A stretch of 64,000 nucleotides of DNA. It comes from Chiloscyllium plagiosum (taxonomy: Eukaryota). The stretch covers positions 69,495,098 through 69,559,097 of the forward strand of contig NC_057718.1 of assembly GCF_004010195.1 (NCBI RefSeq), given 5' to 3'. The notes beneath the pieces were generated by a model. That model saw only the letters and a program-made list of their open reading frames with translations. It ran no database searches and was not told where the DNA came from. This document shows, piece by piece, positions 1-64,000 of the stretch; within the stretch, counting starts at the first letter, position 1, and each line of letters begins with the position of its first letter. The position numbers and the translations under genes are program-made.

Positions 1-350
1 GAAATACAGGATCCAGCGAGGTTCTGACAGGGTGGATGCAGAGAGGATATTTTGTTTTGCAGGAGAATCTAAAACTAGGGGAACACTATTTAAAAAAATG
101 AGGGGTCACATATTTAAAACAATTATTAGGCTAAATTTCTTCTTTCAGGGTTGAGTGCCTTGGTCCTCTCCCCCTGAAAACGTTGGTGGAAATAGAATCT
201 TTGAATATTTTCAAAGGTAAAGGTAGATTGATTATTTCGAAGAAGTGAGTAAAAGATTATCAAGTGTCATCAGAAATGTGGATTTGAGGTTACAATCAGA
301 TCAGCTGTGATCTTACTGGACAGCAGCACGGCTTTGAGGGTCCAAATGGA
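1..350 (+). mobile_element. Old CR1-type LINE 3' fragment
   Basis: Degenerate RT C-terminal/3' UTR-like sequence (gggtggatgcagagaggat...aaaactagggg...) resembling the CR1 3' ends elsewhere in the window. Confidence 0.6.
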
Positions 351-698
351 GTTCAAATGTTATTTAGTTATGGAGTTATAAAACAAGGTGGTCTGCACTG
401 CTAGGCTACAATTTGCACCAGATCTCTTTGCTAGATTTTCTTTGCATCCCTTATTAGCTATAAAGACTTAGATCTACACTGGTCCACGTTTGCTTTGTAA
501 CTTGCACTTTTCACCTTGCACCATCATTCCTCATATCTTTAAATTATTTCTTACCTCCACCTATCACACACCTTGCCCTTTTGTTTCTTCCCTCACAGGT
601 TACCAGTTTCCCTGGTACTGTTTATGTCCTCATGTAGATGCTGCCAGGCCTGTAGTGTGTTTCCAGAATATCCTGATTTTTATTTTGCACATACTCAC

Positions 699-2576
699 AT
701 TGGTCTGGAGGAGACTTGCCAAATTTCCGAAACCTTCCTGAACGTAAAAGGTCTCCAATGATATTTGACCTGGAAGGAAATCTTGTCCTTATCCCTGGGA
801 AACGGTGTCGAGGTGAAGATGATGACAGGGGATGAGAAGCAGAAAGCTGTGGTGAAGATGGAAACAAAGGTCGCCTTCTAGCTGTTTCCTTGGAGCTTGA
901 AGAAAGTGAACTTGCTTGCTTCCTGGAGTGTCTTGAAGATGACAGAACCGATGAAGAAGGGACAGACTGAGTCACAAAAGAAGTAACTGGTTTTGTTGGG
1001 TGACTAGCTACAAGTTTTTGTTTGGCACCATTCGGACTTAAGTTAGAATTTCTTAGTTCAGTTCGATGAGTATGTCCCTGTGAAATTGGAGAGGAGGAAT
1101 TTTGGAAAGGTACTGAAGAGAAAGATGGTTTACTTTTACTGTCAGATATTCCAGCATTTGCAAAGTGTAAGGTAGATAGGTGATTTGTTGGCAAAAATGA
1201 ATGTGAATCCTCCAAAGGTCCAGAAGCAGAGGTTAGGATTGATGAAAATGGTTGTGACTGAGAGGAAATGGAAGATGAAACTGGCTTTCTTTCAGCACTT
1301 GATGTCAGCATGGTATTAGAGTGTCTAGAATGTGTACTGGGATTTAATTGTGAAGATTTGTCTGAGTTTCTTGAAGGTATAGAGGAACTCTGAACTGATG
1401 AAGATGGAATGTGCTGCAAAGAACGGTTAGAGCCAGTTAGTTTTCTTTCAAAGTAAGAAGAGGACACCTTCTTAGTATCAGTACCAGGCATGAGCTTGTT
1501 ATTTCTCGAATGAGAGGCAGGATCTGCCCATGAAGTTCTATGATCATTTCCAAAGGATGCTGAAGATGAGGATAACACAGGAGGAGGATTAGGTGGTGGG
1601 GAAACAGAAGAAAATTTTTTTTTTGGCGTTTCGTATACAAGTCTGGTTTTAATAAAACTTGATCCTGTGGCACGACTTCTTTGTGAAGTTGAGTGTGTTG
1701 AAGATATGGAAGCTGGCTTTTTATCATGATCACTGACCACCTTTCTTCCATTAGAATTTGGCCAAGACAGGGAAGCTGCAGTCAGAGAAGAACGTGAATT
1801 TGAAGTTGTTCTTGATAACGGCCGTGCCAATCTAGGATCAGGAGCAGAAAATGACTTTGGTGACTGCGAAACTAAAGTCTGTCTATTCAACGTTGAACCA
1901 TGGTAAGATTGTTTCAGCTCTGTTAAAATGGGATTCTTTTTCATTACATTTACCTCTTTAGCTGCATCTTCTTCCTCCACTTCTACACTTTCCTCATTCT
2001 TATCTTCCTCATTCTTATCTTCCTCTGAAAACATAGCTGATGATTTCACAGAGGGAAAAGCTGACGAAGGCTGTAGTTTAGATGGAACCTGTCTTGGCTC
2101 TTTTATTTCATTTCGTGTTTGAACAGGGAGTGACTCAGACGTTAGTTGGTTTTTAAGACTTACTTTGGAATTTGATATTCTTAGCTGAGTTGGGTTTCTG
2201 TTGAATGGGATTCCAGATGGGGTAGATCTTGTTTTAATCAACAATTGGCCATTTCTGCTGAAACTTGTAGCTGTATGTTTTGATGGTGTTGAGGGAGGGG
2301 AAGGAGGGATTAAGGATGAAGACGACAAATGCAAGCTTTGATTTGTTTTTGTAAAAGAATCAGGTGACTGTAATGATGGTGAACGAGAGGCGGGAAAGAG
2401 AAAGGAAGACTTTCTTGTGTTGGTTCTGAAACCAGAGATGGGTTTAGATGGAAAAGGTGGCAAGCGTGATGAAGGCTTTTTGGGTAAAGATTTGGAGGCT
2501 GAAGATGACTCATATCCTCGCGAAGTTTGAGATTTGTCATGAATCCTATGATGAGTAGTTGCAGCAGTATTATTAC
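699..2576 (-). CDS. FNDC1: FNDC1 large Ser/Pro/Arg-rich low-complexity exon, 1878 bp, phase 1-1
   Basis: Lies within the stop-free 653-codon ORF 622-2583. Polypyrimidine acceptor ttttctctggttttcttggtag (AG at 2578-2577) is in frame with the upstream exon (A|GT = Ser). Donor CCAAT|gtgagt follows ...RSGRFRKFGKSPPDQ. Length is divisible by 3. FNDC1 is known to have one very large disordered exon after its FN3 cluster. Confidence 0.85.
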
Positions 2577-3728
2577 CTACCAAGAAAACCAGAGAAAATT
2601 ATTCAATATAAACACAACCATTTGGTAAGGCTAAATACAAAAACTACTTTTGCATGAAATAACAAAAACAGCATTAAAAAAGACATTAAAAATTTGCAGA
2701 ATTTAAACAGCTGTGCTCTATCATTCAGTCAGAGATTACTTTCTTTACGTTTTCCTAAAATTGGAAGTACCGAGCAAACATTCAAAGATAAGAGGCTAGA
2801 AACTCAGAAGTCATGCAGCAAGCAACGCACAGAAAATGACACCTAATGTTGCACATGGTAGCTGATTAAAATTTCTACTCCAAAATGATGACTTGTTTAA
2901 AACTCAAATGAGAATAGGAAGTGTAAATATCTTATATTAAAGATAAGAGTTGTAATTATTTTATCTGTTTTTCAGCTGCACCTCTCAGCAGATCCTGAGG
3001 AAGATTTTTAAAATTTTAATTGTTTACCTCCATGATGTGAATTGTTTTCTTCCAACTCAGAACGTATTTTTCTTTTCTTTACTAATGTTGGCTTTTATGA
3101 GAATGCAAAACTATAAATTGCAAGTATTCAATGGAACTAATGAGCTAGATCACTTCTGATGGATCAAATTCACCTACTTGATTTATTCCTCAACGCATTC
3201 CCTTAATTAAGCATTGCTGATGTCAATCTGCTCTGGTACCTTGCTCCAGAATTATGATTAATACTGTCCTTGAGCAGTGTTACTGGATACGTTGCTTCTG
3301 AGCTTCTGCATGACCCTGTCTCTAAGTAAAGTAAATCTGCAAAATAAGGGCTCAACTCATTCAAAAACAAAAGTGCCCAACAGATATTGCATATTTTGGG
3401 GTGCTGAGGGGAATGGAAAGAGTTGGAATGTAAGGTACCAGCAGCAATTGAATGTCTACGAGGTGAATCGTATTTAGTACGAAGAATAAGTTTGGGGCAC
3501 AATGGCCCCCTTCATTAATACAACTTTGTAGGCTAAAGAAATACTTTCTGGCTGTAACAGGCTGCTCCTTTTTTAAGGTATTTTAGGTGTTGGAGGCAAT
3601 TTCCTCGAATTCCAGGAGTAGCAATGATTGTTTTATATGCTGTTGCGTTGTTTTGGTACTTTGGAGAAAAAAAAAGTTAAAACAACAGCACTCTTAGAAC
3701 AAACAAAAGAAGGAGATGATGAGGTCAG

Positions 3729-3808
3729 TGAGAGTGAGAGGGAGAGAGAGAGAGAGAGGGAGAGGGAGGGAGGAAGGAGAGAGAGAAAGAGAGAGAGAGA
3801 AAGAGAGA
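3729..3808 (+). repeat. (GA)n-rich imperfect microsatellite in the CR1 5' UTR
   Basis: gagagtgagagggagagagagagagagagggagagggaggg... seen directly. Confidence 0.9.
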
Positions 3809-5863
3809 TCCACTTTGCTAACTGACACAGCAGTGAACCTGTGCTGTTACTGCCTTTGCTGTTGAATTCATGTATCGCTGGACATCGGAGTGCATCTAGG
3901 AAAATGAACAAACAGTTAAATTCACAACTGATCTTGGAAGAACCTGTTTGGAACAGGTCGCAGCACAGAAACAGATAAGTGAATAGTTTTAAGTGTGGCC
4001 TTGCTGTAGATCTGCAGTAGTAAGTAGAGTGGGTTCTTTTTTTATTATATGTTTTATTGAGATATGTCTCTTGATTAAACTTAAAAATATAAGCCATAAG
4101 TATTAAGTTGGCCTGGAGCAGTGTTTTGTAGAGGAATAGGACAGTGCTGTTTTCTGAGTCTGCAGATTGGAAGAAGCAAAAATGGCCCCAAGTAGAGTGA
4201 TTTGCTCTTCTTGTCGGATAGGGGAGTTTCAGGAGAGTTTATGGGTTACTGAGGATTGTATCTGCAATAAATGCTGCTGGCTGCGAATCCTATCAGATCG
4301 AATGGAATGTTTCGAGAGACAGTTAGAGGCAATGAGGAATTTACAAGAGCAAAGGGAATGTGATGGATGGCAGTTATAGGAAGGAAGCAAAGTTGCAGGA
4401 ACACTCACATAGATGGGTTAACTCCAGGAAAGGTAAGAGAGGTACGCAGGTAGTGCAGGAGTCTTCTGTTGCTATCCCCATTTCAAACAAGTATGCTGTT
4501 TTGGAAAATGTAGGGGGTGATGGATTCTCAGGGCAATGTAGCATGAACAGCCAAGTTTCTGGTAACAAGATTGGCTCTAATGCAATGAGGGGCATGTTGG
4601 GTTCTAAGAGATCGATTGTGTTAGGGGACTCTCTAGTCCAAGGTACAGACAGACGTTTCTATAGCCAGCAGCGAAAAATCAGAATGGTTTGTTGCCTCCC
4701 TGCTATCAGGGCCAAGGATGTCTCAGAGAGGGTACAGAATGTTCTCACGGGGGAGAGGGCCCAGCATGAGGTCATTGTCCACATTGGAACCAATGACATA
4801 GGAAAAGAAAAGGATGAGATTCTGAAGGGAGAATATAGAGAGTTAGGCAGGAATTTAAAAAGGAGGTTCTCGAGAATGATAATATCTGGATTATTCCTGG
4901 TGCTATGAGCTAGTGAGGGTAGGAATAGGAAGATAGAGCAGAAGAATGCATGTCTGAGGAGCTGGTGTATGGGAGAATGTTTCACACTTTTGGATCATTG
5001 GAATCTCTTCTGGGGTAGAAGTGACCTGCACAAGCAGAATGTATTGTATCCTAATTGGAAGGGGACTAATATACTGGCAGGGAGACTTGCTAGAACTGCT
5101 CAGGAGGATTTAAACTAGTAAGGTAGGGACTCAGGGAGATAGTGAGGAAAGAGATCAATTTGAGACTGGTACAGTTGGGAAAAGAAGCGAGTCAAACGGT
5201 CAGGGTAGGCAGGGACAAAACAGAGAACAAGGTAGGACTGATAAATTAAACTGCATTTATTTCAAGGCAAGAAGCCGAACAGGGAAGGTAGGTGAACTCA
5301 GGACACAATTAGGAACATGGGACTGGGATATCATAGCAATTACAGAAACATGGCTCAGGGACGGACAGGACTGGCAGCTTAATGTTCCAGGATACAAATG
5401 CTACAGGAAAGATAGAAAGGGAGGCAAGAGAGGAGGGGGAGTAGCGTTTTTGATAAGAGATAGCATTACAGCTGTACTGAGGGAGGATATTCCTAGAAAT
5501 ATATCCAGGGAAGTTATTTGGGTGGAACTGAGAAATAAGAAAGGGACAATCATCTTATGGGGATTGTATTATAGACCACCTAATAGTCAGCGGAAATTGA
5601 GAAACAAATTTGTAAGGAGTTATCTGTAAGAATAATAGAGGAATTATGGTAGGGGATTTTAACTTTCCAAACATAGACTGGCATTGCCATAGTGTTAAGG
5701 ATTTAGATGGAGAAGAATTTGTTAACTGTTTACAAGAAAAGTTTCTGATTCAGTATGTGGATATATCTACTACAGAAGGTGCAAAATTTGACCTACTCTT
5801 GAGAAATAAGGCAGGGCAGGTGACTAAGGTGTCAGTGGGGGAGCACTTTAGGGCCAACGACCA

Positions 5864-6010
5864 CATTAGGGGTATTGAAACAATCCTTGGATAAGCACAT
5901 AGATGATGATGGGATAATGTAGGGGGATGGGCTTAGATTAGTTCACAGGTCGTTGCAAAATCGAGGGCTGAAGGGCCTGTTCTGCGATGGATTGTTCTAT
6001 GTTCTATGTC
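5864..6010 (+). mobile_element. Short 3'-end fragment of a second CR1 subfamily nested in the first CR1
   Basis: Ends gaagggcctgttctgcg...ttctatgttctatg, like the tail at 27470-27524. Interrupts the host at gaccac|...|tataattctattag. Confidence 0.75.
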
Positions 6011-9000
6011 TATAATTCTATTAGTTTTGAGTTAGTGATGGAGAAGGATAGACAAGATCTAAAAGTTGAAGTTCTAAATTGTAGAAAGACTAATTTTGAC
6101 AGTATTAGGCAAGAACTTTCAAAAGCAGATTGGGAGCAGATATTCGCAGGTAAAGGTACGGCTGGAAAATTGGAAGCCTTCAGAAATTAGATAATGAGAG
6201 TCCAGAGACAGTATATTCCTGTTAGGTGAAAGATGCTGGATGACTGAAGAAATTGAAGTTTTGCTGAGAAAAAGAAGCAAGCATATGTCAGGTATAGACA
6301 GGACAGATCGAGTGAATCCTAAGAAGAGTATAAAGGCAGTGGGAATATACTTAAGAGGGAAGTCAGGAGGACAAAAGAGGGACATGCGATAGCTTTGGCA
6401 AGTTGGGCTAAGGAGAATCCAAAGAGCTTTTACAAATACGTTAAGGACAAAAGGGTAACTAGGGAGAGAATAAGGCCTCTCAAAGATCAGCAAGGTGCCT
6501 TTGTGTGGAGCCACAGGAGATGGGGGAGCTACTAAACGAGTATTTTGTATCAGTTTTTGCTATGGAAAAGGACATGGAAGATATAGAACATGGACATGGT
6601 GAAATAGATGGTGGCATTTTGAAAAATGCCCATATTACAGAGGAGGAAGTGCTGGATATCTTGAAATACATCAAATTGGACAAATCCTCAGGACCTGATC
6701 AGGTGTACCCTAGAACTCTGTGGGAAGCTAGGGAAATGATTATTGGGCCTCTTGCTGAGATATTTGTATCATTGATAGTCACAGGTGAGGTGACGGAAGA
6801 CTGGAGGTTGGCTAACATAGGTTCCACTGCTTAAGAAAGGTGGTAAGGACAAGCCAAGGAACTATAGACCGGTGAGCCTGATATCGGTGGTGGGCAAGTT
6901 GTTGGAAAGAATTCTGAGGGATTGGATGTATATGTATTTGGAAAGGCAAGGATTAGGGATAGTCAACATGGCTTTGTGCTTGGGAAATCATGCCTCACAA
7001 AATTGATGGACCTTTTTGAAGTAACAAAGAGGATTGATGAGGGCAGAGGGATAGACGTGGTCTATATGGACTTCGGGAAGGCGTTTGACAAGGTTCCCCA
7101 TGGGAGACTGGTGAGCAAGATTAGATCTCATGGAATACAGGAAGAACTCGCCATTTGGATACAGAACTGGCTCAAAGGTAGAAGACAGAGGGTGGTGGTG
7201 GAGGGTTGTTTTTCAGACTGGAAGTCTATGACGAGTGGAATGCCACACGGATCGGTGCTGGGTCCACTATTTTTCGTCATTTATATAAATGATTTGGATG
7301 TGAACATAAGAACTATAATTCGTAAGTTTGCAAAATTGGAGGTGTAGTGAACAGCGGAGAGGGTTACCTCAGATTACAACAGGATCTGGACCAGATGGGC
7401 CAGTGGGCTGACAAGTGGCAGATTGAGTTTAATTCAGATAAATGCGAGGTACTGCACTTTGGGAAAGCAAATCTTAGCAGGACTTATACACTTAATGGTA
7501 AGGTCCTAGGGCGTGTTGCTGAACAAAGAGACCTTGAATTGCAGGTTCATAGCTCCTTGCAAGTGGAGTCGCAGGTAGATAGGATAGTGAAGAAGACGTT
7601 TGGTATGCTTTCCTTTATTGGTCAGAGTATTGAGTACATGAGTTGGGAAGTCATGTTGCAGCTGTACAGGACATTTGTTAGGCCATTGTTGGAACATTGC
7701 ATGCAATTCTGGTCTCCTTCCTATAAGAAGGATTTTGTGAAACTTGAAAGAGTTCAGAAAATATTTACAAGGATGTTGCCAGGATTCGAAGATTTGAGGT
7801 TGAATAGGCTGGGGCTGTTTTCGCTGGAGCGTTGGAGGCTGAGGGGTGAGGGACATGGATAGGATAATAGACAAAGTCTTTTCCCTGGGATGGGGGAAGT
7901 GCAGGTTTAGGGTGAGAGGGGAAAGATCTAAAAGAGACCTAACAGGCAACCTTTTTGCACATAGGGTGGTATGTGTATGGAATGAGCTGCCAGAAGAAGT
8001 GGTGGAGGCTGGTACAATTACAACATTTAAAAGGTATCTGGATGGGTATATGAATAGGAAGGGTTTGGATGGATATGGTCTGGGTGTTGTCAGGTGGGAC
8101 CAGATTGGGTTGGGATATCTGGTTGGCATGAATGAGTTGAACCGAAGGGTCTGTTTCCATGCTGTACATCTCTGTGATTCTAAGGGGGACACTGAAGCAA
8201 TTTCCGTATCTTATTTTTATGGATTTGCTGCTTAATGTCAACCATTCCTTCAGGCTTCAATCATCATGTTATTGAGATCCATAACCCTATTACTTTCAAT
8301 ATTACTTGCTTCCGATATAATAATTTCAACATGTTCCTAATATTTGAAATCTTCAACCTACTGACTAACATTCCCAATTGAAATGTATCTATTTTCTTTG
8401 CAATCCCTTTTCAATTAAATCACCTCGGAGTTGCTTCTTTCCAAACTGACCAATCCAACATTCATAAGCGTACACTGACGTGTGTTTCAAGTTTATATTG
8501 ATCCTTGGCATTTCTCAAAATTCTATTTCTGTGATGCTATTTTTATATTAAATATCTAAATATCAGTAGATAATCACATTTGAATTTCTATCATGAATAA
8601 AAGTGATTTTTGGGTACAGTTACTATAAAACTGGAAGCTTCAAAGATGTACTGTTATAAATTTTGGAAGATACAACAGGGTAGAATTCTGATTCTGTCCT
8701 TGTCTGTGATTTTCTGCCTTATATTTGCAATCAAACTAAAGTTGACGCATCACATACTATTAAACTTGTACTCGCTGAGACTTGCTGGCCCAGATGTTGC
8801 AAGTTAATCCTTCCAGAAAAACCTTATGGGTGTGAAATGATACAGTTAGACAATTTCCTGCTCAACACTAACTGTTTTGTTTTTCACATAGTATTCATTC
8901 CTGAGATGCGGGTGTCAATAGCAAGACCAGTAGTTGTTACCATCCTTAGGTTGAACAAAGAACATGGCAGTGAGTTTTTTGAACAATTTGACTAGCTTTT

Positions 9001-9794
9001 TCAACCAGAGGATAGCAAAGAGTCAACTGCATTGTGTCCAGTTGAATTTGTACTGGTGAGATTTCATCAAACGATCTGCAACTGCAGTGCTTCACCCAAA
9101 AAAATTGAATACCAGTAGGATGACATGTCTATATTTGTATGCAAATTAGGATCGAAACAGATCTTTGTAGTCCTTTTGATGACTCTTGACTGCCAATCAA
9201 AACACCTTGTACCTCCCTCGTCACAGCAATATTTTACAATCAATAAACAAAGACAATGAGAAAAAAATAAATTAACAGCTGTGATTTTTCTCCCAGGTTG
9301 CTCATAAGATTGCCCTTAAGATCTTTCAATTCCTGGGATATTTAATTCCTGGAGAGCTGGCAATTCTCGTGTCTATAAACCATATCAATTAAACACAACT
9401 TTGAAGACCATTGGTAAATCAGTTGGAAAATTTGACAATTCAATAAGATTCACTTTCCATTTCTGTTATCAACTTTTTATTCCTTGTTCTTTTTAATTTA
9501 AATTCTCAAATTTCCATGGTGAGATCTTAAGTCCCATTCGCTGGATTATCCTGTCCAATAAAATATTATAACAGTGTCAATGTAACCCACAATTCATTAA
9601 AAAAATGCATTCCATTTTTGCAGTATAGCAAATAATAAAAATTCCTGTTTTCTCTTAAATGTAACTCAATTTGATGGACATCAAAGCCACTGAGATCACA
9701 TCTTGTACAATGAGAAATTAGTCTATATCCAGTAAAAGCATTAGAATCATGCAGCAGGTCAGTCAGCATATATAAAAACAAATTACTCCAAGCA

Positions 9795-10050
9795 TTAACC
9801 TGTCTCTTCTCTCAACAGATGCTGACTGATCTGTCCACTGTAGTTATTTCTGTTTAATATTTCAGATATCTGCTGTTTTTAGAGCAAAAACAAAATACCA
9901 TAGACAAAGGAAATTTGAAAAAGATCTCAAAAATTGGAAGTACTCAGGAGATTTAGCAACACTTACAAAGAATGAAGCCAAGTTAACATTTTAGGTCAAA
10001 GAAGAAAGGTCATTTACCTGAAACATCAACTCTGTTTCTCTCTTCACAAT
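9795..10050. mobile_element. Highly degenerate Penelope-like terminal-repeat fragments (old family)
   Basis: gaagaaaggtcatttacctgaaacatcaactctgtttctctc resembles a decayed hammerhead-bearing pLTR. A related fragment is at 43005-43095. Confidence 0.45.
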
Positions 10051-10463
10051 TCTATGGGATTACTGGATGATTTCAAAATCTTATGTTATTATTGCTGTTT
10101 CTATAACCATGTACCAGACTCTTAACTGCAATTGATACCCATGCAACAAGTTGGTAATCTTGTTGTTTACATTCCATTCCTGATTAAATTAAAATTTATG
10201 ATTCAAACATTATAATTGGATTATTAGAAAATAATGCTTGGAATTTCTGTCTAAACTGTTTTTCTCCTTAGTGGAGACTCTAAATTAATATTAACTATAG
10301 TTATTCTAACTATAATCATTCACAATTTAGAACCCATGGCATAATTGCATGGCTCAAATGCATAATAAAGAGTTCTATAGTTTTTAGTGCAACATCAGTT
10401 GTGATGAACTGTGCTCAAACAGAACTTGCAAAGAAGCTAAAGATGTCACTAAAAGAGTGTTTA

Positions 10464-10799
<336 letters not shown>

Positions 10800-12619
10800 T
10801 CACAGGGTGCATTGCTAATATTTACTGATTAGCAATGCACTAAACAACAATGGAGTCTATAACAAAATGAGGTAGAATTGAGACAAGATACATGACCCAC
10901 TCCACGTAATCCACAATTAACTAGATAGACGACATGCTATATCAACAAAGACAAAAGAAATATTAACAATCAAATGTGTAATTAATTGACATATACGAAT
11001 AAATAAGTTACCTTAATTTTGTAAAATAATGTAATTTGATGTTGAAACTCAATTGTTCACAACAACATTTTCAACTGTCATTTAATTCTAAAGCAACACA
11101 CTTAACTGAACCTTCATGAAATATTTAATGTATGACATTTACAGTTCCAATATGATCATACAGACAAAAAAATATGAATTTAAATATAAATATTTGAGTG
11201 ATCAGTAGTTATATTTGATGAACATAGGCCAAGATCTTCAGATCAGAAGGTAGTTATTACAGGAATATATCCAGCAAAACCCTTCAGAGGACCTGAACAC
11301 CAACTCCAAGAAACATGTGGGAAGTCCAAACTAACTTTCGATGTGCGATTACAGTGCATCCAAAACCCTTTGAGGAAGTGCTCAATTGTGAGTTAGATTT
11401 GCAGATTTTCCAACTCACTTACCTTGATAGTTACTCAGGAAAGGTTAGAGGAATTAAAATGATACTATCCCTGAGTAAACACAAACAAGACTCTCTGATT
11501 CTCCTGAGACCCCCCTCTCCCTCCCATATCTGACCTGACATCATCTCCCTGACTGACACACCCCCTTGCTTCACTAACCTGAAGCTCAACCCGATGCCAT
11601 TCACAATGAACTGACCCGATCTGGCACACCTCTGACCCAATGCCTGTCATGATTCAACATGAGCCCTCACCCCAAGAAGAAGCCTCCACCTACCCAATGT
11701 CCTTTAAGAGGCTGAACTAAAACGGTGTTTAATTGCTACAAATTGACAGCCAGTGCTGTTAGTAGGAATAGCTATGGCTTTTACAAAACTCAGTCCCATG
11801 CAACCTGCATAGTTTGTTGCACTGCAATCGGTAATCAGGATCCTGCTTCAGAAGTTGGCCTTGAAGGGTCCTGGCCAGAGATGTAGATAACTTTTTGACT
11901 GACCTCAGGTGCAAATAGGGGTTCTAACCCAGACTGGATAATATTTAAAAAAAATTTTTATTCATGGGATTTTCAAGGGATGGGAAGGCCTACATTTCGT
12001 GCCCCTTCCTCACATCCTGGAAAATGCCTTCTCTTCTATGCATGGGAATCAGCCCTAATATGATATAAAACATCTGAGGCAAAACTGGCATCTGCTCTGC
12101 AATGTCAACAAGAAACTCACTTTCAGCTGATTAGAAAAAGAAATTAATTAGCTCATGAAAGCAAGTAAAGGAACTGTTTGATAATTGGCTGGTATGGGGT
12201 GTCAATTTCAGTAAGTTTCTATTCCTTCAGTCTGGCAATTCCTAGTATAGGTTCAGAAATTATGCAAAAGATGTCAGTCAACAAATGTCAATGTGCAATT
12301 GCTCAGATAATCTTTCTGACATTGTTGACCCCTACTTCAGCTTTCTGGGAAAATTCATATTTTTTGTTCACACTTTTTAACTTTTCATTTGTATGACTTT
12401 CTGAGCACTATGGTGGTAAGAGAGATAATTATTTGAGAAACTTTAGACATTAAACTATTGGACTGGACTCATAGTAACAATTACTCCCATTTCCCCAGTG
12501 AGAATTCAATTTGACAGAGTGACTTAAATACTATCTTTTTTTTAAGAACGGAGAGGAGTACAATAATCCTCTGGGTATTATTTGATAATTTTTCACAATA
12601 GTATTGGGAAGTCTCCTAC

Positions 12620-12727
12620 CTGTGACCTTTCCCTTGTTGTCAATAGGAGGATCCCAAGATGCAGTGACTGCTGTTCCTTGATCACCTAATGGCTTCACCT
12701 CAAAGTTCTCAGGGCTAGAAGTAGGAA
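12620..12727 (-). CDS. FNDC1: FNDC1 internal coding exon (start of next FN3 domain), 108 bp, phase 1-1
   Basis: Acceptor tgcag and donor CAG|gtagga. Translates (V)PTSSPENFEVKPLGDQGTAVTASWDPPIDNKGKVT(E), versus recalled human [37 protein letters not shown]. Phase fits both flanking exons. Confidence 0.93.
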
Positions 12728-13745
12728 CTGCATTTGAAAGTCAGAGGGAGAAACAATTAGATCTACAAATACAATGCGTAACTTCTAAACTAAGACATTC
12801 TGTTCGTGGACCTACTTCAAATTGCAATGACAGTTAATATTTACTTCATGTTAATGATTTTCTATGGATCATCAACATTGCACTTTAAGCATAGGGAAAA
12901 ATTGCTCTTTCTACCCCATGTGAATTGCTGTATTAGTTCTATAGATGGCTGTGAACACTTTTCTTGGGCTGCTTATTTATTTGATACTATATCCAGTGTC
13001 AACTCAACAGAGAGATGCATAACCTCCAGTATAACACAAGTATAAAATGGACTACTTGTTAATTTCAAGTCAAGAGGTGAAACAATGTTAGCCTCTTTCT
13101 GTATCATGATTCTGGGAGAATGTTTGGACCATTCTTTTTGCACCAGCTGAGAATTTTAACTTAGTGCCAAACTCCTGTCTTTTCCCATTACACTGCACAT
13201 GGTTTCCATTTAAATAATTATTTAATGGTTTCACATTTGTCTCAAAACTTCTATGCATGGCAAAACCTAACCTTAACAGCACTTGTGAATGTACACACTG
13301 GAGGCCCAAAATAGTTGTTAAAATGTTTATTATTGAGTCATTATCTATTATTATTTATATTTTAATTTATTGTTGTGGCTAATTTTGCAATGACTTGCAT
13401 GATGAAACCAGTTGAAAAGGTAACACAGAATGTGGTCATGTCTTGTACCTGGTTTCCTTGGAGTCCTACTTTATGCATAATTCCATGCAAGTACTTTAAA
13501 GCAGTCAAATCACCAACTCCAAAACAAATTTTAAAAATTGAGTTTTATTATCTTGAAAATACGATTTGAGTTGTTTCGAGAAATGCTAACTCTCAAACTG
13601 ATTGTACAGTTGTGATTTCTGCATAAAATGAAGACTCCTACAAATGAGCAAAATCTTGGGATCTTATTGCACATTATGTTTGCCCACCCTCCAAAATTGA
13701 CTGGGAATCTACTGGAACCAGCATCTATGTCATGGTGATTGCAAT

Positions 13746-13801
13746 CATAGAATCCCTACAGTCTGGGAGAAGATCATTCAGCCCATTGAGTCCATACTGA
13801 C
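13746..13801 (-). mobile_element. 3' tail of an HE1/V-SINE (left part of a SINE split by a CR1 insertion)
   Basis: tcatagaatccctacagt...cagcccattgagtccatactgac matches the reverse-complement HE1 tail. The SINE continues at 16491. Confidence 0.7.
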
Positions 13802-14867
13802 TTATTCTGATGTCTCGTTATCAGCTGCAGTAACATCTGCCTGTGCCTCTGATTACAGAGACTCCGTATCACAATTGATAGCTTGGAACCTGATTTCCCT
13901 CTCAACACATTACAGCTAGTCACCCCCCACATTTTCCAAAAGAGCATATTTGTTTGAGATGGGGATAGCCACAGGGGACTCCTGCACTACTTGCCTTCCT
14001 CTCCTACCTTTCCTGGAGGTAACCCATATACCTGACTGTATCTGCAGTTTTTCTACCTTCCTGAAACTGCCAGCCATCACACCCGACTTTTGTAAATTCC
14101 TCATTGCCTCTATCTGCTGCTCCAACCAATCCATGCAATCCGATAGGATTCGCAATCAAGCACACTTGCTGCAGCCATAGTCATCAGTCACATGGAAAAT
14201 CTCCTTAATCTCCCACATCTGATCACTTTACTAAAGGCCATCTTTGCACCTTAACAATGTTCAGATCCAGAAAATAGCCTTGCTTTACAGCTCTGAAAAC
14301 ACTGCTCTAGGCTAACTTAGTATCTATGTTTTATATTTGTAAAATTTAACCAAGAGATCAATCTCAATAAAAAGCATATGATCAAAAAAGAACCCACCCT
14401 CCTCACTATTGTAGATTTACAAAAAAAAAGTCAGGTTATACTTTAAAAACTAGTCACTTAGCTGTTCCCCTGCTGAGAGCTCTGCACACAGGTTTCTCCA
14501 GCGTAAACTGTGAATTTCACCGTTTATTGTTCTTGGAATGAATTCCAATGTCCAGAGATACTTGAAACTAAACAACAGAGGTAGTCAGCTCTACAGGTTG
14601 ACTCTGGGTCAGACAGCTGTGCAGGTTTGCTTCTCTGTTTGTTTCACTTCCCACGTGGTCCGTACTTTGTCTGTCTTCCTCCTTTTCTAAGTGCTGTTGT
14701 TTTGATCCTTTTTTCCCCAAAGTTCCAAAACAATGCAACAGCTTATAAAACAGTAATTACTGCTCCTATATTTTGAGGAAATCAGCTCCAACACTGAAAA
14801 TACCTCCAAAAAAAGCAGCTCTTACAGCTATTGTTTTTTTTTCAGATCCTCCATTTGGATTACCCAG
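13802..14867 (-). mobile_element. CR1 5' UTR plus ORF1 N-terminal part, inverted relative to the adjacent ORF2 segment
   Basis: ORF 13916-14155 (RILSDCMDWLEQQIEAMRNLQ...ISNKYALLENVGGD) matches ORF1 at 4.2-4.5 kb. 13802-13915 is homologous to 4575-4690. The 5' terminus matches 60751-60771. Confidence 0.88.
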
Positions 14868-16490
14868 GGATTGAGTGAATCCCTAGAAGAGTATAAAGGC
14901 AGTAACAGTACACTTAAGAGTTGCAAAATGAGATAGCTTTGGCAAATAAGGTTAAAGAGAATACAACTGGATTCAACAAATACATTTAAGAAAAATGAGT
15001 AATTAGGAAGAGAATAGAGCACCTTACAGATCAGCAAGGCCACCTGTGTGAGGAATCGCAGGAGATGGGGGAGATACTAAACGAGTATTTTGCATCAGTG
15101 TTTACTATTGAGAAGGATATGCAAGATACAGAATGTGGGCAAATAGGTAACAACATCTTGAAAAATGTCCATATTACAAAGGAGAAGGTGCTGGATATCT
15201 TAAAATGCATAAAGGTGGATAAATCACCAGGACCTGATCAGGTGTACCCTAGAACTCTGTGGAAAGCTAAGGAAGTGATTGCTGGCCCCTTCCTGAGATA
15301 TTTGTATCATCGATAGTCACAGGTGAGGTGCTTGAAGACTGAAGGTTGATCAACGTAGTGCCACTATTTAAGAAAGTTGATAAGGAAAAGTCAGGGAACT
15401 ACAGACATTAGTGCCTGACATTAGTGGTGGGCAAGTTTTTGGAAGAATCCTGAGAGACAGGATTTGAATGTATTTGGAAAGGCAAGGACTAATTAGTAGT
15501 CAACATGATTTTGCCATTTATATAAATGATTTGGATGTGAACATATGAGGTACAGTTAGTAAGTTTTCAGAAAACACCAAAATTTGATGTGCAGTGGACA
15601 GGAAGGAGTTTTATCTCAGAGTGCAATGGGACCTTGATCAGATGGGCTAATGGGCTGAGGAATGTTGGATGGAGTTTGATTCTTTTAGGAATAAAAGAAT
15701 GACTAGGGTAGGTAGGAATAAAAGAATGACTAGGGTAGGAATAGGTCCAGTCAAGGATTAAATGTGAGGTGCTCCATTTTGGAAAGGCAAATCAGGGTAG
15801 GAATTTTACACTTAAAGGTATGGGGAGTGTTACTGAACAAAGAGATCTTGGAGTGCAGGTTCATAGTTACTTGAAAGTGGAGTCACAGGTAGATAGGATA
15901 GTGAAGAAGGTTTGGTATGCTTGCCTTTATTGGTCAGAGTATTGAGTATAGGAGTTGGGAGGTTATGTTGCGGTTGTACAGGACATTGGTTCGGCCACTT
16001 TTGGAATATTGCATGTAAATCTGGTCTCCTTGCTATAGGAAGGATGCTGTGAAACTTGAAAGGGCTCAGAAAAGATTACAACGATATTGCCAGGGTTGTT
16101 GAGCTATCGGGAGAGGCTGAATAGGCTGGGGCGATTTTCTCTGAAGCATCAGAGGCTGAGAGGTGACCTTATAGAGGCAAATAGCCTACGTTTTTTTCCC
16201 CCGGAGTGGGGGAGTTTGAAACTAGAGGGCATAGGTTTAAGGTGAGGGGGAAAAGATTTAAAAGGGGCATAAGAGGCAACATTTTTGTGTATGGAATGAG
16301 CTGCCAGAGGAAGTAGGGAGGCTGGTACAATTATAACATTTAAAAGACATCTGGTTAGGTACATGAATAGGAAGGGTTCAGAGAGATATGGGCCATATGC
16401 TAGCAAATGGGATTTGAGTAATTTAGGATATTAGTTTGGCATGGGCAAGTTGGACCAAACAGTCTGTTTCCATGCTATATGACTATATGA
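14868..16490 (+). mobile_element. CR1 ORF2 3' portion with internal deletions, ending at the LINE tail
   Basis: MGEILNEYFASVFT...KSPGPDQVYPRTL, followed by RT fragments and the tail ctgtttccatgctatatgactatatga. Confidence 0.9.
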
Positions 16491-16786
16491 CACTCTGAAC
16501 AGCATCCCACCCACATCCACCAACCCGCTCCAACTCCCATGCTTTCTTTGTTTCCCTGCATCTCTCATGGCTAACCCACCTACCCTGAATATCCCTGAAC
16601 ACTGTGGGCAATTTAGCATGACCAATCCAACTAACCTACCCATTTTTGGACTGTGGGAGGGAACCAGAGCAGCCAGAGGAAACCTTTGCAGAGTCTGAAG
16701 GATAATATTCAAACTTTACACAGCTGCCTGAGGATAGAATTGAACATGGGTACCTGGCACTGTGAGGTAGAAGCACAACAGTGCCA
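16491..16786 (-). mobile_element. HE1/V-SINE body (right part of the split SINE)
   Basis: gggcaatttagcatgacc...ggactgtgggagggaacc...gcctgagg...gaattgaac, a decayed V-domain and tRNA-derived head. Confidence 0.8.
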
Positions 16787-17291
16787 CTCACAAAAGTATT
16801 TGGGAAGATATAGTTAATAGGATATTTTAAGAAAATAAATTACTATCATGTTCACATTGCTGCGAAACCATTAGTTTCCACTTCTCCTGGCTAGATGCAG
16901 CTGCTATGTTGAGTATTGCAGTCAGTGGAATGGCTGCCATGTGCAATCTGATCCAAATACTCTTAGTCACTCTCTCCCAGTGCGAGCTGGCTCACTGCCA
17001 AATGCCTGCTGGAGCAGAAGGAGCAGCTAGGAAGCAATGGCTGGACACTAATAGGTCAACGTGTGTGCAATTTAACAAGTTATTTATCTGTTCCCAGCAG
17101 GGAGTGGACGTAGGTTCCTTGCTACAATGAGGCATTAAGGATGGTTGCTGAATATGCAATTTTAGCCTTAGGAAGACCCAAGCAAGATTTGCACATTCTC
17201 TGAGTTCTCTGAAGGAGGATGGTAACAAACTGATATTGTTACTGTTAATGTCACAACTAAGACACATTGAAAAGCCTTGGTGGGGGTAGGT

Positions 17292-20200
17292 GAACAAAGA
17301 ACATTACAGCGCAGCAACAGGCCCTTCGGCCCTCCAAGCCTGCACCGATCCAGATCCTCTATCTAAATCTACCGCCTGTTTTCTAAGGATCTGTATCCCT
17401 TTGCTCCCTCCCCATTCATGTATCTGTCTAGAAATATCTTAAATGACGCTATCATTCCTGCTCATATCACCTCTGCTGACAACACATTCTGGGAACCCAC
17501 CACCCTCTGCGTAAAGAACTCTCCACATATATCTCCCCTAAACTTTTCCCCTCTCACTTTGAACTCATGACCCCTAGTAATTGAGTCGTCCACTCTTGGA
17601 AAAAGTTTTTTGCTATCCACTCTGTCTACACCTCCCATGATTTTGTAGGCCTCAATCAGGTTCCCACCCAACCTCTATGAAGTATATACAAGTTAATTTG
17701 GCAGTTATGTAGTTAGTGCTGTAATACATGTATAGGATCATGTTACAGGACTCAGGTAACAGATAATGGTAGCACACTATGATAGGCTAGTTAAATCACA
17801 TGATAGATGAGCTAATGGTAAAGTCAATGGTGGTGTAATGTGATAGTGGACCAGAGTGGAAGAAGATGATTAGTTTAGAGAGACAAAGCAAGCTCGAATG
17901 ATTGGTTATGTTAATACTATCAGATAAGCGCAGGAACTAGAAAAGTATAAACTGGAGCAGCTCCAGGAGGGGCGTGGGCAGACAGGAAAGACATTTTCTG
18001 ATTTTCTGCTTGTATTTGCAAATAAAATTTAACCTCACGAAGGATTTTCTGCGGATCCTGGTAATTTTCTGAGAGGATTGGGTGATCTTTCCACAAACCA
18101 CCTTCTTTCCAATGAAAGTAATCCTAATCTACTCAAGCTCTCTTCATAACTAGCACCCTCCATACCAGGAAACATCCTGGTGAATCTCCTCTGCACCCTT
18201 TCCAAGCATCCACATCCTTTTGGTAATGTAGAGACCAGAATTGTACTCAGTATTCCAAATGTGGCCAAACCAAAATCTTATACAATTGTAACATGACCTG
18301 CCAACTCTTGTACTCAATACCCTGTCCGATGAAGGAAAACAAACCTTTTGCCTTCTTAACCTCTCTCTACTGACTTGCACTGCCACCTTGAGGGAACAAT
18401 GGACCTGAACACCCAGATCTCTCTATACATCAATTTTCCCTAGGACTTTTCCAATTACTGTATAATTTGCTCTGGAATTGCATCTTTTAAAATGCATCAC
18501 CTTGCATTTGTCCAGATAGAACTCCATCTGTCATTTCTCTGCTCAACTCTCCAATCGATCTATATTCTGCTGTATTCTCTTCACTATCTGTTACTCCACC
18601 AATCTTAGTGTCATGTCAAAAATTGCTAATGAGGCAACCTATACCTTCCTCCAAATCATTTATGTATATCACAAACAACAATGGTCCCAGCACGGATCCC
18701 TGTGGTCTCCATTTTGAGAAAATCCCTTCCACTACTACTCTCTGTCTCCTGTTGCCCAACCAGTCCTCTATCCATGTAGCTAGAACACCCTGGACCCCAT
18801 GTGACTTCACCTTTTTCATCAGCCGACCATGGGGAACCTTATCAAACGCCTTAAAGTCCATGTATATGACATATACATCCCTTCCCTCATCAATCAACTT
18901 TGTCACCTCTTCAAAGAATTCTATTGGGTTTGTTTCCCTGCACAAAATCATTCCGTCTATCACTGATAAGCCCATTTTCTTCCAAATGGGTATGTATCCT
19001 ATTCCTTATTAACTTCTCCAGTAGCTTCCCTACCACTGATGTCAAGCTCACAGGTCTATAATTACCTGGATTATCCCTGCTACCCTTCTTAAACAAGGGG
19101 ACAACTTTGGTGATTATCCAATCCTCTGGAACCTCCCCCATTTTCAAGGATGCTGCAAAGAAATCTGTTAAAGCCCCAGCTATTTCCTCTCTCGCTATAT
19201 ACTTCACCTCAACATCTGCCATGTCCCCTCTCCTCGGTGAACACTGATCCAACATACTCATTAAGAATCTCACTCATTTTCTCTGACTCCACGCATACCT
19301 TTCCTTCTTTGTCCTTGAGTGGGGCAATCCGTTCTCTCATTATCTTCTTGCTCCTTATATATGGGCTTTGGGGTTTTCCTTAACACTGCTCGCTAAGGAT
19401 ATCTCGTGACCTCCTTTAGCCCTCTTAATTCCTCATTTCAGATTGGTCCTACATTCCCGATATTCTTTCAAAGCTCCATCTGACTTCAGTCACTTAGACC
19501 TTATGTGTGCATCTTTTTTCTTCTTAGCTAGTCTCACAATCTCACCTGTCATCCATGGTTCCCTAATCTTGCCATTTCTATCCCTTATTTTCATAGGAAC
19601 ATATCTCTCCTGATCTCTAATCAACCTCTCTTTAAAAGCCTCCCACACATCGAATATGGACATCCCTTCAAACAGCTGCTCCCAATCTACATTCCCCAGC
19701 TCTTGCCGAATTTTGCTATAGTTGTCCTTCCCCCAATTTAGCACTCTTCTTTAAGGGCCACTCTCGTCTTTGTCCATGATTATTCTAAAACTTATGGAAC
19801 TGTGATCACTATTCCAAAGTAATCCCCCACTGAAACTTTAATCACCTGGCCGGGCTCATTTCCTAACACCAGGCCCTTTCCCGAGTTGGACTACTTAAAT
19901 ACTGCTGTAGAAAACCCTCCTGGATGCTCCTAACAAATTCTGCTTCATCCAATCCTCTAACACTAAATGAATCCCAGTCAATGTTGGGAAAGTCTGTCAT
20001 TCCTATATTTTTCTACGATCTCTCTAAATATTTGTACCTCAATCACACATTCGCTGTTGGGAAGCCTGTAGTACAGTTCCAACATTGTTGCCGCACCCTT
20101 CCTATTTCTGAGCTTTGCCCATTTTGACTCACTATTCTATAGTGTCCTCCTTCAGCACAGATGTGATATCTTCTTTGACCAGTAATGCAACTCCTCCACC

Positions 20201-21215
20201 CCTTTTACCTCCCTCTCTATCCTGCGTGAAGCATCAATGTCCTGGGACATTTAGTTGCCAATCATGCCCTTCCCTCAACCAAGTTTCAGTAATAGCAATA
20301 ACATCATACTCCCAGGTACTGATTCAAGCCCTAAGTTCATCTGCCTTACCTACTATACTTCTTCCATTAAAACAAATGCACCTCAGACCACCAGTCCCTC
20401 TGCGTTCATCTGCCACTTCCTGCCTACTCTTCCCCTTAGTCATGCTGACTTCATTAACTAGTTCCTTACAGGCTTTAGTTACTACCTCCTTCCTATTCAC
20501 TAACCTTCTCATTTGGTTCCCATCCCCCATTCCACCTTAGTTTAAACCCTCCCCACAGCGTTAGCAAAAGCACCCCCAATGACATTGATTCCAGTCCAAC
20601 CCAGGTGTAGGCCATCCAATTTGTAATTGTCCTACCTCTCCCAGAACCGGTCCCAATGTCCCAAAAATCTGAACCCCTCCCTCCTGCACCATCTCTCAAG
20701 CTCCGCATTCATCCTGAATATTCCATCATTCCTACTCTGACTCATACGTGGCACTGGTAGCAATTCGAAGATTACTATCTCTGAGGTCCTACTTTTTAAC
20801 TTGGTTCCTAACTCCCTAAATTCTTTGTGTAGGACCTCATCCTGGTTTTTACCTATATCATTGGTGCCTACATGCACCACGACAACTGGCTGTTCGCCCT
20901 CTCCCTTGAGAATTTTCTGCAGTTGATCAGAGACATCCCTGACACGTGCACCTGGGAGGCAACATACCATTTGGAAGTCTCGTTTTCAACCACAGAAATT
21001 CCTATCTACTCCCCTTACAATTGAATCCCCTATGACCATAGCCCTTCCACTCTTTTTCCTGCCCTCTGAACAGCAGAGTCAGCCATGGTGCCATGAACTT
21101 GGCTACTGCTGCCTTCCCCTCGTGACCCATCTCACCCAACAGTATCCAAAATGGTATACTTGTTTTGGAGGGAGATGACCGCAGGGGACACCTGCACTGC
21201 CTGCCTATGTCCCTG
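17292..21215 (-). mobile_element. Disabled CR1 LINE (different subfamily), interrupted by a solo LTR
   Basis: Minus-strand ORF remnants: esterase (VCCLPGARVRDV...VHVGTNDIG), endonuclease start (CICFNGRSIVGKADELRA), RT ([22 protein letters not shown]). Tail at 17292. Confidence 0.9.
17676..18095 (+). mobile_element. Probable solo LTR (~420 bp)
   Basis: Non-CR1 sequence splitting a CR1 RT. Flanked by aacctc/aaccac (6-bp TSD, 1 mismatch). Termini tatgaag...ctttccaca (decayed TG...CA inverted ends). TATAAA at 17946 and AATAAA at 18021 are in U3-R order. Confidence 0.65.
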
Positions 21216-21244
21216 AAGTTCCCACATTGAGCAAGATGGGTTAA

Positions 21245-21688
21245 GGAAGGAATTTTGGACATGTTACCAGGTGGTCTGTGATTTTTTTTTCCCTGTTGAC
21301 TATCCTGTTGCAATAGTCAGGGGAAAGAAGAGATAGTTGAAGTTAGCACAATGTCATCTTACAGAACAGAGATTTAAATTGTACTCTACTGACTGCTGAA
21401 AACATGAGACTGCTGACAGAGACAGGAAGCAAGTGGTGTCCAGGTATAAGAATCTCCAAATGTGGCTTAGATGAAGGTCCACAGAAAGAACAATGGCCAC
21501 TGTCAGCTGGAACAGCATCCTCAGCAGGAGGAAAGACTCAAAGCCAGTGGGTACATGGTGAGATTCTATTAACTATCTCTCTCTTGATATGAAAACTTCT
21601 TAAGATTTGTTCTTCTCCTCTCCTGACAGCAGTGATTAAGTCAATGATGTGATGGCAGCTTTCTGGTAACATGTCCAAAACTCCTTTC
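21245..21688. mobile_element. Non-autonomous DNA transposon (MITE) with 26-bp TIRs and TTAA target sites, Kolobok/T2-like
   Basis: TTAA|ggaaggaattttggacatgttaccag ... ctggtaacatgtccaaaactcctttc|TTAA, with 2 mismatches between the TIRs and no transposase ORF. Confidence 0.75.
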
Positions 21689-22689
21689 TTAATGTGTCAG
21701 CTTCATTTTACATGCGACTGTCTACAATGTGATCAATCATGTCCAAGCTGAATTTTAACTGATATATTTGTGATCTCAGTTTCAGGAATTATTATTGGTC
21801 ATCATACAAGAATAAAAAACCAGCTTTTTTCTTTCCTCAGTCAGATATTCTGAAGTTAATATGTGCACTGTTATTGCCAGGCAAAGAGGGCAAAGGCTTG
21901 GGAACTTTATGATCTATATGTACGAGAATTTTTGTACACAGAACAATTCTAACAAAAAGTAAAGGAGAAAGAATGAAATAGCTGTGGGTGAGTCATAGGA
22001 GAGATGACAAATTATCTGGTTGAAAAAAAAGAGACCGGGGAAGATTTTTAAAAAGTGAAGTGGAAACATTTATGAGGCAACTCCAGAAAGTAGTACATTA
22101 TTAAAGAGCCATCCAGGTTGTTTGGATAAATACAGGAGATGGTGATGTACTGGGATTAGAACTGCTTCAGACAATGGCCATGTTTTAATTTGAAACAGTA
22201 AACTATGATCAGATTATTTGGCTTTCAAGACCAAGAAGCCCTTGAACTCTGTTTCTAACTCAGTATTAATTTGCTGAGTTGAGGCTGTGCAAGGGGCCAT
22301 TGCCCTCATTCTATAAAGAGCTGTGTGGAGAAGGAAGGTCACACCAAAACTCCAGTCCAGAAAGGACACACCAAGACTCTCCTCCAGAACTGCCTCATGA
22401 TTTCTACTCAGAAACATGACATTAATATCTTATACACAAAATGTTGAAACATTACATGTTTTTGAATTCCTAGATTTATGGAAGGAATAACTTTGAATAA
22501 ATTTCAAAAATATAAAATGCGCCAACTGTTTTTACTCTAAGTTACCTCCCACTTGCCATCTGTCTTGCTCAACTCTCCTAAATTTACACAATGAACAAGG
22601 ACTCAAGAAAGGTGATGAACAGAAGGAAATGAGTGAGGGAGCAAGAGGAGCCATGAGCAAAAATGTAGGAAGCCTGCAGCAGGGAGATT

Positions 22690-23239
22690 GGTAGATTTAT
22701 ACAGCACAGAAAAGGCCTGCTGGATCGAGTCTGCACTGACACAACTATTCGTCATGATGTGGAGATACCTGATGCAGGAGCAGTGCTCTGAAAGCTTGTA
22801 CTTCCAAATAAACCTGTTGGACTATAGCTGGTGTTGTATGATTTTTAACTATAACTACCAGTGTGCTAATCCCAATTTCCTGCACTTGTTCCATATTTTT
22901 GAATGTTGTGATATTTGAAGTGCTCATCCAAATATTTTTAAAATTTGTAAGGTGTCCAGCCTCTACTACCTCCCCAGGCAGAGTATTCCAGATTCTCACC
23001 ACCTGTTGAGTGAAAATGTTTTTTCCCCAAATTCCCTCTGAATCTCCTGCCCCTTATCTGAAAACTACGCCCTCTCATGGTTGACCCCTCAACCAAAGGG
23101 AACAGCAGCTCTCTATTCACTCTGTCAATACCCCTCATAATCTTACGTCAGTCTTCTCTGCTCTAAAGAAAACAATCCAAGCTTATTTAATCTCTCCTTA
23201 AAGCTTAATTTCTCTATTCCAAGCAATCTTGGTGAACCA
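22690..23239 (-). mobile_element. Old CR1 3' part (continues at 27525 after a younger CR1 insertion)
   Basis: ORFs MRGIDRVNRELLFPLVEGS... and ...ERLNKLGLFSLEQRRL. The sequence resumes collinearly at 27525 (ccctcctctgta). Confidence 0.8.
22755..22850 (+). mobile_element. Penelope-like pLTR fragment (family B) with a decayed hammerhead
   Basis: cctgatgcaggagcagtgctctgaaagcttg...aaacctgttggactatagctggtgttg, homologous to 28676-28767. Confidence 0.75.
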
Positions 23240-26200
23240 TTTGCCAAGAGGTGCGAGGGAGGAACGAAGGACTTCTGGGGAGTTTTTAAGTGAGTGAGAT
23301 CTAAACCTGAGACCCTACACCGTAGGATCTTCCTCCCATCCACACCTCCTCTAACCTTACTAAGAGTCTGTAAACTAGGTAAGTTTTCAGGTTTCTCTTT
23401 TTTTTCTTCTCTTCCTTTGTTTAGTTCTGTGCGGGCTTTCAGAGTAGCGGGATATGGATGTCAGGGCAGTTGCATGTTCCTCTGCAGAATGTGGCAGGTG
23501 AGAGACACTTCACATGTCTCTGTCGACTACATCTGCGGGAAGTGCACCTAACTCCAGTTCCTCGAAAACTGAGTTAGGGAACTGGAGCTGGAGCTGGATG
23601 AACTACGGATCATCTGGGAGGCTGAGGGGGAAATTGAGAGGATATACAGGGAGGTGGTCACTCCCCAGACACAGGATAAAGACAGCTGGGTTACTGTCAG
23701 GGGGAGGAAAGGGAACCGACAGTCAGAGCAGGGATCCCCTGTGGCCGTTCCCCTCAGCAATAAGTATACCGTTTTGGATACTGCTGGTGAGTACGGCCTA
23801 CCAGGGGAAAGCCATAGTTGTCAGGTCTCTAGCACTGAGCCTGGCACTGTGGCTCAGAATGAAAGTGGGGGAAATAGAAAAGCGCTAGTGGTAGGGGACT
23901 CAACAGTTAGACGGATTGACAGGAGATTTTATGGTCAGGAACGGGACTCCCGGAAGCTATGTTGCCTCCCTGGTGCCAGGGTCTGGGATGTCGCCGATCG
24001 TGTTTACAAGATTCTGAAGGGGGAGGGTGAGCAGCCAGAAACTGTGGTACATATTGGCACCAATGATATAGCCAGGAAAGGGATTGAGGATCTGAAAAGT
24101 GACTACAGAGAGTTAGGTTGGAAGCTGAAGAGCAGGACGAGTAGAGTAGTGATCTCAGGTTTGCTACCGGTGCCACTAGATAGTGAGATGAGGAACAGTC
24201 AGCGAATGCAACTTAACACGTGGCTGCAAGGCTGGTGCAGGAGGGAGGGCTTCAGATACCTAGACCATTGAGATACGTTCTGGGGAAGGTGGGACCTGTA
24301 CATGAAGGATGGTTTGCACCTGAACTGGAGGGGTACAAATGTTCTGGGTGGGAGATTTGCTCATGCGATTCGCGAGGATTTAAACTAGTTTGGCAGGAGG
24401 GTGGGAATCGGAGCCACATGTCTGAGAGGGGGTCAGTTGCAGACAGGACATATTGAATCTATCAGGAAGGTTTCTCACGCTATGAAACAAAGGGATCGGT
24501 TAAAGTGTGTCTCCTTTAATGCAAGGAGTGTCCGGAATAAGAGTGATAAACTTAGAGCATGGATCAGTACTTGGGGCTACGATGTTGTGGACATAACAGA
24601 GACATGGGTTTCACAGGGGCAGGGATGGTTGCTTGATGTTCCAGAGTTTAGAAAGTTTAAAAAGAACAGGGAGGTTGGAAAAAGTGGAGGGGGTGTAGCA
24701 TTGCTAATCAGAGAGTGCATCACAGCTACAGAAACAAAGGTTGTTGAGGAAGGTTTGTCTACTGAGTCAGTATGGGTGGAAGTTAGGAACAGCAAGGGAA
24801 CAGCCACCACATTGGGGGTTTTCTACAGAACACCTAATAGCAGTAGAGAGATTGAAGTTCTCATAGGCGGGCAGACTCTGGGAAAATGCAAAAGTAGCAG
24901 GGTTGTGGTTATGGGTGATTTCAACATTCCCAATATCGACTGGAACCTCCTAAGTGCAGATGGTTTGGATGGAGCTATTTTTGTCAAGTGTGTTCAGGAG
25001 GGTTTCCTTACTCAGAATGTAGACAGACCGACGAGGCGAGAGGCCATTTTGGATTTGAGCTCGGTAACGAGCTAAGACAGGTGTCAGATCTCACGGTGGG
25101 AGAGCATTTTGGTGAAAGTGATCACAACTGCTTCACATTTAGCATAGCCTTGGAGAATGAAAGGTGCAGTTACCGAGGGAAGATATTTAATTGGGGAAAA
25201 GGAAGTTATGACGCTATCAGACAGGAGTTGGGAAGTATAGACTGGGAGCAATTGTTCCACAGAAAGGGCACAGCAGACATGTGGAGACTATTTAAGGAAC
25301 AGTTGTTGCGAGTGATGCACAAATTTGTTCCTCTGAGACAGGTAAGAAGGGGTAAGATTAAGGAACCTTGGATGATGAGAACCGAGGAGCTTCTCATCAA
25401 AAGGAAGAAGGCAGCTTACGTAAGGAGGAGGAAGCAAGGATCTAGCACAGCTTTAGAGGATTACAGGCTTGCTAGAAAGGAGCGTAGAAATGGACTGAGG
25501 AGAGCCAGGAGGGGGCATAAAAAAGGCTTGGCAAGAAGGATGAGGGAGAACCCAAAGGCGTTTTACTCATACGTGAGGAACGATCAGGGAGAAGGTAAGG
25601 CTAATCAGGGATAGCGGAGGGAACTTGTGCATGGAGTCTGAGCAGATAGGGGAAGCCCTAAATGAGTTTTTTGCTTTGGTTTTCACCAAGGAAAGGGAAC
25701 TTGTTATAAATGAAAACTTAGAGGAGCTGGGATACAGTCTTAACTAGATCAAGATTGATGAAGATGATGTGCTAGAAATTTTGGAAAACATTAAGATTGA
25801 TAAGTCCCCAGGGCCAGACCAGATTTATCCTAGGCTGCTCCAGGAAGCGAGAAAAGAGGTTGCTAAGTCGCTGGCAAGGATATTTACCTCCTCACTTGCC
25901 ACAGGAGTCATACTGGAGGATTGGAAGGAGGCGAATGTTGTTCTACTTTTCAAGAAGGGTAATAGGGAAATCCCTGGCAATTACAGACCAGTCAGTCTCA
26001 CATCTGTGGTCAGCAAAGTTGTGGGAAGAATTCTGAGGGATAGGATTTATGACTATTTGGCAAAGCATAGTGTGATTAAAGGCAGTCAGCATGGCTTTGT
26101 GAGGGGCAGGTCATGCCTCACAAATCATATTGAGTTCTTTGAGGAGATGTCAAGACAGGTCGATGACGGTCAAGCAGTGGATGTGGTGTATATGGAATTC

Positions 26201-27524
26201 AGCAAGGCATTTGATAGGGTTCCCCATGGTAGGCTCATTCATAAAGTCAGGTGCTGAAAAGACACAGCAGGCCAGGCTGCATCCGAGGAGCAGGAGAATC
26301 GACGAATTCTTCAGGAGAATTCCGGAAGAAGGGCTTATGCCCGAAACGTCGATTCTCCTGCTCCTCGGATGCTGCCTGGTCTGCTGTGTTTTTCCAGCAC
26401 CACATTTTTCAACTCTGGTCTCCAGCATCTGCAGTCCTCACTTTCTCCTCATTCATAAAGTCAGGAAATATGGGATACAGGGAGATTTGGCTATCTGGAT
26501 TCAGAATTGGCTGGCTGACAGAAGGCAGAGAATGATTGTAGATGGAAAGTATTCTGCCTGGAAGACAGTGTTGAGTGGGGTCCTGCAGGGCTCTGTTGGT
26601 GGGCGTCTGCTCTTTGTAGTTTTTATAAATGACTTGGATGAGGAGGTTGAGGGGTGGGTTAGTAAATTTGCAGGCTACAGCGTGACATAAACAAGATGCA
26701 GAGCTGGGCTGACAAATGACAGGTGGAGTTCAACCTGGATAAATGCAAAGTGATACATTTTGGAAGGTCAAACTCGAATGCTGAATATAGGATTAAAGAC
26801 AGGATTCTTGGCAGAGGGATCTGGGTGTGCAAGTGCATAGATCCCTCAAAGTCGCCACCCAAGTGGATAGGGTTGTTAAGAATGCATATAGTGTTTTGGC
26901 TTTCATCAACAGGGGGATAGAGTTTAAGAGCCGTGAGATTTTGCTGCAGCTCTACAACTCCCTGGTGAGACCACACTTGGAATATTGTGTCCAGTTCTGG
27001 TCGCCCTACTATAGGAAAGACACAGAGGCTTTGGAGAGGATGCAAAGAAGGTTTACCAGGATAGTGCCTGGACTGGAGGGCTTGCCTTATGAAGAAAAGT
27101 TGAATAAGCTTGGACTTTTCTCTCTGGAGAGAAGGAGGAAGAGAGGAGACCTGATCGAGGTTTACAAAATAATGAGAGGAATAGATAGAATCAATAGCCA
27201 GAGACCTTTCTCCAGGGCAGGACTGACTGGTACGAGAAGTCATAGTTTGAAGATATTAGGAGGAAGGTTTAAAGGAGACATCAGAGGTAGGTTCTTTATG
27301 CAGAGAGTTGTGAATGCATGGCATGCGTTGCCAGCTGAGGTGCTGGAAGCGAAGTCATTGGGGACATTTAAGCGACTGCTGGACATGCACATGGATAGCA
27401 GTGAGTTGAGGGGTGCATAGGTTAAATTACTATATTTTACATTAGGATTAATTCTCGGCACAACATCGTGGGCCAAAGGGCCTGTTCTGTGCTGTACTTT
27501 TCTATGTTCTGTGTTCTATGTTCT
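23240..27524 (+). mobile_element. Apparently full-length disabled CR1 LINE nested in an older CR1
   Basis: ORF1 from about 23454 (Cys finger DYICGKC, zipper, esterase VVGDST/LCCLPGARV/VHIGTND). ORF2 endonuclease (CVSFNARSV, ITETW, GDFNIPNIDW) and RT to 27420. (ttctatg)n tail. Confidence 0.93.
26252..26447. mobile_element. Penelope-like inverted pLTR fragment (family A) inserted in a CR1 RT
   Basis: TSD ctcattcataaagtcagg at 26234-26251 and 26448-26465. About 55-bp inverted arms. Hammerhead-like motif at 26323-26350 with U4 changed to G. Confidence 0.88.
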
Positions 27525-28635
27525 CCCTCCTCTGTAACCCCTCCAGTGCTGTCACATTCTTCTTGCAGTGCGGCGACCAGAACTGTATATAGTACTCCAG
27601 TTGTGGCCTGACCAACGCTCTGTACAACCCCAACATCATCTCCTTGCTCTTATACTCTATGCCACGATGAAAGCAATTATCCTATTTGCCTTATCTATTC
27701 TATTCACATGCTCTGCCAATTTCAGGGATATGTGAATAATTACCACAAGATCCCATTATTACTTTAAGTTACCGAGTGTTGTGCAATTCATTAAATACTC
27801 ATCTTGTTTCTTCTTCCAAAGTAAATCACCTCTCACTTAGCTGGGTTAAATGCTATCAGCCTGGTCTGCCCATCTGACCAACCCAGCTATATCGTCCCGT
27901 TACCTACAAACCATCTTTTTTGCTATTAGCCTATCTACCAACCTTGGTGATGACTGCAAATTTGCTTAACATTCGCCCATATTTTCATCTACTTCATTTA
28001 TGTATATAACAAACATTAAGGGTCCCAGTATTGTTCCTTGTGGACACCGGCCTCCAGTCACTCAAACAGCCTTCTACCACTATCCTTTGTGTCCTATTAC
28101 TAAGCCAGTTTCTGATCCATCTCACCAAGTTTCCCTCAATTCTATGTGCTTATACCTTTTCAAACAGTCTCCTATGTGGGATGTTATCAAGAGCTTTGTT
28201 AAAATCCATTTCAACTACATCAACTAAACTTCCCTCATCTACATAGTTGATCATATTTTTTTCAAAATTCTAACAAATTTGTTAAGCATGACCTCCCTCT
28301 CCAATAGTTTCCCTACCACTGACATGAGATTCACCAGCCTGTAATTTTTGGGTTCATCTCTACCAAAAGTGGAACCACATTTGCCATCTTCCAGTCCCCT
28401 GGCACTTTCTCCATCGCCAGAGAGGAATTGAAAATTTGTGTCAGAGCCGCCTTCAATTTCGGCTCGCCCCCCACAGCAATTTATCCAGGCCAGGTTATTT
28501 GTCTGTTTTTAAGCCTGACAGAGCCTACAATACCTCCCCTGTGCAAGATTCGGAGATGCCGGTGTTGGACCAGGGTGTACAAAGTTAAAAATCACACAAC
28601 AACAGGTTATAGTCCAACAGGTTTAATTGGAAGCA

Positions 28636-28670
28636 CACGAGCTTTCGGAGCGACGCTCCTTCATCAGGAT
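28636..28670 (-). ncRNA. Minimal hammerhead motif on the FNDC1 sense strand (intact core, weak stem I)
   Basis: AUC-CUGAUGA-A-GGAGC-GUC-GCUCC-GAA-AGCU-C^GUG. Only one stem I pair forms locally. Confidence 0.65.
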
Positions 28671-28673
28671 AAT

Positions 28674-28708
28674 CACCTGATGAAGGAGCGTCGCTCCGAA
28701 AGCTAGTG
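28674..28708 (+). ncRNA. Minimal type I hammerhead ribozyme motif (intact core)
   Basis: CAC-CUGAUGA-A-GGAGC-GUC-GCUCC-GAA-AGCU-A^GUG: stem I CAC/GUG, 5-bp stem II, palindromic AGCU in place of stem III, cleavage triplet CUA. Confidence 0.82.
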
Positions 28709-29695
28709 TGCTTCCAATTAAACCTGTTGGACTATAACCTGGTGTTGTGTGATTTTTAACTTTGTACTCCCCTGTGCAAGTTCATCACAGTCTGTTTTCC
28801 TCAATTCTATACAAACATTCTCTTTTTCCAGAGTGAAGACTGAAGAGAAGTATTCATTCAATACCCTTCCAATAACCTGAAGCTTCACATACAGGTTGCC
28901 CTCTTGGTCCCAAATGGGCTCTACACATTCCCTTTAATGTACTTATAACATATCTTTGGATTCTCCCCAATCCTGTTTGCAAGTCCTTTCTCATGCCCCC
29001 TTTTGCTCTTCTAATTGTTTTCTTAAGTTCCCTCCAGCATTCCCTGCATTCTTCTAGGGCTGCAGATGAATTGCCCCCTTTGGACTTGCTAAACTCCTAC
29101 TCTTCTTCCTTATCCACTCCTGAATTGTTCTAGATATCCAGAGTTCTCTGAACTTATTGCTCCTAAATTTCCCTCTAAAGGGTACATGTTGGACCTGTGC
29201 TCTCTCCAGCTTCTTTTTGAATGCTCCCCATTGCTTCATAAGGAGCTATTCTTAGTCTACTGTGGCCAGATCCTGCTTTATTTTAATAAAATCTTCCTTA
29301 TTCCAAACCAAAGCAGTATTTTGAAGACCATCTTTTTCCACATCCAGAACATATCTGTACCATGATGTGTTGTGGTTGCTATCACTAAAATGATCCCCCA
29401 CTGCTACATTGAACACTTGTCTGGCTTCATTCCCAAGAACCATATCTAGCACTACACCATCCCTTGTTGGGCTTTCTATGTGTTGATATAAAAAAAACTT
29501 CCCTGGATATGTTTCAAGAAATCCGCTCTTTTGAGACCCTTAATGCTATGACAATCCAAATTTACGTTGGAAAAGTTGAAATCCCCTAGTATAATTACCC
29601 AATTCTTACTCATACATATTTCTATGTACTGTCTACATGTTTGCTCCTCTTTTTCCTGCTGACTCTTTGGAGGTGTATAATACATTCCCAGTATT

Positions 29696-29790
29696 ATTCC
29701 CTGAAGAAGGGCTCATGCCCGAAACGTCAATTCTCCTGCTCCTTGGATGCTGCCTGACCTGCTGCGCTTTTCCAGCAACACATTTCCAGC
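29696..29790 (+). ncRNA. Penelope-like pLTR fragment (family A) with an intact hammerhead core at 29701-29728
   Basis: CUGAAGA-A-GGGC-UCAU-GCCC-GAA-ACGU-C. Stem I pairing is poor in this copy. Confidence 0.7.
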
Positions 29791-29861
29791 AAAGAACAAG
29801 CCCAGTTTGTTCAACCTTTCCCCATAAAACACTTGCTCATTCCAGGTATCAATCCTTTTCA

Positions 29862-29990
29862 GGGAGAAAGTGAGGACTGCAGATGCTGGAGATCAGAGCT
29901 GAAAATGTGTTGCTTATGCCCGAAACGTCGATTCTCCTGTTCCATGGATGCTGCCTGACCTGCTGCGCTTTTCCAGCGACACATTTTCAG
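29862..29990. mobile_element. Penelope-like inverted pLTR fragment (family A), hammerhead truncated
   Basis: 14-bp TSD atcaatccttttca (29848-29861 and 29991-30004). An antisense part is followed by a sense part starting at tatgcccgaaacgtcg. Confidence 0.85.
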
Positions 29991-30027
29991 ATCAATCCTT
30001 TTCAATCAGTCGATTGATATTCATTAA

Positions 30028-30520
30028 TCAATTGATGTCCCTCTTGGTCTGTATGTGCAAAGATGAGGGAGAGTGGATCACATCATTTAGTAGCCCATTG
30101 GTGTTCGTGAAGTCAGATGGCTAATTTTCTAAATGATATGATCCATTCTCCCTCATCTCTGTACATACAGACCAAGAGGGCCATCGATTCAACTATGACA
30201 AAGCAACCATTCTAGGACAGGCCAACCAGAGACACGCAAGAGTGTTCTTGGAATCCTGGTTTTCAACCAAAAAGGCCATCAACAAACACAAAGATAGACC
30301 CAGTGTTCAAACTGCTGCAGAGAAGACCTGGAAGTGACACTCACCCCAACAGACCAGACCACATAAAACCCATGCCGAACAGAACAGCACTTCATGAAAG
30401 TCACAATGATGATGTTACCCAGCATGGTAACAAAACGTCAGCACAATAACTCAGCAGCTCGGCAAGCTAACCAACTACCGCATCCACAACCTGAGCTACA
30501 GATCTTCGCAAAAACCTTAA
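30028..30520 (+). mobile_element. 3' end of a third Penelope-like family (GIY-YIG C-terminus plus decayed hammerhead) with a 5' inverted duplication
   Basis: From about 30137 reads YDPFSLISVHTDQEGHRFNYDKATILGQANQRHARVFLESWFSTKKAINKH. Motif aUGAUGA-U-GUUACC-cagcau-GGUAAC-aAA-ACGU-C at 30406-30439. About 60-bp inverted arms at 30028-30090 and 30129-30190. Confidence 0.75.
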
Positions 30521-31096
30521 AAATGTGCTAATATTTTACAACAGTATTTGTGTGGCACCTTACCTTCTAGAAATCCAAATATAGTACATCACAGGGTGCC
30601 CCTTAGCCATTGCAGATGTTAATCTTTTAAAAAATCTCCAATGAATTGTTAAACATGATTTCCCTTTCACACACCATGCTGACTTCCCAATTTCCTTTAA
30701 CGTGGCCTAAGTGCCAATTATAATTTCTCTAACAGTTGATTACAACATCTTCCCCACCAAGTTGCAGAAGTAATGCTGACAGGGAAATTCCTTCACTTGA
30801 GCACACCAGCCCCATTACATCAGTCTTGCTATATTATGTAAAGCAAGGCTTATTGTGTACATTACCAAATATCTGGGCCTTAAGAATATGTTCAGATCTG
30901 GCATTTTTAATGCTTAACTAACAAAATAGACTTGCTTCTTAACCATTTCAGGACATCTGCTCTCTCCAGTGCCATCATATTCTCATTCTGGAGACCCCCT
31001 CCTCTCACCCTTTCTTTCCTTCTCTAATTTTCCTCAATACTTTCTATCCAGGGATGTTTTCAATCAATCAAATCCTGGCCCTTGGGGTAGGGGATG

Positions 31097-31414
31097 GGGG
31101 CGGCACGGTGGCTCAGTGATTAGCAGCGCCAGGGACACGCATTCAATTCCCGCCTCGGGAGACTGTCTGCGTGGAGTTTGCACGTTCTCCCCATGTCTGC
31201 GTGAGTTTCCTCCGGGTGTTCCAGTTTCCTCCCACAATCCAAAGATGGGCAGGCCAGGTGAATTGGTCATGCTAAATTGTCCATAGTTTTAGGTGCATTA
31301 GTCAGGGGTAAATATAGGGTAGGGGAATGGGTCTGGGTGGGTTACTCTTCGGAGGGTCGGTGTGGACTTGTTGGGCTGAAGGGCTGTTTCCATACTGAAA
31401 GGAATCTAATCTAA
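31097..31414 (+). mobile_element. HE1 / V-SINE (tRNA-derived shark SINE)
   Basis: A-box head ggcacggtggctcagtg, V-domain gtctgcgtggagtttgcacgttctccccatgtctgcgtg...ttcctcccaca, LINE-like tail and (aatct)n end. Confidence 0.92.
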
Positions 31415-32212
31415 ATTAACTTTGTCTCCATTACTGCTACAACATCATATTTCCATGAGGTCATGTTTTGCCCAGAGTATGCCAAACTGATTCAGCATCC
31501 TCCTTGCATTTTTATATATTAAATCTTAACTTGACACCATCTAACCCCTTACTGTTTCACGATCTTGTAAAATCTACCCTCTTTCTGAATCCTTTTTAAA
31601 CCTTATTTATCCTTCCTAAAGCTATATCTTGATTTATATACCCTGGCCAAGTTAGTCTAAATCTTCACCAACACAAATAAAATACCTGCAGCCCTGTTGG
31701 CATTGAATTTGTCTGGCCTGTCTGGGTTCCACTGCCCTCAAAATGGATCTAGTTTACTTTGACAAAATACTATGTTACAGAGTTTTAACTTGGTGTTTGA
31801 CGCATTTCCATAGCATAAACAGCAAAAGGTAATACTCATTAATCAACCTCTACCCACAGTCTTGTGACAACACTCCTTGATTATTCAATTTGATTTAAGC
31901 CCTGCTTTGGAGCCCACAATGCTCTGATAATTATTCCTCCCTGTTTTTACATTTTCAACCCTCTTTCATGATGCTTTGTTCTCAATAACTGACTAAAGGG
32001 CTATTTGGATGAGAGACCAGTTTACCCATTAACTAATGAAAATAAAGCTAATTAAAATTAGAGGGTTGGACAGGAAGAAGGGGAATGGAAGGGAAGTAAT
32101 TGATATGGCAACTGGAAAAAGAGTCAGGGAGCGTACATCAAGTGTTGGTCGAAGTGGTTTGTACTCTTGGATCATTCTATAGTACTGGGAGAGTTGATCT
32201 CCTTTAAAACAT

Positions 32213-32346
32213 AGACGGAAGTGGGTATGCAGATGCTGGAGATCAGAGTCAAGATTAGAGTGGTGCTGGAGAAGCACAGCCGGTCACGCAGCATCTGAGG
32301 AACAGGAAAATCGATGTTTTAGGCAAAAGCCCTTCCACCAGCCCTT
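32213..32346 (-). mobile_element. Penelope-like pLTR fragment (family A), decayed hammerhead
   Basis: 11-bp TSD ctttaaaacat (32202-32212 and 32347-32357). Homologous to 26340-26447. Confidence 0.8.
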
Positions 32347-32361
32347 CTTTAAAACATGCTG

Positions 32362-32693
32362 GGTTATCAGGAGATCAGGGACTCAGGTTCATTTCCAGTC
32401 TTGGGTGACTGTCTGTGTTTAGTTTGCATGTTGTCCTCATGTCTGCATGAGTTTCCACTCTGTGTTCTGGTTTTATCCCACAATCCAAAGATGTGCACGT
32501 TAGGTGGATTGGCCATGCTAAATTGACCAATATGTCCAGGGATGTGTAGACTAGGTGGATTAGCCATGGTAAAAGTGCAGGGTTACAGGGTAGGATGGAG
32601 GGTGGGTGTAGGTGTGATGCTCTTCAGAGGGTTCATGCAGATTAGATGGACTGAATGCCCTCTTTCTGCGCTGTAGGGACTCTATGATTCTAT
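32362..32693 (+). mobile_element. Older HE1 / V-SINE
   Basis: gactgtctgtgtttagtttgcatgttg...cacaatccaaagatgtgc...ggccatgctaaattg and tail tctatgattcta. Confidence 0.85.
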
Positions 32694-33453
32694 AAGATTT
32701 GAACATTTTCCTGTAAAGTACTTTCGGATCCAGTTATATATATATTTTTAAAGAGCTCTGACCTATTAAAACTGAATAAGTTGGAAGGTTTATAAAAGAG
32801 CTGTCAGTCTACATCGGATTAAGTTTGGAAAAACATAGCAACTCTTGACTTTTACAGAAAATCTCTTGATCATTAAGAGTATGTTTCTTGATCTATGAGA
32901 TGGTAGAATTGGCATTACTGAGGCTGTTTTGGCTGTAAAACACTGCAGCAATATCTTCTTACTGGCTAGAAGTACTTTCTTGCCTCTCAGAAGTGACAAT
33001 CCATTCTAAAGTTTAAATCAGCACACATATTGCAAGAAAAGCCTTTCGAGTTCCACACCATTGCTGACATCTGTCAACACTTCCAATATTTAAAACAGCA
33101 TAGCCATATTTATCAAATTTAACATGAACAGACATACATAGACATGGGTTCCACAAACAAGACATTCTAGTAAATAACAGTTATCAGCTTAACATCGGAT
33201 GATGATATTTCTCTCAAGTGAAAATGGAAATAACAAAGCACACTGTCTTTCAGGTATTGGTTACAAAGTTACTGAATACGAAACAAAATTAAGTTTATTC
33301 AAAACTAGTAAGGCCATCAGATTCAAATCCTCCAACACATCGGAAATAAAGTCTATTCCCAATAACTCAAAGGGTGCGGAATTTGAATTTAGCCTTCTTG
33401 ACAGGTGAAGTAAATGTCATCAAATAATATAAATAAATTTGAACATGGGGTTA

Positions 33454-33693
<240 letters not shown>

Positions 33694-34110
33694 TCAAGAA
33701 GAACACAAAAATAAAACATTAGGCTTGTATAACATTTTACTGTTGTGAGTCATCCACAGTGGGTGCACGGATAAATTTGGCAGGTGAAACAAAAATTCAA
33801 GAGTTTGGTACTTCAAGCCATTTGGGTTGTTCTCTTACTCCATCTTTGAGCTGTTCTTTATACTTTTTTGATGCAATGTAACAACTTACAATCAAGAATT
33901 TGACCACTCCAAGGTCCATGATGTCACTGCTCTTGAGCCAGCTGCTGATTCAAAACACATTCAGTAAGGAAGTGCCAGTAAGGAAGTGATTTATTTGCTC
34001 TATGGCCACACAGATCAGAGAGCTGGGAGCATGAACCTGCTATTAATAATCACTGTCATCACTAAATCCCTATTGTTTATACTTTCAATTGCTGCTACTT
34101 TACTATCAGT

Positions 34111-34229
34111 GATGTGGAGGAGCCAGTACTGGACTGGGGTGGACAAAGTTAAAAATCACATAACACCAGGTTATAGTCCAACAGGTTTATTTGGAAGCAC
34201 TAGCTTTCGGAGCGCTGCTTCATCAGGTG
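34111..34229 (-). mobile_element. Penelope-like pLTR fragment (family B), hammerhead stem II deleted
   Basis: Homologous to 28548-28668. Has cggagcgctgcttcatcagg instead of the longer stem II. Confidence 0.82.
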
Positions 34230-34292
34230 TTTTATCATGCAAAATGTTTCAAAAGTGGAATTCAATGACATATATCTCTGTGCTTAAGCATA

Positions 34293-35995
34293 GATGTGGA
34301 GGTGCAGGTGTTAGACTGCGGTGGACAAGGGCAGAAGTCACATGACACCAGGTTTATAGTCCAACAGGTTTATTTGAAATTTCAAGCTTTCAGAATGCTA
34401 CTCCTTTATCAGATGAAGTGAAGAAAAGCACACAGGCACAGAATTTATAGGCTGAGATCAAAAGATCATACAAATGGTGTGAGTGGAGTGTCGATAGCTG
34501 AGTAATAAGTATCTGCAGATGATCAAAAATGTCAGACAGTGTGAGTAAAGTGTCAACACCTGAATAGCAACTGAAGGGATGACCTATAGTTCAAATAATT
34601 GAGTCAGAGAGATAATTACAAAAAGTTAAAAATAAGGTGGTGCTGGAGACAAACCAAATGGCTGGAATAACATGATAGGTATGAGTCACATGCTGATGGT
34701 CTAACCAAAGTAGCAAGTAATCCAAAACTATACAAACTAATTAAGGTAGAGAGATCATAGCAAATTATCAAGGTGATAGTGCCAAAACAAGACAGTAACA
34801 TTTCACAGATACAGAACAGTACGGTGGGGTTAAATGTAGCACAACATGAACCCAAGATCATGGTTGAGGCTGTCTTCATGGATACGGAACTTGGCTATCA
34901 GTTTCTGTTTGGCGATCCTGCATTGCTGTGTATCTCAAAGGCGGGCTTGAAGGATGCTTACCCAAAGAATGTCCTTGACCACTGAAGTGTTCCCTGTCTG
35001 GAAAGGAACAATCCTGTCTGGCAGTTGTGCGGTCGGGAGTGTGGTGCTGAAAAAGTGTAGCAAGTCAGGCAACATCCGAGGAGCAGGAGAATGGACGTTT
35101 CGGGGGAAAAGTCTTTTATTAGGAATGATTGTTGTGCAGTGTCCTATCATTTGTTGTTGTAGTATCTGCATGGTCTCGCCAATATACATGCCTCAGGGCA
35201 TCCTTGCCTGCAGCATAGGAGGACAACGTTGGCTGAGTCACATGAAAATCATCCTTGTACGTGGTGGGTGGTGTTCCCACATGTAATGGTAGTATCTATG
35301 TCGAAGATCTGACATGTCTTGCAGAGCTTGCTGTGATAGGGTTGTGTGGTGTTGTAGTCAATTTTATCCTGAAGGCTGGGTAGTTTGCTGCGAACGATGT
35401 CTACTTGGTAATTTGGCAGTTGTTTGAAGGGGAGAAGTTGGGGCGTAGGGATGATCTTGGCGAGATGTTTGCCGTCATCGATGACATGTCGAAGGCTGCA
35501 AAGAACATGGTGTAGTTTCTCTGCTCCAGGAAAGTACTGGACAATGAAGGGTACCCTATCAGTCATGTCCAATGTCTGCCTTCTGAAGAGGTCATGGCAC
35601 ATGAGACGTGGTGATCGATGAGTTGAGCATCATATCCCATTCTTATGAGAGCATTTTTCAGCACCTTTAGGTCTGTTGCATTTCTCCTTGTCTGAACAGA
35701 TCCTGTGTATACGCAGGCTTTGTCCATAGGTGATGGCTTCTGAAACATGTTTAGGGTGGAAGTTACAGAAGTGCAGCATCATGAAGGTTTTCCGTGGGCT
35801 TGTCATAGAGGAAGGTAGTGAGGTGTCCATCCTTGAGGTGTTCAAGAATGAGACTAATTTTGAAGCGTAGTCCATGGTAAGTCTGATGGTGGGTTGCAAC
35901 TTGTTGACATCATTGCGTAGTCGCTTCAGTGATTCTGTACTATGAGTCCAGAGGAAGAAAATGTTGTCAATGTATCTGGTGTCTAGCATTGGTTG
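34293..35995 (-). mobile_element. Penelope-like retroelement (Neptune-type) 3' portion: RT C-terminus, linker, GIY-YIG and pLTR; disabled
   Basis: Minus-strand ORF remnants RYIDNIFFLWTH...PTIRLTMDY...VSFL (RT), FHPKHVSEAITYGQSLRIHRICS (thumb), DRVPFIVQYFPG...CKTC (linker) and YIGET (GIY-YIG). A family-A pLTR piece is nested at about 35035-35127. Confidence 0.9.
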
Positions 35996-36056
35996 GAGGA
36001 GGCATGGTATATTGGTGAGACTATGTAGACACTATGACAAGGGATGAAAGGACATC

Positions 36057-36519
36057 ATGCAACAACCACCAGACAGAAACGTTCTCTCCCAGTTGGGAAA
36101 CACTGCAGTCGTCAAGGACATTCAGCCTCTGATCTTTAGACAAGCGTTCTCCAAGCCAGCCTTTGAGATACACAACAATGTAGAATCGCATTGCATAACA
36201 ATACTATTTTGTTCAAAAAGTACACAGTCTGTAGGCAGTCAGTCCATGTGACACTTTATAAATACCAACTTTGGAAACAGAACAGTCTGACTCAAGGTTG
36301 GGATACAGATAGACTCTAACGTCACATCTTTAATGCATTGTCTGAGCTGAGATGTCACTTTTTTTATAAAACCTCAAGTTATTCCAAGGACTGTGACTTG
36401 AAAGAAGTTCTGGAATTTACATATTAATCAATCAAAATCTGCAATCCCATTCTAACTGCTCAAAGACTTAACAGCAATTTTGGTTTGTTCAATACATCAC
36501 ATCAGTTGTATGACACTTT
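36057..36519 (+). mobile_element. Plus-strand Penelope-like segments (36057-36188 is an inverted copy of 34915-35030; the rest is a 3' region split by the L1)
   Basis: Reverse-complement similarity to 34915-35030. The sequence resumes at 40562 after the L1 TSD and runs into a family-B pLTR. Confidence 0.7.
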
Positions 36520-39500
36520 TTTATTGAGACCTCCTTCTCAAATACATCTCCCAAGCTGAAGACTCCCCTAGATTCCCATAACTTAAAGCCAAAATCAATC
36601 AATCCTAGCCAAAATCCTGGTATTCCTACTATAGGGATGAGCGGGGAGGTCTTATGTAAATTACCCTTGCTCTGTCGCATCATTCTCCATGCTTTGACCG
36701 TGTTAATGACAATCAGATTTTTACAATACTCCGCAACAGTTCTCATCCTATCCATAAATAGCAGATTAATAAGGGGACATTTTGCCGGGAGGCCTCAATA
36801 TCAAGCCATATTGACCTTGGATCCTGACAAGCCCAATCACTCACATAAGACAATAAAGAACCTCTCTGATATCTTTTGAAGTCTGGGCAGCCTACCCCAC
36901 CCCAACCCCCCCACCCCCAAAAAAGTAGAAGAACCTCATCTGCATAGAGAGTGATTTTATACTCTCTTATTCCCACTTCTGGGGCAACTATTTTAGGGTC
37001 CTTCTGAATAGTTTCTGTCAGCGGCTCAATCACTGAAGTAAACAGCAGCGGCTAAAGGGGGCACCCTTGTCGGCTGCCTCCTCCAATACTAAAATTGTCT
37101 GATTTTATGCAATTCGCGAGCACCGCTGCTATGGGATCGCTGTACAACACTGCCATCTAGCTGGTGCATTTTCCCCCCACCCTCCAAAAGACTAAACCAT
37201 TCCAAAACATAAAAAAGGCACGGTCATTCCATCTGATCAAATGCATTTTCCGCATCTAAGGTGACTACCAAACCCAGGATCGCCCTTACTGGCATACCTT
37301 GACTATATTCAAAACTCTTCTGATGTTGTTAGAGGAGCTGTGACCCTTAATGAAACCAGTCTGGTCCTCCTTTACAATAGAGGGCAAAACCTTCTCCAGC
37401 CTCAATGCTAATGTTTTGGACAGAATTTTAAAATCCACATTTAGCAGTGAGATGGGTCTGCACGAGGCGCAGTCTTCAGGAACCTTCCTTCTCTTAAGAA
37501 TAAGGGAAATATTAGACTTCCTGAGAGAGGGTGGGACACAGTCCTGACTGTGCGAATAAGTATACATGCCCAGCATTGGCTCAGCCAACGTGTTTATAAA
37601 CTCCTTATAAAACTCACTCGGGAATCCATCCGGGCCAGGCGGTTTGCCACTTTGGAGCTGCCTTCCCATCCCTTGTATCTCGGGTGTTGTCAGAAGGGCA
37701 TTCAGAAGGGAGGCTTACTCCAAAGTTACACCTAGAAGATCCAAGTTCTCAATAAATGACTCCATCCTTGCCAACCCTACCTCATAGCCCTCCGACAGAT
37801 ATAACTCTGCATAAAATTTCCTAAGTGTTGCATTGATCCTTTTGGACTCACGAGTGGGAGTACCCGTACCCTCTCTAATAGACATGATAGGTTCAGGAAC
37901 ACTCTTCTTCCTGGCCAAATATACAAGTATCTACCTGGCTTATCATAGTGCTCAAATAGGTTTTGCTTCTCGGAGGAGATCTCTTTCTTCGTTGCCTGCA
38001 TCAGCCCAGAGTTCAGAGCAGCCCGGAGAGATGTAATCCATTGTAACTCAGTCACAGACAGTCTGTCAAAATATGCCATCTCGGCTGCCTTCAATCAGGC
38101 CTCAAGTATGCGCTGTTGCTCTCCCCTCTGTCTCTTCCGGGTCGCTGAGTATGAGATAATTATACTGCTTAAATAGGCCTTGGCAGTCTCTCAGAGCACA
38201 GATGGGTTACTGGCCATACCCGAATTAATATCCCAGAAAGTCTTGAATTCTCTTGTGAAATACTCAATGAACTTACTGTCTTTCAAAAGAAAAGGATCCA
38301 TCCGCCAATGCGGCGTATCTATCCTGTTACCCGATCTTAACCTCCAAATACCCTGCCAGATGGCCTGAGATGGCTATATTCCCAATCTTACAGGTTAGTA
38401 TCAAAACCAAAAAGGTCAGTGGGGCAAAAAAATATATCAATCCTTGTGTGGCACTTGTGCAGGTTGGAGAAGAACGTAAAATCCCTTCCCTTAGGGTGAA
38501 GACATCTCCACATATCCACCAACCCCATCTCCCAACATAGGTCCACCAACTGTTTGGATTGCAGGGAGATGCCCGGACGACCCCTTGGCATCCTATTCAC
38601 CTCGGAATCCATAATAAGACAGTTGACGTCTCCCCCTATAATTTTGTGGCTCACTCCAAAGGCCATCAGCCTGGAAGATGCATCAGTGAAAAATATAAAG
38701 GGACGTGCTGGGGGCGGGGGGGGGTGGGGGCAGTAAACATTCAATATACTCCCCATGTATTAGGGCTTTGAGGATCAGAAATTGCCCATGCTCATCCTTA
38801 ATTTGGTCTATCAACTGGAATGGTAGATTCTTCTATATTAGTATAGCACTCCTCTGCTTTTGGAATTAAAAGACGAGAAGAACACCCGTCCATCCCCTCC
38901 CTGCCATATCTTTACATGGTCCTTATCAAATGAGTTTCTTGTAGCAGAGCAACATCGAACCTCTCCTTTCTGAGACTCAAGAGAATTTTCTTTCTTTTAA
39001 CTGGTGAGTGACTCCCATTTATGTTCCAGGTGCACCATCTTAATGAACAGCGAGCCATAGCCGTCCAAAGCAGCCCATGACTCCCCAAGAGGAAGAACCC
39101 AACTCATAATGCGCTAAGTGTAGACAAGAAAAGATTCATGAGATCTAAAAAATACAACTACAAACACTATCAAAAAAATTATAATAATGACTCCTAAAAT
39201 AAACAAAACACAAATAACTGGAGACATTCCCCCTTGCCCATAGGGGGCACTCACCATACTCACTAACACCTCCGAGGCTCCTTCCAGCTGAAACCAACCC
39301 CAAACCCAGGCAAAACAGAAACAAAGAAAACATATATCTTATACACACAGAAATTAAAAGTGGGCATCCAACCCATCCCACCCATACATCGACCCCACTT
39401 GTTATCAATAAAAGAACTGACCGCTCCAATCAGAAAAAAGAGAGCTAAAAGGGACTAGCAAAGATATCAAGAAAGGGAAAGAAGAAACAACCCCATATGT

Positions 39501-40544
39501 TACAGGAACAAAGTCAGGCAAACAAAGTAAACAGGGAGAACAAAGGAAATAACATAGTCCATAGTATTTAACCCAAAAAATCTATTTTAAGTTATCTAGG
39601 AAATCCTTTGCCCTTTCCGCTGAATCAAAATTATGCATAGATCCTTCATGGCTGAAGAACAACACTGCAAGGTACCTTGGAGAATACTGATTGTTCAAGT
39701 ATTCTCAGCCTCTTCTTTACTTCATCATAAGTTTTCCTCTTTCTGATCACAGCCCCAGGAAAGTCCTGAAAAAGCATGATTTTCGGCCCCTTGTAGATCA
39801 GGGCTTGTGGGTCTTTCCCCAGCATTCTGGAAGCTTCCATAGCCATTTGTTTATCTGTGCAACACTGAAATTGTGCTAGGACTGGGCAGGGGCGCTGGTT
39901 TGATCCAGGCCTGTGCACCACGATCCGGTGAGCCCGCTCAACTCACACCTGGCCTGATTTGGCTTCCAGCCCCAAGAGCTGTGGGAGCCATTGCTCCAGG
40001 AAGCTGACCAGCTGACTTCCCTCCTCTCGCTCCAGTGATCCGATAATGTGGACATTTTTTCTCTGACCTCAATTCTTGGGGTCGTCAACTTGCTTGATCA
40101 AGGCCTGCACCTGTGTTTCCAGGGCTTGAATCCACCCTGCCAGTCTCTAACACCATGGTTCGCTGCTCCACCTCCTCCACGCGCTGCCCGAGATGTTGGA
40201 TCTCCTGCTCATTCTTTTGTAGCATGGCCGAGATTGGCTCCAGTCTGGTCCGGGACTCCTCCATTGCTGATTCAATCTTCTCTTGGAGTTTTATGAACTC
40301 TAGACCAAACTCTGTTGCTCGGGTGGGTTCAAAAAGCACCTCCGCAGGAATTGGTGCTGCAGATGTGGGTGTGTCCATTGCTGCAGGGGAGTGCCTGTGT
40401 GCTGTGATCCACGCAGCCCTTTTCTTTTAGTCATCTTTCCTAAACATTCAAAGTAAGGGGAGGGTGAAATCATCACTCTGCCTGGATTATGGTGCAGAGT
40501 CCAGCAAAGCAGACCTGTTAGATCATCGCCATCTTGAATTCCTC
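36520..40544 (-). mobile_element. L1-clade LINE with an intact 5' end and internally deleted ORF2
   Basis: Perfect 17-bp TSD cagttgtatgacacttt (36503-36519 and 40545-40561). ORF1 from ATG 40434 (coiled coil; RPCPVLAQF...KIMLFQDF). ORF2 from ATG 39058 (WCTWNING, IIGGDVNC, TRIDIFF, GKPPGPDGFPSEFYK, RPISLLNVDFKILSK, LYADEVLL). AATAAAAAA at the 3' junction. Confidence 0.93.
40527..40536 (-). promoter_or_regulatory. YY1-type motif CAAGATGGCG at +9..+18 of the L1 5' end
   Basis: The element starts GAGGAATTCAAGATGGCG. The motif matches the YY1 consensus and the position of the YY1 site in mammalian L1 promoters. Confidence 0.55.
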
Positions 40545-40561
40545 CAGTTGTATGACACTTT

Positions 40562-40945
40562 GATCTTTTACTATAAATTCTGTGTCCTCTGATCCTGCCT
40601 CGCTAGTTGCCTAATGAAGGAGCAGCACTCCAAAAGTTTGTGCTTCCAAATAAACCTGTTGGACTATAATCTGGTGTTGTGTGATTTTTAACTCAAATTA
40701 ATCAGATTATAGGTCACCCCTTCAGTTGCTATTCAGCTGTTGACACTTTACTCACACCATCTGATACTTCTGATTATCTGCAGAGATTTATTATTCAGCC
40801 ATTTGTATAATCTTCTGAGCTCTCTACCTATAAATTCTGTGCCTGTGTGTGTTTCTTCACTTCACCTGACGAAGGAGCAGAGCTCCGAAAGCTTGAGATT
40901 TCAAAACAAACCTGTTGGACTACAACCTGCTGTGACTTCTAACTT
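40562..40945 (+). mobile_element. Two Penelope-like family-B pLTR segments (40562-40692 and about 40700-40945)
   Basis: Both end in aaacctgttggacta.... 40700-40945 is an inverted counterpart of about 34330-34595. Confidence 0.85.
40862..40898 (+). ncRNA. Minimal hammerhead motif (intact core)
   Basis: UCAC-CUGACGA-A-GGAGC-AGA-GCUCC-GAA-AGCU-U^GAGA, with one mismatch in stem I. Confidence 0.72.
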
Positions 40946-40949
40946 TAAA

Positions 40950-42210
40950 CATAGAAACAGAAAATAGGAGTAGGGGTAGGCCATTTGGTCTTTGGAACCT
41001 ATTCCGCCATTCATTATTATCATGGCTGATCAAACAACTCAATAGCCCATTTCTGCTTTCCACCCATATTCTCTGATCTCTTTAGTGTCAAGGATGATGT
41101 TCAACTCCTTCTTGAAATCATACACATTTTGGCCTCAACTGCTGATAGTGAATTCCACCAGCCTTAATATGTAGAGCATTCACAATAAAGCGGATGAGTT
41201 AATTGTGCAAATAGATGAAGCAGATGTGATATATTTGGGATTTATGAGACATGGTTGCAGGGTGACCAGAGATGGGAACTGAATATCTAAAGTAAGTAAT
41301 CTAAAACCTGAAAGTGCAGCTTTTCAACATTTCTTGTCCCAGTCCCATTATGATTTCTCTGTCTACTGCTTTGCTTATTCTCCTTTGTTTTTTGTACCTG
41401 TTCTTGATTTCCCTTTCTTTGACTCCTTGCATAGATGCCCATCACTCTGCCATTTTAGTTTAAAGCCTTCCTAATCACTCCCAAATATTTCCTGAGGACA
41501 TCAGTCCGAGTCCTGCTCAGCTGTAACCCATCTAGTTTGTACTGGTCCCACTTTCAGGAATCTGAAACCCTCCCCAGTATCATCTCTTCAACTACATATT
41601 CATCTGATATATTCCACTTCTACTGTAAATAACACATGGCACTGTTAATAATCCTACCTTTAAATTTTAACATGCTTCCTAACTCCCTATAGTCTGCTTT
41701 TAGGAATTCATCCATGTTTTTTACCGATGCAATTTTTACCAATGTGTACCATGACATCTTCACATGCCAACTCCAGAATGGCCAGTAGCTGCTCTGAGTC
41801 ATCCTTGAGCCAAGCAACACAGCGGCAACATACCATCCTGGAGCCTTATTTGCCACCATAGAAACACCTGTCTGTTTCTCATAACTGAATCCCCTATAAC
41901 TATTGCATTCCCACACTTCTTACTCCTGTTCCCTGTTCAGCAGAGCCAACTGTGGTGCAACACATGTGGCAGTTGCTGTTTTCCTCTGTGAGACCATTCC
42001 TCCTCAACAATATCCAAAGATGTACGCCTGTTTTGAAGAGGGACAACCACAGGAGATTCAAATACCACCTGCCTAGTTTTCTTGCTCTAAGGTGGTCACT
42101 CATTCCTTCCTGCCTTGGAGTCTTAGGCTGCAGTATGACTATCTCCCTATATGTGCTATCTACAATATTCTCTACCTCACAGCTGCATCATATTGTCCCC
42201 TGCCGCTAAG
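40950..42210. mobile_element. Mosaic of old CR1 fragments (minus-strand tail, plus-strand endonuclease piece, minus-strand ORF1)
   Basis: gagacatggttgcagggtgacc (ETWLQG) at about 41245. Minus-strand esterase remnant KADYRELGSMLK. Confidence 0.7.
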
Positions 42211-42668
42211 TCCTTGAGAAGTACAAAAGATGGAAAAGGCTTCAGTGATATTCCAAATACCACAGCATGTTATCCTAGCCTTGCATAGATCACCAAGAGA
42301 GGCATGGTTAGCATACAATGCAAAATTCAGAGGGACCCAAAAGTTTTTAAAAAATTGAAGAATTAGCTCATTGCAATAGATTTACAGAAGAGTGCCAAGG
42401 ATTTTGGAGGTTTATAGTTCAATCTTATGAAGTGAGCTTCACAGAAACAAAGTTTTTATAGGAGAATGTGAATGAAGAGAGCTAAAGATGAATACAAAAC
42501 TTAAAAGCACAAAACAACACACAAAACAAACAATTTTCGGTGAAGTAAATTAGGACCCTTAAGGATAGATAATGAAGATCACAAAGCATTACCTTAATAT
42601 TAAAATTCAGCACTATAAGGACCATGGAAATACCAAACTTGAGGCAATAACTAATTATAATGAATTTT

Positions 42669-42988
42669 GATTAGATTAGATTACCTACAGTGTGGAAACA
42701 GGCTCTTCGGCCCAACAAATCCACACTGACCCTCCGAAGAGCAACCCACCCAGATCCATTCCTCTACATTTACTCCTGACTAATGCATCTAACACTATGG
42801 GCAATTTAACATGGCCACCTCACTTGACCTGCACACGTTTGGACTGTGGGAGGAAACTGGAGCACCCAGAGGAAACCCACGCAGACACGGGGAGAATGTG
42901 CAAACTCCACACAGACAGTTGCCTGAGGCGGGAATTGAACCCGGGTCCCTGGCGCTGTGACCAGCAGTGTCATTGAGCCACTGTGCCA
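42669..42988 (-). mobile_element. HE1 / V-SINE
   Basis: (gatta)n tail, V-domain, B-box gggttcaattccc and A-box tggctcaatg on the minus strand. Confidence 0.93.
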
Positions 42989-43963
42989 TGGTATAATAAA
43001 ATAATGATCTGCAGATGTTGGAAATCTAAAACAAAAACAGAAATTGCTGGAGAAACACAGGTGGCCTGCCAGCATCTGTGGATAGAAAAACAGACACATT
43101 TCTTTAGAACTGGACTTAAAATTTCTGGATAGTATTTCCCAACAGAAGAAATGAACCTGAACCAGTGCTGGGAACTTTTTTTCTTTTTATTCATTCATAG
43201 GATATGGGTGTCACTGGCTGATTAGCATTTTTTGCTCGTCCCTAGTTGCCCTTTAGAAGGTGGTGAGGAACTACCTTCTTGAACTACTGCAGTTCACCTG
43301 CAATCAGCAAAAAAACCCAACAGATTAAAGTGGCAGTAGAAAGTGAGCAGGAGTGTTGTTGAGAAAAGTGAGTTTAGAAGAGGAAGGCAAGTACAGCAAG
43401 AATTACAGTGGGAATAAAAGTATGGCAGCAGCCAAATCTCACAAGAAGGTTCCAGAAAGAGTAACTCAAAACAGGCAGTAATTCAAAGACTGAAGCCAAA
43501 ATAAAGTCAGAAAGAATGCAGTGAGGAAGGAGAGGCCAAACCTGAGGGATCTAGCACTATGATCAAGGATAAGAATTGAAGCAAGCATCTCACATCAAAG
43601 AGAAGGAACTACAAAAAAAATGAATTGGTCCTAAAAGGAGTGAAGTTTTAAATGTAAACAATGTTTTTAGAAAGTTTAAATTTGTTTCTTGATAAGATCA
43701 GCACGCTTAACAAACAAAAAGGAAGACATCTCAGCCCTATACAATACACATTCAGATGCATGTGTGTGTGCATGCATGTGAATTCCAGGATACTTTTTGT
43801 GCATGAAAATATTTTCTTTTATACACTGTGAATGGTTCAGACCTGTAAATAACTGACTGGGACTGTGGTGGGGCTAATTCCATTGTGACCTTTTAGAAGG
43901 GAATTGGAGAACTGAACTGAAATGAATTGCAGGGCTACAGAAAAAGGGCAGATCAGTGAGAAT

Positions 43964-44174
43964 AGGAGAAAGTGGAGACTGTAGATGTTGGAGATCAGAG
44001 TTGAGAGTGTGGTGCAGAAGAAGTCGCACACTCAGCACACGCCTCTTCTCCACCATATCGGACACAAAAGAACATAGCCATTCCTGATGAAGGGCTTATG
44101 CACGAAACGTCGATTCTCCTGCTACTCAGATGCTGCCTGACTAGCTGTGCTTTTCTAGCACTACACTCTTGACT
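43964..44174. mobile_element. Penelope-like inverted pLTR insertion (family A) with a hammerhead motif at 44084-44111 (+)
   Basis: 15-bp TSD cagatcagtgagaat (43949-43963 and 44175-44189). CUGAUGA-A-GGGC-UUAU-GCAC-GAA-ACGU-C: core intact, one stem II mismatch. Confidence 0.87.
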
Positions 44175-46206
44175 CAGATCAGTGAGAATGACTGAGTTAC
44201 ACCTGCACACACAATCTCCTCTATGCTGATTGGTAATTATGATCACAAGAGAGGGAGATGCTGGCAGACTATACACAAGGATAGTAATGTCATACTACAC
44301 TCCAGCCACAATACATTGTCGGTGGCAAAGAACAGTCAATAAATCCTATAATTTGTGGGGCAGCACAATGTGAAAAAACAAGACCATGAATGCTGACTAA
44401 TTGTTGAAAATGCTTATTCTGGTGTCTTTCAAGAAACTTATTACCTCCATTTGGTTCTAATTCGATACTTTGTGATTGACTTTTAAACCCCTTTAGGCAA
44501 ACTATGCATGGAAAGAGATGCGCATTTTTAATATTTTCAGGTCATTCAGGCTTATGGTTAATAAAAGAAGTTTGATTTGTTAACTGCTGCTGAAATAGTG
44601 GGAAAAGTAGCAACCACCTACAGGGGAGGGGCAGACAGGTAGTGCAGGAGTCCCCTGTGGCTATTCTGCTATCAAACAAGTATACTATTTTGGATACAGT
44701 TTAGGGGAATGGCCTCTTAGGGGAAGGCAGCAACAGCCAGATCAGTGGTGCCACAATTGACACTCCCTGTTGTATAACAATGCCAAAGTGCAGATGAGCA
44801 ATAGTGGTAAGGAATTCTATAGTCAGGGGCATGGATAAACACTCTTGTGGCTATGAGTGAGAGTCCAGGATGATGTGTTGCCTCGCTGCTGCCAGAGTCT
44901 CTGAGCAGGCATAGACATTATGAAAGGGGAGGATGAACAGCCAGAGGCCAAGGTCCATATTGATATAACTAGAGAGAGATGTAGTCCTGCAAAAGGAATT
45001 CATCGAGTTAGGTAGAAACCTGAAAAGCAGAATCTCTAGAATTGTAATCTTAGCCTTACTCCCTATGTCACTTGCTAGCAAGGTCAGAAATAGAAGTCAA
45101 CACAGTTGAATGCTTGGCTAAACAGCTGATATAGGAGAGAAGACTTCAGATTATCTGAACCATTGGGATACCTTTCAGGACATTAGGGACCTGTACAAGG
45201 AGGACAGGTTGCCCCTAAGCTGGAGGGACACCAATATTCTTAGTGCTTTGCATGTGACACTCTGGAATATTTGAACTAATGTGACAGGGGTATGGGAAAC
45301 AGCAGTAGGTAAGCATGTGGAGTGACTGAGCAGAAGGTACATGTTGAATGAAGTGTATTAGGAAGAATAGGCAAGGCCAGGTTAATGGACACAGCAGGAC
45401 TGACAGTCTGAAGTGTATTTACTTTAATGCAAGGAGTGTAACAATTTAAGGCAGGGTAAAAACAATGACTGGAGATGCTGGAAACCATCTTTTGGCATCC
45501 CCTGGATGCCAAAAGATATTGAAAGTTTAGCAAAATGGTAAAGAAAGCATATGTAACGTTTAGGAAATTGAACTCAGACATGTCCTTGAGGATATAAAGG
45601 AAGCAAGACAGAACATAAACAATAAATTAGGAGGGCTAGATGAGGCCATAACATGTCCCTGGTGGTAGAATTAAGGAGAATCCCAAGGCATTTTACACGT
45701 ATACTAAGAGCAAGAGGGTAGGTGGTGAAAGGATAAGTCCACTCAACGGCATAAGGGGAAATGTGTGTACGAAGCCAGAGGAACTGGGGGAGGTCCTTAA
45801 TGAATATTTAACATTGGCATTCATCAAGGTGAAGAACATGGATGATGGCAAGATTAGGGCAGGGCATATTGATATCTTAGGGCATGTCAAGGAGATAGTG
45901 GTATTGGGTGTCTTGAAAACATTAAGGTAAATAAAGTCCCCAGGGCCTATTGGATTCTATCCAAGGATACTGAAGGAGGCAAGGGAAGAGACTGCTGGGA
46001 CTTTGACAGAGATCTTTGTGTCCCCTTTAGCCACAGGCAAGATCCCAGAAGACTGGAGAACAGTCAATGTTATTCCTTTGTTTAAGACAGTCAACAGGGA
46101 CAATGCTAGAAATTATAGGCTGGTGAGCCTGCCATCAGTGGTCTGGAAATTATTGGAGAATATTCTTAGTGACAAGATTTACTTGCATTTGCAAAAGAAT
46201 GGACTT

Positions 46207-47368
46207 GGAGTCATAGAGATGTATAGGACGGAAATAGACCCTTCAATCCAACTAGACCAAGCTGACCAGATATCCCAACCCAATCTAGTCCCTTTTGCGA
46301 GCACTTGGCCCATATCCTCTAAACACTTCCTATTCATATATCCATCCAGATGCCTTTTAAATGTTGCAATTGTACCAGACTCCACCACTTCCTCTAGCAG
46401 CTCATTCCATACAAACACCACCTTCTGCAAGAAAAGGTTGTCCCTTATGTCCCTTTTATATCTTTTCCCTCTCACCTTAAACCTATGCTGTCTAGTTCTG
46501 GACTTGCCCACCCCAGGGAAAAGACTTTGTCTATTTATCCTATCCATGCTCCTCTATAAACCTCTATAAGGTCACCCGTCAGCCTCCAACCTTCCAAGGA
46601 AAACAGCCCCAGCCTATTCAGCCTCTCCTTATAGCTCAAATCCTCCAACCCTGGCAACATCCTTGTAAATCTTTTCTGAACCCTTTCAAGTTTCACAACA
46701 TCCTTTTGATAGGAAGGAGACCAGAATTGCACACAATATTCCAAAAGTGACCTAACCAATGTCCTGTACAACCATAACATGACCTCCCAACTCCTATATT
46801 CAATGCTCTGACCAATAATGGAAAGCATACCAAATGCCTTCTTCACTATCCTATCTACATACAACTCTACTTTCAAGGAGCTATGAACCTGCACACCAAG
46901 ATCTCTTTGTTCAGCAACATTCCTTAAGACCTTTCCTTTAAGTGTAAAAGTCCTGCTCTGACTTGCTTTCCCAAAATTCAGCACCTCGCATTTATCTAAA
47001 TTAAACTCAATCTGCCACTTCTCAGCCAATTGGCCCATCTGATCAAGATCCCATTGTAATCTGAGGTAACCTTCTTCACTGTCCACTACACTTCTAATTT
47101 TGGTGTCATCTGCAAACTTACTAACTATACCTCCTATATTTATATCCAAATCCTTTATATAAATGATGAAACATAGTGGACCCAGCACCCATTCTTGTGG
47201 CATACCACTGGTCACAAGTCTCCAGTCTGAAAAACAACCCTCCACCATCACCCTCTGTCTTCTACCTTTGAGCCAATTCTGTATCCAAATGGCTGGTCCT
47301 CCCTGTATTCCATGAGATCTAACCTTGCTAACCAGTCTCCCATGGGGAACCTTGTCCAATGCCTTACT
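46207..47368 (-). mobile_element. 5'-truncated CR1 (RT C-half to tail) nested in the older CR1
   Basis: 274-aa open RT segment at 46535-47359 (DKVPHGRL...SKFADDTK...KCEVLNFG). Flanked by a gactt direct repeat at 46202-46206 and 47369-47373. Confidence 0.92.
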
Positions 47369-47440
47369 GACTTATGAGGGATAGACAGCCTCGATTTAAG
47401 CCGGAAGGTCTTGTCTTACAAATTTGAGTTGTTTGAGGAA

Positions 47441-47543
47441 GTTATAGGGGTAAATGTAGGGGAATGGGTCTGGGTGGGTGCGCTTTGGCGGGTCGGTGTG
47501 GACTTGTTGGGCCGAAGGGCCTGTTTCCACACTGTAAGTAATC
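47441..47543 (+). mobile_element. 3' fragment of an HE1 SINE
   Basis: ggggaatgggtctgggtggg...ttgggccgaagggcctgtttccacactgta. Confidence 0.85.
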
Positions 47544-48551
47544 TTGACTAAAGTATTTGACAAGGTGCCTCATAGCAGGCTGAATCCATGGTGAGTTGGT
47601 AAGTTGGATACAAAACTGGCTTAACCATAGGTCAATGGTGTTTCACAAGGATCCGTTATAGGATCTTTGTTTTTTTTTAATGTATAAAATGTAAGTGGTC
47701 TGATTAGTAAGTTTATAGATGACATAAAAATTGATGCAGTTGTGGATAGTGAGGAAGGTTGTCAAAGCAAACAGCAGGAAAGTTGGGCAGAGAAGTGACA
47801 GTTGAGAATTTAATCCAGACATGTGTGAGATGATGCATTTTGGGAGGTCAAATACAAGAAGAAAGTATACAGCAAATGGCAGGTGTCTTAGAAGCACTGA
47901 TATGCAGAAGGATCCTGAGTGCAAGTCCATAACTGTCTGAAAGTCGCAACACAAGTGGATAAAATGATAAAGGTGGTGTCCGGCATGCTTGCCTTCAGCA
48001 TTCAGGGCATTGAGTATGAAGGTTCGGAGTATTGCGTGAAGTTCTGGTTGCAACGCTATAGGACGGATGTGAAGGCTTCAGAGAGGGTGCGGAAGAGGTT
48101 TACCAATTGCCTGTATTAGATTGTATTAACTATAAGGAGAGGGTGGACAAACTTGGATCAGTTTTGGTAGACCATCAGAGGCTGAGAGGTGACCTGACAG
48201 AAGTACATAAAATTGTGATAGGCATGGGTAGGGTGGATGGTTAGAAATGTCAAATACTAGGGGGCATACATTTAAGGTGAGAGTGTAAGAGTTCAAAGGA
48301 GATTGGTGAGAAATTTTATTTTTTACAAAGAGGGTGGTAAGTGCCTGCAACACGTTGCCAGGGAAGATGGTAGAAGCAGATGCGTTATCAAAGTTTAAGA
48401 GACATCTAAACAGAAACATGAACAGACAGGACATAGAAGAATACAGACCATATGCTGACAGATAAGATTAGCTTAAAATGGCATCATGGTTGGTGAAGAT
48501 ATGGCAGGCCAATGTGTCTATTCCTGTGCTGTGCTGTTCTAAGATATAGAT

Positions 48552-48810
48552 ATAGAATCCCTACTGTGTAGGGCCCTTTGGTCCAACAAGTCCACATCAA
48601 CCCTCTGAAGAGTAACCTACCCAGACCCATTCCCCTACCCTATTATTCTACATTTATCCCTGACTAATGCACGTAACCTACACATCCCTGAACACTATGG
48701 ATAGTTTAGTATGGCCAATTCACCTAACCTGCACATCTTTGTACTGTGGAAGGAAACCGGAGCAACCAGAGGAAACCCATGCAGACACAAGGAGACTGTG
48801 CACGGGGAGA
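48552..48810 (-). mobile_element. 5'-truncated HE1 / V-SINE
   Basis: atagaatccctact...ccaacaagtccac...ggccaattcacctaacctgcacatc...ggaaacc. Confidence 0.88.
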
Positions 48811-50760
48811 ATAAAGAAAAACAAATAATCTTGAAATTAGTGGCCAGGAACCGTGGTTCTGTTTGGATGATTGGAGCATAAATGTTGATCAGAATATTCT
48901 TTGTTCTTCAGCAAATTGTCCATTAGATGTTTTATATTGGATATGGTCGAGGTTCGTGCCTTACCTAAATGATCTAGAAAATAAATTTAAGAATTACCAG
49001 GGTCATTGTTATTATCTAAGCAGGATGAAAAAGAAGGGGATCCTGTATGCCTGGTCCACAGGATGCTAAATATCGTAAAAATGCAGATGGATAAATGCAG
49101 CCTTGAACCAGGCAATAGCATAATCTCTATCTGTAACATTGAATCTATACTTTCTCTGATGTGCAAGATGTAAAACAAAGACATAAATGTAACTTTTACC
49201 ATTAACACCACTCCAGTCTGTTAAGACCTAAATCATTGTTCACAAACATACAAATGAACAGCTTTTGGGATTACTTTTGGATTTGTGCTTCTTTCCCACA
49301 AAACAGCTGTTTGCCATATCATTCATAAATATTAAGCAGATGTTCACATTTACAATGTATTAAGAAAATAAACCTTCTCTGCATCAAGAGATTTGGAAAA
49401 TACACACTCATGAATGAACAAGAGGAAAGAATTTGTCCCTTGCACACAGAAATGCATGAATTCTGAATCTCCATTTAATTTTCAGCTAAATACAATTTTA
49501 AATTCTTGATTTTTTTATATATATAAATATTTATGCAAAAATCCTGGAAATAACCTGCTCTTTCTAGGAGAGTTACTGCTTGAAATATTTTCAAAGTCAC
49601 CCGTCAGTTTACAAATAGTGTATTCTGCAAATTAGTATGAACTAATGAGGAATTCAATGGGAAATTTCCTTGCTTATATAAACCTTACAAACTAAACCAT
49701 AAAGCATTTGACTTTGCTTATATCAGAAGAGGAGGCTGTTCTGTCAGCAAGTGCTTTGTATCTGCTCAGTACCAAAGGGGCTGCTGAGATTGGGAATTCT
49801 CAAACTAGCAAAACTACATATGTGAATTTTCTCGACTATTCACTGGCAACAGTTTATTGAAATCATTAAAAAAATCAAACTCCACCAACCAATATCATAA
49901 CCACATTTCAAACAAAATAGACATGCTTGCCAGTGGTATATCAATGAGGTTCAGTTTGCATAAGGAATAAATGGATTTGCTCTAACACCATAATTTACAT
50001 CCGTTCTCATATTTTCTCGATTCAGGGAGTTTTAAACAAAGCTTTTGTGAAAGAGGCTGAAATGAGTGGTATAAACGATGGAAGTAGACAGTATAAGTTT
50101 TCTCTGCTTGTTAAGTAACCCAAGTGAAATGAATCTGAGCCTCAAATTTGGTATTAACTGACATTTAATTGTCAAGTGTGTAAAACGGGTGTCACATTGT
50201 AAATAGGATGTCCTTCTGAACTTGGAACAGAACAACAAATAGGGCAGATTCAACAAACACCCGATTGTGCTGCACCTGATCTGTTCAATGAATGAAACAG
50301 AAAGCCTTCCTGTAGTTTCACATGGAGTTGTCCTCAAAATTCTCAAGAACCTAAAGAGAAAACTGATTAAGAGAACATGAGGAGGAGCCAGTTCAATGGC
50401 CGCATCTTAGTAAGCACATAAAAACATAAAATAAAGGAGTTGTGATGCAAAGGACTCTTTACACCAGCTTTCCCATCTTTTTCTTCAACACTTTCCTGTC
50501 TATAGCAATTGATTCCTGAATATACCAAGGATTGCCCAGTCCTATCCATGAATATATTCAAAAATGGCGCATGCAATTTCTTTGGGATAGAGAAATCCAG
50601 ATATTCATAATCCTTTGAGTGAGGATATGTCTCATCCTTTACCTGCATATCTGATCTACTATCCTTGTCTACATGTTCTAGCAAGAGGAAGCAACCCCTG
50701 CAACTATCCTGCCAAACTCCTTCAGTGTTTTTATTTAGGTGCTTTTTCTGATTAACCTAT

Positions 50761-50856
50761 TCAGAGATGTTACAACACACCCCTGGAGCAGGTGGCAATT
50801 GTGTGGCCTCCCAGTCCAGGGGTAGAGACATTACCACTGCACCACAAGAGAGCCCC
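50761..50856 (-). mobile_element. Short tRNA-derived SINE-like fragment (non-HE1)
   Basis: Minus strand starts gggctctcttgtggtgcagtggtaatgtc, an A-box-like head. Confidence 0.45.
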
Positions 50857-51087
50857 AAAATCCTTCAGAATCTTACAAGTTTCAATTAGATCACCTGCAT
50901 TCAGACAGCATTGGTCCAATTTATTCTGATTGTCATCACAAAACAATCCTTATCCCAGAAATGAATCTAATGAATCTTCATAGTACTATCTCCAAAACAA
51001 GTAGACTAATAATTGAATATGGAGACCAAAACTGTTCGCAGAACACCAGCTGTGTTCCTACCAAAACATGACAATTGTAGCAAGACC

Positions 51088-52580
51088 TATAGAGTCTTAC
51101 AGCACAGAAACAGACCCTTCTATGCTGACCAAACTTCCCAAACTAAACCAGTCCCTCTTGCCTGTGTTTGGTCCCAATCTCTCTATACCTTTCCTATTCA
51201 TGTATCTGTCCAAATATCTTTTCAATGTTGTGACTGTACCTGCATCTAACACTTTCTCTAGCAATTCATTCTGCATACAAACCACTGTGTGTGAAAGAAA
51301 TTGCCCCTCAGGTCCTTTACAAATCTTTCTCTTCTCATCTGAAAAATATACCCCTTAGTTTTGAACTTGGACACTTACTATTCATCTTATCTATGCCCCT
51401 CATGATTTTATAAACCTCTAAAAGGTCATCCTTCAACCTCCTATGACCATAAGACCATAAGACATAGGAGTGGAAGTAAGGCCATTCGGCCCATCAAGTC
51501 CACTCCGCCATTCAATCATGGCTGATTCCTAGCATCCTTCTTTTCCAAGCCATGTATTATTTTGTACGTCTCTATTAAGTCTCCCCTTAATCTTCTAAGC
51601 TCCAACGAATACAATCCCAGTATCCTCAGCTGTTCCTCATATGTTAGACCTGTCATTCCAGGGATGATCCGTGTGAATCTCCGCTGGACACGTTCCAGTG
51701 CCAGTATGTCCTTCCTGGGGTGTGGGGACCAAAACTGGACACAGTACTCCAAATGGGGCCTAACCAGAGGTTTATAAAGTCTTAGTAGTACATCTCTGTT
51801 TTTATATTCCAACCCTCTTGAGACAACATTGCATTCGCTTTCTTAATCACGGACTCAACCTGCATGTTTACCTTTAGAGAATCCTCGACTAGCACTCCCC
51901 GATCCCTTTGTGCTTTGGCTTTATTAATTTTCTCACCATTTAGAGAGTAGTCTATGCTTTTATTCTTTTTGCCAAAGTGCAAGACCTCGCACTTGCTCAC
52001 GTTAAATTCCATCAGCCATTTCCTGGACCACTCTCCCAACCTGTCTAGATCCTTCTGTAGCCTCCCCACTTCCTCAGTACTACCTGCCTGTCCACCTAAC
52101 TTTGTATCATCGGCAAACTTCGCTAGAATGCCCCGGTTCCCTCATCCAAATCATTAATATATATTGCGAACAGCTGTGGCCCCAGCACCGAACCTTGCGG
52201 GACACCGCTCGTCACCGGCTGGCATTCTGAAAAAGAACCTTTTATCCCAATTCTCTGCCTTCTGTTAGACAGCCAATCCTCAATCCATCCCAGCAGCTCA
52301 CCTCGAACACCATGGGCCCTCACCTTGCTCAGCAGCCTCCCGTGTGGCACCTTATCAAAGGCCTTTTGAAAGTCTAGATAGACCACATCCACTGGGTTTC
52401 CCTGGTCTAACCTACTTGTTACCACTGTATGCTCCAGTGAAAGAAGACTGATGCTATCCAGCCTCTCCTTATAACTCAAAACCCACCTGCCCAGCAACAT
52501 TCTGGTAACTCTTTTCTCAACCTCTCCAATTTAATAATATCCTCCCTGTAGTATGGTGACTAGAACTGTACACAGTACTT
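51088..52580 (-). mobile_element. CR1 3' fragment with a nested younger CR1 subfamily fragment (about 51445-52423)
   Basis: Inner copy has a (ccataaga)n tail and RT motifs [12 protein letters not shown] and [13 protein letters not shown]. The outer copy resumes at about 52424. Confidence 0.85.
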
Positions 52581-54048
52581 CACGCTTCTCTATGTTTTAC
52601 TCCATCTGACATCTTGTTGCCTGCTTACTTAACATGTTTACATCCCTTTACAGTTTTTTTTCCCCCATGACCAGTGAATGCATATTCTTGGTATCTTTGC
52701 CAAAGGCATTAACATAGCTTGAAAATAGCTGAGGCCCAACTACACTATAGTGCAAACATGAAAAGGTCCCCTTTTATCATCTATTACTTGTCTGCCCATT
52801 CATGCCCTTTTGAAATTTTACACTGTTCTCAGATTTCTAATTTTTAAAAAAAAATTGGTGAATTTTGTGAATTTGTTCTTTATGCCAAAATCTACGTCAC
52901 TAATATATACTAGGAAAATCAGGGATCAGAAATTCTAGGGACTTGCACTTTTGAAAAAAATATTGTTTACCATTTCCCATTATTCAGCCAATTTTATGCC
53001 CATAATGCTACTGTCCTTCTATTCCTGGTGTATATTGACTTACTTGTTTACTATACATCAAAAAACCTTTGGAAGCCCATGTACACAACATCATTAACCC
53101 TCTGTAATATCATTTAAAAAAAACATCAGCAAGGTAGTTCAACACAATTTGCATTAACAAGTCATGTCAGTTTTCTTCAATTAACATTTGCCAAAATATT
53201 AATTTTTTCCCAAATTATTGACTCTAAACTTTTCCCCACTATGGTTAAATTCATTGGCTTGTAGTAAAAATTTGGCAAACATCACTTTTGTTCAGTACCA
53301 TCCAAGTCTAAAGATTATTCAAAACATACAGTCAACAGATCGACAATTTCATTCTCACTTCCTTCAGAATCATCAGATGTATCTTATCCATTCCTGGCGT
53401 CAAATCAAGTTTAAGCACAGACAGCTAACCAATACCTCTTCTTTAACAATGCTAAATACTTTAGGTGTCTGGACAAATGCACACTTGACCCACTGTTCAT
53501 TGGTGGTGGAAGAAGTGAAAATTGAAGGTGGGGAATATAGTGCCAGTCAAGTGGGATATTTTGCCCTGTATACTGACAAACGTCTTCAGTGTTAGTGGGC
53601 AAATTGACAATAGTTAATCATGTTGGTTGTGATGGGAATACCACGGAGAAATGGTCTATGTCCTGGACCACTCTGTCTTTAATGTAAGGCTCAATTTATT
53701 GCAGTCCCCTGAAGTGCTGAATGAATCAATTGTCTTCATCTCCCCTACCAGTAATCTGGACACAGTCATATTAACTTCAATTCTCTGTAATAGATTATGT
53801 TAGTATATATAACATTAACAAAGTACTGTTTGTTTAGCAGTTTATATCTCAGAGTTTTCCCTCAGCACATCTTGATTATTTTACCAGTTACATCACTGAC
53901 AGACTTATATTAATTCCTTATTCCAAATCAGCCTCCAGGCTCGTTGTTTGCTGTGTACATAGGCTTTGGAGGATCATAAGATACAGCTTCCCAGCCTCTG
54001 ACTGCTTCAAGACACAGTGATGATATGACTAGTCTAATTCAGTTTCTA

Positions 54049-54225
54049 AGAGAAAGGGAGGACAGCAGATGGCAGAGATAAGAATTGAAAAGTCACTGTG
54101 GCACTGGAAAACACAGCGGGTCAGGCAGGAATGCTGCTGAAGGGCTTATGCCCGAAACATCGATTCTCCTGCTCCTTGGATGCTGCCTGACCTGCTGTGC
54201 TTTTCCTGCACCACACTTTTTGACG
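54049..54225. mobile_element. Penelope-like inverted pLTR fragment (family A), mutated hammerhead at 54134-54161
   Basis: CUGcUGA-A-GGGC-UUAU-GCCC-GAA-ACaU-C. Imperfect TSD ctaattcagtttcta / ctaatttctagtttcta. Confidence 0.8.
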
Positions 54226-54395
54226 CTAATTTCTAGTTTCTAGTCAATGGTAGCTCCCAGGATGCTGATAGTGGAGAATTCAGTGACAATGTTGAATGTC
54301 AAGGCTACATGATAGGATTCTCTCTTGTTGAAGATGGCCATTGCCAGGCACTTCTGTGTTGTGACTATAACATTCCATCTATCAAGCTATATCTT

Positions 54396-54693
54396 TAGAT
54401 TAGATTAGATTACTTACAATGTGGAAACAGTCCCTTCAGCCCAACAAGTTCACACCGACCCTCCAAAGATAAACCCACCCGGACCCATTCCCTACATTGG
54501 CAATTTAGCATGGCCAATTCACCTGACCTGCACATTTTTGGATTGTGGGAGGAAACGGGGCACCCGGAGGAAACCGGCGTAGACACGGGGAGAATGTGCA
54601 AACTCCACACAGACAGTTGCCTGAGGCGGGAATTGAACCCAGGTCTCTGGCGCTGTGAGGCAGTAGTGCTAACCACTGTGCCACCGTGCTGCC
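54396..54693 (-). mobile_element. Full-length young HE1 / V-SINE
   Basis: Head ggcagcacggtggcacagtggttagcac, B-box gggttcaattccc, V-domain and (aatct)n tail. Confidence 0.94.
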
Positions 54694-55449
54694 TGTTGTA
54701 GACAGACATGGATTGCTCCCGTATTTGAGGAGTCATGAATGTTGCTGAACTTTGTATAAACATCAGCAAACATCCTATTTTCTGATCTTATGTTAGAGCT
54801 GATGAAGTCAATTTCCATCACTTTGCCAAAAGGCAATGGACTGATGATACAGTAATTGGTCAGGTTGATTTGTCCTGTTTCTGTGTGCAGGGCATAACTG
54901 TGTAATTTTTCACATTGCTATGTAGCTGGCAGTTTTATTGCTATTTTAGAACAGCTTGGCATCGGGGCACATTTAGTTCTGGAACATGAATCTTCAATAT
55001 TATTATTGGAATGTTGTCAGAGCATTTGCAGTATCTTCAAGCAGTTTCTTGATATCATGTGGAGTGAATTAAACTGGCTAAAAACTAGCAACTATAATGC
55101 TGGGGACCCCAGGAAGAGGCAGAGATGAATCACATGGCACTTCTGGTCGAAGATGAATGCAAATATAGTATTTTTTTTCCTTTGCACTCATGTGCTGCAC
55201 TTCTCTATTATTGAGGATGATGTTCTATGTAGAGCCTGTTTCTCCTGTTAATTATTTAATTGCTCACTGCCACTCATGACTGGAGTGGCAGAACTGCAGA
55301 GCTCAGATCTGATCATTGATTGGGGATTAATTTAGCTCTTGTTATTACATACCACTTACAATGCTTGGCATACCTGTATGCCGAATTTTAGCTTCACCAG
55401 GCGACAGCTTATTTTTAGACATGCCTGATGCTGCACTTGGCATGTCCTC

Positions 55450-56720
55450 CTGAAGCTCCTAGCCTTTTCTGCTTTTACATTATTATCCTAGTCTGCATTC
55501 TGATGGTTAAACTCCCTCATTATGATGTATCTCATACTTTGATTTCTCAATTGTCCTGTAAATTTGTTCCTCCATAGCTTTGCCACTTGTTGCTGACCTA
55601 CGGACTATAGTGAGCAATGTAACTTCACTTTATAGGTCCCTGATATCCAGCCAAATAGATTGCCTTAGATCTCTCTGGGGTATTCTCTATTTCCACCAGT
55701 TGAACGTTCATATTAATTAATAGGGCAACCATTCCTCTTCCTTTACTTCCTTTCTACCTTTTCAATAGTATGCTGTATCCAGTCCTGCCTTTCTTTGAGA
55801 CAGATCTCTGTTATCATTATATTTCCTCATTACAATCTGCATCTATAACTCACCAACCCTATTTACCATATAGGCATTCACATACATGCATGGGAACTGG
55901 TAAATCTAATTTAGACTTTATTATTTATCCTCTACCATATTATTAACTACTCGAGTGCTTTTGTTCTATTCCAGTGTACTCTTGGTGTACCTATTTCGTA
56001 TTGACATTTTGGTTGATGCACTCCTACCAAGTGAGTTTAAAAATTCCATAGCACTAGCAAATTACACAAGGAAATTGGTCCTGACCTTATTTATATCTAT
56101 CATTCCTGGCTTGATCAGATTCCTTCTCCCAGTACTGATTTGAATTCCCAAGAATCTAAAGTTGTCCCCCTTTCCTTATTCCAAATCAGCCTCCAGGCTC
56201 GTTGTTTGCTGTGTACATAGGCTTTAGAGGATCAAAAGATACAGCTTCCCAGCCTCTGACTGCTTCAAGACACAGTGATGATATGACTAGTCTAATCCAG
56301 TCAAGCATTTATATGCTCCATCTTCCTTTTTGCACACAATAAGTGTATTACCGGGAGTAATGTGGAGATTAATATATTAGAGTTCCTAATAGCTGATTTG
56401 ATTTCCTATTTCATTCCCTAAATTCTGACAATAGGTCTGAAATCCTCTTTTTACCTCTGTTGCTGGTTCTGGTGTGGGCAGTGACTACTCATAGTCCACT
56501 CTACTCTCTCATGTTACTCTGTAGCTGTGAGCTGACATTTTTGATCCTGTCACCAGGGAGGCAGCATACATCCTGGAGTCATGCTGCGGCTGCAGAAACA
56601 CCAGTGTGCTTCTCTAACTATTGAATTTGCTATCATTATTGTGTTTTCTTTTTTGTTTCAGCCTGCTACAAGTGATTACCGTGGATTTGGCTCTGACTGC
56701 ACTTCCTTGGTGATCTTCAT
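55450..56720 (-). mobile_element. Very old CR1 ORF1/endonuclease remnant
   Basis: caccagggaggcagcatacatcctggagtc (reverse of the CCLPG motif region) plus a decayed endonuclease region. Confidence 0.6.
56172..56301 (+). repeat. 130-bp direct duplicate of 53914-54043
   Basis: 3 mismatches in 130 bp by direct reading. Confidence 0.92.
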
Positions 56721-56933
56721 AAAAATATAAGGTTTTTCTTTTAATCAAATGATAACTCTATCCTTATTCTAAGCTTTCTACTCAGTTATTAACTATCTTA
56801 CTCATCTGTTTCAGTCTTCTATCTCTTTTATTTCTCCCTTTAACCTCATTCACAATCATTGCTTACTAAATTATTTAGTTTACCACAGTTAGATATTTGT
56901 AGTTGATGTTCAAGTAAAAATACTTTAACAATA

Positions 56934-59900
56934 CAGTCATGGAGTCATAGAGGTGTACAGCACGGAAACAGACCCTTTGGTTCAACCCGTCCATGCCAAC
57001 CTGATATCCCAGCCCAATCTAGTCCCACCTGCCAGCACCCGGCCCATATCCCTCCAAACCCTTCCCATTCATATACCTATCCAAATGCCTTTTAAATGTT
57101 GCAATTATATGAGCCTCCACCACTTCCTCTGGCAGCTCATTCCATACACATACCACTCTCTGCGTGAAAAAGTTTCCCTTTAGGCCTTTTTTATATCTTT
57201 CCCCCGTCACCCGAAACCCATGCCCTCTAGTTCTGGATTCCCACACCCCAGGGAAAAGACTTTGTCCATTTATCATACACATGCCGCTCATGATTTTATA
57301 AATCTCTACAAGGTCACCCCTCAGCCTCCCTTGCTCTAGGGAAAACAGCCCCAGCCTGTTCAGCCTCTCCCTATAGCTCAAATCCTCCAACCCTGGCAAC
57401 ATCCTTGTAAATCTTTTCCGAACCCTTTCACGTTTCACAACATCTTTCCGATAGGAAGGAGACCAGACTCGCATGCAATATTCCAAAAGCGGCCTAACCA
57501 ATGTCCTGTACAACCGCAACATGACCTCCCAACTCCTGTACTCAATACTCTGACCAATAAAGGAAAGCATACCAAACGCCTTCTTATCCTACCAAATCCT
57601 ATCCACCTGTGACGCCACTTTCAAGGAGCTATGAACCTGCACTCCAATGTATCTTTGTTCAGCAGCACTCCCTAGAGTCTTACCATCAAGTGTATAAGTC
57701 CTGCTAAGATTTGCTTTCCCAAAATTCAGCACCTCGCATTTATCTAAATTAAACTCAATCTGCCACTTCTCAGCCCATTAGCCCATCTGATCAAGATCCC
57801 ATTGTAATCTGAGGTAACCTTCTTCACTGTCCACTACACTTCTAATTTTGGTGTCATCTACAAACTTACTAACTATATCTCCTATATTTATATCCAAATC
57901 CTTTATATAAATGATGAAACATAGTGGACCTAGCACCCATTCTTGTCGCATACCACTGGTCACAAGTCTCCAGTCTGAAAAACAACCCTCCACCACTGCA
58001 TCTGCAAACTTACTAACTATACCTCTTATGCTAACATCCAAATCATTTATATAAATGAACAAAAGTAAGCGGACCCAGCACCTATCCTTGTGGCACTCCA
58101 CTGGTCACAGGCCTCCAGTCTGAAAAACAGCCCTCCACCACTATTCTCTGTCTTCTACCTTTTAGCCAGTTCTATATCCAAATGGCTAGTTCTCTCTTCA
58201 TTCTGTGAGATCTAACCTTGTCAACCAGTCTCCCATGGGGAACCTTGTCAAACGCCTTACTGAAGTTCATATAGATCACATATACTGCTCTCCCCTCATC
58301 AATCCTCTTTGTTACTTCTTCAAAAAACTCAATCAAGTTTGTGAGGCATGATTTCCCACGCACAAAGCCATGTTGACTATCGCTAATCAGTCCTTGCCTT
58401 TCCAAATACATGTATATCCTGTCCCTCAGGATTCCCTTCAAACACTTGCCCACCACTGATGTCAAGCTCGCTGATCTATAGTTCTCTGGCTTGTCCTTAC
58501 CACCTTTCTTAAACAGTGGCACCATGTTAGACAAACTCCATCTTCAGGCACCTCACCTGTGACTATTGATGACACAAATATCTCAGCAAGGGACCCAGCA
58601 ATCACTTCCCTAGCTTCCCACAGACTTCTAGGGTACACCTGATCAGGTCCTGAGGATTTATCCACTTTTATGCATTTGAAAACATCCAGCACTTCCTCCT
58701 CTGTAACATGGACATTTTTCAAGATGTCGCAATCTATTTTCCTACATCCTATATCTTACATATCCTTTTCCACAGTAAATACTGATGCAAAATACTCGTT
58801 TAGTATCTCCCCCATTTTCTGTGGCTCCACACACAGGCCACCTTGCTGATCTTTGAAAGGCCTTATTCTCTCCCTCGTTACCCTTTTGTCCTTAATGTGT
58901 TTGTAAAAACCCTTTGGATTCTCCTTAACTCTATTTGCCAAAGTTATCTCATGTCCCCTTTTTGCCCTCCTGATTTCTCTCTTAAGTATAACTCCTACTG
59001 CCTTTATACTCTTCCAGGGATTCACTCGATCTATCCTGTCTCCATCTGACATATGCTTTCGCCTTTTCATTAACCAAATCCTTAATTTCTTTAGTCATCC
59101 AGCATTCCCTATACGTATCAGGCTTCCCTTTCACACTAATAGGAATATACTTTCTCTGAACTCTTGTTATCTCATTTCTGAAGGCTTTCCATTTTCCAGC
59201 CGTCCCTTTACCTGCGAACATTTGCCCCCAATCGGCTTATGAAAGTTCTTGCCTAATACCATCAAAATTGGCCTTTCTCCAATTTAGAACTTCAACTTTA
59301 GACCTGGTCTATCTTTTTCCATCACTATTTTAAAACGAATAGAATTATGGTCGCTGGCCCCAAAGTGCTCTCTGATTGACACCTCAGTCACCTGCCCTGC
59401 CTTATTTCCCAAGAGTAGGTCAAGTTTTGCACCTTCTCTACTAGGGACACCCACAAACTGAATCAAAAAAGTTTCTTGTACACACATTCCTCTCCATCTA
59501 AACTCTTAACACTATGGCAGTCCCAGTTTATGTTTGGAAAGTTAAAATCCCCTACCATAACCATCCAATTATTTTTACAGACAATGGAGACCTCCTTACT
59601 AATTTGTTTCTCAATTTCACTCTGACTATTAGGGGTTATAGCACAATCCAAATAAGGTGATCGTCCCTTTCTTATTTCTCAGTTCCACCCAAATAACTTC
59701 CCTGGATGTATTTCTGGAAATATCCTCCCTCAATAACACTATCCCTTATCAAAAAAACCTCTCCCCCTCCTCTCTTGCCTCCCTTTCTATCCTTCCTGTA
59801 GCATTTGTATCCTGGAACATGAAGCTGCCAGTCCTGTCCATCCCTGAGCCACATTTCTGTAATTGCTTTGATTTCCCAGTCCCATGTTCCTAAACATACC

Positions 59901-60771
59901 CGGTTTTCCAAAACAGCACAACTATTTGAATTGGAGATAGCCACAGAAGACTCCTGCACTAACTGCCTACCTCTCTTACCTTTCCTGGAGCTAACACATC
60001 TATGTGACTGTATCTGTGACTTTTCCCCCATCCTATAACTGCCATCCATCACATCCCCTTCCTCTTGTAAATTCCTCATTGCCTCTAACTGTCTCTCCAA
60101 CCGATCCATTTGATCTCACAGGATTCACAATTAATGGCATTTATTGCAGATATAATCCTCAGTAACCATAAACTCTCTCTAAACTCCCACATCCGACAAA
60201 AAGAGCATATCACTCTACTAAGGGCCATTTTTGCTCCTTCACAATCTACAGACCCAGAAAGTAGCACCGTCTTATTCCTCTACAAAATACTGCTCCAGGT
60301 TAAATTAATAATTATGGCTTATATTTTATGTTTAATCAAGAGACATATCACAATAAAACATATAATCAAGAAAGAACCCAATCTACTCACTACTGCAGAC
60401 GTACCGTAAGGCCACGCTTAAATATTCAACACTGTTTCTGGGCTGTGACCTCTCCCAAACATGTCCCTCCAAGATTAGTTGTGAATTTTAATGTTTGTTA
60501 ATTTTCTCAGACGCACTCCGATGTCCAGCAATACATGAATTCAATTAACAAAGGCAGTAACTGTTCAGGTTCACTGCTCTGTAAACTTCTTTCTCTCTCT
60601 CTTAAACTGCTGTTGTTTTGACTTTTTTTTCCAAAGTTCCAAAACAATGCAACAGCATATAAAACAGTAATTGCTGCTCCTGGAATTCGTGGAAATCACC
60701 TCCAACACCTAAAATACCTCAAAAAAGGTAGAGTCAGAAATTGTTCCTACCCTCCATCTTGGTTTACCCAG
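56934..60771 (-). mobile_element. CR1 LINE with intact ends, esterase region deleted and an internal RT duplication
   Basis: Same subfamily as 3551-8183. 5' terminus CTGGGTAAACCAAGATGGAGG, ORF1 finger (VICSFCRMW), endonuclease, RT, and (gagtcat)n-type tail at about 56934. Confidence 0.93.
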
Positions 60772-61042
60772 AATTCATTAAATCTTTTGAACAATTTGAA
60801 GCTCCCCTTACCACCACTGTTTACCATAGACAGTAAAATGTTATGGAGAATTTTTTGGTCAGCAAAGGTGCTTGCCATTGACCTTGACAAAGCTGAGAAA
60901 TCTAGCAAAAATCTGTGGTAGGAATTTGGAAGCTTCTGCATGTGATTCATTGCAACAATCATTATTGGGGATTCCCTTTGTTGAACTGTCAAGCTGTCAG
61001 CCAATCACATTATGCAAATTTACAACATAAAATTTACTTATT

Positions 61043-61428
61043 TCCAACTCTCTTTTGATTTAGTCCCTACCCTCCCCTTCACTGTTTTGATCACACAGCA
61101 CTGCCCCTGTTTTGATCACACAGCACTGCCCTTTGATGTGAAGGGCAGTGTTTGTCACTGGCCACCTAGGTGTTTTCCTATCTTCCTGGTGGTGGAATTT
61201 GAATAAAGATTCGTGCACTTTGTGTCTTTCACTGTGTCTCACACCTGCACACACACACCATGGGATAAAATAAGCACTACCGCACTTAGGCGGTAGTGTG
61301 GGGGTTAAAAAGAAAAAAAAGGAAAAAAAAGGAAAAAAAAAGAAAAGAGTAAAAAATAAACAGGGGATCTAATCCTTGGGTGCTGGGGAAAAATAAGCAC
61401 AAAGAAAAGAAAAAAAATAAAAAAAAAA
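61043..61428 (+). mobile_element. Short polyadenylated retroposon 3' end (possibly Tx1/L1-like 3' UTR) with two hairpins
   Basis: ttacttatt direct repeat at 61034-61042 and 61429-61437. AATAAA at about 61202. A-rich tails at 61307-61360 and 61401-61428. Confidence 0.65.
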
Positions 61429-63439
61429 TTACTTATTATAAAATGCAATTCTGCAAAAGGTAAAGAGGAAAAATGTTTGGGAGACACATGTAGGAGTTGG
61501 GTGAAGGCTGAAATACAATAAACTTTAAATACACTTAAAATACATTTCATTTAAGAAGGTGTAAATTTTCAAAACAGTGCTTACAGTGGGACTAACAGCA
61601 CCAAAGAGCAACTTGTTATCAGTCACTGATTCCTACTTAATGAATTGTGGGAGAACAGCAACATCACATCCACAGGGAAAAGTCACTGAGAAAAACGTCT
61701 GGATTTTTGCACATGCACAGGTCCAGGTATTGCTGCTAAATTCAGAGGAGTATGATGGCAAACTTTGATAATTTCATTATCATTATGACCAGAAATTAAG
61801 GTTCAATGTCTCTTCTGGAAGAATAGAATCAACAAAAAAAAACAAAGTTCAAGTTTTATAAGGATCCAGTTTGTTAGGATGGAGATGTACTCAACTGTCA
61901 CATATTTGAATAGCAGGGTTGCTTTGCCTGTGTTTTTCTTTCTCAAGTTCAGAGAATGGAATCTCAGTTATAAGAATTGAATATTTCTTAAAGCCTATTG
62001 GAAGCTATCTGCATGCAAGATGTAGTTAGAAACCAAGCAAGATATAATCCCATATGTCAGAGATGTCAGGGATCATGGAGATTGCCAGTGAACTGGCCAG
62101 TTACATCTCATTTGTTCTTTCCCTTTTCATTCAACCCATAACGGTGTCTGTTTGAGTGTCTACCTTTGAGAGAGACTGAGGGCTAGAATCAAGCAGAACT
62201 GGGTTTAAAACAAAGACATTAATTAGATTATCTTGTGGTTTAAGTTTGCTCTGTAAAGTTGTTAGATATTATATTTGAGCTATGTCAATTATTCACAAAG
62301 TTTGGATATGAATCATTGGAGTCAGTTTTAGGTTTGACGGTTTTGCTTTTCCTGTGTTGTGACTATAGAAGCAGGGAGGCTGTTTTGATTTGGCTGTCTG
62401 TTTCTGTGTCATAATACATGGAAACCACTGCTTAATACCACCTTCCATTCTTCAGCTGATCAGAATTCCTCTATGTGAAGCACAAATTGGAAAAGTACCC
62501 ATGATGGCAAGGGCACACTGGAGGTTTGGATGGGGCTGGGGTGGAAACCTCAATGATCATCACCAGTAATACCACTCAAGGTGTAGCAGAGTCATGAAGT
62601 AGTTATTTGCCAAACCACAAATGGTGAAAGAGCTAATATGAGCAAAAATGCTGCAATAACCTTGGTCCTACTGTTGTAATAGTGTGGCTAACTAAATGTT
62701 CAGATAATCACTGCTAGAGTATTGGTCATGATAAAGTAGATTTGGCAGATGCTCCTTTCTAGGTTGGGGTCTGCAGGGAATGCTTTGTCAGCATGCAGGA
62801 GCAAAGTGCTATGTTGTCTAATGTGAAGAACTTTTGTTCTTAAACATAATGTAGTTTATTGCATATTAGAAATCAGGCATGTGTCACATTGGTATGATGA
62901 ATATCATTACAAAGAGTATGAGGGCTCCGAGATCACAAGACTGTCACCTTTGAGTTCTCTTGCCATTCTGCCTCTCCCCCCCTCCCCTTAATTTCTGATG
63001 ACATTAGGCAGATCATGTAGTCTTCAGCATTAATCCTATCAGAACCATTACCTTAGGCATCACTCACCTATCTACTAGTTGCAGATGCATTTGTTCATGT
63101 TAAAAGTGACCACTTCACAGTTCAAGCAGCACATAGTTGGACGGCCATGCTATATGATTTTTACATCCTTACCAATGCTCTAAAGCTGGATGACCAATAC
63201 TGGTTCAATGCAAAATGTGGAAAAACAACAGCAAGTGCATAAAAATGTGAGTTATAACCCTAATGAAATGATATCACATGACTGTATAGCTGCCAAACAG
63301 CAGAAACAGTATTCAATCAATAGATCAAACAATTCCATGACCAGTTGCTTAGGAACACAGAATTTGAGTATTGTTGAAAAATATACTTTGTCAAAGCTTT
63401 ATGTCTTACCCTCATCATTTGTCATTGAACAACTGTCGG

Positions 63440-63760
63440 GCATTCTGAAGAGGAGAGGGCAAACAAACAGATCATCATACATATCGGTGCCAATAGCACA
63501 AACAGAGAAAGGGATTAGGTCCAGAAAGCAGAATATGGAATATGCAGCGAGGAAGTAGATTAAAGAACAGGACCCAGAAGATAGTAATCTCTGAATTACT
63601 TCCAGCGCCAAGTGCTAGTGAGTACAGATGTAGGAGGCTAATCCAGAAAGGGGATGGTTCTGAGCTTAATTTTAGTTAATGAAGCTGGCAAGTGTTGAAG
63701 TAGCATTGGGGGACGATTTTGTAGACCACAATAATAAGTCTGTTAGAAATAAAAGCTCTG
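63440..63760 (+). mobile_element. Old CR1 ORF1/ORF2 remnant
   Basis: ggcattctgaagaggagagggcaaacaaacag...catatcggtgccaat (ILKGEG.Q..V..HIGTN-like). Confidence 0.55.
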
Positions 63761-64000
63761 AACTCGATTTATATCTTATTGTCATGTGTACTCAGGTACA
63801 GGAATATAGGAATACAGTGAAAAATGTACAAAGTCAACATCCTAGTATATAAAAAACAGGATTAAAAACAAAGACAGAAATGAAAGAAACAGCCAAAAGA
63901 AAAGGAAATGTATAGATTACTCCATGCCTCCACCAAGAGTCCTCGCTACCATAAACAAAACCACAAACTCCAGTGCTCAGTCTGCAAACACCCAGGTGCC

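Follow-up and report, generated by a model that had tools for sequence, protein, structure and literature searches.

A 219-bp palindrome with a hammerhead motif on each strand in an FNDC1 intron of Chiloscyllium plagiosum is most likely a truncated Penelope-like element insertion

Published units of Penelope-like elements (PLEs) consist of head-to-head inverted pLTRs with a tail of 30-40 nt on one end and a TSD (PMC3846280; PMC8557442). The minimal hammerhead ribozymes (min-HHRs) of such elements have a helix I of 4-5 bp in Schistosoma and 2 bp in D. virilis, and opposite-strand pairs 100-700 bp apart are already known (PMC4209133). They cleave weakly and as dimers (PMC4209133; PMC6765202), or with the PLE protein (PMC11167929). 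The PLE protein of Anolis nicks and extends both strands, reverse transcription (RT) starts at two sites between which the tail lies, and hammerhead cleavage is not required for insertion (PMC11167929). Non-LTR retrozymes are head-to-tail tandem units with a hammerhead in each (bioRxiv 10.64898/2026.07.22.740005) and have been reported in a chondrichthyan (bioRxiv 10.64898/2026.07.22.740005; PMC7229834). The main-text portion of PMC4209133 considered here includes no shark example, though its supplements may contain some, and literature searches for shark PLE hammerheads returned nothing specific.

The stretch of C. plagiosum DNA analysed here (64,000 nt of contig NC_057718.1, referred to as the window) includes exons of FNDC1, located by tblastn on the minus strand at 33687-33496, 12731-12621, 10721-10521 and 2589-694. 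For the exon at 10521-10721, FNDC1 proteins of sharks were the top relatives (91-92 %). The large exon at 694-2589 (minus strand) is of low complexity, with about 630 codons and 58-64 % identity to other sharks. The palindrome lies between the first two exons, which bears out its earlier placement in an FNDC1 intron, and is 4.7 kb from the nearer one. The features of the locus are as follows.

12732 to 33495, minus strand: FNDC1 intron of about 20.8 kb that holds the insert, with the exons at 33687-33496 and 12731-12621 on either side.
28041 to 29028, no strand assigned: old LINE-like remnant split by the insertion; the RT-bearing repeat near 58100-58990 matches it at 66-74 %.
28534 to 28547, plus strand: left TSD, 14 bp, the final G of which is also the element's end (1-nt microhomology); from the repeat and from loose ends of reads starting before 28547.
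28548 to 28576, minus strand: 29-nt PLE tail, on the left arm only; from alignment to the tailed copies at 34111 and 34292 and from read ends that cluster at 28547/28552 and 28581/28583.
28577 to 28668, minus strand: left arm, a pLTR 3' segment with its 5' end 1 nt upstream of hammerhead C3; from arm comparison, copy alignment and reads.
28669 to 28675, plus strand: 7-nt spacer ATAATCA; from the consensus of the loose ends that follow 28668 (runs X4 and X15).
28676 to 28766, plus strand: right arm, the same pLTR segment without the tail; from arm comparison and copy alignment.
28767 to 28780, plus strand: right TSD; from the direct repeat.

The two copies of the 14-bp direct repeat CTCCCCTGTGCAAG (28534-28547 and 28767-28780) are identical and enclose an insert of 219 bp (28548-28766). 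When 3000 random pairs of 40-mers lying 233 apart in the window were compared, 0.17 % had an exact match of at least 14 bases. The arms, 28577-28668 and 28676-28767, differ at two of 92 pairs (28602/28742 and 28639/28705), with pair number 92 borrowing the first base of the right TSD. The insert length, the perfect TSD and the two arm differences, all given in the earlier note, were thus re-derived. The left arm has 29 extra outer bases, and the right arm lacks these but begins 7 nt further upstream, since the spacer matches the upstream sequence of the family at six of seven positions and can be assigned to the start of the right arm. There is no microhomology at the junction. At the outer end of the right arm, the target resembles the continuation of the element at nine of 14 bases (P = 0.002). 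Both arms end no more than 8 nt from the hammerhead core, resulting in a near-symmetric 219-bp unit with no ORF.

Four of 24 listed sequencing runs were compared with 28350-28675, the region made up of the left flank, left arm and spacer. They include X23 (raw reads of organism B, probably a related organism and not the species of the window, 1,874 million letters) and X15 (contigs of another organism). A contig in run X1 continues from the flank through the tail to 28577 with one difference, and the insert is therein present. In a contig of organism B (run X4), the flank aligned with five differences in 198, the alignment stopped at 28547, exactly the end of the TSD, and other letters followed; the insertion site in organism B is probably empty. 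The divergence between the arms (2.2 %) is no greater than that of this flank (2.5 %), which fits a recent insertion.

The link to a PLE comes from a second element in the window.

34292 to 35998, minus strand: decayed, 5'-truncated PLE with RT and GIY-YIG remnants that ends in a related pLTR and tail, matching the left arm at 74 % over 123 nt.

Its remnants match proteins that have the RT motif YIDD, a CX4CxxC linker and a VVY..C...C..YIG endonuclease and, as its 3' end shares 74 % over 123 nt with the palindrome, the end of the palindrome can be recognised as that of an endonuclease-positive PLE. At this level of identity the element belongs to a related subfamily and is not a demonstrated source of the palindrome. 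The element was identified from motifs and tblastn; with Pfam, the remnants at 34292-35998 gave no domain, and only one of five relatives gave a match, a weak one to RVT_1. The CX4CxxC linker in the relatives would probably place the element in the Neptune or Nematis clade, following the description in PMC8557442 and not a tree. An inverted piece of the endonuclease region (35999-36189) lies at the 5' end of this PLE, and a stub from a second family is inserted in it at 35037-35127. A 23-base motif of the palindrome's family had no matches in metagenome contigs.

The palindrome resembles the EN+ PLE units (Arkhipova et al. 2013, Craig et al. 2021), which also have inverted ends, a one-sided tail of about 30 nt, a variable TSD, strong 5' truncation and a hammerhead in the pLTR. 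All the marks of these units that were tested were found here, namely an end shared with an element carrying RT and GIY-YIG, inverted pLTRs, a tail of 29-30 nt on one side and a TSD of 14 bp. It differs in being a palindrome without any ORF, with neither arm extending more than 8 nt past the hammerhead core. An inverted, PLE-derived insertion with minimal, dimer-type cores had been suggested earlier and this description holds. The 219-bp insert can most probably be classed as an ordinary truncated PLE insertion. Specifically, it is very probably made up of two head-to-head copies of a hammerhead-bearing PLE end that arose in one abortive insertion and are unlikely to move again as a unit.

The window was surveyed using BLAST with the copies it contains, together with inspection, and six head-to-head insertions in two families were found. 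Two, at 28534 and 22754, are from the family of the palindrome. The remaining four (26234-26465, 29848-30004, 43949-44189 and 54034-54242) are from a second family that has a different hammerhead with an ACGU palindrome. A TSD of 13-18 bp, one of them degenerate, was located for five of the six, and the insertion at 22754 yields only 6 bp. All six have different centres. Exactly one end carries the tail in every case (P = 0.016 if the ends chose independently), and the tail-less arm is the one that extends further 5' in five, with the two about tied in the sixth. In the 22754 insertion, an inverted tail of about 13-16 nt is joined (22751-22850) to a tail-less arm that starts 2 nt upstream of C3. 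The copy at 26234 lies within a LINE RT frame, which it disrupts, and helix II has been lost from one of its arms.

The 5' ends of 19 arms from the two families were scored by eye, excluding the small piece at 43045-43082. Nine are within 8 nt upstream of C3, two are inside the hammerhead, four are short and four are far upstream, though in three single-arm cases an unrecognised subfamily upstream sequence could mimic an arm start. The pile-up at the hammerhead edge has P = 2e-7 against a uniform 150-nt null, a value to be read with the interval having been chosen after looking and the queries having included the hammerhead. None of the 19 arms starts at a cleavage site.

Two further arrangements in the window were noted. 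At 40544-40946, two decayed pLTR pieces on the same strand, each with a hammerhead remnant, lie about 250 bp apart and form a partial tandem that is nearer to the layout of a retrozyme than the palindrome is. The region 30021-30510 belongs to a probable third PLE-type family and includes an inverted repeat of 70 nt (30021-30090/30129-30198), after which comes a hammerhead-like motif, now decayed, near 30405-30450.

The reads of run X23 give a broader view of the family. Of these, 49,073 aligned, and the depth was about 12,000 on the core, with a peak of 42,000, compared with 0-2 on the unique flank, from which more than 10,000 copies of the family can be estimated for organism B. Outer ends followed by unrelated flanks form two clusters about 35 nt apart, at 28547/28552 (5,979 + 2,420 reads) and 28581/28583 (2,241 + 2,217), corresponding to the tailed and tail-less ends. 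Among the 15 joints listed of 252, 14 connect opposite strands, at varied places from 28596 to 28668 (1,024 reads). Both arms reach 28668 in 69 reads from 43 start places, and double-core palindromes are on this count a recurring product. In run X1, contigs with joints at 28596/28636 and 28625/28668 have about 8-10 times the depth of the single-copy flank and may represent recurrent or amplified junctions in organism A, with 28636 and 28668 being clip points of the alignment reference and not necessarily true junctions, and contigs breaking at palindromes. Joints at 28633-28636 were considered as truncations at the cleavage site, which is unproven, as alignments are also clipped there by a frequent 2-base deletion and by differences between subfamilies, and the arm starts in the window provide no instance.

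The two hammerhead motifs are located as follows.

28639 to 28667, minus strand: minimal type I hammerhead core, sense in FNDC1 pre-mRNA, with H17 = C and a helix I of 1 contiguous bp; from motif scan and folding.
28674 to 28708, plus strand: minimal type I hammerhead, antisense to FNDC1, with its core at 28677-28705, H17 = A and a palindromic AGCU; from motif scan and folding.

Each strand reads CUGAUGA-A-GGAGC(GUC)GCUCC-GAA-AGCU-H, where H is A on plus (28705) and C on minus (28639). The cores are of the min-HHR kind (Cervera and de la Pena 2014, PMC4209133), which is type I with an extra base after A9, G10.1-C11.1, a loopless palindromic helix III (AGCU) and a short helix I, and the min-HHR core CUGANGA...GAAA...UH with palindromic 15.2-16.2 is present on both strands. 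They differ from min-HHRs in being buried in a hairpin, with a helix II of 5 bp and a helix I of 3 bp (plus) or 1 bp (minus). The former claim of an intact core on each strand can therefore be kept for the conserved nucleotides but not for helix I, which is of the short type on the plus strand and too short on the minus strand, where its 5' strand is cut off by the junction. As FNDC1 is on the minus strand, its pre-mRNA holds the damaged motif. Each strand of the insert has a single sense motif, with no tandem hammerhead on the same strand, and no second intact minus-strand motif was detected by motif scan of the 64-kb window. In the same 64 kb, Rfam gave no matches at the gathering threshold. 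A permissive search gave seven, all far under the cut-off, the best local ones being generic hairpins (44.5 of 81 bits), and no Rfam hammerhead model matched up to E = 10.

Importance had also been attached to the arms having different, permitted bases at the cleavage site. The base of the plus arm, A, is found at H17 in 86 % of the family reads in run X23, hence the C of the minus arm looks like a private change, and two of the three possible changes from A are permitted anyway, so this observation carries little weight. Both arm differences in fact place the left arm outside the read majority (at 28602 and 28639), and are minority states among the X23 reads. Decay of CpG within the core, at 28646/47 and 28651/52, is seen in 16-18 % of the family reads, as expected of neutral debris.

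Folding of the palindrome gave a predicted energy of -183 kcal/mol (z = -26), and none of 200 shuffles was equally stable, in line with the long hairpin that had been proposed for a transcript. A competition between this hairpin and an active ribozyme, proposed at the same time, finds no support in the model. The open hammerhead state is calculated to lie about 54 kcal/mol above the hairpin ensemble, these energies being from an equilibrium model with no protein. On both strands the antisense arm is 7 nt ahead of the sense core and, because it is transcribed first, a transcript that ends 8 nt into the core is already predicted to fold best as the hairpin. Read-through RNA is thus predicted to zip into a 92-bp hairpin that locks both motifs. 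With this hairpin, and with each strand offering a single sense motif of a kind dependent on dimers, the hammerheads of the insertion appear to be passengers.

In L1 twin priming, two target nicks prime two cDNAs, which are joined head-to-head within the TSD. The L1 arms copy different parts of the RNA, whereas the arms of the palindrome copy the same 91 nt, and strand displacement or two RNAs would therefore be needed. In a twin-priming mechanism adapted to a PLE, which we rate at about an even chance provided that the insertion is a PLE stub, the PLE endonuclease would nick both target strands, 14 bp apart. The first nick would prime RT at the inner start site, producing the tail-less end with the aid of pairing between target and RNA, and the second would use the outer start site of that RNA, displacing the first cDNA by the strand displacement activity of RT. 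Both cDNAs would halt at the 5' edge of the hammerhead, and the two cDNA ends would then be joined without microhomology. Twin priming on one RNA would account for there being one tail per insertion and for the tailed arm being the shorter, and the tails on one end in six of six insertions and the nine of 19 arms with 5' ends at the hammerhead edge agree with it.

The two end types of the palindrome are like the two RT start sites that delimit the tail in Poseidon of Anolis carolinensis (Frangieh et al. 2024). Head-to-head products are not treated in the portion of that report considered here, and initiation there occurs without target homology (PMC11167929), in contrast to the nine of 14 bases at one end here. 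This finding counts against a pairing-aided start, as does the absence of target-element similarity at three of the eight tail-less ends in the window and its borderline level (P 0.04-0.06) at another four, which are all of those other than the end of the right arm. The pile-up at the hammerhead edge could plausibly result from a nearby transcript start, by analogy with D. virilis, where transcription of Penelope begins 46 nt ahead of an intron (PMC2377424) whose end is at helix I (PMC4209133). We also propose, tentatively and with more doubt than confidence, that these stubs may be a genomic record of the inverted-end step of PLEs, in which both nicks prime one RNA at the tail-delimiting sites, with displacement, and run-off at the 5' edge of the hammerhead marks either the 5' end of the RNA or a fixed stop.

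Plain copy-back of a target-primed cDNA was rejected as it cannot give a 29-nt tail on one arm and a 7-nt spacer on the other. A different route to the same PLE stub would have the mirror arm made by snap-back self-priming into a hairpin intermediate, with the tail of the first strand trimmed by the endonuclease before or during integration. Self-priming on an antisense template has been proposed for head-to-head PLE repeats (PMC3846280) and the tail has been ascribed to EN-mediated resolution (PMC8557442). Snap-back predicts one tail, a tailed arm that is no longer 5' than its partner (five of six, and the tie) and the spacer orientation observed, and the centres of the 22754 and 29848 insertions show an overlap of 3 nt. 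However, the centre of the palindrome has no pairing bases to prime a fold-back, the nine of 14 target similarity suggests priming at the tail-less end, and both ends agree with the RT start sites of the Anolis system (PMC11167929). Overall, this route is a serious competitor but less likely than not, with slightly better odds, still short of even, among PLE-stub explanations alone.

The twin-primed or otherwise formed stub is distinct from what had been envisaged earlier, a self-contained retrozyme-like unit. That claim is not supported, given the six different centres of the six window insertions, the many different joints in reads and the lack of a tandem same-strand hammerhead. Non-LTR retrozymes are likewise small, non-coding and PLE-derived with a type I hammerhead, but the palindrome, with its arms head-to-head and a single sense motif on each strand, falls outside their definition. 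LTR retrozymes differ further, with a type III hammerhead in direct LTRs and a 4-bp TSD, against type I, inverted arms and 14 bp here. It is also very improbable that the palindrome as a whole is a non-autonomous mobile unit with a fixed centre, copied by PLE proteins. Though it is young and clean, with double-core reads of many origins in X23, and sequence can be mobilised in trans by PLE ends (PMC3846280), not one of the 15 joints listed of 252 (X23) starts in the spacer (28669-28675), the depth of the spacer is a tiny fraction of that adjacent to it (73 vs 11,945, or 0.6 %, in X23; 618 vs 491,955, or 0.13 %, in X1), and its centre is shared by none of the other five window insertions. Moreover, its RNA would be a closed hairpin with both start sites hidden. 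Unique inversion junctions, which the earlier note took as the sign of an ordinary truncated insertion, are what the window contains; genome-wide they are favoured, not proven.

It is equally improbable that the insertion serves or has served the host in FNDC1 pre-mRNA, whether as a ribozyme switch or as a regulatory hairpin, through editing, small RNA or intron cleavage. The insert is within an FNDC1 intron and its RNA would provide 92 bp of dsRNA, but it is remote from the exons, embedded in an old repeat, probably absent from organism B and one of thousands of similar copies. The motif in the pre-mRNA has no proper helix I, Rfam miRNA matches were far under their cut-offs, and incidental editing would be no proof of function. 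Lastly, an assembly artefact or a product of recombination or repair after insertion is scarcely credible, since, although assemblers struggle with inverted PLE structures (PMC8557442), the whole unit is bracketed by a perfect TSD, the arms are unequal in length with two site differences, the X1 contig spans unique flank, tail and 28577, and opposite-strand joints are present in raw reads.

As one of thousands of dead PLE ends, the locus itself is of little weight. The origin of the inverted ends and one-sided tails of PLEs has been named as an open question (PMC8557442), and it is as a class that these insertions, with one tail each, a shorter tailed arm and 5' ends at the hammerhead edge, bear on it. 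Shark introns would hold many long perfect hairpins, a potential dsRNA load. If the stubs do record two nicks priming on one RNA, a shark genome with thousands of such junctions would allow the model to be tested by sequence alone.
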